Positions 1 to 64,000 of a DNA stretch of 64,000 nucleotides are shown in pieces; within the stretch, counting starts at the first letter, position 1; every line of letters starts with the position of its first letter. The stretch is from Octopus sinensis (lineage: Eukaryota): assembly GCF_006345805.1 (NCBI RefSeq), contig NC_042998.1, positions 158,844,001 through 158,908,000 of the forward strand, in the 5' to 3' direction. Both the position numbers and the translations under genes were made by a program. The notes under the pieces are model-generated. The model was not told the DNA's origin and did not search any database. It was given only the letters and a program-made list of their open reading frames with translations.

Positions 1-210
1 CAGGAGTCATGAAATGGTGTCATTGTTTTGACATATATAATTTCCTAATTCAAACTCAATGGAACATACATAGGAGAGAATTAAAATCAGCTTTTCAAGG
101 CAGGGAATCATTATTTACAACAATCCAAGAAGACTGAAGGACAATGCATCTCCGAATTCATTTTATTGAAAAGGTTTGTTGACAAGTATGATTAAAAGAA
201 CTTTAAAACA
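1..210 (+). mobile_element. Possible Tc1-like transposase C-terminal remnant
   Basis: Broken translation PNSNSMEHT*ERIKI...ESLFTTIQED resembles the Tc1 PDLNPIEHxW region; heavily decayed. Confidence 0.3.
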
Positions 211-545
211 AGATTAAATATATCCAAGATAATTGCATAAACCATAACATTTTCAATGTTCACTGTAAATAAACAAATTCAATTTTGCTTAAATATAATA
301 AATGATTTGATCTGAATATAATAAATGATTTGATTTATGAGCGTCTTTTCAGGAGAAAAAAACGTTTTGATAAAGAACGACAATTATTTTGTTCATGTAC
401 CGCCTATTTGTCAATAAAATGGACATATTCTTTAGCTTATTTTAATTGTCATTTGGCAATGTCATGTTGCAGCACACCATCACACACACACACACGCATA
501 TATATTCTTTTAGTCTTTTGATTGCACACACACACGCATATATAT

Positions 546-877
546 TCTTTTAGTCATTTGACTGCGGCCATGCTAGAGCACCGCCTTTAGTCGAACAAAT
601 CAACTCCACGACTTATTCTTTGTAAGCCTAGTACTTATTCTATCGGTTGTCAAGCGATGGTGGGGAAATAAACACAGACACACTAATGCATAAATACATG
701 CTTCCATACATGTATGAATATATATATATATATATATATATATACACGACGGGCTTCTTTCAGTTTCCGTCAATCAAATCCACTCACAAGGTTTTGGTCA
801 GCTCGAGGCTACAGTAGAAGACACAGTGGAACTGAACTCAGAACCATGTGGTTGGGAAGCAAGTTTCTTACTACACG
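546..877 (-). mobile_element. tRNA-derived SINE (octopus OK/OR-like family)
   Basis: Minus-strand head with A/B-box-like sequence (GTGTAGTAAGAAACTTGC...GAGTTCAGTTCC), internal microsatellite, CATGGCCGCAGTCAAATGACT tail; family recurs in the window. Confidence 0.75.
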
Positions 878-1045
878 ATCACAAGTGTGCCTATATATAT
901 ACATATAAATAGTTGAAATTTATAGAAAAACAAAAGACAAAGACAGGTGTATGAACAAGAAGGTGTATTAGTTTGGCGCTCGAAAAAATGAAAAAGTCTT
1001 ATAAATAAGCAAGCTTCCTACCACACAGTCACTCTTACGCCTATA

Positions 1046-1185
1046 GGTCAACTTTGCCTTTTATCATTTCGGGGTCGATAAATAAAAACCAGTTACGCAC
1101 TGGTGTTGATGTAATCGATTTAATCTCTTTGTCTGTCATTGTTTGTCCCCTCTATGTTTAGCCCCTTGTGGGAAATAAAGAAATA
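1046..1185 (+). mobile_element. Nin/Deu-domain SINE, 5'-truncated
   Basis: GGTCAACTTTGCCTTTTATCATTTCGGGGTCGATAAAT core and GCCCCTTGTGGGAAATAAAGAAATA tail. Confidence 0.7.
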
Positions 1186-1235
1186 TATATATATGTGTGT
1201 GTGTGTGTGCGTATGTATATACATACATATATCTA

Positions 1236-1320
<85 letters not shown>

Positions 1321-1410
1321 TATATAATAATAATAAATATTAGGGAATAAATCCAAATTTACAGGGAAAAAATCAGATTTAGGATTAAATCCAATTTTAT
1401 AGTAAAATAT

Positions 1411-1727
1411 TATATAATATTATTAGAGACAAAACCACTATTTTGCAAAACAAACAAGGAAAGACTTAATCAATACATAAAATTTTAATAAATAGTCAAA
1501 AAAACCGCCACTACAATCGTTTCTTGTCTTGATCGACAATCTTCAGGTGGACTTCCAATAAGTCAGTTTCAAATTATTTGAAACTGACTTATTGGAAGTC
1601 CACCTGAAGATTGTCGATCAAGACAAGAAACGATTGTAGTGGCGGTTTTTTTGACTATTTATTAAAATTTTATGTATTGATTAAGTCTTTCCTTGTTTGT
1701 TTTGCAAAATAGTGGTTTTGTCTCTAA

Positions 1728-1739
<12 letters not shown>
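1411..1739. repeat. Perfect 164-bp-arm palindrome, probably inverted PLE pseudo-LTRs
   Basis: 1411-1574 is the reverse complement of 1576-1739 around a single base at 1575; each arm has an HHR motif; (TA)n nearby on both sides. Confidence 0.9.
1600..1642 (+). ncRNA. Minimal type I hammerhead ribozyme (mirror copy 1508-1550 on -)
   Basis: ccac-CTGAAGA-ttgtc(gatcaa)gacaa-GAAA-cgattg-TA-gtgg: intact core, stems I and II, near-palindromic minimal stem III typical of PLE HHRs. Confidence 0.75.
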
Positions 1740-1775
<36 letters not shown>

Positions 1776-2103
1776 ATATACATACATACATACATATATA
1801 TATACATATATATGCACATATATATATATACACACACACACACACATACACATATATACATACATATATATAATAGAAATATGTTTCATAAAGAAAATAG
1901 AAACTACACGTGGAAAAGATATGGGGAAAGTAAGAAGAAAAAAGCGAAAATGCTTATTGGATATCAAAAAAATAAAGGCTTTTTTATGAAAAGTAACGAA
2001 AAATATATGCAATTAGATGAAGTGAGGTAGAATTAAGAGGAATGAAAGACATTATTATGAATTGTTAAAGGAATTCAAAGTCAAACCGGTATCGTCAGTT
2101 GCT

Positions 2104-2568
2104 GTATCCACGAGATACCACCATGCTGAAAATAGCAGCCATGATCTGACTCTAAAAACACCTTAATTGTCCATAAATCAACACGGAGAGAAAACAAAGA
2201 GACAAGATGAAACTAGTAAAAAATTACTGGATAATTCTAGATCCCGGATTTCTGACTTTGCATTTAGGAATGCTTTGCCTCGTCAGTAGAATACACACGG
2301 AGAATATATACGTTCGTATATGTAAGTATAAGTATGTTGTATTTATATATATATGTATTTATGTTTCTCTTCTGTCTGTATTCTACTGACGAGGCAAAGC
2401 ATTCTTAAATGCAAAGCTAGAAATCCGGGATCTAGAATTATCCAGTAATTGTTTACTAGTTTCATCTTGTCTCTTTGTTTTCTCTCCGTGTTGATTTATG
2501 GACAATTAAGGTGGTTTTAGAGTCAGATCATGGCTGCTATTTTCAGCATGGTGGTATCTCGTAGATAC
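2104..2568. repeat. Inverted repeat, ~190-bp arms and ~80-bp spacer (inverted PLE pseudo-LTRs)
   Basis: 2104-2295 vs 2377-2568 reverse complementary with few mismatches. Confidence 0.85.
2381..2437 (+). ncRNA. Type I hammerhead ribozyme (mirror copy ~2234-2291 on -)
   Basis: ttcta-CTGACGA-extended stem II (ggc..gcatt/aatgc..gct)-GAAA-tccggga-TC-tagaa. Confidence 0.65.
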
Positions 2569-3043
2569 CCTAATTTATAATTTTAATAATTTTCCATACT
2601 GACCACTTAATAAAATCGTTATTTTATTTTTAAATTAACGATCTTATCCTTATATATATATATATATATAATATATATATATATAATATATATATGTTTT
2701 GTAATTTTAATTTTGTTTGTGAAATGAAACAATTGTTTAGGGAGTATGTTCATTTATAAGTAAATTAATTTATATCCATAAGATCTCTGATTTCTTACTA
2801 GAATAATACTGTTTCATATTTTATGATATTTTATATAATATATTCATTGAAGAAATATCTCTTTAGAATAACCACTAAGGTCGATTCCTAATATGCTAGA
2901 AGAAGACGCTAAATCGTCTTACCACGAAGAATGTGTTCCCCCAAAATTTTAGCAAATGGCAGAATATAAAACGGGTAAGACAAATGAAAAGATACAAAAT
3001 TTGGCAATAAACTACATACCAAGCTTTCGCTGTTAACATTTAC

Positions 3044-3113
3044 GAAGATATTTGAAATATAGCCTCAAATATAATTTGCCAATTATATTTGAGGCTATAT
3101 TTCAAATATCTTC
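3044..3113. repeat. Perfect 33-bp hairpin with 4-nt loop
   Basis: GAAGATATTTGAAATATAGCCTCAAATATAATT-tgcc-reverse complement. Confidence 0.9.
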
Positions 3114-3329
3114 ATTTTGGCACTCTGAACCCGGAAAGAACTCTGCAGTAAATAAATTCTAAGTATTAGAATTATTGTTTATTTAACTTGTGTTGGAATA
3201 TATTAATAATTCTTTTCTGTGAATTTCCTTTCAATTTCACTTGGACTGTGTAGTTTGTAGAATGGAAATATAAATATTTTCCAACTGCATGTTGCTAGAT
3301 GGTTACTCAAAGGTATCTGACGGACATAC

Positions 3330-3450
3330 TATGCTTACAAGGAATAAGTTCTAGGGTCATTTTGTTCAACTAAAACCCTGTAAAGCGGTGTTCCAACATG
3401 GCTGCAGGCAAATGACTGAAACAAGTAAAGGGATAAATGAAGAAAAGAAT
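3330..3450 (+). mobile_element. OK-type SINE 3' fragment
   Basis: CATGGCTGCAGGCAAATGACTGAAACAAGTAAA tail shared with other copies. Confidence 0.55.
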
Positions 3451-3475
3451 ACATGTATGTGTGTGTATATGTGTA

Positions 3476-3490
3476 TAGATAGATAGATAA

Positions 3491-3584
<94 letters not shown>
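3476..3584. repeat. (AGAT)n microsatellite; another at ~6200-6390
   Basis: Direct reading. Confidence 0.95.
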
Positions 3585-3639
3585 GGAGATTAATTTTCCT
3601 TTTTCATTGGGTATTAACTTTTGTAGTTTTCGCTGGATA

Positions 3640-4050
3640 TATTTATAGAGAACCCTCTTTTCATCATTTGTGATGATTCTACCTGAGAAAGGTTTGGTAG
3701 CAAGTCTACTTTTTTATGTCAAACAGAAGGCAACTCCTTGATTGAATTGAGAAGTAGTCGGATGATGAGAGACCCACTGACCAAGTTAAGACATTTTCCT
3801 AGTGCATGAAGGTGTTTTATGATCGAAACGCGACTTCAGTTGAACCGTTTTACTAATTCTCGTGCAGTTTGCTTAGGATTTTCTTGAATTACGGATTTCA
3901 AAAATTCAATGTAGGAAGAAATTGGTCGTCCAGATCAAAAGGAATCTGCGGGAGAAAAGCTTATTATGTGGAACTGGTAAAACCATCGTTTTCACGTCCA
4001 GACACTTAAAGTTTCATTTCCACAGATTGAACGAACATTTCTTGTTTCAG
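3640..4050 (-). mobile_element. Degenerate mariner transposase fragment
   Basis: Broken minus-strand translation HLHALGK..GQWVSHH...KPFSGRIITNDE matches mariner WVPHEL and RIVTGDE motifs. Confidence 0.65.
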
Positions 4051-4439
4051 CCATTGCTGAAGAACACTTTTTAGATTTATACAGCATGCAGTGTCTATTA
4101 CAGGTCTGATCTGAACTCATTTTAAAAGGATAGAACCGATACTAATTTAACCACTATGATATAAAAGAATTTCAAAGAAGGGAGAAAAACAGCAGAATGT
4201 AAAAATCAATGCCTTCTGTATCGTAAGCATTGTAAAATACCCCAAAAATGCGAAAGGACGTTCTTTCCAACCTAATATACGAGATCCCAGCAGTATTGTT
4301 GGGATCCCGTATATGCCAATATGAACTGGCAGATGCCGATTATATTATACAGAACTGGCAATAAGTTAACATCGGTGCTATATTAAAAAAAAAACAGATG
4401 GGAACGGATGCGGGAACTATTGAGGTTTTTTTTTACACT

Positions 4440-5630
4440 CTAAAGTCGGGAAGTTCCTTGTGAGAGTGACGCTCAGCAGATTAAGTAGGAAAACCACAAT
4501 AATATTATCTAGAACTCAGCGTGAATTCAAAAAGGAAAAATATTCAAGAGAAATGTGTGATATACTTTATATCTACTGATCGGACCAGGTATTTATAAGG
4601 CTTGGATGCTCTGAAACTTAATTCGTATAATCGAGTTTCTACTCACTAGCACGAAAGCTCAAGTTATGCAGCTCTAAACAGTTTACTGTTACTGTGGAAG
4701 TTAAGCAGAATTGAGTGTCAGATCCTTATTCTATGTGCCAGAGATGCTTGAGGAAGTATTCTGGACCTCATCAACACGACTGAAGGTGTATATGTACAGA
4801 CAAAATTAATAGTAATCTGTATAAGGTATCGCACCTCAAATCTAAAGCCAAGGCTACATATATACAAGTTAGAGACATGTTGTTCACTGATGAATATATC
4901 CTTGTCTTCCACAGTTCAGAGGAGATCCGGAGCTTAATGAGTACTTTTAACGATGTGACTATTAAGCGCGGCTTGAACATTAAAAATCCAGAAAACTAAA
5001 GATCTGTAAAGGCCAAGATCTAACGCAATCTAAGTGACAAACTCTGAACTCATGATGATGCAAGGGCAGAAGAAAGAAGAGGCAGACCAGTTTACCTATT
5101 TGGGAAATACGATTAGTAAGTATGGTAGGCTCAGCGAGGAAATAGGTTACTGGAGAAGTAAAGTTAAGTCGTTATTTCGGAAATTTGACCGTAGAACAGC
5201 ACGTGATAGCCCACGAGCAGAGTATTATATACTTTTTGAACGTTTCTGAGACATGGACCATAAACAAGTAAAAGAAAACCTTGTTTGCATTCATGCTGAG
5301 ACACGTGAAGCAAATCATGAACACTACTTGGAAAAAGAAGATTAGGATCATCATCAGCCAAGAGTAAAGTAAACTTCCTAGCGTGGAAAAGATACAGGCT
5401 CAGTAAAACTTCCGATGAAATAGAGTGTCCAAGCAACGGTGAAAAAATCGGTTATGGAGATAAACATTCGATTTACAGTTGACTAACTATACAAGAAATC
5501 GGAACAGATCCCTACGGAGATACAAGATCGTGTTTAAATACACACAGACGCATTAGATATTGATAATCACCGCTGGGAAGAGAACGACCTATTTTTGACG
5601 GTACGACGTGAGTACTATCAACTCAGCTTA
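4440..5630 (+). mobile_element. Degenerate RTE-type LINE RT fragment
   Basis: EEADQFTYLGNTISKYGRLSEEI and SETWT motifs of the RTE RT C-terminal region; many stops and frameshifts. Confidence 0.6.
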
Positions 5631-6074
5631 TGGTGATAATTGTTTGTGTGCGTATGCGTGCATTGTGTTGTGTGTGTGTGTGTGTGTGTGTGTGTTTAAT
5701 GTATTTTATGGTAACTGAAATCTTAATACCATCTGGTTTCAGGCATCATATCCACAGGGATAAACGGTGTGAAATTGAGTGTAACTAAGGACGTCAACTT
5801 CACAACGAACACAGGAATAAATTAGGTATAGAAAATCATATGTAGTCCTGTAGTAAAAACGATTACTATATGACTTTGGAGTAACGAATATAACGACGAA
5901 ATGTGTATGCGGCTGTAAAATGTATTCTAGCTATTCGATACTTCTTGATTTCTCTTGGTAGCATAAAAATTAATTCAATATTATAGCCTCTAACCTGTTC
6001 CTTCGTCAAAGTTGATAATAAAGATATGCATTTCTCATATGAATTTGTGTAACGTTTATGTGACGATATGCATT

Positions 6075-6110
<36 letters not shown>

Positions 6111-6252
6111 TATATATATGCATATATATATATACATACATACACACATATATATATACACACATATATACATATATACACATAACGTACACATATACAG
6201 ATAGATTGATAGATAGTTAGATAGATAGATTGATATTTAGATATGTAGATAA

Positions 6253-6283
<31 letters not shown>

Positions 6284-6304
6284 TATAGATAGATAGATAG
6301 ATAT

Positions 6305-6391
<87 letters not shown>

Positions 6392-7285
6392 TATGTGTGA
6401 GTGAGAGTATGTTTCCGTATTGTATGTTTGGCTATTCTTATGAATATATTATATAGTCGTACTTCATTGCCTTTGTTTGGTTCAATTCAACATTGTTAAC
6501 CAATGTTTACCTCACTTCGAAACAGATTTAGTATTGATTAATTAATGTTTCGTGCTCATCACATTAAGAGTTTTATTACTTAATTTACTATTTATTTCCC
6601 ATGTAGATAACATCGCAAAGTTATTTCCCCCAGGCTTTATACCGTGTTGTTATACTAGCATTTGTACATATTCTGTATAAGCATTTCTTCCACCCTGTCG
6701 GATTAAAGAATATGAGAATATGTGAATATTTATGCTTTGCTTAGAAGGTCTGATAAGATCGAAACATGTGTATTGTTGTGGTCCCCCTCCCCACTGTCTG
6801 CCAAATAACCAGCTATTCTTCCTCTCCCAATATTACGTCTTTCTAATTTTAATTAATTGAGACACTGGTGTGTCAGCCCATTAAAATAATTTTTGATTGC
6901 TTTTGCGTGGTTGAGCTCAGCATTGTTCAATAATGATTACTTTTCCTCCATATGGCTATATTAATTAAAGTTATTGTGTTCTTCCTCACATTAAGTCTAA
7001 CACTGCTTATTTCAGTGTGTTTGTATGTGTTTGGACAACGCAGTATAATTCAGAAGAACTGGAGTAAATTTACAAGTATAAAACCTCACTGTAGCTTAAA
7101 ATATTCAACAGTGAATTGCCCGAAGAAATAGTAATTTGTGAAAATGTGAACCTACATGTTATTACTTGTTAAGTTGTGGAAGTGTACTCGTATTTTAAAT
7201 AAACAAGTAATGGGAATACATGTAGTGGTACTCTTAAATATTCAATAGTTTTATTTTTGTTTACTAAAGGCGTGCGCGCGTGTGT

Positions 7286-8496
7286 ATACTTGCTGAATAG
7301 CCCGTCGTTGCCGAGCAATTTTCAGAATAGAATGTCATATCAATTTTTGTGTATTCTTTGTTAGACTAAGCTTTCCCCGACAGATAAGTCTCTTGATCAG
7401 GAAAGATTTGTGTAATTTTTTGCAAAAGGACTTCTTTGAGGATATTCTTTCTTTTTGAAATTATTTACATGTCTGTTCGATCGTTTCACTTAACATTATT
7501 CATTAAGATTCATTAAAACTTCAGAAGCTCTTACAACTTTGGTCATCGTAATGCTTTGCTTTCGTTTTGTTTAATAGACAATCCTCCTCGTAACAATTTT
7601 GCTTTCATTTTGTGATAGACAGCTATCATGTAGAAAATGCCAGCTTCCAAATCCTGTTTTCTGATTAGGTAACATTGATTAAACTTAAAACCTCAGTAAT
7701 ATTTTCTGCAATTTTTCTCCAACAAATAAATAACAAACTCAGAAATTATTTTAATATACCAAATTTGAAAACTTTGACGTAATATCAAAATTTCACACTA
7801 TGTTGCAGCTGCAGGGAAGACACTACGAAAGTAGAGAGACAGTCTGTTATAGGACGTCACACAAACACAAACTTATAAATGTACATATAGTTAATCACGA
7901 GTTTAAAATAGTGTATAGTAGATATAAGTATGTACGAACTTATGTATATACATGTATGTATATGTATGTCTCTGTATGAGTGTTTCATTGTGATGGACAG
8001 AGGAAAAGCCACCTACCCCTTCTCTCCAGAGAGCTACGTATCTCTCACACTCATTTTTCTTTCCCATCCTCGGCGTTTTAAAAGCTTCTTATGTGTATGT
8101 GCTAGTGTGTGTATACGTGTCTATGTATTTACTAAAGTATGTATGCAACATCACGTGTATATCTATGAATGACAGCTGTATTAATGTTAACATCCCACTG
8201 CCACTCCATATTTGTCAATTACACAATGCTGATCTCCCCTTCCTTGATATCAGCCACACTCACTATGCCACGCTAACACTCACACTAACACTCTTTTTAG
8301 CCTTCTCATTTTATCAAATAATATCCCAACTCTCCTAGGGGCCCCGTTATAGATTTTTATTGAAATCCAATTCGCCTATAATTGAACTGGATGTTGGTCT
8401 AGCATATATGCAAAGTTTCGTCAAGGTTGGTTCACTGGTGTAGGCAGCAAGATGGTAACAGTCAGATCGACAGACAAAAATTTCCATTTATATATG

Positions 8497-8498
<2 letters not shown>
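7286..8498 (+). mobile_element. Degenerate Helitron/Helentron-type non-autonomous element
   Basis: Starts TACTTGCTGAATAGCCCGTCGTTGCCGAG (cf. 59511), ends GCAAAGTTTCGTCAAGG...GACAGAC...TTTATATATGAT. Confidence 0.4.
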
Positions 8499-8558
<60 letters not shown>

Positions 8559-8560
<2 letters not shown>

Positions 8561-8855
8561 AAGCGCAATGGCCCAGTGTTTAGGGCGGACTCACGGTTGT
8601 AGGATCGCGGTTTCGATTCCCAGACCGGGCGTTGTGAGTGTTTATTGAGCGAAAACATCTAAAGCTCCACGAGTGCCCGGCAGGGGATGGTGGCGATCCC
8701 TGCTGTACTCTTTCGCCACAACTTTTTCTCACTCTTTCTTCTGTTGGCCTGCTCTCTTAGCCAGCGGGGTGGCGTCATTGAAGGCTAAAACAATGCGAAG
8801 CGCATTGTGACCAGCGATGTGTAGCATCATCTGATAGCCTGGTCGGTCACGTCAT
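8559..8855 (+). mobile_element. tRNA-derived SINE, second family
   Basis: A-box-like TGGCCCAGTGTT, B-box-like GTTTCGATTCC, microsatellite tail; related head at 24340-24475 (-). Confidence 0.7.
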
Positions 8856-8856
8856 A

Positions 8857-8892
<36 letters not shown>

Positions 8893-8906
8893 TGTATGCA
8901 TGTATG

Positions 8907-10170
8907 TATTTGTATAAATAATGCATTATTTTTTATACTGTTAATTTTCAAAATTAAGGTAAACAAAGTTCCTTTTTAAATCTAAAATATACTCTCCTTC
9001 ATTTTCTACAATGCTCTTCCATCTATCTGGTAGACTTGCAAGGCCCCTCTTCCAAAATTCATTTGTTCGTAATAAAAAATACTCCTCCAGTACTCTTCTG
9101 ACCTCGTCTACAGAATTCATATTTTTCCGTTCAAATGATTTTGGAGACTGCGGAATAAATAATAATCAGATGGGGCAATGTCCGGCGAATATGTCGGGTG
9201 GGGCATCGTTTCCCATTCAGACTGCTCCAGCCTCAGGAATGTTATCCTCGCTATATGTGGCCAAACATTATCCAGATGGAAGAACACGTTTCGTCATGAA
9301 ACCAAAGGTGGTCGTTTTTCTTCTAGAGCTGACTTAAGCCACTCAAACTACCTGCTGTAGATCTCGTTTGTTATCATTTGGTTGGGGTTTAAAAGTTCAA
9401 AGTGAACTAAACCTTTCATATCCCACCAAACAAATAACAAAACCTTACATGGGTGAAGACCTTCCTTAGCCTGCAATGCCGGTGTTTCTCTTTTCCCTAC
9501 CCACAGTCTTCGACATTTTCATAGAGAACCCATTTCTCGTCACCAGTGACTATTCGGTCCAAAAAAGGTTCATTCGTGAGATGTAACAGGAAAGAAGAGC
9601 ACACATTCACTCTCTGCTCGCTGCGATTAGACTCGGAAAGTTGTGAGGATCCATTGACCCAATTTGCTGACTTTTCCGATGACAGGCAGGTATCGATGAA
9701 TGACTGAATGACCAAATCCAAGCTTCTCTGCTAGTTCCTCAACAGCTACTATGGGATTTTGTTCTACCAAGGTTTGCAAGACGTCCTCATCGAGCTCTAC
9801 AGTTCTTCCAGGACGAGGCTCGTATTCTAGGCTGTAGTTTCCGGTTCGGAATTTCTGAAACCACCGTTGACATTGGCTTACGCTTATTGTCCGATACTCG
9901 CATACCGCATTAATAAGCCTCGCACTTTCCGTTGTGTCGGTACCTTCAATGAACTCAAAGTAAAATATGCCGAATATACTCCTTTGTTACTTCCATTAAA
10001 GCTTTGAAAAAAATAACTACTGAAATCAAACTGCACTCTTCAAAACTTGCACTAAGATTAAGTCCAAGGTAAAATTACAACGTGCTTTTATAGCTAGTTG
10101 ATGCAGGTAGTTTAACCCGTCTCCCTCCGACTTTTCATGCAACTGAAAAAACCGCATTATTTATGGGATA
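8907..10170 (-). mobile_element. Near full-length mariner transposon with pseudogenised transposase
   Basis: FLDRIVTGDEKWVLYEN on -; imperfect TIRs ATAAATAATGC.. (~8914) and ..GCATTATTTATGGGATA (~10170); ~1.26 kb. Confidence 0.85.
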
Positions 10171-10200
10171 TATATGTATACTATATATATATACGTGTGT

Positions 10201-10273
<73 letters not shown>

Positions 10274-10859
10274 TGTATGTGTGTGTGTGTTGTGGTTGTG
10301 CGTACGTGCTCACACGTCGATATTTGACTGTTGTCCAAAAACAATTGTGCAATCTTTCAACTAATCTCAGATATAGTTGGCATACATCTCCAAATTCATC
10401 CAGGAATAAACACACACAAGCACACGCCCACACAAGCACACACACCCACACACAAGCAGACACACAGAGTGAGGTACTGAAGTGTTCTACAAATTTTCAC
10501 CATGACAAGAACTGTTGATAAACGTAATTGTACTTTAACAGTCTTTTGGTTTCTATGCTTTTAATCTATCATATTGTGTTTCTAACGTTACTTCTCAATG
10601 AAGAATTACTTACAAAGACTTGCTAGAACTTTAAGTTCAGTTTCTGCGTATTCGGTAGATAGGACAAGGTATTTTTCCATTCACGAGATGAGCTATAGGT
10701 ATGATAACGAAAGCGTTAATGAGCAGTTATGTTGTATGTATTAAGAAAGGTATTATGCTTCTATATTGTCAACTATTCCTTCCTTCACTGCTTCAAATTT
10801 ACATATAAAATGACTAAATAGTACCCCTGCCGTAACGCTTTACTTCCACACACGCCAAC

Positions 10860-11206
10860 TTAATTTAATTCGTCCTTAGTCGAAAGACACCTGTTGTTAT
10901 GTCCTGTTCTTTGTATTTGTGTAACATTCTCCGTTTTTTTTTCAGTCCTTGTTTTCGTATATATTCGCTGCTTTCTTCAAAGGAATCTAATGCTCTTAGC
11001 TTAGTTTTCCCTTGGGGCTGGCCAGATTGGAGCAATCTCGAGTATAACCAGCCGAAATTGCAAAGATAATCTGGAACTCGACTGAGGAAAGAAAACTCCG
11101 AATGACCCGTCCTTGTTTTCTTTGTATCTTCTATCTGGATGCTTTGTTGTGCCCTTTTTTTGTATCACCTAACTGTCTGGATGTTTTGCGTTCTTGTACC
11201 ATTTTG

Positions 11207-11208
<2 letters not shown>
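10860..11208 (+). mobile_element. Putative PLE pseudo-LTR / 3' repeat
   Basis: T-rich repeat ending at (TA)n with the GAAA...CTGAGGA motif architecture seen at 21.3, 35.1, 60.1 and 62.7 kb. Confidence 0.4.
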
Positions 11209-11247
<39 letters not shown>

Positions 11248-11254
11248 TATATAT

Positions 11255-11319
<65 letters not shown>

Positions 11320-11322
<3 letters not shown>

Positions 11323-12180
11323 GGGTGCGGTGAATTAACGGTCGTCTAAATTACGCAAAAATGGAAATAACACTGACACCTCGTTTTAACAGATATATTG
11401 AACAAAATTACATAGAAATATCTTGAAATACTAAAAAGTAAATTTCTTCAATAAAATCGCCATTGATTTCAAACACGGCCTCCAGACGATTTCGGAATCT
11501 CCTAGACGGTGTCCTTGTTTATGTTGGTGAATGCGGCCATAATCCTTGCCTTCAGTTCATCTTTGGTGTTCCAAGGAGTTTTGTTGGTCTGTAGCTCAAC
11601 TGCCCCCTCCCACACACACAATAATCAAGCGGGTTGCAATCTGATGACCAGATATTAGGAGTGGTATGATCGCATAAATTGTCTAACAGACATGATTGCT
11701 TGTGTGGCATGGTGTAGAGTCTTGTTGCCAGACATAGGGTCTTTCAGCAGTCACCCTCTTGACCCAAGGCAGCACCACCTCCTCCGGGCACTTGATGTAG
11801 GCCTCCGTGTTGTGTCTGAGGCCGTGTGGGAAGATGAATGAAGGCATAACGTCGTCATGACTAGTGATCACTCCTTGATGTTGATTAGATGATTATTATC
11901 ACTCTCATTACATGTCTTCAGATTGTTCTGTTCTCAGATTGCACTGTCCTCAGACTGACACATGTTCCTATTGAAGTTTCCGGCGTGAATACCAGGCAGT
12001 ATAGCATGTCGTTTCCAAATTTCTAGCTAAGTGAATTGCGTCAAGGTGCTGTTTTTTTTCTCACAGACGGTGCTCAACTGACCATACTATACTGTATAAT
12101 CAACAAAATCAATAAAAAACAATACGCATGCGTGAAATTAAAAATATAAAATGGCGACAATTTACCCAACGCATACCTCA
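11320..12180 (-). mobile_element. Tc1/mariner-superfamily (maT/DD37D-like) transposon, internally deleted
   Basis: VLPWVKRVTAERPYVWQQDSTPCHTS and SDCNPLDY motifs; degenerate TIRs. Confidence 0.75.
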
Positions 12181-12229
12181 GCCTTTGGGCTAAAACATAT
12201 CAAGGAATAAAAGAATACACATATATTCT

Positions 12230-12577
12230 ATCTTTTAGTTTTTACTTGTTTCAGTCATTAGACTGCGACAATGCTGGGGCACCACCATGAAGATATTTTA
12301 GTCCAATGAATTAATCCCAGGACTTATTTTTTGTATCCGTCTCTTTTGCCGCACCGCTAATTTACGGGGACGTAAATTCACCAACATCGGTTGTCAAACA
12401 GTGGGAGGTGGGGGAAAACAGAGACAGACTCACACATTTCTGTATATACATATATGCGACAGGTTTCTTTGAGTTTCCACCAATCAAATTCACTCGGAAG
12501 GTGCTACGCAGTGGGCCTGAAACCAGAACCATATGGCTGGGAAGCAAACTTCTTACCACACAGCCATGCCTGCGCCT
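12230..12577 (-). mobile_element. OK-type tRNA SINE
   Basis: Head GGCTGTGTGGTAAGAAGTTTGC through tail. Confidence 0.75.
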
Positions 12578-12586
12578 ATATATATA

Positions 12587-12720
<134 letters not shown>

Positions 12721-12721
12721 T

Positions 12722-12775
<54 letters not shown>

Positions 12776-13129
12776 ATATACTCCTACGTTAGTGCCAAAC
12801 AGCTGCGACAGGTAATCTTCGTTGAGAAAAAATTCGTTATTATTCCAACTTACAATCAAACTGATGCATTAAATAGGAGTCCGACCAAACTAGTGAATTC
12901 TTCTGAGAAAACCATACACACCATGGACTGACGCAATAACAATAAAACTGAGATGAACATGCCACCATTATATGAACAAGCTGTTACTGATTATAAACAA
13001 GAAGCAGTAGTGAGTTAAGAACATAAACAACTGAAAGTACAGTTAGCAAGAAAATTCAAACAAAACTTCACCATTTACATTAATAAACAATTACAGGTGA
13101 GAACAGTTACCGCATAACTTGAAAGAAAA

Positions 13130-13680
13130 CATGTTGACTTGATGTTGTTTGTAATGAACCAAGTAACTATGAAACTGGCAGAGATCGAAAATCTCAATTT
13201 TTTAACATTAAGCTTATGTTCGTACTGTGCTGCAATTACCATTTGTCAAAAGATGGATGCAACAGAAATTGATCGAAACGAGATTTCCTTTCAGATAAAT
13301 ATCTGGTGGAACATTCCAATGAAAGCAACAATGCAGTGTAAGCACAAAAGGCCAAATATAGATGTGTAGGACAGGAATCAAAAGTGATACACAGTTATCG
13401 AGATCAGCTGCCCCTGGAAGATATGACTGTCACCTTAAAATTTGGAGAAAGAAAAAAATCTATGGAGAACTGATGAGAAAATGACAGTTCATATCCAGGC
13501 TATAGATGGTCATATGTATCTAATATCATAGGTGCACTGGGCTATGCAACAATAGATCTGCATAAAACAAAACAGAACATAAAAGTACAGACAAGACTGA
13601 TTCATATTCTCCGAATTCAATGGCGTAGTAGTACAGTGAAACTGTAAAATGTTTCAGGGATTTTATATTTAAGGATCCTT
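13130..13680 (+). mobile_element. Non-LTR retrotransposon 3' remnant with restriction-like endonuclease
   Basis: IWWNIP..CKHKRPNI...VIEISCP, an RPD(I)-type RLE motif. Confidence 0.55.
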
Positions 13681-13710
13681 GGTGGACACATGTACATAAT
13701 CATATATACA

Positions 13711-13825
<115 letters not shown>

Positions 13826-14077
13826 GTTAATGACAACTAGACACTTGTGTACTAACATGACACGTAAACACAATACACGAGTAAAATTTATCTGCACGCA
13901 TAAACATATATGCACACCTCAATCAATTAGAGAACTACAAAGAGTTGGCTTGGTTTAAACCTTAGAACCAAGCCATTTTATTAATGACCGGCTAGATTCT
14001 GCAAATGTAAAGAACATACTCGTACTCGTAACTGCGTACACGTTTTTTGTGTAAATTTGTACATATGAGTGTTTTAC

Positions 14078-14196
<119 letters not shown>

Positions 14197-14787
14197 ACTT
14201 TACTGATGTATTAGAGTTGTGTGATTAAAACTGTGAGATCCTTTTCACCCCCAAGAATCAGTTACATACATCTGTTATATTCTACTTGCAACGTCATTCG
14301 ATGTTGGGTAATGAAGCAATGGGAAAGAGTGAATAAGCTGTCTGTCAAACTTCGTTTAACAAAAGAAAAAGTTCGTGGAATGTTGAATAAATTAAGTTGG
14401 CGTGATAAGAAAGTCTAACATCCCTGACAACCTATAAATTCTTCTGATTTATTGTTGCTTAACCTTCACAAATTTACTAGGATTTCCAGATTTTGTTTCA
14501 TTGAACCAGGTCAATAAAATTCATGTTTTTCTAGGTTTAGATTCTACCGAGGTCAACTTTGCCTTCTTTAACTTCCACTATCATAAAATAATGTTCAGTA
14601 TGTTCTGGATTCAATATAATTGAGTACACTCAGGTTTGAGAACTGGTACCGCAAACTTGTAGCTGTCAGAAATCACTATATAATCCCTAAACTTTATAAT
14701 GAAGACAAATTGCATATTTCCTGATCGATCCAAATCCCCTCTAATGATACAAAGAGTCAAATTGATTCATTGACTTATTAGACGATT

Positions 14788-15383
14788 CTTTTCTACTCTA
14801 GATGATTCTTTTAAAGTCTAGGCACAAGGCCTGAAATTTGAGGGGAGGGGGCCAATCGATTTGATCGACCCCAGTACGCAACTGATACTTAATTCATCGA
14901 ACCCGGAAGGATGACAGGCAAAGTCGACCTCGGCAGAATTTGAACTCAGAATGTAAAGACAGACGAAATACCTCTTTCTTTACTACCCACAGGGGGCTAA
15001 TCACAGAGAGGACAAACAAGGACAGACAAACGGATTCAGTCGATTATATCAACCCCAGTGCGTAACTGGTACTTATTTAATCGATCCCGAAAGGATGAAA
15101 GGCAAAGTCGACCTCGGCGGAATTTGAACTCAGAACGTAGCGGCAGACGAAATACCTATTTCTTTACTACCCACAAGGGGCTAAACATAGAGGAGATAAA
15201 CGAGGACAGACAGACGGATTAAGTCGATTATTTCGACCCCAGTGCGTAACTGGTACTTAATTTATAGACCCCGAAAGGATGAAAGGCAAAGTCGACCTCG
15301 GCGGAATTTGAACGTAACGACAGACGAAATACTGCTAAGCATTTCGCCCGGCGTGCTAACGTTTCTGCCAGCTCGCCGCCTTA
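14788..15383 (-). mobile_element. Trimeric Nin/Deu-domain SINE (~184-bp internal period) with 15-bp TSD
   Basis: Three tandem GCCTTTCATCCTTTCGGGG-like cores; ACTTATTAGA(C/T)GATT at 14773-14787 and 15384-15398. Confidence 0.85.
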
Positions 15384-16562
15384 ACTTATTAGATGATTGA
15401 AAGAGTCAGTGATTGATGATCAATGGATTGACTAATTGTTCCCGTCATTACGTTAGGAGGTTTTGATGGTTAACTTCTCGCGTGTCTTCCATATATTTTC
15501 TTAGACAACATCCCGAAAGTTCTATCAGTCATACTAGCTAATGATTTCTTGATTGATTGACCCATTACTGAGTGAATGAGAGATGGGAGAGTGAGTGAAT
15601 GAGTGAATGAGTGAGTGAGTGAGTGAGTGAATAATCAGGTGCTTCATTCGTTAGTTTAAGTGTCTTGTTTAACTTCAAATTGGCTCGGTTTGAGTAGATC
15701 TATGATCAAAACCATTCCAGCCATGATCATTACATCTACTTTTGTGGTACGGCACATTTTCTTTGATTTCTAGATAGAAGCAAATAGGAAATAACACTTA
15801 GTGACCTAAGTGAAAAAAAACAAAAATTTAATTTCTTACATAGTGTAATGAAAGGTGTTATATCCGTAACTGCACACCCTTTTCACATCCTTTATTTTTA
15901 AAAGCAATCGAGTGTGATTTGAGAGAAAATTGGTTGCTATTTCTAATAAATCAAATAACCCCATAAAGACTTCCTACTAGATTAATTTAGTAGTTTGCAG
16001 AGATTATAGGCCGCTGAAGGACGGGTGTAGAGCAAATGAATTAATTGTTCGTATCGTACACTAATGTTATTGATGCTTAATATTTGACCAAGTGCGGAGC
16101 CTTACCGTGCGCTGTTTTTCTTCGTTTACCATGTTTTCTATTTGCTGTTAATATTGCAGTATCGCTGTATATAATTACTAGTATTTTGCTATTTAGTGCA
16201 TGTGGTGTATGTTTCTGTTATTCTCTTTGGTCGCTGACATGAATGGAGACGGCGAATTTGGTAGGTGCTACTGTAAGTCTGTTACTTTGGAGACAGGTTT
16301 CTCCATGATTAAATTCATGAAGGTTGTGGTAGTGGTGGTGGTGGGAGCAGAGGCTTCATTACTGAGTGAAACAAATATAACTAATAAATAACTTGAATTG
16401 GGGAAAGAGCATATGATATCCATATGCAATCTAAGAGCGAGCCAATGAGGAGACACTAAGAAGGTGTTCAAACTGTTAGAAACAACAGGCAAACTTTGTG
16501 AAAAAATCTGTTTTTAAAAACGACGCAGCTTAATCTCAATTAAACAATGTTTCTATCTAGCT

Positions 16563-16604
<42 letters not shown>

Positions 16605-16608
<4 letters not shown>

Positions 16609-16817
16609 TCTTTTACTCTTTTACTTTTTTACTTGTTTCAGTCATTTGACTGTGGCCATGCTGGAGCACCGCTTTTAGTTGAACAATTCAACACCAGGAT
16701 TTACCAAATTCACTCAGAAGGCTTTGGTCGACTCGAAGTTATAGTAGAAGACACTTGCCCAACGTACCACGCAGTGGGACTGAACCCGGAACCATGTGGT
16801 TGGTAAGCAAGCTTCTT
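16605..16817 (-). mobile_element. OK-type SINE interrupted in its tRNA head; remainder at 18259-18292
   Basis: Head sequence resumes after a 1.44-kb insertion. Confidence 0.8.
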
Positions 16818-18258
16818 TATTTCTTTTAAATTGCCATAAAGGCATTACATAGAGGCGGACACTACAACATATGTGGAGACATATAACAAAAATAAAATAT
16901 GATGCTATGAATGACACATGAAAATGAACACGAAAAACATTAAAATCAAAATATTAAAATAATGATACATGAATGATAACTTGAGAAATAAGAATATGAA
17001 AAGTGTGTTATTCACCCCCACAATGAGTAACACCACTCGCCACTTAGATTTTGATTTAAACTTTCGTTTACCGTTTTCCCCATCGCTGAGTGACAACACT
17101 CTCTCCTCCATGTACACGTAACCTTTTTCACCGGGGAGGGGTCTTGGAAATTTTGTGGTGTCTGTTCTTTCTTCTTTTTTCCTGTGGGGGTGAAGGGGTG
17201 GGTGGGTTTGGTGTCTGTATGAGGAGGGTGGGTCTGAGTGGTCTTGGGTGGGATGGCTTTGATCTGGGGTCCCACATCACACTGACTGTTCTTCCTCTTC
17301 TTTCTCTTTTTCTTTTTATTCTGTCACTATCTGCACTTCTTCCTTTTTCTCCTCCGTCTCCACCACCGCTTCTTCTGTCGTTTTCCTTTGCAGATGGCAA
17401 TGCGCTCTAATGTAGCTCTTTTGGCCACATTTAAACATCGTTGGATTCTGCCCTCCACCCACACTCTTAACACAATCTCTCCCAACGTCACCGTCTCCGC
17501 TAAACTCATCAATCACCTCTCCCCTGCTTGTATAATGAGGTCCAGTATTTTCCTCTCCATCCTTCGTCCTCTGTTTCCGTGGCTTGAAGGGCAGCCATCT
17601 CCACCTCACTTCCAACGAGGACGGCTGCCGCAACCCAAACCACTTCTATATCGGGTGGAATCCCTTCTATCCTCACCTTAGAAGTCTTTCTTCCCAGGTA
17701 CGTGGGTAGAAGTACCACTTCCTCCGTTGTTATAGTTGCACTTACCAGTTTCTTTGCCTCTCTCGCTGTCCTAAACTGGACAACCACCGTCCCATATCCA
17801 TTTTCTTTCGCTATATATGTCATCTCCTTCGAAATCCCCTTCAATGCTTTTTCTACTTTTTCCATCTCCATCTGCTCCATCTTCCTACTCTCCACTGATT
17901 ACACATTGTAGGTAATGACCTTCTTTCCCATATTTTTCATAACCCTTTTGGCGGTAATACCTTTATGTCATCGCCCACCTTCTGTGTCATCTTACTCAGC
18001 TCCTTCAATCCGGCTAGGTCCATCTCCCTTTTCTTCACCTCTGCAGCCTCACAAAACTCTTTACTCTTTCCAAATACTCGTCCATTCTATTTATCGCCTT
18101 ATCAAGCTCCTCTTCCGCCGAAGGCAGCTCATACTCGCTAAGGTCTGAATACATTTTTCTACCGGTATAATATTCACTGACAAACCGCTGCCAAGTAGCA
18201 CAAAAAATTCCATCCGACTCGTCAAAAATTAACACAGCGAATAGAGCGACGCATGCGC
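16818..18258 (-). mobile_element. ORF1-only (HAL1-like) non-autonomous retroelement with 16-bp TSD
   Basis: GG(T/G)AAGCAAGCTTCTT at 16802-16817 and 18259-18274; single gag/ORF1-like frame, no RT; A-rich 3' end. Confidence 0.75.
17128..18154 (-). pseudogene. Disrupted L1/Tx1-type ORF1 (RRM-like region plus degenerate CCHC knuckle)
   Basis: GDDIKVLPP..VITYNV*SVESRK..YGTVVVQF..LPTYLGRK..LRVWVEGR..(C)FKCGQKSYIRAHC across frameshifts; collinear with the 43.5-kb ORF. Confidence 0.7.
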
Positions 18259-18400
18259 GGGAAGCAAGCTTCTTACCACACAGCCACTCCTGTATGTATG
18301 TATGTATGTATGTATGTATGTATGTATGCATGTATGTATGTGTGTGTGTATGTATGTATGTATGTATGCATATATGTATGTGTGTGTGTGTGTATGTATG

Positions 18401-18434
<34 letters not shown>

Positions 18435-18452
18435 TGTATGTATGTATGTATG

Positions 18453-19087
18453 TGAGACATGGACCCTTTACAAACGTCATGTAAGGGACCTTGAACGCTT
18501 TCATCAGAGATGTCTCGGACACATTCCGAATGTTGGCTGAACCTTAAAAAAGTTCAGATATACAGGTCCTGAGGACAGCTAATATCATGAGTATTGGGGC
18601 GATGGTGCACAAGCACCGGTTACGTTGGACTAGACACCTTAAGAGAATGAAGGATAGCAGGATCCCTAAGCAAATGCTATACGGGAAACTTGTGAATGGA
18701 AAGAGACCCCGGCAGAAACCAAGGCTGCGATTTAAGGATTGTGTCAAGTTCTCATTAAAGGCCTGTGATATGTAGGAGACTGACTGGGAGAGCAATGCCT
18801 GTCATCGCCACAGATGGAGGAAGCAGGTTAAGAAGGGAGTTCGGCACTTTTGAGAGAACACGTATTCTGCTTGAAGAACTTAAGCGTGCTGTTCGAAAAG
18901 CGCACTGCTGGTGTAGTGAATGGGGAAAGCTTGGTTTGCAATGTTTGCAGTCGTGCATGCTTGTCAAGAGCAGGGCTCATTAGCCATCAACAGTGCCGCA
19001 AATGCAAAACATAAGTTAGTCTTAGAGTGCACAATGTTCCTGAAGGTCAGCAATGGTCTTCTGCGGTCACGATTGGACGGCCATCAT
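18453..19087 (+). mobile_element. RTE LINE 3' fragment
   Basis: CETWTLYKRH..LERFHQRCL..RLRWTRHLKRMKDSRIPKQMLYGKL..RFKD. Confidence 0.85.
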
Positions 19088-19090
19088 GTA

Positions 19091-19127
<37 letters not shown>

Positions 19128-19199
19128 ATGTATGTATGTATATCATTGAAAAGTGGAAAACGCCTCCTCGATGACTATTTCAAATGATGATCTACAAAT

Positions 19200-20830
19200 A
19201 TTCAATTACATTTTGAACACCCTTCACCTATCTATTAAATTCATGACATAAGCCAGCCATAATGACTCATCGTTCATAGACATTCACGTAAAAATATGCA
19301 ACTCCACATTAACAACGGATATATATTGACAAAAATATAAAAAAAAAACCAGATCTACACCAATATTTGAACTTTTATTTTTGCTATTCACACACTTCAA
19401 ACGGAACATTCTATGGAGCAAGACCTATTTGTGCAATAGTGGCTGACTCAAAAGTATGTCAAATTCGATTCAATTAAATTACAGGTTTCCTAAGAAGAAA
19501 TCAGAATTACTCTTTAAAATTAATAAATAACGAATTATAAAAATAATGAAACTGGATATCATACAGTTAACGAGACCTGGGGAAAAGATTGAAGAAAATA
19601 CTATTTCGTTTATCAATACACATAATCCAAACTATAAAAACATACTTAATACTTTTACAATGCCACAAAAGGTAAGTCTAGTACTGAACAGCAACCATCA
19701 AACAGCAAACCTTTAAAAATATCTTCACATCGGACGATAATTCAGATTTTGCCGTGATTTCGCCGTGGTATACGTAGCAACAACTTCAAATATTTGGATA
19801 CTGGTTTCCATATATAATTTAAAAGTGGATTCTCCTTTCAAATAAATGCAGGTATGAACTGCGAGACAGAATCTAATATGTTGCATAATCTGCCTCAGTT
19901 GCAAAGAGAATTATATAGGTGAAACCAACAATTCCTTTTGCCAACGTGCAAGCATTCATAGACTGAACATTAGACCAAAAAAATTAGATAAGAATCTGCT
20001 GAGCAAGTATCTGGAAATATGAGGAAACAGCAGATTCAAGATCTTCCCTTTTTACAAATGGCCAAGAGATGATCTAAAACACCGGAAGGCAAGGAAAATA
20101 CATTAATAGAAAAACTTTCTACCTAAAATAAATGTGTAAAATGTATATCTATAAAAATATGAGGTATCCATGTTAAAAACAATTAGCTCCCCAGATTACC
20201 ACTGAATATTATTATTAACAATGTTCTTACTACTGTCACTAAAATAACTGGAAAAGCTCACTTAAAAAACCAACACGCAACAGACATGCAGTACACTCCC
20301 TCACACACACACACGTTTAAACACTCACAGAAGCACATATTTAAAAGCCTCCAAAATAATTCCATAGATTCTATTTTCGACAGCTGTACAAAATGAAAAC
20401 TGACCAAAAAATATTGACACTCAAACAATAACTAAAAGAAATTTATTGAGATTAATAGAAAAAAAATTGATCTTTTTGATTTGTCATCAATTTCAGCCAT
20501 TCCAGAAAGACACCACTTCCATTGTTTCTGTCACATTTTTCTTTATTTTCTTTGTTTAAAACCTCACAACATACATATACCTACACAAACATGCATACAC
20601 ACACATATATACACATACATATAGTCACAAAAGGACAATGAACAACTCAAATAACCACAACAAACACCCTCTTTTCAAAATCCAAGAAGGCAATTCAACT
20701 CCAGATTTTATATCAGCTAACTCACACACATATATATATATATATATACACTATGAATTTTCTATAAAACAGTTTTGATGATGAATCCCTAAACGAGACG
20801 AAAGCGCTAAATAAATAGTTTTTATTCATA
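19200..20830 (+). mobile_element. Degenerate Penelope-like element (RT thumb, GIY-YIG, 3' repeat)
   Basis: LTTDIY..HQYLNF and CIICLSCKENYIGET fragments; decayed HHR-like ATGATGA..gagac-GAAA-gcgc-TA at ~20778-20812. Confidence 0.65.
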
Positions 20831-20874
20831 TCCTAACTGCATCCTTTTCCCTCAGATATATCATATATATATAT

Positions 20875-21064
20875 ACGAATAGGGAGAATTGACAAAAAAA
20901 CAAAAGACGAAGACAGGTGGTGTAGACAATAAACAAATATATTAGCATAACGCTCGGGAAGTGAAAAAGTCTTAACGTTTCGATCCTACGCTCTTCCACA
21001 GAAAGGATCACAGAAAGACACAAGGAGAGGAAATAAATGTGTAGTGGCTAGCGATCTATCATGG

Positions 21065-21066
<2 letters not shown>
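20875..21066 (-). mobile_element. Solo PLE pseudo-LTR (family of 22203-22400, ~910-1000, 63540-63660)
   Basis: High similarity to the repeat at the 3' end of the Penelope at 22203-24020. Confidence 0.7.
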
Positions 21067-21113
<47 letters not shown>

Positions 21114-21152
21114 ATATATATATAATATATATATATAAATTAATAAATAAAA

Positions 21153-22155
21153 TACATACATACATACATACATATATGTACGTACCTACATCTACATGTA
21201 TATATACATGCATATATAAATATATATATGTGAGTACAGGACACCACAAATAGACGTAGAACTCAACGAGAAACGAAAACGTAAAAACAAACATGGAAAC
21301 GGACTTTTTTTAACAACGAAAAAGCAGAGTACAAGACAAACAATACAAGGAAAATTCCCCTTCATCAGCTGTACCTAGTTCAACTCCATGCGTGTTTCGA
21401 AGGTAAGGACAGAACACGACTCGTCGAACTAGCCCTTCCTGCGAAAGAATTAAATAAAATTCCTTTGCAGAGGGGTAAAAACAAGGAAAGGAAAAAATGT
21501 GACAAAAACAGGACGTAAAAACAATACAAATAAAAAAACAAATACAAAATAAAATACAAAACAAAAAAATACAGTACAAGTAAAGAATAAAAACAGGACA
21601 AGGAAACAAACATTGAGGGCCTTTTTTCAAGAGCGCAGGAAAAAAGCATGTTCACTTGTAGGAGGCCGCCAGCGAAAGGAAGTGGTCGACTCGGCTGTGT
21701 GAGAGATGAGGAGGAGTGAGAGAGAGAGAGATAGAGAGAGGAAAGGAAACCAGAAAGGGTGAAAATAAGAAGGAGAGAGACAGGCAAAGAGGAAGACAAA
21801 CAGGAAGGAAGGGAAGGTCAAGCAAAGGGTTACAGAGTTTCGCGTCATAATTATATATAAAAACTTACTTGGAGAACAGAAAAGAATCGAAACGACGCGG
21901 GGGCGCTCAGTCATGCAATAAATTAATAAATAAAATATATGCATACATACATACATATATGTACGTACCTACATCTACATGTATATATACATGCATATAT
22001 AAATATATATATATGTGAGTACAGGACACCACAAATAGACGTAGAACTCAACGAGAAATGAAAACGTAAAAACAAACATGGAAACGGACTTTTTTTAACA
22101 ACGAAAAAACAGAGTACAAGACAAACAATACAAGGAAAATTCCCCTTCAGCTGTC
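21153..22155 (-). mobile_element. PLE-type repeat in partial tandem: ~215-bp direct duplication (21153-21370 / 21942-22152)
   Basis: Near-identical GTACGTACCTACATC...AAGGAAAATTCCCCTTCA segments including microsatellite flank. Confidence 0.65.
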
Positions 22156-22167
22156 CCTCTCCAGGTA

Positions 22168-22202
<35 letters not shown>

Positions 22203-22204
<2 letters not shown>

Positions 22205-24020
22205 AGAGTTTACGAAAAAGACAAAAGATGAAGGCAGGTGGTGTATAAAACAAACAGATGTATTAGTATAACGCTCAGAAAGAGAAAAAGTTTTTTACGT
22301 TTCGAACCTACGCTCTTCTACAGAAAGGGATACAGAAAAAACAAGGAGAGAAACAAGGAGAGTAAAAAATGTGTGTAGTGGCTAACGATCTATCATGGCG
22401 ACTAGTGCCGGACAGAAGGGTCAAACACGAGAAGGAAAGTAGGGGAGATAACAAGGTAAAGATGACCCCCAACAGAAAGGTGCGTGTGTGTATAAGAGAG
22501 TATGTATGTGCCTGTAAAAGAGGGCTGTGTGCGTGTATGTATGTGTAGGTGTGAAGATGTGGGGATGGCTGTGTGGGTGGTGTGTTGTGATGTGATGTTT
22601 AATGTTGTATGGTGTAGTGTGATGTTATTGGGATGTGGGGAGGTGAGAGTGAGGAAATTTCGGGTGGTGTGGGTTCGGCTGGTGGTTGGAGTAGATTTGG
22701 GGTTTGTGGCTAGGCAGAGGGTGGGGTATGTGGGGAAGGGGTGTGGTATAGGATGGGAGGATGGGAAGGATAGGGAAGTTGGTGTAGGGATGTGTAGGGG
22801 TGGGTGGGTTTATGGGGGAGGGGGAGGTGGGTATGTAAGGAGAGAGAGGAGGAGAGAAGAGAGAAAGAGAGTAAGGGAGAAGAGGGAAGGAGAGTAGGGT
22901 GAAAAGATGTAGGAGTGAAGAGAAGTAGGAGTCGGGGAGGAGGTTAGATGAAGAGGAGAGGAGAGTTGAGCCCAAATGGCGTAAAAGAGCGAAGAGAGAA
23001 GATTAATCCCTGTTCACGGCGCAAACGGGAGTCCGGATGGCCTCTGTGCAAGGACAATCCGAACACAGACAGGTGTTACAAGGAGTGACCGGTGGACCGG
23101 AAATGGCATGAGACTGGGGTGTCATTGCCGAGGCGGATGTCTCGGAGGTGTTCCGCGAACCGGTCAGCCAAGCGGCGTCCCGTTTGTCCGATGTACAGGG
23201 AATGGCAGACAGAGCAGGAGATGCAATAGATGATATTGCTGGAGGTGCAGGTGAAGGAATCGATGATGCGATAGGGTCGATGATGGGTGTCGGTGAGGAG
23301 GGTGGTGTTAGAGAGGTAAGGGCAAGTGCGACAGCGTGGGTGGGAGCAGGGGAACGAGCCAGGTTGGGAGGTAGGGTTGGGGAAGAAGCTGTGGACCAAG
23401 AGGTCTCGAAGGTTGTGGGCTCGTTTGAAGGAGGAGAGGGGTCGGTTAGGGAAGATGTGTGAAGATGTGTGAAGTGGACTGGAGATGCCGGAAAGCTCGG
23501 AGAATGGTACGTTGGAGAGGTAGGGTGGTGGGGTGGTAGGTGAGGGAAAAAGGGAGGCGGGAGACTGCAGAGCGGGTTCGGGGGGAGAGAGCAGATGCAC
23601 GGTCCACGAAACGTGCTCTGGCAAGGGCGGGGTGGGTAGTGGCGAGTGGATATCCAGGTAGGATGAAGTGGTGAGCCATGAGTTGATACTGAGTCTCAAT
23701 GTCATGGTCGTCACTACAGAGCCTGCGTAGACGGAGTAATTGTGAATAGGAGATGGAAAGCTTGGTGTATTTTGGGTAGGAGGAGGAGAAGTTTAGGTAT
23801 GAGTGTGAGTCTGTGTGGTAAGAGTTGGGTGATGAATGCTGACCGAAATGTCAAGAAAGGAAACAGCGGTGTCAGAGATAGTGCAGGAGAAGTGGAGGGC
23901 AGGATGGAAAGATTTGACGAAACAGAGAAAGGAGTCTAGATGTTCGCGGGAGAGTGAGGTGGCACCGATACAGTCGTCAATATAGCGGCCATATAGTTCG
24001 GGAGTGGGACCAGTGAAACT
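22203..24020 (-). mobile_element. Penelope-like element, 5'-truncated (RT C-term, GIY-YIG, pseudo-LTR)
   Basis: YGRYIDDCIG (RT motif C), FLDI, CSHPRCRTC linker, NIIYCISCSVCHSLYIGQTGRRLADRFAEH. Confidence 0.92.
23076..23714 (-). pseudogene. PLE linker plus GIY-YIG endonuclease fragment
   Basis: 212-aa ORF with IY..C..C...YIGQT.R....R..EH; frameshifted relative to RT. Confidence 0.85.
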
Positions 24021-24048
24021 ATATATGTATGTATGTATATGTGTATAC

Positions 24049-24081
<33 letters not shown>

Positions 24082-24107
24082 GTGTATGTGTGTGTATGTG
24101 TGTGTGT

Positions 24108-24168
<61 letters not shown>

Positions 24169-24177
24169 TGTGTATAC

Positions 24178-24475
24178 TGGACTCTCCCGTCTAAGGCGAC
24201 GTACGAGCGTTCAGCTATTGCCGAACAACCTGCACCACTTATTCGTTAATAGTGATCAAATGAATGTGCCGTACATTTGCTCCCTCCTTTCATCAAATCC
24301 ACGTTGCCTGAACAGGTGCACGATGTATCATAGGTCAGGTGTTGAGGTGATCGCAGAGAAACATGAGATGATGTGTTTTGCTCAAGAACATAAGTCATTA
24401 CCCGGTCAAGGAGTTGAAACCATGATCCTACCATCGTAAGTGCGACACCTTAACCACTAGGCCATATGTCTTCAC
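24178..24475 (-). mobile_element. tRNA-derived SINE (8559 family)
   Basis: Minus head TGGCCTAGTGGTTAAGG...GGTTTCAACTCC followed by TTCTTGAGCAAAACAC. Confidence 0.65.
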
Positions 24476-24519
24476 TATATGTGTGTGTGTGATCTTTTCC
24501 CTTCGACACCCCCTCCCCA

Positions 24520-25225
24520 AAAATGTTTCAAAAAAGTTTCGAGAAATAAAGTTTCAAAGTTCGACAGGACAACGATATCAATGGTGACACAGAATCATCT
24601 TGGAAGGCTCTGCGTGATGCAACGCACCCCGCGTCTATAGAGGCTCCTGGACTTTGTGTTTGTAAATATCAAGATTACTTCAGCGCTAAGAACACAGATG
24701 TCCAACAACTCATAGATAAAATGTACAGCTCTCACAAAACAGAATAATGATAAGTGCTCATCCAAAAAAGAGAATGCCAACAAGAAATACAGCGGCCAGG
24801 TCCAAAGTACTCTGAGACAGATGAATGAATCTTGGTGGTCTTTTAAGGCTATTGAGTTCAAAGAAACTGCTAACAGAAAGGATTCTAAAGTCTTTTGTGA
24901 AGGCCTCAAGAAAGTGTATGGCCTTCAAGAGCGCGGTGTTACTCTTATTTTTTCATCGAATAGAGTGACACTGTTACCTGACAAATCTAACATCCTGAAA
25001 CGATTGAAAGATCACTTCGAAGCCGTGTTGAACTCCATCTCACTCACTAATGATGACGTCATAATGTTTATTCCACAGCACGCCGAAATACTTGTCTCTG
25101 GAGCCAACCTTTTAGAAGTGGTAAACTCTATTAAACAGATGCCTTCTGGTAAAGCGCCTGGCAAGGGTGCTGTCCCTCTTGAAATCTACAAACATGGTGG
25201 ATAGAAGCATTTTAAGAAACTGCAA
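24520..25225 (+). mobile_element. RTE LINE internal fragment
   Basis: WWSFKAIE..DSKVFCEGLKKVYG..SIKQMPSGKAPG..LEIYKHGG. Confidence 0.8.
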
Positions 25226-25255
25226 GACATATACATATATACATACATACATACA

Positions 25256-25317
<62 letters not shown>

Positions 25318-25950
25318 GATATATACATATATACATATATGACGGACGGTCATAATTTTGTTTGGTCATAACTGATCTGAAGACACACTAAACATCACTA
25401 TTGCTACCATCATCACATTAGAATGAATTTATGAGAGCCCATGTACGTGGTATCTCAATCTACTAGAAACAGTATACATATTTTTTCTCAAATCCCAACC
25501 TACTGTCTTTAAAACTGGGAAGAAATAGTGGACATAAGTCCACATATACTGCCTGAAAGACAAACTTGAAAGTCATGGGTGGAAAGACTTTGATCATATA
25601 TCTGTTTGATCGGGACTGGCTTGCGGGGTAAACAACACCAACACCAACAATATTGACAATCAAAATTGTTAATCTCTTCGAAAGTTTATTTTTCAAACAG
25701 ATTTTACTTGCCTCGAGAGTATATAATTGAGATAACAATTTGCGTGCAAGTGTGTACAGATATCTACAACTTAATACTAATATATGTTTCTGCGAGTGTG
25801 TGTGAGTGCGCGCGCACGTGTGTGTATTTGTACGTAGTATGTATGTATTTGTGACATTTTTCTTAGTATTCCTATCATCACGAGCCTATTGAATCTTGAC
25901 TTGTATTCCTCTGTCTCCCTCTCTTTTACTGTCTCTTTACTTCTATATGC

Positions 25951-26005
<55 letters not shown>

Positions 26006-26199
26006 ACCGGCGTTTTCTGTTTGTTGTTTAATCCCCACGAAAAGAATTGTGATAATTTTGCTTCAGTGTATTATTTGAATTAGAAATAATATCTTGCAAT
26101 TCGCAGTATATAGAATAAAGCAAAATTCTCAGTGAATGTTTTGATGACTATTATATATTTACATATTATATATATATATATTCCACCTCCAGCTTTGAC

Positions 26200-28160
26200 G
26201 TAAAGATTACTCTTGCCTCAAACGTATGAGTCCTCGAGCAGAGAAGCAGGTTTATTTCTCCTGTAGTCTAGCTACCTTTGTGATTTTTTGACGAATAATG
26301 TAAAGCTAGGAGCGATAAGGATTCTGGGAATTATATCCTTTGCTGTATCCAGAAAGTATTGTAGTCTCAATAACATGGACTTTGAAATTGTTAACAACTG
26401 ATCTTTTATTGCATAGGCAAGATGGATATGGGTTGCGAAAGAAGAGGATGGGTTTTCTTGTCGTACATCTCCTGAAGTTCTATTTAAATAGTCGTTCACT
26501 TGTTTTCGATCACTACCGTGTCTGCGTGTCAACACTGGGGAGCTGTTACAAAATATGCGTTGATAATATTGATGGCATTGTTCTTTCTAATGAATATTCC
26601 TATTTCAAATAGTTATCCGTGAATCTGGTATTTTTGAGAAACCTTTTTGAAGCTCATTTATCTTGGTTCATCAACTGATTATAGTGTTATACTGATAGAT
26701 CCTACGAAAATTCTTCCTGGTACAATATCTTTGACATTGACATTGCTTTGGTACCGCAAATAGTTTACAAATTGATCAAACAAATCATTTTCATGTAGGT
26801 GGGCTCACACATTAATGGATAAATGTAACTTTTCGTGTTTCTTCAAAGATTTAACAAATTCTTAACAAGTCCTATGTTCATTTACCCGTGTGCCACTTGG
26901 AATAACAGGCAATGTTATTCCAAGATGCCTAACAATAACAATATCTGAAATCTTCGTTTTGTTTCCTTCCATTTTGTTTCCTTGGATATCTTGCATCTTA
27001 CACACACTAAATGGTAGAATATCGTTATTAACAGTGGCATTACATTTTTCTCAATAGTAGTAAATGCAAAACTGAAAATTACGTCATTGTGACTAACATT
27101 TATATTGAGAATGTTCTTTTTTTATTGGAATCAGGTGCCTGATGTCTTCTTATAGGATTTGCCTGTAATTTTGCCATATCGCAAAATGGCCAACAGTAAT
27201 AGTGAGCTCCCACACTGTATTTTTATAAAGAAGTCTCGCTTAGAACATGCCCTTGTTCATGTGTCGCTGCGCCGCTGAATTTCACTATTTCATGTCTTGC
27301 AAGGGTTTTTGACAATAATCCTGTCGGCTTGGATGAACAATAAAAGACATTTGTCAAGGTTTCATAGTGAAAAATTACATGATGACCCTCTACTTTCTAT
27401 ATTTCTACTACACTATATTTTTGCGTCAGGTGTAGAAATCTGTATATAGGTAACGGTATCTTCCAAAAGTAATAAAAAATGAAGTTTTATTTTTTGTAAG
27501 TAAATGTATTCAATAAAATATATTCTTCATCCATTTTTTTAGGTAATCACTTGTGTATTAAAATGCTTCATTGCTTCAATAGGAACTGCGTCGATTCATG
27601 CGTTTCGTTTTTGAATTTGTTTTTGGAGAGTGTACATAGCTGCACCAGATCTCTTACATGCACAAATATCTAATTAACTTGACTAAGTGACAGAACATAA
27701 CATTGATATGTGTATCGTTTGTCAACAGCAGCTATAAATCATGGCCAATCGGCTGTTAATTTCAAGAACAGTCCATGTTCGTCTAGTAATTAAATATAGC
27801 ATTTAGTAAATTGTCTTCAGTAATTATCACTGCCTCTTGATTAGTAGCTTTTGTTCGTAATACTTGGAATTTTGATTTTTCATCAGACTCTTGTTGTCTG
27901 GTTATCCAATGTCTGATGGCATCAGCGATGAGTTGTGATTCTTGTTGTTTCTTGTTGTGCTTCATGATGTTGAGGTCAACACAGGGCCCTGTGCGGGACA
28001 TTGCTATCTAGTTTTTGTTGCCATTTTTAAATGTCTTGAAGAATCACAGATAAGGTGTTATAATGTTAATTTTTTTCTTCTGTTTTCTAGTATTACTGCC
28101 TTGAAAAAACCTGGCTTTGATGCAGATTTTAAAGTTCTGTCTTGAATATTTTTTATTTCT
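26200..28160 (-). mobile_element. Possible large, highly decayed DNA-transposon ORF
   Basis: Microsatellite-free 2 kb; frameshifted HDL/IAAVDKRYTYQCY near 27700-27745 resembles a DLxAAxxxYHxxC transposase motif. Confidence 0.25.
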
Positions 28161-28493
28161 TTTGTAAACTTGCGAAGCGACGGACCGAGTAACGCTTAAG
28201 GAATTTTAGCGAAGTAACCAAGACAGCAGGTTGAGAACTGTCTGTTTACGAAAAGTGATCATGATTAAGATAGAATATGAAACAGAGCAAAAAAATAAAT
28301 GAGGAGACCGCAGCGAGAGGCATGACAAGATATACCATCATACAGAAATAAAATTGAACGTAATGCAAGAATTGGTTAAAGTCAAAATGAGATTATATTA
28401 TCTCTTACCTTGTAGTCTTCTTGCTCACGAAATGTCAAGATATGAGCAGCAATAAAACAAAAAGACAGAGAGAAAGAGGCACGTGTGTGTGTA

Positions 28494-28539
<46 letters not shown>

Positions 28540-28832
28540 CGTACACGCATACATACGTGTAGAGAGAGAGAGGGAGGAAGAAAGAAAGAAGGAAAGAAAC
28601 AATGAAAGAAAGAAAGAGTGTGGCAAAAGATTTTCAGAACCAAATCAGAAGGGTTACAGACATGTCGTAGAGAAAGAAACATTATGCTAAAATCAGTTTA
28701 AATCAAAAATTAAATTGTATTAAATTGCCTCATAGATCAGTCTCGCGCACGAAATGTCTAATTTAGAAAATTTGAGAAACAGTAGTCTGTCCATGGGAAT
28801 GATAAGAGAGAACAAGGTATATATATATATAT

Positions 28833-28890
<58 letters not shown>

Positions 28891-28899
28891 CATATGTTC

Positions 28900-29105
28900 T
28901 TTTTTCTTTTATTTGTTTCAGTCATCATTTGACTGCGGCCATGCTGGACCACCGCACATTAGTCGAACAAATCGACCCTAGGACTTATTCCTTGTAAGCC
29001 TAGTTCTTATTCTATGGTTCTCTTATGCCGAACCGCTAGGTTACGGGAACGTAGTCACGCCACCATCAGTTGTCAAGCGATGGTGGGGGACAAACACAGA
29101 CACAC
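28900..29105 (-). mobile_element. OK-type SINE 3' half
   Basis: TTTCAGTCA..GACTGCGGCCATGCTGG...GTCAAGCGATGGTGGGG family sequence. Confidence 0.75.
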
Positions 29106-29194
29106 AAAACATACACACATTTATATATATATATACATACATATTTACATACATATCTATATATATATATGTATGTGTGTATGTATGTATATAC

Positions 29195-29225
<31 letters not shown>

Positions 29226-29739
29226 CACACACAGACAGACAGAAAGACAGAAACAGAGATACATAGATATATATAGATATAGTTATAGAAAGAGAGAGAG
29301 AGAGGGGGTAGAGAGAGTGATTAGAAAGTACAGAAATAAACTACGAAATTATTTGAATTATTTTAACGTAAAAATTAAATTATATTTAATTGTCTGTAAG
29401 CTTATAGTCTTCTTGATCACGAAACTTTTAAGTCGGGAGTCTGAAAACACTTTGTCTTTGAACGGTGCTGATAAGAGAAAATGTTTCAGAAAGAATTACA
29501 TTTAAGATATTGAACGAAAAGTCGTGTTAACGGACCGACAACGTGTATGCGTTTGACCTAGCAGTCGAATTTATCGCCAAAGGTCGAAAGATATAATTTA
29601 GAGAATCAATGATTACAGTTTTCTATATTTTTGTTAGCTAGTTGTTTGTTAGAATTTCTAGTTGTTTGTTAGAATTTAATTCAAACACATTGGCGCTCTT
29701 TAGTAATAATAATGGTTTCTGATCGAGTAAAGATGCCAG

Positions 29740-29920
29740 TAATTTTTTAAAGAAGGAGTTAGTCGACGCTATTCTGTACCTCAGTGGCAGTTTATTTTAT
29801 CGACCTTGGAAAGGTGAAAAGTAAACTCGACTTTGACGGGATCTGAAACCAGAGTCTAAAGAGGCAGAAGAAATACCGCATAGCATTTTGTCCAACACGA
29901 ACGATTTCGCCATCCTCCGC
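29740..29920 (-). mobile_element. Degenerate Nin-SINE
   Basis: TTATCGACCTTGGAAAGGTGAAAAGTAAACTCGAC core on plus strand. Confidence 0.55.
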
Positions 29921-29959
29921 ACTAACCCCAACAAGAGCAACAAATCGTAAAACAGCTCA

Positions 29960-30660
29960 AATCTAACCTACTTTGGGATCTATAGAATGCTTTGATTTAA
30001 AAAAACGATAGCAAGAATAGCTGGTACATGGCCAATACTGGAAAATTTGAATGGCACGGACATACTCGAAGAAAAGGCCCAGCGCTGACTAAGAAGCAGA
30101 GACTGAAGAGGTTTTTATATTGTGGAAGAGGACAAAACTTTCCCCATCAGAAATCACTAAAGATATATAATAAATCAAGATATTACTGAAAAATATGTGG
30201 AGGTGACAAAGAAACAACCACATTACTTCTTGTTGCACAGCCTTAGCCAAATAATAATACATTCACAGATATGGACAAGCTGCGACTTAGATACACTTGA
30301 AACTATCCCATTTCGCTGAAATACCAACAGGAGAGACGTAGTTTACATCAAAAAGATCACCGAGAATGGCAAATGAGGCAGTTTCTTGGATACACATAAA
30401 AATACACTTGGATACACATACAAAGGCTAACCGACCAGACAGTGTTGTCAAAGACGATCAAGAAAAGAAATGTCTTGTAATTGACATATCAGTTCCAACA
30501 GACGATTATGTATCTCTATAGTAGATGGAGAAATTATTCAAACATAAAGATCTAGAAATAGAGATAACTCGTATGAGGAGCCTGAAAATAGAAATAGTCT
30601 CTAAAATAACAAGTATTTTGTGGAGGATAAAAAATTATGCAGACGAAATAGCAAGTTCAC
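29960..30660 (+). mobile_element. R4/Dong-like LINE fragment (RLE domain)
   Basis: EAETE..; KANRPDSVVKDDQEKKCLVIDISVPTD; KHKDLEIEITRM. Confidence 0.75.
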
Positions 30661-31377
30661 ACTACCCAGCTCCCACTACATCTAGCTCATGTATCATCTT
30701 CTTGAAGTAAATGAAACGAACAGTTAATGGTATTAACTTATAAATCTTTACATACTGTAATGCTATAGAAATTTCACAAAATATATATTTATGCTTAATA
30801 TAATTACATGATGTTTACAGCCTTCAAGCAATGACCATATTGGCTGCAGTCCAGTTATACCAGTTAAAGAATATGAGTCTAAAAAGTATATGTACACGCA
30901 CACACACATAAAATCTCTTTTAGCGACTTGCCACATCCATCTCGGCAGCTCAAAATGCCCATAAATATCTGTCAGTGTTCCTTATTTAGCATTAGATATT
31001 GATATCACAATCTCCGTCTCCCCATCTATGTATTTGACAATGTGTTTCTCTGAGTCTCTCTCTCTCTCTCTCTCTCCCGCTTTCTCTCTCTCTCAATTTA
31101 TATATCTCGCTTTCTCTGTCTTTTTCTATCTGTCTTTTTGTCTTTATACCTAACTACCACTCCATACCTTTGTGTATCTATCTATATGACAGTCTGTCTG
31201 TCTGTTGTTCCGGTCGCTATTTATCTATTCATTTCACTTCCTTGTCGCGAAAGGAAGTGAGAACAAGTCACAACTCAGTCCATCGTTAGATTTCACATGC
31301 TTGCATACTCATATACATGACACATCTCACATATACCCACATAAATTTACCATATATATATATATATATATGTGTGT

Positions 31378-31425
<48 letters not shown>

Positions 31426-32384
31426 TGTGTGTGTATGTGTGTGTGTGTGTGTGTGTATAAGCAGAGAGACATATATACATATATATGTCCACATGTATAC
31501 TTACACATACATAATTATATATTCGAATTTGCAGATAGGAACACACGTATAAACATTTCTAATGATGTACATACGTAATAGGTGTCGATATCAGGAATAT
31601 TCATATTTATGAAAAACAGACAAAAAATGTGAATGAACAGATTTTCTATTTCATTTCTGTTCACTTTAGATAATGTCATAACATTATCTATATCGTTCGA
31701 GGCTGTCCACAACTTTTCCAGCATTTTCTATAAGATTTTATTCAGTATTACAGCTCTACACACACGCAATCATACACACATAAATGTATACACACACACA
31801 TATATATGCATGTATGTTAAAATATATATTTATACCTGCACATATACAGACGAACATACGTGCGTGTGTGTATGTGTGTGTGTGTGTGTGTGTGTCTGTG
31901 TCTGTGTGTGTGTGTGTGTGGTGTGTGTGTGTGTGTGTGTCTGTGTGTATAGAAATGAAGTCTTTGATTATCTTCAGTGTACTCATCGCATATTTTTTAC
32001 TGGCGGGAAAATTTATTGAGAGTGTATAAAAATCTGGGCAACTGGCTCCTTCATGCGTAACGCCTGAGTGCTGGTCCATAGACTGTCAGTATCGGTAAAA
32101 TATTATTTCCATACTATGCTTGGATGGATGCCGGAAATCTTTCAGAGGAAAGTCTGCGATGCATTTAGGGTTCTGATAAACCTTCATCTAAGAAAAAAAT
32201 GGCTGACTGAATGCTGTTCTTTGGTACAAACACAGACTGGAACAACAACGATTAGCGTAATATAAACGACAACTAAATCGATGTTTCAAAAACCAAAGTA
32301 GCAGCGTAGTGACTAAGCAGCGATTTCTAGTGATACACGCGTGACAAATTATCTCCCCGGAATGAAAATTGTAACTACGATGCA

Positions 32385-32530
32385 TCGGGAAAATGCTTTG
32401 CGATATTTATTCTGGTTTTTACATTCTGAGCTCATATTCTGCCGTGGTTATCTTTGCCTTTCATTCCTCCTTGGTCAATAAGATAAGGTACAAATAAAGT
32501 GCTGGGGCCCATTGTGTCTACTAAACACTC
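32385..32530 (+). mobile_element. Degenerate Nin-SINE
   Basis: TTCTGAGCTCATATTCTGCC..TTTGCCTTTCATTCC core. Confidence 0.55.
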
Positions 32531-34045
32531 ATTTCAAACTAATCATCATCATCACCACCATTAGAAACCTATGTTTCTGAAGTGATTACTTTAAGTTACA
32601 TTTTATCGATTATGAAAACGAATGAAGAAAGGACACAGCATGAGAATATATAAGAGAAACATTAACATAAATGAAAGCCTTTTGCAAATTTAAGGACATA
32701 TTAATGGATTCTTTTATATACTTCCATCCATGTTCATATCCACCAGTAAAAATAGATTATTACCCACAGTAAAAATGGTGCCATATTGAAAAATAACATC
32801 CAGAAATTCATCAAATCCAGAATTGCATCAACAACCATGTCTCACTTAATTGGTGATTAATCACATTTCAAGCTTTTTATGAATATTTTTGCTTATATAG
32901 TGTCACACTACTTTCTTCGTCAATCGCCTGAATAATATGTAATGTGAAATTCACAATAGCATTTTAAGAGGCTTCTGTTTCTAATAAAATATACAAACTC
33001 TGTTTTATATATTGATTCTGTATTTCGTATGCAAATAAAAATAAAGTTCTCAAATAACGCTTTGCACCTTTCCCGCTATATAATATAAATATATGTGTGG
33101 ATTTATCTGTGCGCATATGCATGTTTGTGTATATGTTTGCATATGCGTTTAAGTATATTATTCTCCAAATATTGTACATACATTAACGTACTTGGAACTC
33201 TGCGTTAGGGTTCAAAGAATAAGCAACAAATTACAAAATAACTCTATAACATGTACTGAGGGCGCTTTTCTTTCCTCAATACGTATAAAGATGTATATAT
33301 ATGCATACATTCATACGTGTGTATATATATATATATGTATATACGTGTATATTTATATATACATAAGTATATATATGTATATGTATGTATATGTAAATAT
33401 ATGCACACATACATTTATACATATATATGTGTGTGTGTGTGCGTGTTTATACTCATATATTCATATATATATTTATCTGTTTATATATGTATGCATATAT
33501 GTATGAATGTATGTATGTATGTATGTATGTATGTATGTATGTATGTATATGCATATGTGTATTTATGTATAATGGCAGTTATAGTTATTCCAGGAAGTAG
33601 TAGTGATGTATTCTGCGAAGGCGTAAATATTTTTTTTTTAAATGAGATAAAAATCACGCAAATCAGTAAGATTATGAGGCAATGGGGAGGCAAATCAATG
33701 AATATAAAGAGATTGAGACAAGCGAAAGCGCATGACTGTAAAAGTGTAGAAGTATAGAGCGAACAAAATAAAAACAAACAAGTGTACAATGATGGTTAAT
33801 ACGCCTAAGGAAAAAAAATTTAAATGAATTTAACGTTTGGATGATACCCTTTGTAAAAGAGATTAAAAAATTAAGAGAAAGGAAAAAAGAATACGATACT
33901 AAATTTAAGACATTTGTGTAGATGGCAGGTCAAAGGGAAAACACATATATGTGCGTGTATCAGTACATACATGTACGAATGAATGTGTGTGAATTTTTTC
34001 GTGTGCATTTATACATATAACAAGAGCTATAAATGTGTTCATGTT

Positions 34046-34077
<32 letters not shown>

Positions 34078-34091
34078 TATATAATATATAT

Positions 34092-34147
<56 letters not shown>

Positions 34148-34179
34148 CGTATGTATGTATGTATATATATATTTATATT

Positions 34180-34610
34180 CGGAAGAAGATTGTTATATCG
34201 GCTTTAATCTGGAAACTTTCAGACGAAGAGACCAATTTCGATATCAAATGGTAAATTCAAACGCTATATTACCGAATCTAACAAAATGTTTTATGTGTTC
34301 GATTGAAAAACCGTATCTATTAAAACACTTGAGAACCTCCAACAAATACATAAATTCTAGGAATGAGAAATTTTCTTAATGCCCGCATTTCAAAGTATAT
34401 ATCTTGTCGGAATTGAAAGGCAGACCACAGGACACTTAGTAAACGATTAACATCTGGTTTACGTCTACTTGGCATCGAACTGTTATAACGTTGTGTTCTT
34501 CCTTGTGTTCTTCCTTTTTATCTTCTTCTTTACTAGTGTCCATGGTTATCTGCTCCAAAGGCAACAGACAAACGGTCTTGCTTTCAGCTTGATAAATAGC
34601 AGAATAATTA
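34180..34610 (+). mobile_element. PLE 3' fragment (GIY-YIG C-terminus and 3' repeat)
   Basis: ISALIWKLSDEETNFDIKW / TKCFMCSIEK..INSRNEKFS*CPH. Confidence 0.55.
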
Positions 34611-34616
34611 TATATA

Positions 34617-34698
<82 letters not shown>

Positions 34699-34845
34699 CA
34701 TATATATAATATATATATATATACATATATATATATGTATGTATATATATATATATATGTGTGTGTGTATATGTATATATATGTATGTATATATGTATAT
34801 ATATGTATATATATATATATGTTATATATATATATGACATATATA

Positions 34846-34905
<60 letters not shown>

Positions 34906-34971
34906 TATATGCATATATACATATATGTACATACATATGTATGTACATATTTATGTGTACACATGCATATA

Positions 34972-35184
34972 TGGGTACTGGACGTCACAAAATGTAAACA
35001 ACATGAAATACGAAAAGAACATGAAACACGAAGACAATCCTGGGTGTGCGAAAAATGAGAGTAACAAATGGAAGACAAGACAAGTAACATAAAGAATGAC
35101 CCTTCATGACTGGTCGACTGTTCATCTACTCCACATTTCGAGCTATTCACGACAATATAAAGCTTCGAACAGCAGTTGCTCCCG
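34972..35184 (-). mobile_element. PLE-type repeat (family of 60046-60720 and 62640-62810)
   Basis: Shared AACAACATGAAATACGAAAA...GACCCTTCAT...CTACTCC..TTTCGAGC sequence. Confidence 0.6.
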
Positions 35185-36540
35185 CATACACACACACACA
35201 CACCTACGTACAAACATCACACACACACCTACATACATACATCACACACGTACACACACACACTTACATACATTCATACATACACCTACACACAGTCATA
35301 CCTTCACTCATACATACATACATACCTACACACACACACACCCATACATACATACACCTATACACACACGCCTACACACATATACGCACACACACATATA
35401 CTTACACACATGCACACACACATACATACATACATACACCCAAACACATACACACATACACACACACATACTTACATACTCCTATACGCACACACATACA
35501 CACAGACATACACACATACACACTCACACATACATACACACACACATACTTACACCACACTCGCCTGCACGCGCACACACATGCATGACACACACCCATA
35601 CACTCACACTCACATACGCACACACACATATACTTATACACATGCACACACACACATACACACGCACACACATACCTACACTCCCACACACATACATACG
35701 CACCTACATACACACACACACCCATACACACGCACACACACGCATACATACATACATTACATACGTACACACACACTTACATACACTCATACCCTCACCC
35801 ATACATACATACATACATACATACACACACACAAACATACACAGACACACACCCATACATACATACACACATACACCTATACACACACGCCTACAAACCT
35901 ACATACACACACATGCATACACACACACACATGTATGCACATACACACACATATACGCACATACATATATACTTACACACATGCACACACACACATACAT
36001 ACGCACACGCATGCAAGCATGCACACGCACACACCTACACGCATGTACGCATACATGCATACACACACACACGCACGTACACATACATACATACACACAC
36101 ACATACATACATACATACACACACACTTCCACACATACACACACACATACATACATACATACATACACCCATACACATACACACATACACACAGACATAC
36201 ACACATACACACTCACACATACATACACACACACACACACTTACTCACATACTCGCATGCACGCGCACACACATGCACATACACACACTTCCACACATAC
36301 ACACATATATACATACACACTCGCACACATACACACACACATACACACGGGCATACACCTATACACACACATACACACACACATACTTACATACTTTCAA
36401 TCGGACACACAGACACCCTGACATACACACATACACACTCACACATCCACACACACACACATACTTACACACACACTCGCAGGCGCGCGCACATACATGC
36501 ATGTGCGCGTTCGCGCACGCATACATACATGCATGCACCA
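35185..36540. repeat. 1.35-kb compound (CA/TA)-rich simple repeat
   Basis: Direct reading; produces the spurious His/Thr-rich 441- and 504-aa ORFs. Confidence 0.9.
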
Positions 36541-37089
36541 CGCCCGTGGGTTCCGACTAGATCTCGTGTTCGTACTGGGTCCAGCGTGTTCTTGGGTTTC
36601 TCTTACGCCTGTCACCGCGGGAGCATTTTCCCATCTTTCCGTCAGTTGCAGTTTGTTTCCTTGCATGCATATATATACACTCACATATAATACCCCTACC
36701 TTTTGTACACACACGCACACACATACATACACTCACTCCCACGCACTCACACACATACATTTGCATATATATATATACAATACACTTACACACACTTCAA
36801 ATTTACTTGCCATACATACAACAAACGCACACGGACACACACATACTACAACTAAACACACACACGGGACGTACATACGCACGCACACATTCCCTCCTTA
36901 CTCCTTTTACCACTGACCACTGACCTGCGACTGCTACGTCCACCACCTTTCGCCCTACGTACACACACTTCCACACAGACGCACGCACTAATATATACAC
37001 ATTTTTTTTATCTCGCACATCGTTACGGCCGCTGCCCGCTACTCGCCGTCGCCTTACACACACATACACACACGCACACGCACATACTC

Positions 37090-37406
37090 ACATACACACC
37101 TTCTTCTTCCCATTCCTCGAGTTGTTACCCACCTTCTTTTTCCGCTCTCCTGTCTTTGAAAACCTGTCCCCGCTCGTCTAAGACCTCAGGCCTTTCAGCA
37201 TGTTTACATCGTGAAAACCAGTCGCGTTTTTTTTCCCTCCGTCCGCCCGCCTCGGGATCTTTCTTTCTCTTATGTTTCCGACAAAGAGCTCCGCTCGAAA
37301 CATCATACCCTCCTTCTTCCCTTTTTCCTGAGCGCCTAATAATAATACTTTAATTGTTCCACCTCCTTGTGTTGTTGTTTTTTCTGTTTTCTCGTTTGGA
37401 TTAACC
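37090..37406 (+). mobile_element. PLE pseudo-LTR with decayed HHR
   Basis: CCGACAA-a-gagc(tcc)gctc-GAAA-catc at ~37278-37304; ends at (TA)n. Confidence 0.5.
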
Positions 37407-37423
37407 TTATATATATAATATAT

Positions 37424-37455
<32 letters not shown>

Positions 37456-37473
37456 ATTATATATATATATATG

Positions 37474-37522
<49 letters not shown>

Positions 37523-37526
<4 letters not shown>

Positions 37527-38051
37527 TGTCATCGAAAAGTGACTAAGGGTGCCGAGAGCATCTGCATTGCTAGGAGTAAAAGTTAGAGACTCTTTACCCA
37601 CAAAAAACACATTCTATTTAACTAATAGGGGAGACAACCTCCGCACCGCAAGCGAGGTGCATTAGATTAGCATGCTAATTTCGCACAGAAATTAATGCAC
37701 ATCAGTAATTCTTACTCCATAGCTGAACTTCCACCTGTCAGTATCTATAGAATTTAACACTGGAATAAGTAGCTGATTCTGCAAAATGGTAATGTGAAAA
37801 TTATAAAATAATTTAAGTGGCTAGACACTGATTCCTATGGTAAATTCTATAAATACTGACAGGCGAAAGTTCAGCATCACCACCCGCCATGAACTAAGCA
37901 TTATTGATAAGTATTAATTTCTTGCGGAGGGGATGTTTTCTCTTCTGTTAATTAAGTAGAACATGTGCTTTCTGTGGCTAAAGAGTCTCTAACTCCTATT
38001 TCTTGCAATGCCGGCGCTCCCTGCACCCTTGGTCACTTTTTAGTGACGGTG
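37523..38051. mobile_element. Foldback MITE with long imperfect TIRs
   Basis: TACTGTCATCGAAAAGTGACTAAGGGTGC.. pairs with ..GCACCCTTGGTCACTTTTTAGTGACGGTG; inverted similarity over ~230 bp. Confidence 0.75.
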
Positions 38052-38091
38052 AATTATTTTCTTTTTGGTCTAAGTTTACGTCTAGCCACCT

Positions 38092-38144
<53 letters not shown>

Positions 38145-38275
38145 GATGTATGCGTATATGTATTTCTATGTATGTGTGTATGTATCAATATATGGCTGCG
38201 TATTCGTGTATATATACATTCATACATACGTAAACACACACAACGCATATGTGTGTTTCTATCTCTAAATGTATA

Positions 38276-38347
<72 letters not shown>

Positions 38348-39194
38348 ATATATATACATATACATGTAGGTAGGGATAAAAATGCACAAATATACATAGA
38401 AATGTACACATAACCATACACAACGTATGGGTAGATATACTCATACGTATGTGTGTATGTGTGTATACACGAATAGATAACCATATATCGATACATATGC
38501 ACATACATACATATATACATACACACATACACATACACACACGCACACACCCACACACATACATATATTTATACCTCACACATTTTTACAGATATATAAC
38601 GAAACTGAATACAAAAACAAAAGAGGAAACGTGCAAGAAATCTCCAACACCACCACCGCCCAGACTGTTGCCACCCTCGCCATTAACACCTTCGTTATCA
38701 TAATTTTGAATATGAATAACCATGTTTTTCTTTTATAGAAAGAAGCAAAGAAAACCACAGAACAAAAATGTGAATGAGCAGATTTTATAATTTGTTTCTG
38801 TTCGCTTTAGATATTATCACGACATTTCGTAGCAGCGCAGCAATGTCGACCAAAACAGGTTCGGGCTCATTGAGTTCTGAGTTTACATCTTTTTGATGAC
38901 AGCCTTTTTTTTTTTTTTCATTTCTTCGTACTTAATGCCAAAAGCACCAGTTAAGTATTGAAATATCTATCTACCTATCTATCCATAAACTCCAAACTAC
39001 AAGGGAATAAATCATTGATTGCTAGCAAATTATGAATTTTATACCATATATTGAGTACATTTTTGCTTTGTTTGTAAACATAACAAATACATGTATGTAT
39101 GAATCTATGTACGCGCATATGTATATATATATATATATATATACATATATATATACATACATACATATATACATACATACATTAATACATACGT

Positions 39195-39311
39195 GTGACT
39201 GGACTTGATAGACGGAAACTGAAAGAAATTCCTTGTATGTGTGTATGTTGTGTGTGTGGTGTGTGTGTCGTGTGTGTGCTTGTGTTTGTGTGTGTGCTTG
39301 TGCGTGTACGT

Positions 39312-39354
<43 letters not shown>

Positions 39355-39545
39355 TTTGTGTCTGTCTCTGTTACATCATTACCGGTACTGGTGTTTTCGT
39401 CCCTATAACTATACAGATCGTCAACGAGCCGATAGAATAAGTACCAGGCTTAACAAAATTAAGTACTGGAGCCGATTTTTGCGACTAAAAATACTTCGAG
39501 GCATGGCCGCACTCAAATGACTGAAACAAGTAAAAGATAAAGGCT
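39195..39545 (+). mobile_element. OK-type SINE, 5'-truncated
   Basis: GACGGAAACTGAAAGAA, internal (GT)n, CATGGCCGCACTCAAATGACTGAAACAAG tail. Confidence 0.7.
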
Positions 39546-40744
39546 AAAAGATATCCATAGAATATGGTATCTTTTATCTCTAACAACTGGAAGTTGCTGT
39601 TTAATGACTTCGACTTCTCTCTTAATCGCTCCCTTTCCCACTCAGATCCTTTTTGCGGTTTCCACTTTTCTTCTTTCAGCAACGTCCTTCTTTAATCTAC
39701 CTCTTCGCTCTACTATGTTATTTACTGTTTGATGACTAACACTGAAAAATTGAGTTATTTTTCCATTGGACATCACGCATTGATAAAAGCCGATGACTTG
39801 CCCCGTGTAAGCTCATCGATATCTATTTCCTCCCAATAATTTTTATTACTGCATTTTATCAAAGTTACAATTTATCCAAAAACACAATTAAATTCATAAA
39901 TATAACTTACAAAGAAGAGAAAATATCTTTTATTAGAAAAAATATAATGGAAAATCAACAGGTACCTTAAACTGTTCGTAAAGCATTATATCCACATTCA
40001 TGCATACAGATACTTCATGCATAGATATTGTTTATGCATTGAATATGATACGTACATATCTGTTATATATATGATACGTACATATCTGTTATATTATGTT
40101 TTCCGTTGGAAAACACATTTAAATAAAACGGTTGCGAACCACTGTGAAAAAGTTCGGAACCACTGGTCTACATTATACATACATATGTCTATGCACATAT
40201 ACATGTATATTATGTATATATACATGTGTGTGAGTAGATACATATCATGCACAAGGGCACGCCGGCATACCCACACGCACCCACACACGCGCACACACAG
40301 TACTAGGGCAGGCCTTCTTGACATGTATAGAGAAATAGAAAACCTCTTTGGAGCCGAAACCTGGACAAGGAAGCAACTTCAAGATCATTTCGGTGGTAAA
40401 TATACCAGGAGTCTATGATGTTTCAAACATCTCACTGTGAGAACACAAGACTGCTTCTTTCATACTTAACAACAGATAATATCAAATGTAATATTTTGCA
40501 GATCTCTGCATCCTAATTGAGATTAGAGACACAATATGAAATTGAGGACCGAACAAAAATATTGAGCCACATGGATTCTTGGTGCAATACTGTAAAATGA
40601 ATTTAAGTTATAAACATACATGCACGTAAACGTATATATATATATATATATCCCCCACATATATATATAGGTATGCATGTATATATATATATATATATAT
40701 GCATGTATATATCTGCATATACATACATACGCTTATGTATGTAA

Positions 40745-40777
<33 letters not shown>

Positions 40778-40860
40778 AATTGTTAAACAAGACAGTAAAC
40801 ATTAAGACAAGGCAATCATCTCAAGTCGTATACAATATTATTATATAGGAAGATATTAAA

Positions 40861-40923
40861 AATCTTTCAGCTGAGCTGTTTCTGGGACATCCTCGAGTAT
40901 GGGATATTCTGTCATCAGAGACA
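40861..40923 (-). ncRNA. Degenerate hammerhead-like motif in a PLE-type repeat
   Basis: gtct-CTGATGA-imperfect stem II-GAAA-cagct(c)agctg-aa-agat; cleavage triplet non-canonical. Confidence 0.4.
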
Positions 40924-41208
40924 AATAGGGAAAAATATGGAAAATGAGAAAGGTATATATTAATGAGATGATAACAAAGAAAAGGGAGTAAAAGAATAAA
41001 GAGATGGAAAGATAGAAGAAAAAAGAAGCATAAAAGTTCATAGTTCAACTTTCCGAAGTTATAGAAACCAGAGCATAAGTCATTAGGTGCAATCCTACGT
41101 AGATCCATGAGAGTAAGTCCTTAGGTGCAATCCTGCGTATGTCCATGTGGGCTGAAATCCTTATATAGTAGACATCTCAAGAAAAAAGACACGAACATAT
41201 AAACGTTC

Positions 41209-41239
41209 GATTTCTTTATTACCCACAAGGGGCCAAAAA
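41209..41239 (-). mobile_element. 31-bp Nin-SINE/LINE tail insertion with perfect 18-bp TSD
   Basis: GGCCCCTTGTGGGTAATAAAGAAATC (-) between ACGAACATATAAACGTTC at 41191-41208 and 41240-41257. Confidence 0.8.
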
Positions 41240-41833
41240 ACGAACATATAAACGTTCAATAACAGAATGGTAGCGTAGGTGGCTATTAAGTGGTAAAAGT
41301 AAAGAAAAGAAATAGAAAAAGAGGTAGATAGAGTGAGATGAGCACTTACCTCGCATAGGTAATCGTTTAGATCACTTGTGAACTAACCCCGATACCGTGT
41401 GTGTATAATATATATATATGTCTCGTTGTGTGTATGTATATGTGAGTGTGTGTGCATGTACATATGTATATGTATATGCAGATCAAGGTGTTCGGCGATA
41501 GAGGGGAAAGAGAGTAAGGAGAGAAGAGAATAGAGGGAATGTTTGTGAGAAAGAGAAAGGAAGATATGGAGAGAATTCTGTAGACACTATGATATATTTG
41601 CAAAACAGCAGCCGAAGTATAACTGTAAAGGGTGTTGGGGTTAAATGTGAGTATTGTATCCTTTTTTCAGAATCATAATGTACTGGTGAACAGCCAACGT
41701 TGGGGAGAAAAAGGATTAAACGTATAGTTGAGGAAAAGTTGGCCGATATGGAGAATGGAAGCCATCTGAATACTGGAAAAGAGTTGCGTATATCATGATG
41801 ATTCGCACCGAATATCATAATGCCGTTATTCAC

Positions 41834-42150
41834 TAGCGTAGGTCTGTGGTCTATCTCTGGGTGAAAAAGGTTGCTGCTGGAAGGAAATATGTGTGGCAGC
41901 AGGATTTACTCTTTGCCATACCTGCGAAAAAATCAGATTGGTTGTCGGAGAATTTCTCCGACTTCACCAGCACCAATTTCTGGCCTCCTCCTTACACTAA
42001 TTGTAATCCCATGGATTACTATGTGTGGGGCGTGGTTGAGAAAATATACATACTGTCCTACCTTCCCACAAAGGCCGAGCTGGTGACCAAATCAAGGAGG
42101 TATTCGGCGATCTTCCTAGAGGCACAGTCAGAAACGCATGCACAAGTTTC
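41834..42150 (+). mobile_element. maT/DD37D-like transposase fragment, truncated by the HHR repeat
   Basis: WVKKVAAGRKYVWQQD..FWPP..NCNPMDYYVWGVVE..VRNACTSF; same family as 11320-12180. Confidence 0.8.
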
Positions 42151-42393
42151 AGTAGCGACACTTGCTGGGTCTGACTACGCTGCATTGATAAAGGGCAACA
42201 ACCCTGAAACATGTCTGCAGATGTCTGACCAGCAAGGTGAAGCGGCTGACCTCCCCTGTTCGAAGATTGTAATGGACGCAGGTTCGTGTGTCATATAGCT
42301 AGCTAGAGGCGATGGTCTCTTGGAGCTAATCAGCGACAGCTTTAGTCTTATATTTATGGACTGCCATATTAGTTTGGCGATAAATATTAATAT
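42147..42393 (+). repeat. 247-bp HHR-bearing direct repeat, copy 1
   Basis: Near-identical to 46513-46759 (offset 4366). Confidence 0.92.
42180..42220 (+). ncRNA. Type I hammerhead ribozyme, U3-A8 core variant
   Basis: ctgca-TTGATAA-aggg(caacaa)ccct-GAAA-catg-TC-tgcag; stem I extends via 42161-42171 with 42227-42236. Confidence 0.7.
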
Positions 42394-42521
42394 CCAGGAA
42401 CGCTGTCGTAATCTCCTTTAGAGAGACTTAGTAATTTTAATATATCTGTTATTGAAAACAAGTGGATGTATTCCACGGAAACTAAGTAAATAAAATCTTC
42501 GAACAGACAGTCAGTAGTGAC

Positions 42522-43360
42522 GGCGTGGTGAAGTTTTTTAGATTTTTTCTCGAAAATGGAATCCCAGACGTATGCGGGTGCAGCAGGCAAGGGCCTGGTT
42601 GCAAACGAATTGCAGTTAGAAGAAGTCATCGTCGAGAAGGAGACGTTGAACAAGTATTTCGTTAGCTTGAAGAAGGAGGGTGTTCCCCGACGAGACGCGT
42701 CTCAGAGTCGTGGTGGAGGGGAGACCCCCAGTGTGTCACAAATGCAAAATAAGAGGCCACATGAAGGATGTGTGTCCGCTGAGAGAAATACAGGAGAAAA
42801 CGATAGCACTGGAGACTTCAACGAATGAGTTGCAAGATGCGTGTGAGGAGGAGGGAGAAATCGTTCCTACAGATAATGCGGAAAGTGGTAAAGAGTTGGA
42901 GAAAGAAAATAGAAAAAGAACGCTGGTGGAATCACCACCTAAAGAACAAAAAAAGAAGAAGAAAAAAGCGAAAAACAAGATTACTGACGAGAAGGAAAAC
43001 CGAACGGGAGAAGAGGATACAAAAGCAGAAGTGAGTGAGCCGGTTAAAACCAACAATAGAGGAAGAATGGATGAGAAATTTGGCAGAGCAGTTGAAAGCT
43101 CGTAAGAGAGGAGGAAGACCCAAGGGAAAGAAACACAGAGTGGTAATGTTATACGACAAGGACAAAAATATGGAAAAGATGTTGCCAGGTAGGAAAGACT
43201 TAATTAGAGTAAATTGTAAAATTGTAATTTAAATGAAACTGCGAGCTTTGGGGGGCTCGTAAGCCGTTCCATCTAATCCATTTCAATTCATAATTTTCGA
43301 TTTTTTTACTTTATGTACCCCACGTCCTCTTAATTCGGGCCTTAGTGCCTATAATAAAGA
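42522..43360 (+). mobile_element. ORF1-only retroelement unit 1 (5'-truncated, internal deletion, intact CCHC)
   Basis: ATG 42556 MESQTYAGAAG; deletion join at ~42680; CHKCKIRGHMKDVC; ends AATAAAGA. Confidence 0.8.
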
Positions 43361-43375
43361 TTTCAGTAGCGACAC

Positions 43376-44837
43376 CCGCTTGTTTTTGTTTTTGGTGACG
43401 GAGATTTCTGATTGCGTTATTTGTGTAGCTGTATTTTTTTGGCGGCGGAAAAATTTTGACTACGTTATTGTGGTGGCGCGTTTCGTGAGATCGAATCCGG
43501 CGGTGGAAGTTGTTACGGCGTGAAAAATTTTATTGAGATTTTTTTCTCGAAAATGGAAAGCCAGACGTATGCGGGTGCAGCAGGCAAGGGCCTGGTTGCA
43601 AACGAATTGCAGTTAGAAGAAGTCATCGTCGAGAAGGAGACGTTGAACAAGTATTTCGACAGCTTGAAGAAGGAGGGTGACTGTGTGAAGGTCACACCAC
43701 CAGAAGAAGCGGAAGAAGCGGAGAAACGGATTATAACGTACAAAACATGGAGCGTGACTTCGAAAAAAATAGAAGTGGCACCGATAGAGGAAGTTGAATG
43801 CTGTCTTAAAGGAATAGAAGGAGAGTCTACCTACTATAACAGAGGTAGAAAGTTCGCAACAGTGGTCGTCCACTTTAAAAGTGAAGACGAGGCGAAGAAG
43901 AACGCAACGAAAATTTTAAAAACTGATAGATGGATGTTTACCAAGCTACTGCGGGAAAAGGGCAGTCAGAATAAGAATAAGCAAGATTTCGCCCGAACTA
44001 AATATGGAAAGGATTTTAGCAGCAGTGGTGTTTAATTGCAAGGAAAACGTGGAAATGTTGAAAGTCGAAAAATCAAAAGATGTAAGTGGTGGGGTTATGC
44101 AGTGCAGGCGTTAGTCCACATTACAATGCCTGACCTGTATAACATCCCGGAGGAGTTGGTGTTCCCCGACGAGACACGTCTCAGAGTCGTGGTGGAGAGG
44201 AGACCCCCAGTATATCACAAATGCAAAATAAGAGGCCACATGAAGGATGTGTGTCCGCTGAGAGAAGTACAGGAGAAAACGATAGCACTGGAGACTTCAA
44301 CGAATGAGTTGCAAGATGCGTGTGAGGAGGAGGGAGAAATCGTTCCTACAGATAATGCGGAAAGTGGTAAAGAGTTGGAGAAAGAAAATAGAAAAAGAAC
44401 GCTGGTGGAATCACCACCTAAAGAACAAAAAAAGAAGAAGAAAAAAGCGAAAAACAAGATTACTGACGAGAAGGAAAACCGAACGGGAGAAGAGGATACA
44501 AAAGCAGAAGTGAGTGAGCCGGTAAAACCAACAATAGAGGAAGAATGGATGAGAAATTTGGCAGAGCAGTTGAAAGCTCGTAAGAGAGGAGGAAGACCCA
44601 AGGGAAAGAAACACAGAGTGGTAATGTTATACGACAAGGACAAAAATATGGAAAAGATGTTGCCAGGTAGGAAAGACTTAATTAGAGTAAATTGTAAATT
44701 GTAATTTAAATGAAACTGCGAGCTTTGGGGGGCTCGTAAGCCGTTCCATCTAATCCATTTCAATTCATAATTTTCGATTTTTTTACTTTATGTACCCCAC
44801 GTCCTCTTAATTCGGGCCTTAGTGCCTATAATAAAGA
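43376..44837 (+). mobile_element. ORF1-only retroelement unit 2
   Basis: 1477-bp period with unit 3; bounded by TTTCAGTAGCGACAC at 43361 and 44838. Confidence 0.85.
43553..44704 (+). pseudogene. Frameshifted ORF1/gag-like protein (RRM-like, zinc knuckle C->Y, Lys/Glu-rich tail)
   Basis: Frameshifts at ~43938 and ~44083; YHKCKIRGHMKDVC; KKKKKK basic tract. Confidence 0.75.
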
Positions 44838-44852
44838 TTTCAGTAGCGACAC

Positions 44853-46512
44853 CCGCTTGTTTTTGTTTTTGGTGACGGAGATTTCTGATTGCGTTATTTG
44901 TGTAGCTGTATTTTTTTGGCGGCGGAAAAATTTTGACTACGTTATTGTGGTGGCGCGTTTCGTGAGATCGAATCCGGCGGTGGAAGTTGTTACGGCGTGA
45001 AAAATTTTATTGAGATTTTTTTCTCGAAAATGGAAAGCCAGACGTATGCGGGTGCAGCAGGCAAGGGCCTGGTTGCAAACGAATTGCAGTTAGAAGAAGT
45101 CATCGTCGAGAAGGAGACGTTGAACAAGTATTTCGACAGCTTGAAGAAGGAGGGTGACTGTGTGAAGGTCACACCACCAGAAGAAGCGGAAGAAGCGGAG
45201 AAACGGATTATAACGTACAAAACATGGAGCGTGACTTCGAAAAAAATAGAAGTGGCACCGATAGAGGAAGTTGAATGCTGTCTTAAAGGAATAGAAGGAG
45301 AGTCTACCTACTATAACAGAGGTAGAAAGTTCGCAACAGTGGTCGTCCACTTTAAAAGTGAAGACGAGGCGAAGAAGAACGCAACGAAAATTTTAAAAAC
45401 TGATAGATGGATGTTTACCAAGCTACTGCGGGAAAAGGGCAGTCAGAATAAGAATAAGCAAGATTTCGCCCGAACTAAATATGGAAAGGATTTTAGCAGC
45501 AGTGGTGTTTAATTGCAAGGAAAACGTGGAAATGTTGAAAGTCGAAAAATCAAAAGATGTAAAGTGGTGGGGTTATGCAGTGCAGGCGTTAGTCCACATT
45601 ACAATGCCTGACCTGTATAACATCCCGGAGGAGTTGGTGTTCCCCGACGAGACACGTCTCAGAGTCGTGGTGGAGAGGAGACCCCCAGTATATCACAAAT
45701 GCAAAATAAGAGGCCACATGAAGGATGTGTGTCCGCTGAGAGAAGTACAGGAGAAAACGATAGCACTGCAGACTTCAACGAATGAGTGGTGAAGAGTTGG
45801 AGAAAGAAAATAGAAAAAGAACGCTGGTGGAATCACCACCTAAAGAACAAAAAAAGAAGAAAAAAAAAGCGAAAAATAAGATTACTGACGAGAAGGAAAA
45901 CCGGACGGGAGAAGAGGATACAAAAGCAGAAGTGAGTGAACAGCTAAAAGCAGTTGAAGAATGGGACAGAAAATTGAAACAGCAGTTGAAAGCTTGTAAG
46001 AGAGGAGGAGGACCCAAGGGAAAGAAACACAGAGTGGTAATGTTATACGACAAGGACGAAAATTTAGAAAAGATGTTGCCAGGTAGGAAAGACTTAATTA
46101 GAGTAAAGTTGACCCCAGGAATATTTGATAAATATTGGAAGGCGGTAATCGTGGAAAAAGAGTCAGTGAAGAAAATGATTGAATATGAAGCATTTGAATG
46201 GTTATATTTACGTTATGACACCTTACCAGCTGATGTGAATCAGGATGGCCTGATGGAGTATATAACAGATGAAAGACCAGACTATACAGAGTGCCCGACG
46301 TAGCAGAGTAATATATGTATTTGTAAAATTGTAAATTGTAAAATTGTAATTTAAATGAAACTGCGAGCTTTGGGGGGCTCGTAAGCCGTTCCATCTAATC
46401 CATTATAAATATCCATTTCAATTCATAATTTTCGATTTTTTTACTTTATGTACCCCACGTCCTGTCTTGTAATGTCCCCTCTTAATTCGGGCCTTAGTGC
46501 CTATAATAAAGA
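44853..46512 (+). mobile_element. ORF1-only retroelement unit 3 (complete 3' end)
   Basis: Bounded by TTTCAGTAGCGACAC at 44838 and 46513; 3' UTR hairpin and AATAAAGA; no RT or endonuclease. Confidence 0.85.
45030..46303 (+). pseudogene. ORF1/gag-like protein, reconstructed length ~440 aa
   Basis: Frameshift at ~45418 and 56-bp deletion at ~45787 relative to unit 2; ends ..DERPDYTECPT*. Confidence 0.75.
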
Positions 46513-46759
46513 TTTCAGTAGCGACACCTGCTGGGTCTGACTACGCTGCATTGATAAAGGGCAACAACCCTGAAACATGTCTGCAGATGTCTGACCAGCA
46601 AGGTGAAGCAGCTGACCTCCCCTGTTCGAAGGTTGTAATGGACGCAGGTTCGTGTGTCACATAGCTAGCTAGAGGCGGTGGCCTCTTGGAGCTAATCAGC
46701 GACAGCTTTAGTCTTATATTTATGGACTGCCATATTAGTTTGGCGATAAATATTAATAT
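46513..46759 (+). repeat. 247-bp HHR-bearing direct repeat, copy 2 (HHR 46546-46586)
   Basis: Same TTGATAA/GAAA core; ends in (TA)n like PLE 3' ends. Confidence 0.92.
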
Positions 46760-47862
46760 ATATATATATACACGTACATATATCCATGTACGGATGTATG
46801 CATGTATGTATATGCTAGTATCCGTATGCCCTCAAAAATGACAATATTTTAAAAGGAATAAGCCGAAACTGGTATCTAATAAGCGTATCGACATTACATA
46901 CATTCCGTATATTTGATACAGACTTCTTCTTACAAATCATCTTATATTGTCAGGCTAGTCTCTGATCAGAGTTCACTTACTAAAAGTGGTATATTATGTC
47001 AATAATCAATATCGCATATATTCTCTCTCTCTATATATATATTAATATAAATACTATTATGACATGCCCACTATATATTACTGGGAAACCAACATTACAT
47101 TATATAATTTTATTCAATATAGGTTCATAGCATATATTTCTTATGGTTAATATGAGTAAGTTTCCATTTAAAATATATATTACAATCTTCATGTACTAAA
47201 ATATCCGCTTTCGTAATGTGCATATATATTAAACATTCCAAACATTGTATATAAACATTGCTGGAAATAATTTACACGATATTTCATTGAGATTTTTCTT
47301 TCGTGTTTTTACTTGTTTATTTGTTTTTTTTTCTTCATGAACATCGGTCGAATGACGCATTAAACTGAAAACGGTGGTGAAGCTTTTGTCAGGTTCCCAT
47401 CTATGGGCTAAATAGATTTCCCATCGGTAGAAGTGCTCTTGGTATATTTGACAAGCCGTGGGGAAAGTATCTCTTCTACAAGACAGATATTCTGATATGA
47501 AACTTTCAGTCAAAATAGTACCAGTCATCTTGCACTGCTTGTCACTGAAAACTACTATGGTGGGTGAAAGAGTTGCAAAATTGTTGTACAAGCTTTTGTC
47601 ACGTAAATCCAATGATGCATTCATTAATGCGAGAAGCGACCATCATCTGACAAGAAGCGGTAATCATCATATTTATACATGTGTGTGTGTGTGTGTGTGA
47701 GTGCGCGTGCGTGTGCATGTGTATGTGCGTGTTTACTTCAATGTATTAATCCCGGGAAAAATTTTCAATGTATATTACTAGATATTAAACAATAATGAAT
47801 AAAATACATGTTTTTTTATCTGGTTTGCAAGATTCTTAATGTGAATTCGTGTGTTGAAAGAA

Positions 47863-48137
47863 ATTTTGTTGTGTCTAAGGAGAGTCAATATGCCAGTATT
47901 ATTAGTCCGTTAGGGAGGCCTCTGTAACGGACTGAGTCAAAAGTCATTGAAGTCGCTAGTAAAAATGAAAGAGCTTAGACAAACAAAAACAAAACAAATA
48001 ACACTGTTTAAGCAAATTATACAAACAATCGATTAGTTAATTGGATATTTAACCAACTGACTGATAAAAGAGTGAAACTGAACCAGTGCATGTGTTAATA
48101 ATATTGGCATAATGACTCACCCTAGATACAACAAAAT
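47863..48137. mobile_element. Small MITE-like element with ~42-bp imperfect TIRs
   Basis: 47863-47904 is reverse complementary to 48096-48137. Confidence 0.55.
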
Positions 48138-48229
48138 ACAAATATGACCCTACGTTTCTCTTACACCAAGCCCATTGGTGAAAAGAGAATACTTAATCCC
48201 CTTTTTCTGGTGGACTTTTTGACAAGTAA

Positions 48230-49400
48230 AAGAGTGTCTGGAGAAATTGTATAGTTTAAGATCTGATTGATACAGATTGAGCTCTTACTCGATATAGAGT
48301 GATTATTTCTATGTTCAATCACCACATTCTGGTTAGCTCTATTTGTAGATCATTAGATTGAAATGATATCTCCATTTATGTGAGATATACATTATTGTCT
48401 GTTGGAAGTGATACTTCGATTAGCTGGCACATCCTTTCATTGTGGTTGTTGACAATAATATCCGGTTGATTAACCTTGATTTTCCTGTCTGTGTTGGTTG
48501 GTCGCTGTTTCAGTTGGAATATTTTTAGTCATACGTTTACATCCTCCCTTCTCTGTTGGTATTTCATGACACAGGCATGAAATCTTAAACTCAGTCATAC
48601 TTGTAAATATATTCGTCTTTGGTTAAACTAGAAACAAAATGGTTAATTGCTTCTTCCCGATCGCCAGATATTCTCAAGTTCCTTAATGTGCTCTGCTTAA
48701 TTACATGTATTTAAGGGTTTCTAATATGAAGGTTCTAATCCTATGCTACAAACAAAAATCCTTCATTCTCAGTTCTGCACGTCTCAACCAATTTTGCGAA
48801 CATATTGTGCCAATGGCCATCTTGTCCCAGTTTCGCAAATATTGATCATGAGGAACTTTTCTTAACGTTTCTTTCGTATGATATTCTGTAGACAATTTTA
48901 GTTTAACATTTTCACTTTCTCTTTTGTAGTATCTCATTTCTCCTTGTAACTGTCTTGTATTTCAGATGCTTGAAGCTAATACACAAATTTTGTTGTTTTG
49001 TCGGTGTTCTGTTGTTATTTATATTAGTTTTCCATTACTCTTACAATTTAACTGTGAATATTTAATTCGCGGTAAATATTATCTCTCTAGGTCAGATTTC
49101 GTAGTGTCATTCTTCTTGTTTTTCTGTCTAGTCTTGCTAGTCCAACAGAGAATATCGCAACTAATTTATTACTGAAGCAGAAAGAGAAGAGTATTGGCGC
49201 CTATTACTTTTTCTAATTCTTTTCCTTTTTTTCTTTGAATTTATCTCTGTTTTAAGTGTTAATCTAATGCGTCTATAATCTTCCTTCCTAAAGCCTTGCT
49301 TCATTTGTGTGCCTAATACTCTATGTAGTCCATTGATTCCTAATGTCTGTTTTGTTCAAAGAGTCGTTGTTACTGACGGATTATTAGCTATTATCGAGGA
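48230..49400 (-). mobile_element. Highly decayed PLE RT/endonuclease
   Basis: MAIGTICSQNW resembles RT motif B (G.AMGT..SP); otherwise fragmented. Confidence 0.35.
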
Positions 49401-49465
49401 TCTCGTTTCAGGTGTTCTTTGATTTCAGATACTTCATATAACAGTAGAAGTTCTTTGTCTCTTTC

Positions 49466-49555
<90 letters not shown>

Positions 49556-50549
49556 CTCTCTCTTTCATTTGTTCAGCTATGTCGATTTGTTATTTATTTC
49601 ATTAAAGATTAAGAGATCTATCTTTTTTCTCTTTATTTGTTCACCATGTTATTTGCTTACGTTCTGATATTCCTACATGAGCAGACCTGACATAGTGTCC
49701 ACTTTCCTTTATAGCTACAGTCGGTGCTATGTATATTATTTCCTTTAACCTGATGATATTGATATCTCCGTTTTCATCATGAGCTCTGTGATGTTCAGAT
49801 TTGCGTTTTTTAGTGTTATTGTTAGTTGAATTTTGGAGAATTACTTTTATTGTTCTTAATTCTCTCATTATTTCCACCTCTATATTATTAGGTGCATAAT
49901 TTTTACATTGAGAATCCCCTATTCTTAAATCTTCCTCGTATTCCATTTTTATTGATACTTTTTCTTTGTGACATTACAGTTCGGTTACTATTACTCAGGA
50001 TTCAGTAAGTATTCTAGGGTTTACTTTGCTATATACGTTGTTCTACACGTTTTAAGACTATTTTCGTGATTCACATTTAAATGTTTTTAGTTTCGTTGTT
50101 CGTTTTGTGTTCGTTATTTGTATTTTTGTTCTTTTTAAGTGTTCAGTTTCGATGTCTAATCATTTCAAAAAGTATCATTTACTAGTCTGCCAGCTCTAAC
50201 GCTTCGTTTGGATCCAGGTTATTTCCTCTCCAAATTTTTATACCAATGTATTATTGTAGCTTTGCTTTAGTGGATAGAGCGTAACTGGAAAAATAGGCGT
50301 ATAACAAACCGCAAACCTAGCACGTACATTTATGCTGATTTTTCTTCTGTTTACGAGACATTATTTAGATCGTCATCATTTTCATCGACCACCGATATTT
50401 TGTTGTTTTGATTTTTCTGATGATATAGGGGTTTTGCAAGCATCATTTTCACAGAGTTTACGCTTCAAATAAAGAGTACACATTACCTTACTATTACTGG
50501 CCTTGGGTTAATACAGTTTTAGTTATATCTATACAAGCGTGCCCTCATT

Positions 50550-50820
50550 CGACTCTGTTTCCTTATAACTTCAAAAAACTGGATGGTCTTTTAATGAAAT
50601 TTTCGACAAATACTTTTCAGGTTGTGCAGATAACGATTATAATGGGATTTGTTGAGAATTTTTTTTTCTTTTTTGGTGGGGGCGGTGATGAGAGGTGTTT
50701 CGGAAAATTCATAAGTGTCGACTTTGTTTTCTCATAACTTTCAGCAAATGGATATTTTGAAATGAAATTATCTACGAATACCTTTCAGATGATGTAGATT
50801 AAGATTATATTTGAAGTTGA
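50550..50820 (+). repeat. Two diverged ~170-bp tandem units (Helitron-like internal repeats)
   Basis: ATAACTT..AA.TGGAT...AATGAAATT...AATAC.TTTCAG at ~50565 and ~50733. Confidence 0.4.
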
Positions 50821-51364
50821 TGTAAAAACGTTGGCGGGCGTGCACACATATGTACAGGCATACATTACATGTCTACAAAATGGGACTTGAAATTCTGAAC
50901 AGTGGGGTAAGCTTGTGTAGGTATGCACAATTTTATTGAATTATTTAACATTTTTGTAGTCTGCGGATGGAAATCAATCAGTCGATGGTTTAAGCTATGC
51001 TCCGATGATTTGTTTATACGTGTCGTCAGATAACCGACCACTATGAATATTTGTGATACATTAATTATATGATGTAATAATCAATAGATAATACAAGTAT
51101 TACTTGCACAGCGATGCTTTAACATTTTCGTGGTGGAAGAGATTTCCCAATTTGATTTCTTTGATTTAATCATCGTAGTTCATTTTTTTTTTTAGCAGTT
51201 AACAAGCTCTCTCTCATAATAAGGCTCCAGTGTTTTATCCTTTTTCTTACTGCTGTTGTGGCTGTTATTGTTGTTGTGGTTGTTGCTGCTGCTGCTCTTG
51301 CTGTTGCTGCTGCTGCTGTTATTGTTGTTGTTGTTGTTGTTATTTTTGTTGTTGTTGTTAGATT

Positions 51365-52759
51365 GACAAAATGTTTAGACAATCGCGCAAATTGCCTTGC
51401 GGTATTTCTCTCGGCTCATTACATTCAGATTTCAGGTCTCACCGATGCGAACTTTGCCTTTCGCTCGTTCCGGGTTGATAAACTAAATTATAAGTCAAGT
51501 ACTAGGGTCGATAGTCTCGACTCGCGATCGAATCCAGTCACTCGGTTAAGATCCCAGAACACTCTTTTATCGGCATAGTCATGGATACGCTTTTTGTATT
51601 AACATATCGCATTAACGTAAGAGATGGTTCATACTTAGTGGTGTCTCGTCTGTCTTTACGTTCTAAGTTCAACAGCCGTCAGGATCGACTTTCATCCTTT
51701 CGCGATAAATGAAATAAGTACCAGTTAAGCACTGGTGTCGATGTAATCGACTTAACCTCTGAAATTACTAACCTTGTGTCAAAATTTGAAACCTAGACTG
51801 ACATTCAAAGATTCAGCAAAAAAGGAACAGGAAGGAGAAAGGATTTGATCATGATAAATGGTAAACCCAAGCGAAAAACCGACCAGTATGGGGAAAGCTT
51901 ATCAAGTCATGCCAAAGCCATGAAGTGCCATAGATAATAGAGAGGATTGGCATAAATCATTTGACCGTCAGATAAAATGCTTTACAGTAACTATTCCGGT
52001 TGTATACGTTCTGTGATCAAATTCCACTGCGATCGATTTTGCTGTTCATCTGTCTGAGGTTAATAAAATGAAGTTTCCTGCCTAGTATTAGGGTCGATGG
52101 TTTAAATAACTCCCTTCTCTCAAGATTGCTGGTTTGAGCAAAAATCAGAAAAGAATATTATTTATAGTTGAATGCAACAGCACGTTCCTGCCTACCTTTT
52201 CTATAACGCAAAGGAGAAAGAAAAAGAGGAAGACAGAAAAATAGAAGAGAAAGAGAGAGCCAGGGAAAAGACAGAGGAAATAAGAAAGAGGAAGAAATAT
52301 GTTGTTAGTAATTGGTGATGGTGGCGACTGTGATGATGTATATTGGTGCTTATGAGTTTATGATGGCTGTTGTTTGTACCTTGTTGATAGTCATAGTAGC
52401 GGTGTATTAGTGGCGACGATGATATTGCACGATGACAATTACTTGCACTGAGACGCAGGCGTTAAACCACATAGTAATTTATAGTAATTTTTTTCTTTAA
52501 GTTTCAGTTCACAGAAATAAGTAAATTGCTCACCGCCTTCAACTCTTTACAGATTACAAAATCTACCATCACCAACTCCATTAACTAACACCAGCCAATA
52601 TTAACACCACTGTTACTACAGTTTTCAGCATTCATACGTACCTGCATACATACATACATACATACATACATACATACATACATACATACAACATACATAC
52701 ATACATACATACATACTTACATACATACACACATACATACATACATACATACATACATG

Positions 52760-52818
<59 letters not shown>

Positions 52819-53345
52819 AACATACATGCAGGTGTATATGTATGTGTGTATGTATGTATGTATGTATGTATGTATTATGCGTGTGTTTACACATCTATGG
52901 AGACTCGTTGGCGTTTCTCCTTTGCACCTTTTTTCTTCCATTTTTCATTGCTATCACCTCAGCTAACACTTTTTACACCTTCTCTTGCATGTCTTCTTCA
53001 CTCCTTTCTTTCTCTATCTATCGATCTATTTAGCTCACCTGACGTTCACCATCGTCTCTACTATCACAATAATTATTGAAGTTCTCAGTAGAATAATTTC
53101 TATGCACTTCTCTATTAATTTTTAATATCATCATACCAGTGGATTGGCATTAAAGCATCAGAAAAAATTGCTTAGCAATATTTCTTCCGCCACTTTATGT
53201 TCTGAGTTCAAATTCTTCCAAGGTCAACTGTAGCTTTCGTTCCTCTGTAGTCAATAAAATAAAACAAATCCTGTACTGGTGTCTATAGTATCGACTAAGA
53301 CCGCCTCTTCAAATTTGCTGGCATTGCGCCTAAATTAGAAGTCAT
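51365..53345 (+). mobile_element. Cluster of degenerate Nin-SINEs (~51365, 51645, 51965, 53160)
   Basis: Repeated GTTCTGAGTTCAAAT..GACTTTGCCTTTC..GTCGATAAA cores. Confidence 0.6.
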
Positions 53346-53399
53346 TAATATAATAACGATAATTATTAGCATTAGTATTATTATTAGTATTATTATTTA

Positions 53400-53985
53400 A
53401 GACGTCGCAGAGTATCTAATATCGTAATGTTGTTGATTGAGATATCGTGTCTACCGGTGATTTGTACTGTCTGTCAAGTCACAAGGACCTCAGACAAACA
53501 ATACTTTACGCAATATGCGTTCAGTTCCAAGCAATGACGATTTTTGCAATACACCTAGATTTTAGAGTATTTCTAAAGTTTCCAGATGTTTCTGCAGGTT
53601 GGATGGTATTGAACCCAATGCTCCGATGACAATATGGACAATCTTTATATTTGACTCTCGTAACTGTCACATCTCAATTCTCAGGTCTCCATATTTATCA
53701 ATATTTTCTCTTTCTTTCATGATAATACGTTGATCTGACACTGCATGTCGATTACAAGGCATTCTTGTTTGTCCCTCCTAAGAGTTACTATGTCTGGCCT
53801 TCGGTGCTCTAATACCTTGTCTGTCTGGAAATCAAAGTCCAGAGGACTTTTGCCTTCCTCTTTTCGTCCATTACTATAGCGAACAACATCAACAGCAGTC
53901 ACAAGGTTCCTTGAATTGAGTTTTAATGTCAAGAGAAGTTTGAAGCGTTTCAAATATACAGTGATGACCTTGTCTTTCATTTCTA
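53400..53985 (-). mobile_element. R4/Dong-like LINE 3' fragment in (TAA)n
   Basis: DFDFQTDKVLEHRRPDIV..ECLVIDM; (TAA)n-like sequence on both sides. Confidence 0.75.
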
Positions 53986-55224
<1,239 letters not shown>

Positions 55225-55229
55225 GTTAG

Positions 55230-55292
<63 letters not shown>

Positions 55293-55300
55293 ACATCAGA

Positions 55301-55385
<85 letters not shown>

Positions 55386-55386
<1 letters not shown>

Positions 55387-55585
55387 GGCAGCGAGCTGTC
55401 AGAACCGTTAGCACACCGGGCAAAATGCTTAGCGGCATTTCCTGTGTCTGAAAGTTCTGAGGTCAAATACCGTCGAGGCTGACGTTGCTTTTCATCCTTT
55501 AGGAGTCGATCAAATAAGTACCAGTTCGAGCACCGGGGCCAATGTGACTGACTTAACCCCCTCTCCCGAACTTCCCCTCCCCCGA
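55386..55585 (+). mobile_element. Nin-SINE
   Basis: GGCAGCGAGCTGTCAGAACCGTTAGCAC head plus TTTTCATCCTTTAGGAGTCGAT core. Confidence 0.7.
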
Positions 55586-55599
55586 AGTTGCGACAAAGG

Positions 55600-57200
55600 T
55601 GAGTGGTACCCTCTAAGTGTAGACTTGTGAGTCGGAGAAACGGAATTGGGGAGGGTACTTGTCCCTCTATCGACGAGTGTGTGTAGTTGGTTGCGATTGT
55701 GATGGTTGGCGCGTGTTGGTTGGTGCGTGTTGCGATTGTGATGGTTGGTGGAGATGTGATTTAAGATATGTATTGCTTGATCCTGGTGTTATAGATGTGT
55801 TCTATTTGTAGGGAAAAGCCGCTAGTGACGAGTGCTTCATTATAATATGGTGCTTGATTATTGATAATTTCCTCAGTGAAGGAGAGGTCGGATATGCGGG
55901 TTGAGATGTACTTGAGTTATCGAAAGTGGATTTGAGGTGATTGGAGTGGATGTTAAGGTATCTGAGATATTGGTTAGGTTTGTGGTAAGGTTTTCGAATG
56001 TGATAGATAGAATTTGGTTAGAGAATAATTTATGTAGATCCTTTCTAGTTCTTTCTGAGGAGGATTTATTTATGCTTTTGGAAACTAATAAAGCGTCGTC
56101 CCTGAATAGGCCTCCCTTGATGTTAGGGAAATGTATATGGAGCTGATGTAGTATATTTAGTCCAACTAAGTCAGTGACCTGAGCTGAATCAGATGATCCC
56201 ATGGTTATGTCGAATAGGTTGCTATGGTTATTGCCTGGCACCTGAGTTTGCTTTCAAAAGAAATAACGGTTTAGTGGGCATTAAGTATTATGTTAATTTC
56301 TAGTAGAGTTAGGTTAGTAAGGTTCCTAGCTAGCAGAAGAGCTTGATTAAGAAGTTTAGGAGAAATAGAAGAGTACTAATTATTTATGTCGAATTGTAGG
56401 AAGGAATTTGAGTTTGGGGTTTTTAGAAGGTGGAACCATGTAATAACTTCACCTGTGTGAGACCATAGGTTAACATTTAATTTGTCCTTGACGATTGGTA
56501 TTATTTTGTCCAAAATATTTTCCTATGTCAAATTTGGTGGGACATATTAGGGGCATTGAAGTTTTGGTAATAAAGTCCTTGTTGTGATCCTTGAAGTTAA
56601 AGTGTGGTGATGCAGGGCAGTATGGTTCGGCTCGGTCATCTACTTGTAATTTCCTCATAAGTTTGCAGTGGTTGGTGTTGATTTCATTTAGGGCAGATGT
56701 TGGTGCCAGCTTGTAGGATTTGTCGAGTTCTTTCTTTATGAATTTATTATATTCCTCAATGGTATTGGGATACATAATTCCTGTTTTATCCGAGAAGACA
56801 TGTAATTTGGGGAATGCAATTATCCATTTTATGGTGTTCGAGAGCTTTTTTTGAAAGGGGAATTTGTATTTAGAGAATTTAATGTTTCCAATTAAATTAA
56901 TCATATCTGCTTCAAATTCTTCGATACGGGAGCTGTGTGGAGGGTTCTTATATGATTTGACGTTGTAGCTGTTGGTATTATTGTCAGCTCTGCATTTTTG
57001 ATTGTCGTGAAATACAGCTTTCCATCTCATTCTTCGGATGAGGTCCTTAGTTTTGGTAAGGAGGATTAAAAGGAAAGTCTTTTGTGAAGGAATAGTTGTG
57101 TCCTTAAGAGAAATGCCAAGGAATAGTTTATCCATTACTGAAGCTTTACCTGAGATAAGTGTTTATAATAGCGAGAAATGGTGGTTATGAGAGGTAATGA
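55600..57200 (-). mobile_element. Penelope-like RT pseudogene (second PLE lineage)
   Basis: LIRRMRWKAVFH, SDKTG, FNFKDH, LFDITMGSSDSAQVTDLVGL, GLFRDDALL (RT motifs B and C). Confidence 0.8.
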
Positions 57201-57237
57201 TGTCGTATATGTGTATGTATGTACTTATGTATGTATA

Positions 57238-57395
57238 TGACGGGTTTCTTTCAGTTTCCGTCTATGAAATCCACTCATAAGGCTTTGGTTGGACTTAGGC
57301 TATAGCAGAAGACACTTGCTCAAGGTACCACGCCATGGAGCTGAATCTGGAACCATGTGGTTGGGAAGCAAGCTTCTTACCACAAAGCCATGCCT
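57238..57395 (-). mobile_element. OK-type SINE head
   Basis: GGAACCATGTGGTTGGGAAGCAAGCTTCTTACCAC on plus strand. Confidence 0.75.
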
Positions 57396-57499
57396 TTGTT
57401 TATTTATTATATCATTTCATTATATGTAAACCCTATCACTTTATGTCTAGATTGTATTGTCCCTTTCGTCCTTCGCCTTGATGGCAAATAAATGTTATT

Positions 57500-58580
57500 A
57501 TTACTATCATTATTATTTTTTTCTTTCTTCAAATTTTCTTCCATTTCTCGCCGAGTGTTTTCTGTACACCTAGGGCAGAGAAGCTCATTGTATGCATTCC
57601 CAGATTACACACACAAATTCAGAGGTAAAATATGCATTTAAAAAAAAATTAATAAATGAATAAAATCATGAATGGATGTTGTTTTCACAGCGATAATGCT
57701 CTTCTCACTACATGAGTCGTTCCAGTTTACACGGTATCATTTTCAAATAGGGCGACGAGCTGGCAGAAACGTTAGCACGCCGGAAGAAATGCTTAGCAGT
57801 ATTTTGTCTCTCGCTACGTTCTGAGTTCAAATTCTGCCGAGGTCGACTTTGCCTTTCATCCTTTCTGGGTCGATTAAATAAGTACCAGCTACGCACTGGG
57901 GTCGATATAATCGACTTAATCCGTTTTTCTGTCTTTGTTTGTCCTCTCTGTGTTTAGCCCCTTGTGGGTAGTAAAGAAATTGGTATAATTTTCAAATAGG
58001 TTTCAGTACCTTTTTTTTTTATCATTCCTAGAGATCCTACAATCACTGGTACTGTAGTCGTCTTCAGATGCCACATTTTTTTCAATTTCTATCAGCAAGT
58101 CTTTATATTTACTGATCTTGTCAAATTCTTTCGCCGCTATATTGTGATCTCAAGGAATACACATGTCAATTAATAAACACACCTTTTTTTCTGATCTTTT
58201 ATAATATCCGGTTTATTAGCTTTTATAGTTTTGTCGGTTGTACGGGGAAGTCCCAGAGAATCGACAGCATTTTCTCATTCAGTCGCAGTTTTAGGGTGGT
58301 GTTTATACCATTTGTCAGCGGTTTTGATTTTATAATGCCGACATATTGTCCAGTGTAGATACTGGCCGACTCTGTCATGTCTTGCTTTATATTCTACAGG
58401 TGCTAAGACTCTACACCCTGAGATTAGGTGGTCTATAGTTTCAATCTCAACGTTACAGAATCGGCATTTTGGGTCAGCTCCATTTTTTATCACATTGGTT
58501 TGGTAGTTCCTGGTTAATAAGCTTTGATCATAAGCTGCTAATATGAAACCTTCGCTCTCTGCTTTTAGCCCTGAGCTTCG
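57500..58580 (-). mobile_element. R4/Dong-like LINE 3' part (CCHC and RLE), interrupted by a SINE
   Basis: GLKAESEGFILAAYDQSL..CRFC..ETIDHLISGC..YKARHDRVG..LHW; (TAA)n-like sequence at both ends. Confidence 0.85.
57751..57981 (+). mobile_element. Full-length Nin-SINE with 19-bp TSD
   Basis: GGTAT(C/A)ATTTTCAAATAGG at 57733-57751 and 57982-58000. Confidence 0.9.
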
Positions 58581-58612
58581 TATTATTATTATCGTTCTTG
58601 TTGTTATTATTT

Positions 58613-58830
58613 AGGTAACGAGCTGGCAGAATCATTAGCACGCTGGGCGAAATATTTAGCGGTATTTCGTCAATCTTTACGTTCTGAGTTCAAATTCCAC
58701 TGAGGTCAACTTTGCCTTTTATTCATTCGGGGTCGATAAATTAAGTACCAGTGAAATACAGGAATCAATGTAATCGACTAGTCACTTCGACTAAAGTTTC
58801 AGGCCCTGTGCATTTAATAAAATGGGTTAT
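58613..58830 (+). mobile_element. Nin-SINE
   Basis: GAGCTGGCAGAATCATTAGCACG head and Nin core. Confidence 0.8.
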
Positions 58831-59510
58831 TATTATTATTGCAAAATCCTCACAACACACACTCACACACATACACAAACACATTCCATAACGTTTTTCT
58901 TAATATAAACTCTTGATGTTAATAAAGAAACATTAATATTATTATTATTATCATTACTATTATTATTATTATTTTATTATTATTATATTATTATTATTAT
59001 TATTATATTATTATTATTATTATTATTATCATCATTATCTGTCCCTTTGAGCAACCAATTTTTGCAATGTTCTCTTCAACCGACACTCCTGTAGCAACGT
59101 CGTCATCCATATTATCACTGTTCATATCACCGTTATCATCATCATCATCATCATCAACATCATCATCTTTTTTTGCACTGATCACCATCATCATCATTTA
59201 AAGATACAACCAGCTGTTTTTGCAATGACGAGGGAAGGTTTCCTTTCTTTGTGTTGTTCTTTCCTCTTTTCTCTCTATTTTTCTTGGGGTTTTCTCTTTT
59301 TTTTTTAATAATCGTCTAACCGATAAAAGTCTGCTGGTGACAAAAGCTAGACAAGGAGAGAGGATAAAACGAAATCAGATAAGGTACGAAATGTTTTCAT
59401 GTGCTGATAGATTAACTCAGAAGAAAATATTCCATGAAGGAACAGGAACGTTTCTTAAATCAATATAACACACACACACAATATATATATATATATAATA
59501 TATATATATA

Positions 59511-59908
59511 TACTAGCAGTATCACCCGGCGTTGCTCGGGTTTGTAAGGGAAATAACTATATAAGCATTTTTAGAGATGTAAAGTATAATAGCCATCTCA
59601 ATATGGCTAACCACAAAGGGAGGTGTTACTGTAGCTTTTTACGTTCTGAGATTTAATAATACATTTTTAGAGAGTTACTTCCCTTATATAAACCGAGCGA
59701 AAATGCATTAAAAATACGGAAAAATTATGGTAATTTTTTTTTAAATCGTAGAATCATCGTAGACGCGCGCTAATACCCAGAAGGTCTTGATATGAATCAC
59801 GACTATAAGTTACCCGCTTTTGGTTAAACTGCACCGCAAAATGTGGGAGTAGTTAGGAATCTAAATCGTAGGAGACAGACACACAACGTTACTTTTATAT
59901 ATAAAGAT
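59511..59908 (+). mobile_element. Helitron/Helentron-type non-autonomous element
   Basis: TACTAGCAGTATCACCCGGCGTTGCTCGGG start, internal direct repeats, GACAGACACAC..TTTTATATATAAAGAT end. Confidence 0.6.
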
Positions 59909-59973
59909 GTGTGTGTGTATATATGTCTGTATGTATGTATATATATATATAATATATATATATATATTATATA

Positions 59974-60011
<38 letters not shown>

Positions 60012-60043
60012 GTGTGTGTATGTATGTATGCATATGCATAGAT

Positions 60044-60720
60044 GAGTACAGGACAGCACTAACAATAAACAACATGAAATACGAAAACAAATAAGTTCAA
60101 TACGCAAACAACGAGAAATAAATGGAAAACAGGACACGTAACATAAAGAACGACCCTTCATCAGTTGTCGGCTCTCTATCTACTCCTCATTTCGAGCATT
60201 CAACGACAATGTGAGTCTTTGAAGACACTTGCTCCCATAACTACCAAAATAAAATTCTGGATTTATGGAGGGTCAAATTTGAGAACAAAAACAGGACAGT
60301 GGAGACATACAAGGAAACCGAACGATAATAAACATGGAGGGTCGTTAGACCAGAACGAGAGGAAAATAGTGAACGCTGGGAGAAATATTTTCTTTGAAAA
60401 GAAAAAAGATAGAAGAGGGAGGTGGAATACGTCCGGTCCTTAGGACAGGTATGAAGGAAAAGAAAAATGGACGATGGTCACGTGTGAGCAACGAGAGAGA
60501 GAAAAAGAGAAAGGAAGAGACAGACAGACAGACAGAAAACGGTGAAGGGGAGAAACAGATGATGGAGAAAATGTATAGGGTAGAGTCGCATCAAAAAGAT
60601 TAAGATAATTTTACTTGGAAATGGATGCGTGGCGTTCAATCCAATAATAATATAAATAATATATATGTGTGCGCGTGTGCCTGTGTGTATAAAAGATTGC
60701 AACGGAACACACAAGTTGGT
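60044..60720 (-). mobile_element. PLE-type 3' repeat; truncated copy at 62640-62810
   Basis: Similar to 34972-35184; abuts microsatellite. Confidence 0.6.
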
Positions 60721-61169
60721 ATGTGTAAGTAAAATGGGACTAGGTAGAAAAATGCTAAAATAATTTTATATCATGAAAAACATTTTGCGACTTTTTCAAC
60801 TTTGAGTAAAGCATGAAAAAGAATTAAATTGTGAAAAAATTAAATGAAATGTTTTTTTTTAAATATTTCCATAGTTTTCAAATGCAAGGGACATTTTCCT
60901 TTTTTCTGTCTGTCTATCTGTCTCACTTTTACTCTTATGAAGGCTTGGTAGCAAGTAGTAGGTAGTAGCAGTCCTAAATGAATATTTTATATGAGACCTT
61001 GGGTTTGATCATGGATTCCTGTAATTAGCGGTTATAACCTAAAACAGCAGAATGAATAATCAGTTTTTCTTTTGTGAGTGGTAGTTATCCGTTGTTTCTT
61101 GTACAAAATAGAAGTTCGAATCCAATTAATGTTTAATATTTCGAATTGTAATTATCTTTTTTCTTTCTT

Positions 61170-61305
61170 TTACTTTATTCAGTCATGAGACTGCAGCCGT
61201 GCTGGGACACCGCCTTAAAATCTTTTGCTGAACCATTAAGTTATAGGAATGTAAACACACCAACACGGTTGCGAAGCAGTGGTGATGGCCACACACACTC
61301 AGACA

Positions 61306-61338
<33 letters not shown>

Positions 61339-61339
61339 A

Positions 61340-61415
<76 letters not shown>

Positions 61416-61445
61416 CGAAGGGCTTCTTCCAGTTTCCGTCTAGAA
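61170..61445 (-). mobile_element. Degenerate OK-type SINE
   Basis: CAGTCATGAGACTGCAGCCGTGCTGGG...GGGCTTCTTCCAGTTTCCGTC. Confidence 0.6.
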
Positions 61446-62516
61446 ATTTTTCCTCTCATCATCTTCAATGTAAAGCATACTGGCATGCAGTGAATGTTCA
61501 CATTTCGTTTAAATTTACGTATTCTATACTATTTCTCATACCATCATATGTTAGCGCGTGTTTCTATATTTTATATCTCAGTGATACAGCCCAATTATAT
61601 TTACGTTATTAGCAATTTTAAGTCAAGGTTAAGTGCTTCAAAGTTATGTATAAACCATAAAGGCAAAAGGAAATTAAATAGAAACCTTTCACATATGCTA
61701 TTTTTTCTACTGATCTGGATATATCCAGTAACGACTTTTCACCCGAGAAATTAATAGCTGGCGTAGCTTTGTTTGACAAGAAGGAAATCAAAATATGTCA
61801 TGCAGTAGAAATTTTCTACTACGCATCCTGGTCCATCACCAACAAACAGCTAAAGGATTTCTACAATCAGAAACGGCGTTTATTACTATTTTTGATTATA
61901 AATAGCCTTTTAATGTGGTTTGAAGTTGGGTCGAAAATCGGCTCATATATACAAATATTAAAAGGTCCTTAACGAAATACAGGACATGAGCGAGTAATGT
62001 TAGATATTTAGTAGCAGACATTGTAAAATTTCTATATGTGAGCCGATCTTTCCGTAATAAGCAGACATACACAAGACAATTTAATTATCATTACTTCAAT
62101 ATATTTACTCTAATTTCCTCCTTCACATAGTAATAAAGAGGCCATGTATCATACAAGCGATTTCATTCCTGCCTTCAGGAAATTCACTATAGTAATAATT
62201 TTCTTTAGTATTAGTTCTTGATCCCTTTTGTACGCGTAGCCTTTTCTATATTCATGGAACTAATACTTTTGTAACGGAACAGCTTCCACCAATACTGTAT
62301 GGTCTGTACATTTAATAAACTGATATGTGCATCGAAACAGACTTTGATGTTCTGGGTTCTGGCTGTCTTCTAATCTATCTACCCATCTAACAATCAATCA
62401 ACCAATCATTCAATCAATCAATCTATCTATCTATCAATCCATCTATCTCTCTATCACTCTTTCTCCGTATGTATATAATATAAATAATATATATATGCAT
62501 ATACTACATACATATG

Positions 62517-62630
<114 letters not shown>

Positions 62631-62810
62631 GCATATATGGGTACAGGACATCACAACAGTAAACAACATGAAATACGAAAACAAATGAGTTCAATACACA
62701 AACAAATGGAAAACAAGACAAGTAACATAAATGATGACCTTTCATCAGTTGTCGGCTGTCTATCTACTCCTCAATTCGAGCACTGCCACGCATTCGTTTC
62801 GAAGTAAGTT

Positions 62811-62894
<84 letters not shown>

Positions 62895-64000
62895 ATGTAT
62901 GCATGTATGTATGTATTATGTATGTATGTATGTATGTATGTATGTATGTATGTATGTATATAAAGTAAATTAAGGAAAGCAATTCCTTCAAAGGGGCGTG
63001 TAAAACATTCAATTCACTGGTACGTCAGTTGAATACAACATAAATATGGGTATAATGCAAATTACAAACAAAAAATTAAATACAGAGATACAATTGACAA
63101 TCCAATAATCTATTCATGTTATAATGTAACATAATATACTATGAATATAATATAATATTGGATCTTTTTTTAACTGTATCTTTTGTGTAGTTGAAACGTT
63201 ATGGCTCATGTTCTCAATACATAGGCATTTTTTTACAATCCATCCGTCCTTTCACAGGGAATTTCGTTTGTCTATAAACCTATGGTCCGAAGAGATCAGT
63301 GGATATATATTGCATATAAATCAAATAATGCATTTAAGTCGAAACAAACTGTTGGCTATTTTGGCTTTTTAATGACTTTTTATGTTATCTAATATTATAT
63401 TATATTTATAGTATATTATGTTTTATTATAATAGAAATTAATTATTAGATTGTCAATTGAATCACTCTATTTACTTTATTGTTTATACACACCTACACAT
63501 ACCCGCACGCTTAAGCACACACACACGCATATATATATATAGTTGAAGTTCGTAGAAAAATACAAAAGACAAAGACAGGTGTATGAATAACAAGCAAGTT
63601 TGACGCTCGGGAGAAATGAAAAAGTCCTTTTATTTACGTTTTGAGCCTACGCTCTTCAACATAATAGAAACTAAAGGTGAAAAAAACTTGTAGATTTCAG
63701 TGATATATATTTATATATAGAGAGAGATACAGATATATCGTAGGACTCTGAGCAGGTATCACCATGACAACTTTCTCTGTGATGATCAACACGACGATCA
63801 CACGATACACAGCACTGCTGTAAACAGCGGAAATGAGTTAGAACATTAAAACTTAGTGTGCATGCACAACGGAGTTTAAGGTCAATCTGTGCCATGCGGC
63901 TTTACTCTGCATGCTTTAACTTCGCTACTATGACAACAGTCCGGATAGTTATTGATCAGACCTCGTATATTTATACATATATATATTGTTGTATATATGT

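What the first reader, a model, noticed from the sequence alone, without database searches (positions are those of the whole stretch)
16802..18274. Diverged second ORF1-only element, inserted with a 16-bp TSD into a SINE tRNA head
Seen: 1441-bp minus-strand insert between GG(T/G)AAGCAAGCTTCTT copies, splitting an OK-type SINE. Its broken ORF aligns block by block with the 43.5-kb protein (GDDIKVLPP/GDCVKVTPP; VITYNV*SVES/IITYKTWSVTS; YGTVVVQF/FATVVVHF; LPTYLGRK/LPSYCGKR; LRVWVEGR/LRVVVEGR; CxxC-x4-x-x4-C) though the DNA is very different. The TSD bounds an element too short to hold an RT. Inference: an old, diversified family of non-autonomous ORF1-only retrotransposons; both subfamilies here sit in structured-RNA repeats.
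Basis: partly seen in the sequence, partly recalled or inferred. Interest (0 to 1): 0.7.

Follow-up and report, generated by a model that had tools for sequence, protein, structure and literature searches.

The report
Octopus ORF1-only jumping element
A 1.44-kb decayed insertion, flanked by a 16-bp target duplication inside a short repeat, encodes only an RNA-binding ORF1-type protein and likely belongs to a multi-copy octopus retrotransposon family that borrows its reverse transcriptase, a known kind of element that our literature searches did not find described in cephalopods.

Summary
Observation confirmed. A 1,441-bp minus-strand insert (16818-18258) with a 16-bp TSD (15/16 identical) splits a SINE head. 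Its broken ORF aligns with the 43-46 kb protein (82/231 identical; score 248 against a shuffled maximum of 58), with synonymous sites saturated. A profile search found 452 relatives; one is a named Octopus bimaculoides protein, and two are 80% and 75% identical to this element, so it is a multi-copy subfamily. Models give two RRM-fold domains before a CCHC knuckle (type I LINE ORF1, Tx1/L1-like). Both elements run ORF1, short 3' UTR, AATAAAGA, target duplication, with similar 3' tails and no room for ORF2. This is the HAL1/HeT-A/Ag-Sponge kind of non-autonomous LINE, likely mobilised in trans by Octopus L1-Tx1 elements. Not shown: that the two lineages share one ORF1-only ancestor (they sit in separate subclades and could derive from different autonomous parents), the Tx1 assignment (no RT), and targeting of SINE heads (one site, in a very abundant repeat). 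No DNA of other copies was reachable. New member of a known kind; moderate interest.

The parts
16802..16817 (.). Target-site duplication, 3' side of the element (one substitution against the SINE majority base)
18259..18274 (.). Target-site duplication, 5' side of the element
16818..18258 (-). Element A, 1,441 bp; no LTRs or terminal inverted repeats
18161..18258 (-). 5' untranslated leader (98 nt); no significant match to the leader of element B (59 of 1000 shuffles reach the score)
17130..18160 (-). Broken ORF1 from ATG 18160; frameshifts near 18051, 17945, 17550, 17433 and 17322, stops near 17900 and 17513; colinear with library proteins P0004 (129/161 identical) and P0072 (138/183)
17450..17920 (-). 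Two tandem RRM-fold domains (predicted; second one partly beyond the modelled stretch)
   Evidence: model pLDDT 89.6; Foldseek rows are nearly all tandem-RRM proteins, best E 1.1e-3; homolog model best E 1.4e-4; Pfam RRM_3 E 0.028
17397..17440 (-). Single CCHC zinc knuckle, decayed in this copy
   Evidence: zf-CCHC in 11 of 150 relatives at E<=0.001
17130..17396 (-). Lys/Glu-rich then Pro/Thr-rich C-terminal region; the C-terminal domain of other subfamilies is not detected
16818..17129 (-). End of ORF and T-rich 3' UTR; last ~95 nt resemble the 3' end of element B; junction reads AATAAAGA; no poly(A) tract, no ORF2 remnant found
18275..18293 (-). 5' piece of the host SINE head (A-box side, by eye)
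16705..16801 (-). 3' piece of the host SINE (B-box side and body)
44853..46512 (+). Element B, most complete copy (1,660 bp): ATG 45030, stop 46301-46303, 209-nt 3' UTR ending AATAAAGA; two further, internally deleted copies at about 42513-43360 and 43376-44837; each followed by the same 15-mer

Best explanation
This is a dead copy of a multi-copy octopus element that encodes only an ORF1-type protein, predicted to have two RRMs and a zinc knuckle, and that was likely inserted by target-primed reverse transcription using the endonuclease and reverse transcriptase of an autonomous L1/Tx1-type LINE acting in trans. Shown: TSD-bounded 1.44-kb unit, one ORF, no ORF2, close relatives elsewhere, coding constraint between lineages. 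Inferred steps: (1) a master copy is transcribed from its own leader; (2) its ORF1p coats its RNA and may co-assemble with helper ORF1p, which would explain selection to keep the ORF; (3) helper ORF2p recognises the conserved ~95-nt 3' tail; (4) it nicks the bottom strand at 5'-CTTCTT/A-3', and the RNA end (AAUAAAGA) pairs with 3-4 T-rich bases to prime; (5) the second nick 16 nt away gives the TSD. The SINE head is most simply an abundant repeat that carries a suitable T-rich/A nick site. The copy then gained about five frameshifts and two stops.
For: TSD and empty-site match. Protein homology A/B far beyond shuffles. In 122 aligned codons identity is 68, 70 and 42 at positions 1, 2, 3; pS 0.78 (saturated), pN 0.43, bootstrap pS-pN above 0 in 500 of 500 (the blocks were picked by protein alignment, which favours low pN). 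452 relatives at E<=0.001, 123 at 1e-10; one of the 4 proteins listed is named Octopus bimaculoides. Same-subfamily copies P0004 and P0072. Two-RRM fold; Atlas neighbours of relative P0005 are CCHC proteins (0.93) and ZCCHC3-RBD proteins (0.90). RRM plus CCHC is type I ORF1, tied to the Tx1 clade in non-mammalian animals (PMC5203782, passages). Two independent loci in one window share the ORF1-UTR-AATAAAGA-duplication plan, while 146 open frames of the window yield no APE endonuclease or RT core hit. The 3' UTRs of A and B align to their very ends (score 51; 1 of 1000 shuffles reaches it). No endonuclease or RT family among the 25 of 30 Pfam families shown for 150 relatives. A relative at 45% identity (P0034) also ends soon after the Pro/Thr region without the C-terminal domain. 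O. vulgaris has 80 L1-Tx1 families, 13 recently active (PMC13282606).
Against: No DNA of any other copy was seen (the one genome-contig scan found none), so ORF1-only structure is shown for 2 loci only. The no-RT census is weak: ORF1 and ORF2 are separate frames, and the median hit is 152 aa. Against real window DNA the last 70 nt of A score best on low-complexity stretches; B's tail ranks 7th of 12,715 windows. No Pfam family reaches its cut-off for A or B; Foldseek E for A's own model is above 0.001; two word-index searches found nothing. Type I ORF1s also occur in I, Jockey, R1, Tad1, L2 and CR1 elements (PMC4120745, passages), so the helper clade is not fixed. No helper with a matching tail was found: the only RT-associated hit in the window is R4/Dong-like.
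Confidence: 0.75

Rival explanations
1. One-off deletion: an autonomous Tx1-type LINE lost ORF2 during or after insertion at this site; there is no ORF1-only family.
For: All library relatives could be ORF1s of the 80 L1-Tx1 families of Octopus. Colinearity with P0072 is shown only to 17133, leaving 315 nt in which a junction could hide. Element B copies show local deletions.
Against: Two unrelated loci in 64 kb both lack all of ORF2 yet keep ORF1 and the tail, and no Tx1-type ORF2 piece was found in the window; LINE decay normally leaves 3' ORF2 pieces, not ORF1 (established knowledge). The short C-terminus is shared with P0034 at 45% identity.
Confidence: 0.12
2. Retrocopies of a domesticated ORF1-derived host gene family (L1TD1- or ZCCHC3-like in kind), inserted by LINE machinery.
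For: Single ORF, UTRs, AATAAA near the end, TSD, purifying selection; Atlas likeness to ZCCHC3 domains.
Against: Hundreds of clusters at under 50% identity, mostly fragments; pieces are spliced into unrelated gene models (C2H2 array, WD40, LDLa, astacin), as expected of dispersed repeats; no poly(A) tract; three copies in tandem at locus B.
Confidence: 0.06
3. ORF1-only element as in the best reading, but derived from and mobilised by a clade other than L1/Tx1 (I, Jockey, Nimb, L2 or CR1 group).
For: Type I ORF1 is widespread; top Atlas clusters are mostly arthropod, one with PRE_C2HC on 14% of members at score 0.83.
Against: Jockey-group ORF1s carry three knuckles, this family one; a 16-bp TSD at a T-rich/A nick with an AATAAA end fits L1/Tx1 (recalled knowledge); L2/CR1 usually end in tandem repeats (recalled).
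Confidence: 0.07
4. Add-on to the best reading: subfamily A is sequence-specific for this site of the SINE or tRNA head.
For: Tx1-clade elements often prefer multicopy targets, including other transposons and small-RNA genes (PMC4494074, passages). Element B copies are each followed by the same 15-mer. A second SINE head at 1007-1034 is also cut inside the same 16-mer.
Against: One site only; 3 of the 4 SINE heads with the 16-mer in the window are empty; SINEs are 11.6% of the O. vulgaris genome; A and B targets share only AAG(A); B2 and B3 are identical over 719 nt with a shared frameshift, so the tandem may be local duplication.
Confidence: 0.3

Closest known systems
ORF1-present non-autonomous LINEs: HAL1 (L1 clade), HeT-A (Jockey), Ag-Sponge (CR1) (PMC5786205, passages)
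   Same: One ORF1-type protein, no RT, LINE-type ends, expected mobilisation in trans; ORF1p is proposed there to multimerise with the helper's protein.
   Different: Two RRMs plus one CCHC rather than the mammalian type II ORF1 of HAL1; short (1.4-1.7 kb), no poly(A) tract, not telomeric; cephalopod host; parent not identified. That passage names no Tx1-derived or molluscan example.
Tx1-clade non-LTR retrotransposons (Tx1, Keno, Kibi, Koshi, Tx1-Mar; PMC4494074, passages)
   Same: Type I ORF1 plan; insertion into multicopy repeats; TSD; clade abundant and recently active in O. vulgaris.
   Different: No ORF2, so the RT that defines the clade is absent; no direct comparison with a named Tx1 ORF1 could be made; many relatives carry a C-terminal domain with no Pfam match.
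Dictyostelium TRE5-A.2 (recalled, no call)
   Same: L1-related, keeps ORF1, lacks a working ORF2, moved in trans.
   Different: Targets upstream of tRNA genes by protein contact; coexists with a near-identical autonomous parent, which is not shown here.

Membership tests
ORF1-present non-autonomous LINE (HAL1/HeT-A/Ag-Sponge kind) | Encodes an ORF1p-type protein and nothing else | tested here: met
   for this copy; for element B
ORF1-present non-autonomous LINE (HAL1/HeT-A/Ag-Sponge kind) | Non-LTR ends: TSD, no LTR or TIR | tested here: met
ORF1-present non-autonomous LINE (HAL1/HeT-A/Ag-Sponge kind) | Amplified as a family | tested here: met
   Protein level only: P0004 80%, P0072 75%, P0045 63% identical; tree support 100/98 for A+P0004+P0045
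ORF1-present non-autonomous LINE (HAL1/HeT-A/Ag-Sponge kind) | Other copies share the same ORF2-less structure | not testable with these tools
   No eukaryotic genome collection; one search found no locus
ORF1-present non-autonomous LINE (HAL1/HeT-A/Ag-Sponge kind) | 5' and 3' parts traceable to an autonomous LINE | tested here: inconclusive
   Only the window could be searched: the tail profile finds A and the three B copies and nothing else below E 0.9
HAL1 in the strict sense | Type II (Transposase_22) ORF1 of mammalian L1 | tested here: not met
   No Transposase_22 among families shown for A, B or 150 relatives; two RRMs plus CCHC instead
Tx1 clade | RT phylogeny | not testable with these tools
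   Element has no RT
Tx1 clade | Type I ORF1 (RRM immediately before CCHC) | tested here: met
   feature is not exclusive to Tx1
Tx1 clade | Target-sequence preference | tested here: inconclusive
   One site for A; 1 of 4 SINE sites occupied
Gag-only LTR element (TRIM/LARD type) | Long terminal repeats and a 4-6 bp TSD (recalled definition) | tested here: not met
   no terminal repeat inside the insert; TSD is 16 bp
Host repeat as 'OK' SINE | Sequence match to the published OK consensus | not testable with these tools
   No SINE library; PMC8967140 (passages) names tRNA-Core and tRNA-Deu as the main octopus SINEs

The most novel reading that the evidence does not exclude
Octopus genomes host an ancient radiation of RT-less, ORF1-only retroelements: dozens of lineages as distant as 25-40% in protein identity that descend from one ORF2 loss, keep ORF1p and a shared 3' tail under selection, parasitise Tx1 LINEs, and each prefer a transcribed small-RNA repeat (SINE head, hammerhead repeat) as a safe target.
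Probability: 0.2. Interest if true: 0.7.

Novelty: new member of a known kind. Interest (0 to 1): 0.42.

Why it matters
ORF1-only LINE derivatives are listed from three clades (L1, Jockey, CR1). A Tx1-like, cephalopod set would be a further independent origin and lets one test why a parasite of a LINE keeps ORF1p when SINEs need none. Because such elements have no RT, repeat pipelines likely leave them unclassified (15% of O. vulgaris is 'unknown' repeat), and their pieces appear inside unrelated gene models, including a C2H2 zinc-finger array. If the whole radiation proved monophyletic and RT-less it would be an unusually old and diverse case. As one dead copy it has no likely function of its own.

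Tried and rejected
Word-index protein searches with pieces of A and B found nothing; PDB sequence search with B found nothing, and with the family profile only knuckle matches. Rfam and ARAGORN: no RNA family or tRNA; weak Rfam hits are microsatellites. Source look-up of the relatives could not be made, so the species range is unknown beyond the one named protein. Genome contigs: no locus. Metagenome and viral contigs stayed unchecked. A zf-RVT hit at 58278-58610 looked like a possible helper, but it is an R4/Dong-like end by its motifs (recalled) and shares no tail with A or B. 5' leaders of A and B are not significantly alike. A first codon comparison was out of frame and discarded (redone); a global tail control was swamped by self-matches and redone. 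The wide fold search gave generic ferredoxin-like rows (best Z 8.5) and did not test the C-terminal domain. Pol III read-through from the SINE head was considered as a promoter and rejected by inference: the insert puts 1.45 kb and T-runs between the A and B boxes. LTR and DNA-transposon readings rejected. Bao and Jurka 2010 on HAL1 was not held. Literature searches for an octopus or Tx1 ORF1-only element returned none describing it; Repbase and Dfam entries, subscription papers and the O. vulgaris repeat library could not be seen and may hold it.

Full report
Observation. The insert spans 16818-18258 on the minus strand, 1,441 bp, between 16-mers at 16802-16817 and 18259-18274 that differ at one base. 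The flanks, with the insert removed, match three uninterrupted SINE copies in the window at 74-86% identity, each with one copy of the 16-mer. The repeat is therefore a target-site duplication and the host is a split SINE head in the same orientation. The label 'OK' could not be tested. There are no LTRs or terminal inverted repeats.

Coding content. A frameshift-aware alignment of the insert to the protein of the 43-46 kb element (element B) gives 82 identities in 231 columns, score 248, against 60 shuffles with mean 41 and maximum 58. DNA similarity is slight (no blastn hit at E<1; local score 70, reached by 2 of 200 shuffles). In 122 gap-free codons identity by position is 68, 70 and 42; pS is 0.78 and pN 0.43. 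So the two ORFs diverged long ago as working genes; the blocks were chosen by protein alignment, which biases pN down.

The family. A profile of window pieces found 452 cluster representatives at E<=0.001 among 1.84 billion; the best 150 were examined. P0011 is a UniRef protein of Octopus bimaculoides; the other sources are unknown, so 'octopus' for the window is an inference from this and from repeat content. P0004 matches A from its first ATG (18160) at 129 of 161 residues and P0072 matches down to 17133 at 138 of 183: A is one decayed copy of a subfamily, with about five frameshifts and two stops. A tree of A, B and the 37 of 152 library proteins that covered at least 140 core positions puts A with P0004 and P0045 (100/98) in a clade (99/98) apart from the clade holding B (100/99) (midpoint root, no known Tx1 ORF1 included, three long rows). 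Four hits are gene models that join ORF1 pieces to C2H2, WD40, LDLa or astacin domains, as expected of a dispersed repeat. No endonuclease or RT family appears among the 25 of 30 Pfam families shown for the 150; this is weak, since the median hit is 152 aa and ORF2 is a separate frame.

Protein type. The model of A's core (152 aa, pLDDT 89.6) and of P0011 show two beta-alpha-beta-beta-alpha-beta domains; Foldseek returns tandem-RRM proteins (best E 1.1e-3 for A, 1.4e-4 for P0011). One CCHC knuckle follows (zf-CCHC in 11 of 150). Atlas neighbours of P0005 include CCHC and ZCCHC3-RBD clusters at 0.90-0.93. This is type I ORF1, linked to Tx1 in non-mammalian animals (PMC5203782, passages) but also found in I, Jockey, R1, Tad1, L2 and CR1 elements (PMC4120745, passages). 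Many relatives, and weakly B (E 0.033), end in a C-terminal domain of about 85 aa with no Pfam match; A and P0034 do not show it.

No ORF2. After 17130 only 312 nt remain before the TSD. Element B has the same plan: ORF 45030-46303, 209-nt UTR, AATAAAGA, then a 15-mer that follows each of three tandem copies. The 3' UTRs of A and B align right up to both ends (1 of 1000 shuffles reaches the score), but against real window DNA the last 70 nt rank B's tail 7th of 12,715 windows, behind low-complexity stretches; the homology is likely, not proven. In both elements the last bases, AAG(A), are shared with the target, which fits priming by microhomology at a T-rich/A nick (inference from two junctions). 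Pfam on 146 open frames of the window (144 of the 249 frames passing the filter, plus two from A and B) found no APE endonuclease or RT core; the one zf-RVT hit is an R4/Dong-like end. Two ORF1-plus-tail loci and no Tx1-type ORF2 piece in 64 kb is the reverse of what 5'-truncating LINEs leave behind, which is the main argument against one-off deletions.

Mechanism. Most likely (0.75) this is an ORF1-present non-autonomous LINE. A master copy is transcribed, its ORF1p binds its RNA and perhaps co-assembles with helper ORF1p (proposed for this class in PMC5786205, passages), helper ORF2p recognises the tail and performs target-primed reverse transcription. Helpers exist in the genus: O. vulgaris has 80 L1-Tx1 families, 13 recently active with 421 insertions over 2.29 Mb (PMC13282606, first third of the text and a supplement search). 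Every step after the anatomy is inferred.

What is not shown. HAL1 arose several times independently (PMC5753468, passages), and the selection seen between A and B could have acted inside autonomous parents. I put about even odds on the two. Targeting is open: Tx1 elements often prefer multicopy targets (PMC4494074, passages) and a second SINE head at 1007-1034 breaks inside the same 16-mer, but A gives one site, 3 of 4 such sites in the window are empty, and SINEs are 11.6% of the O. vulgaris genome. B's host does hold a type I hammerhead-like motif in a repeat whose size fits animal retrozymes of 170-400 nt (PMC7229834, passages), so the phrase 'structured-RNA repeats' is fair as description, but the two targets share only 3-4 nt.

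Comparison and novelty. It works like HAL1, HeT-A (PMC5537684, passages) and Ag-Sponge. It is not HAL1 in the strict sense, and Tx1 membership cannot be tested without an RT. Eight literature searches showed no report of such an element in octopus or from Tx1; of the papers opened, PMC9115989, PMC8967140, PMC4758252, PMC3747384 and 10.64898/2026.07.22.740005 were seen as passages only. Repbase, Dfam and the O. vulgaris library were not visible and may already hold these repeats. Verdict: new member of a known kind, interest 0.42; the boldest open reading (one ancient RT-less radiation with small-RNA-repeat targets) has probability about 0.2 and would merit 0.7.

Noticed in passing
window 42147-42393 and 46513-46759 (cores at 42185 and 46551, + strand): A 247-bp duplicate (97.6% identical) around element B holds a type I hammerhead-like motif with a compensatory U3-A8 pair in place of C3-G8 (numbering recalled) and a palindromic stem III; a degenerate copy of the junction motif at 42511 suggests a ~362-bp unit, retrozyme- or Penelope-like. 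Self-cleavage untested; Rfam did not call it.
   Followed up: partly
window 1407-1744: Near-perfect 339-bp inverted repeat with a canonical-core hammerhead-like motif on each arm (1604 +, 1546 -); likely an inverted Penelope-type terminal repeat.
   Followed up: no
window 1007-1034: A second SINE head ends inside the same 16-mer that A duplicated and is followed by unrelated sequence; may mark a fragile or preferred site.
   Followed up: partly
window 42513-46512: The three B copies are mosaics: B2 and B3 are identical over 719 nt with a shared frameshift, B1 and B2 share a C-terminal deletion and 3' UTR deletions; local duplication or assembly artefact is possible.
   Followed up: partly
library proteins P0002, P0006, P0011, P0036, P0037, P0039, P0087, P0105, P0111: Shared C-terminal domain of about 85 aa with no Pfam match; modelled at moderate confidence only; fold not tested alone.
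   Followed up: partly
window 58000-58610 (-): C-terminal piece of an R4/Dong-like element (zf-RVT E 1.9e-4; translation; clade call from recalled motifs).
   Followed up: partly
window 9630-9986 (-) and 41837-42120 (+): Mariner/Tc1 remnants: Mos1-type HTH (E 6.7e-11) and a DDE-like stretch just left of B's host (by eye).
   Followed up: no
window 23000-23850 (-), 55870-57160 (-), 18450-18980 (+), 24716-25204 (+): Frames that read like Penelope-type RT/GIY-YIG and RTE-type LINE remnants by eye; no Pfam hit at E<=0.001.
   Followed up: no
window 16554-16703: The host SINE's body runs into the tail of another repeat family (81% to 28833-28987): a chimeric or nested SINE.
   Followed up: no

Follow-up and report, generated by a model that had tools for sequence, protein, structure and literature searches.

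ORF1-only Tx1-type elements at one target site of a hammerhead retrozyme in Octopus sinensis, with a Tx1-like LINE as putative helper

What could have placed several gag-like units without a reverse transcriptase (RT) at one 15-bp site of a hammerhead-bearing repeat? The question is raised by a locus in a 64,000-nt stretch of the Octopus sinensis genome (NC_042998.1, positions 158,844,001 to 158,908,000; hereafter the window), in which two copies of a 247-bp direct repeat (42147-42393 and 46513-46759, 98% identity) enclose three units (Table 1). The arrangement given in a preliminary description stands, including the repeat pair, the positions of the 15-mer, TCAGTAGTGAC at 42511 and the (TA)n tract after 46759, whereas its count of insertions, its spacer length, the integrity of its reading frames and the 15-mer as the exact boundary do not. 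We consider it probable that the units are non-autonomous, ORF1-only copies of Tx1 type that share one site just 5' of the hammerhead in a retrozyme of 362 bp, with 14-20-bp duplications; a Tx1-like LINE that uses the homologous site in sister retrozymes most likely supplied the endonuclease and RT for their insertion in trans.

Table 1. Parts of the cassette in the window (positions count from the first letter of the window).
Feature	Position	Strand	Basis or remark
Decayed remnant, presumably of a Tc1/mariner transposase	41837..42146	+	Frame WPP..DYYVW; motif basis
Full monomer of retrozyme/mini-PLE family A	42147..42510	+	247-bp repeat and 117-bp spacer; 362-bp period
Predicted type I hammerhead core: stem I, U3-A8 core, stem II, GAAA, GUC	42180..42220	+	Sequence, fold, covariation
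TATA-like box TAAATAAAA, predicted retrozyme promoter	42487..42495	+	24 bp before target; putative function
Target-site duplication, 5' copy (TCAGTAGTGAC); predicted transcription start	42511..42521	+	
Unit 1: ORF1-only element, terminus AATAAAGA	42522..43360	+	5'-truncated, two internal deletions
Target duplication, TT + TCAGTAGCGACAC	43361..43375	+	
Unit 2: chimera, 5' from unit 3, 3' from unit 1	43376..44837	+	~1.48-kb tandem duplication or assembly repeat
Target duplication between units 2 and 3	44838..44852	+	
Unit 3: near full-length ORF1-only element	44853..46512	+	T-rich 5' UTR; 3' UTR terminus AATAAAGA
Second retrozyme copy: target 15-mer and hammerhead	46513..46759	+	Hammerhead at 46546-46586
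(TA)n microsatellite	46760..46772	+	Usual landing place of retrozyme 3' ends

The whole cassette is inserted into a remnant that we take, from a DDE motif, to be that of a Tc1/mariner transposase. The 15-mer, TTTCAGTAGCGACAC, occurs at 42147, 43361, 44838 and 46513 and at no other site in the window, and AATAAAGA lies immediately 5' of every internal copy. It had been read as the target-site duplication; the duplication is real, but the duplicated target begins with TCAGT, the leading TT being the end of the element. As previously described, no RT, endonuclease or integrase frame is found in the units among the frames of the window examined. A single gag/ORF1-like frame with a CCHC knuckle had been ascribed to each unit, but no unit ORF is intact in the window: that of unit 3 (45030-46303) is frameshifted, unit 1 lacks its 5' end and approximately 470 and 220 bp internally, and the knuckle reads CHKC in unit 1 only and YHKC in units 2 and 3.

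The three units had also been counted as independent insertions. Positions 42789-44290 and 44268-45768, however, match with 0 substitutions and 3 one-base indels, and unit 2 joins the 5' part of unit 3 to the 3' part of unit 1 as a near-perfect duplication chimera. The stack consists of two insertions, units 1 and 3, and one duplication or assembly repeat. An assembly artefact in place of a real tandem duplication is a possible, if doubtful, origin of unit 2 and is compatible with our preferred explanation: some 1.5 kb repeated with one-base indels and no substitutions is the pattern of long-read consensus error, whereas unequal crossover between units 1 and 3 would yield exactly the same chimera, and true multi-unit stacks are common at other loci. 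When contigs from 4 sequencing runs were compared with 41900-43480, none bridged the whole interval, and 3 of the runs left the mariner-retrozyme junction uncovered; these contigs speak neither for nor against the arrangement in the window.

Together, the 247-bp repeat and its spacer make up a single 362-bp monomer of a very abundant retrozyme, or mini-PLE, with a type I hammerhead; the spacer, initially given as 118 bp, measures 117 bp and is part of the repeating unit. By eye, the hammerhead comprises stem I (CTGCA/TGCAG), the core TTGATAA, stem II (AGGG/CCCT), GAAA, a palindromic stem III and a GTC site, with cleavage predicted after 42215. The U3-A8 core is a known variant of PLE hammerheads (PMC4209133). 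Rfam models gave no hammerhead match, and the assignment, which agrees with the earlier one, is founded on motif and covariation, with the fold in agreement (z of -2.9 and -2.5 for segments of 86 and 85 nt). TTGATAA is present in 38/38 family-A motifs and GAAA-CAT-GTC in 32/38. Across 70 distinct motifs collected with a pairing-blind pattern, pairing reaches 4.6/5 in stem I and 3.7/4 in stem II, above all 1000 shuffles (maxima of 3.66 and 3.36, respectively) in a test inflated by sequence kinship, and the stem sequences differ between retrozyme families while pairing is kept. Hammerhead self-cleavage and circular RNA are predictions from sequence.

Retrozyme A is arranged in tandem with the 362-bp period, has 3' ends at positions 247, 301 and 306 in (TA)n, and shows inverted arms in many of the 30 loci examined; the second copy in the window stops at position 247, a common 3' end of the family. 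Its 5' ends fall at positions 1-5 in several loci, which would fit a start site, but the choice of query favors such ends and they are given no weight here. Tandem monomers, 5' truncation, an inverted 5' copy and microsatellite ends are hallmarks of PLE-type insertions (PMC8557442). In a weak search of limited loci, we found two PLE-like frames and no autonomous PLE with a matching pLTR, and none was linked to the repeat. The repeats of retrozymes A, B, B' and C are homologous (scores of 49-249 versus shuffle maxima of 35-48). The idea that part of the 247-bp repeat is resumed mariner sequence was rejected, as every retrozyme copy contains this part.

The units are members of an old, ORF1-only family of 1.7 kb with an RRM-RRM-CCHC architecture. 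A search for intact ORFs of ~440 aa, as proposed earlier, recovered 28 elsewhere in the genome, with a dN/dS of 0.11-0.18 between target groups; within the family, dS is saturated and dN is low. The best fold matches of the ORF1 model (pLDDT 83) are tandem RRMs, and a zf-CCHC profile is detected in 6/32 relatives. Pfam and a word-indexed protein search returned nothing for ORF1, HMMER on representatives returned 305 unnamed relatives, and an Atlas search with ORF1 gave CCHC/ZCCHC3-type leads only. A cognate ORF2 after ORF1 is absent from the protein-hit loci (40/40 and 16/16), and the unit's own 3' UTR starts directly after the ORF1 stop. At the 3' junction, AATAAAGA and 2-6 further bases are followed by the target, with no poly(A) tail. 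One locus with seeming ORF1 and RT (L158) proved to be an unrelated LINE inserted into a unit. One 1594-nt contig covers a unit from 5' to 3' UTR; its source run is guessed to be RNA, a weak hint.

When 3' flanks are tabulated, 29 of the 30 closest 3' ends adjoin one homologous site in three related retrozymes (16 in A, 5 in B and 8 in C), just upstream of the hammerhead, and the target duplications of the ORF1-only insertions measure 14-20 bp. The ORF1 family is found in four target types, including one without a hammerhead (target D); 6 of the 56 protein-hit loci are at other sites, and 4 yielded no 3' end. Off-target copies bear duplications of their own. Of the best 30 genomic copies of retrozyme A among 2829 candidates, 27 are empty. 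These insertion rates are kept apart from a pooled junction census, in which pattern-selected loci are mixed with SINE tails. Because units nearly always precede the target and empty hammerhead repeats far outnumber filled ones, the model of an ORF1-only element repeatedly inserted into a retrozyme, one of two put forward in the preliminary description, holds. Each insertion restores the target, and thus elements and LINEs stack: we observe a LINE followed by a unit (L080), a unit followed by a LINE (L085), and units with 86, 73 and 69% identity to the query (L092), and some stacks have no hammerhead between units.

An RT-encoding LINE with like ends, which the same description suggested seeking, is present at the homologous site. 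At full length it spans 5.5 kb, encodes APE, RT and zf-RVT domains (PF03372, PF00078 and PF13966), is flanked by 15-18-bp duplications and, as the unit does, ends in a terminal AATAAAGA. It occupies the retrozyme B/B' target in 29/30 loci, the remaining locus being U2 snRNA +1, where the copy looks like an off-target insertion at similar sequence. At target C, it accounts for 1/30 junctions, and its 5' end was not found there within the 1.6 kb examined. Its ORF2 has 35% identity to Xenopus Tx1L ORF2, and its RT scores 236 bits to Tx1L ORF2 and 144 bits to human L1 ORF2p in separate searches. The LINE and unit ORF1s share 26% identity (E 3e-28), and the 3' tails are weakly alike (score 45, with 9/500 shuffles as high), whereas the 5' UTRs show no likeness (117/500 shuffles as high). 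No unbroken ORF2 was found in 14 LINE regions, for which decay or consensus error could each account.

The other model in the preliminary description, a composite protein-coding retrozyme of single origin, copied by PLE RT only and with the 15-mer as a repeat boundary, appears quite unlikely as the origin of the units. Some composites have been recopied, as one deletion junction across retrozyme and unit recurs on three chromosomes (C16, C1 and C9); through inversion or truncation, the interior of a unit may directly adjoin a retrozyme end (L136 and L076), and filled loci are surrounded by PLE-type inversions and (TA)n ends. Yet units do not always move with the hammerhead repeat: stacks without an intervening hammerhead, with unlike neighbors and full LINEs, the spread of the ORF1 family over four target types, and off-target copies with their own duplications all argue against this origin. 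The composite model survives only as a second step, in which some composites are recopied whole.

It is highly improbable that an ordinary LINE gave rise to the units, as 5' fragments or recent deletion products that chance has kept at these sites. There is a Tx1-like LINE whose ORF1 is related, and one locus holds chimeric LINE-5'/unit-3' repeats, but the position of the unit 3' UTR, the low ORF1 identity to the LINE and, within the family, a low dN next to a dS at saturation all speak against such a derivation, and the refuting case named beforehand, LINE fragments followed by ORF2, occurs at 0/56 protein-hit loci. Mobilization by a different, undetected or extinct Tx1/L1-type family is also unlikely, if less so. 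At target A we found no autonomous LINE: two pattern searches yielded 23 junctions there, every one an ORF1-only tail. The likeness of unit and LINE tails is weak, and target B is shared by another, more divergent LINE family (60-79% identity in ORF2). Against this, the LINE family found covers targets B, B' and C and stacks with units.

The mechanism that we favor, ORF1-only copies inserted in trans by the Tx1-like LINE, would begin with the spread of the retrozyme, observed mostly empty and with PLE-type ends. Junctions of element and LINE lie past a TATA-like box, and all targets are 24-30 bp downstream of one, an unrelated TATA/CCAAT repeat included. Since copies carry source-target bases at their 5' ends, with leaders at new sites in L200, L163, L146 and L154, the element, which would have no promoter of its own, may be transcribed from the target by the host-repeat promoter. 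Purifying selection suggests that the ORF1 protein packages its own RNA, while ORF2 would be borrowed; insertion, observed in its structure and putative in its enzyme, restores the target, and some filled retrozymes may then be recopied whole, likely by PLE RT. The host repeat probably serves the unit both as promoter and as second vehicle, promoter use and start sites being read here from DNA. More tentatively, the Tx1 lineage might not recognize a single DNA sequence but home on RNA polymerase II starts behind TATA in multicopy repeats, as a LINE counterpart of Ty3 targeting, with the ORF1-only partner using the retrozyme as a promoter, a ribozyme-made 3' end and a second, PLE-driven vehicle; parasitism would then have three tiers, and a single RNA would be copied by two different reverse transcriptases. 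The target set of this start-site reading comprises retrozyme promoters, an LTR-like promoter and U2 +1.

HAL1 (half-L1) elements of mammals carry a poly(A) tail at the 3' junction. According to the summary in PMC5753468, HAL1 is a non-autonomous, ORF1-only LINE derivative; the octopus units likewise have ORF1 only, their own 3' UTR and an ORF under selection, but they differ in a Tx1-type RRM-RRM-CCHC rather than L1-type ORF1, an invertebrate host, site specificity and the lack of poly(A) at the junction. They appear to work like HAL1 but are not HAL1 members, with an ORF1 related to that of the Tx1-like LINE. As described in PMC4494074, crocodilian Tx1-Mar with SINEU-3 in Mariner-N4_AMi is similarly a Tx1-clade LINE whose non-autonomous partner uses the same target within a different transposon; insertions in tandem enclose a TSD between them, host-element transcription is proposed, and two families there target LTR elements. 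Here, by contrast, the partner is no SINE of snRNA origin but encodes an ORF1 under selection, insertion is into a hammerhead retrozyme/mini-PLE able to recopy its passenger, and a TATA-like box lies immediately ahead of the site. According to the same source, Tx1L inserts in Tx1D of Xenopus and Keno in U2 snRNA; these are site-specific APE-RT Tx1 LINEs like ours, which resembles Tx1L in its RT and has one copy in a U2 gene, but our target is a ribozyme-bearing retroelement, not piggyBac. Metazoan non-LTR retrozymes and PLE pLTR hammerheads are described as non-coding; the octopus repeat shares their ~360-bp tandem period, type I hammerhead, weak palindromic helix III, U3-A8 core and PLE-type insertions, whereas a coding passenger of 1.7 or 5.5 kb is present in some octopus copies (PMC7229834, PMC4209133, bioRxiv 10.64898/2026.07.22.740005). 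In the literature searched, which lies outside Repbase Reports, subscription papers and supplements, neither Tx1 nor ORF1-only elements are described from PLEs or retrozymes. A target-specific Tx1 element with a non-autonomous partner is of a known kind; the retrozyme target and the ORF1-only partner appear to be new.

These observations add hammerhead retrozymes/mini-PLEs as a target class to the biology of target-specific LINEs and, as a class of partner, a Tx1 derivative that has kept ORF1 only and has long persisted under purifying selection. The junctions mark a likely promoter and start of metazoan retrozymes, whose transcription is little known, and PLE machinery can apparently carry coding passengers inside retrozymes. 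Targeting by start site instead of by sequence, if it holds, would represent a new rule for APE retrotransposons and be of interest for safe-harbour insertion.

The positions given in the preliminary description are right for the 247-bp repeats, all four 15-mers, the 11-mer at 42511 and the AATAAAGA unit ends. The spacer it reported exists too, although as part of a repeat with a 362-bp period rather than apart from the 247-bp repeat. No unit has an intact ORF1-like frame with a CCHC knuckle, contrary to what had been reported for all three, the knuckle's first cysteine being kept only in unit 1. Two of the three proposed stacked insertions stand, whereas unit 2 is a chimera, its 5′ portion coming from unit 3 and its 3′ portion from unit 1, so the stack holds two insertions plus a duplication that is either real or made by the assembly. 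The repeated stretch, about 1.5 kb long, shows no substitutions and three one-base indels. The genome is 2.7 Gb and rich in microsatellites.

Judged by its sequence, the host repeat is a metazoan non-LTR retrozyme (PMC7229834), a class tied to PLE pLTRs (2026 preprint 10.64898/2026.07.22.740005). Its hammerhead motif is type I with a palindromic helix III, and all 38 family A motifs (the window family) contain TTGATAA, a U3-A8 core variant known from PLE ribozymes (PMC4209133); an Rfam search of the repeat gave no match. Repeats B, B′ and C are homologous to A and differ in stem sequences but keep the pairing. Searching the genome with one A monomer gave 2829 candidates, of which 40 were scored and the 30 best loci examined. 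At these 30 the copies form incomplete tandem arrays whose 5′ ends are scattered and which often include an inverted 5′ copy, while their 3′ ends fall at position 247, 301 or 306, in (TA)n; partial tandems, 5′ truncation, inverted 5′ copies and microsatellite ends are PLE hallmarks (PMC8557442). A search of the fetched loci found no autonomous PLE linked to the repeat.

The preliminary description proposed that a target-specific ORF1-only element inserts into the retrozyme, with units usually abutting the target and hammerhead repeats elsewhere empty. Both patterns were found: units are absent from 27 of those 30 best retrozyme loci, and at 29 of the 30 best loci matching the 3′-terminal 313 bp of unit 3, a retrozyme target begins within 2-6 bases of the final AATAAAGA (A at 16 loci, B at 5, C at 8), the thirtieth locus being at another site. 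Full-length units have the spacer on their 5′ side and a duplication of 14-20 bp. An ORF1 protein search gave 95 scored matches (lowest identity 52%), from which 40 loci were fetched, plus the 3′ parts of 16 more; these 56 lie in retrozymes (33, one via a LINE end), in the unrelated repeat D (13) or elsewhere (6), or yielded no 3′ end (4). A cognate ORF2 follows ORF1 in none of the 40 loci or 16 further 3′ parts (0/56), which argues against the units being 5′ fragments of LINEs. The search for intact ORFs of ~440 aa elsewhere in the genome yielded 28 (434-454 aa; CCHC in 26). Among these, A-target copies form a single supported branch, and dN/dS between target groups is 0.11-0.18 (first 250 columns). 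The structure model of residues 1-247 (pLDDT 83) resembles tandem RRM proteins.

Coordinates of associated features (L, fetched locus; G000, the assembly)
Feature	Location	Description
Mariner remnant (putative)	window 41837-42146	interrupted exactly at retrozyme position 1-3; no continuation seen beyond the cassette
SINE-like unit	window 14856-15313	184 bp, resembling common SINE; 2.5 tandem copies
AATAAAGAGAAA-ending unit subfamily	L252, L159, L164, L250	joins retrozyme further downstream; one junction within hammerhead core, near cleavage site
Filled retrozyme pair	L095/L096 (G000:C2:138.78 and 138.80 Mb)	near-identical, 19.4 kb apart, flanks in common; segmental duplication or assembly repeat
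LTR-type elements	L082:4180-9060; L089:1972-4830	inserted within or beside units
Tx1-like LINE at U2	L115:1862-2055, L200	at +1 of U2 snRNA gene, in tandem U2 region
Tx1-like LINEs	L201-L203 (G000:C6:92.14-92.16 Mb)	three, 5.5 kb, head-to-tail, one B′ target
Tandem chimeras	L022-L024, L083-L084 (G000:C1:194.61 Mb)	1375 bp; LINE 5′ end + ORF1 with unit 3′ end; target C; then a LINE truncated by a PLE-like element
Repeat D	L157, L169, L148, L244, L246 (e.g. G000:C2:79.60 Mb)	about 1.2 kb; fixed 5′ end TGTAGCAATA

The alternative, a composite of ORF1 and hammerhead moved by PLE RT, accounts for part of the data. One junction lacking part of the spacer and target recurs on chromosomes C16, C1 and C9, and at L136 and L076, flanked by (TA)n tracts, inverted or 3′-ended retrozyme pieces run into the interior of a unit. 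These junctions call for joint copying of retrozyme and unit, most likely by PLE RT, which makes the composite a second step rather than the origin. As for the machinery of insertion, an RT-encoding LINE with the same terminal sequence as the units is present at the homologous targets B and B′ and is their putative helper. This 5.5-kb element (ORF1 plus APE-RT-zinc ORF2; RT 35% identical to Xenopus Tx1L ORF2) directly abuts units at target B in two loci with long flanks (L080, L085); its ORF1 is 26% identical to that of the units over 206 ungapped residues, 29 of its 30 best 3′ ends lie in B/B′ and one at U2 gene +1, and a relative (ORF2 identity 88%) occurs at 1 of 30 C junctions. Against a helper role, it is absent from all 23 target A junctions, its 3′ tail is only weakly like that of the units (9 of 500 shuffles equally good), and ORF2 is broken in all 14 LINE regions. 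An abundant SINE (L244) has a 3′ tail very similar to that of the D-target unit subfamily (L148), which suggests that this SINE uses the same LINE machinery.

A TATA-like box lies 24-28 bp upstream of the duplication at targets A, B, B′ and C. Repeat D, the target of one unit subfamily, has TATAAAA 29-30 bp upstream and two CCAAT boxes; it also has 2-7 copies of a 53-bp unit and possible TG..CA ends and is LTR-like, and no hammerhead was seen in it. The U2 copy L200 carries the U2 duplication and then, as its 5′ leader, the B′ target, and the source target also stands at the 5′ end of new-site copies in L163, L146 and L154. Since new-site copies carry this leader, the simplest reading is that element RNA would start at the start site of the host repeat. 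In older subfamilies the insertion point is shifted downstream, by between a few and about 50 bases. Targeting may read either sequence or start sites; targets A, B and C share homology and the U2 site is similar to B′, which leaves D as the single independent case.

The closest system is Tx1-Mar and SINEU-3 in Mariner-N4_AMi, with which a shared target and tandem insertions around the TSD are common features and for which transcription driven by the host element was proposed (PMC4494074). HAL1 (PMC5753468) is a precedent for an ORF1-only element, but the units are not HAL1 members, as they do not derive from L1. Both L1-Tx1 and Penelope families appear in an octopus repeat annotation whose available text mentions no such nesting (PMC13282606), and we found no description of an ORF1-only Tx1-type element combined with a retrozyme target in the literature outside Repbase and supplements. 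Overall, we consider it quite probable that the arrangement is real and reflects site-specific insertion of an ORF1-only element into the retrozyme, with joint recopying as a secondary step. The unit family is an old ORF1-only lineage under selection, with past target changes.
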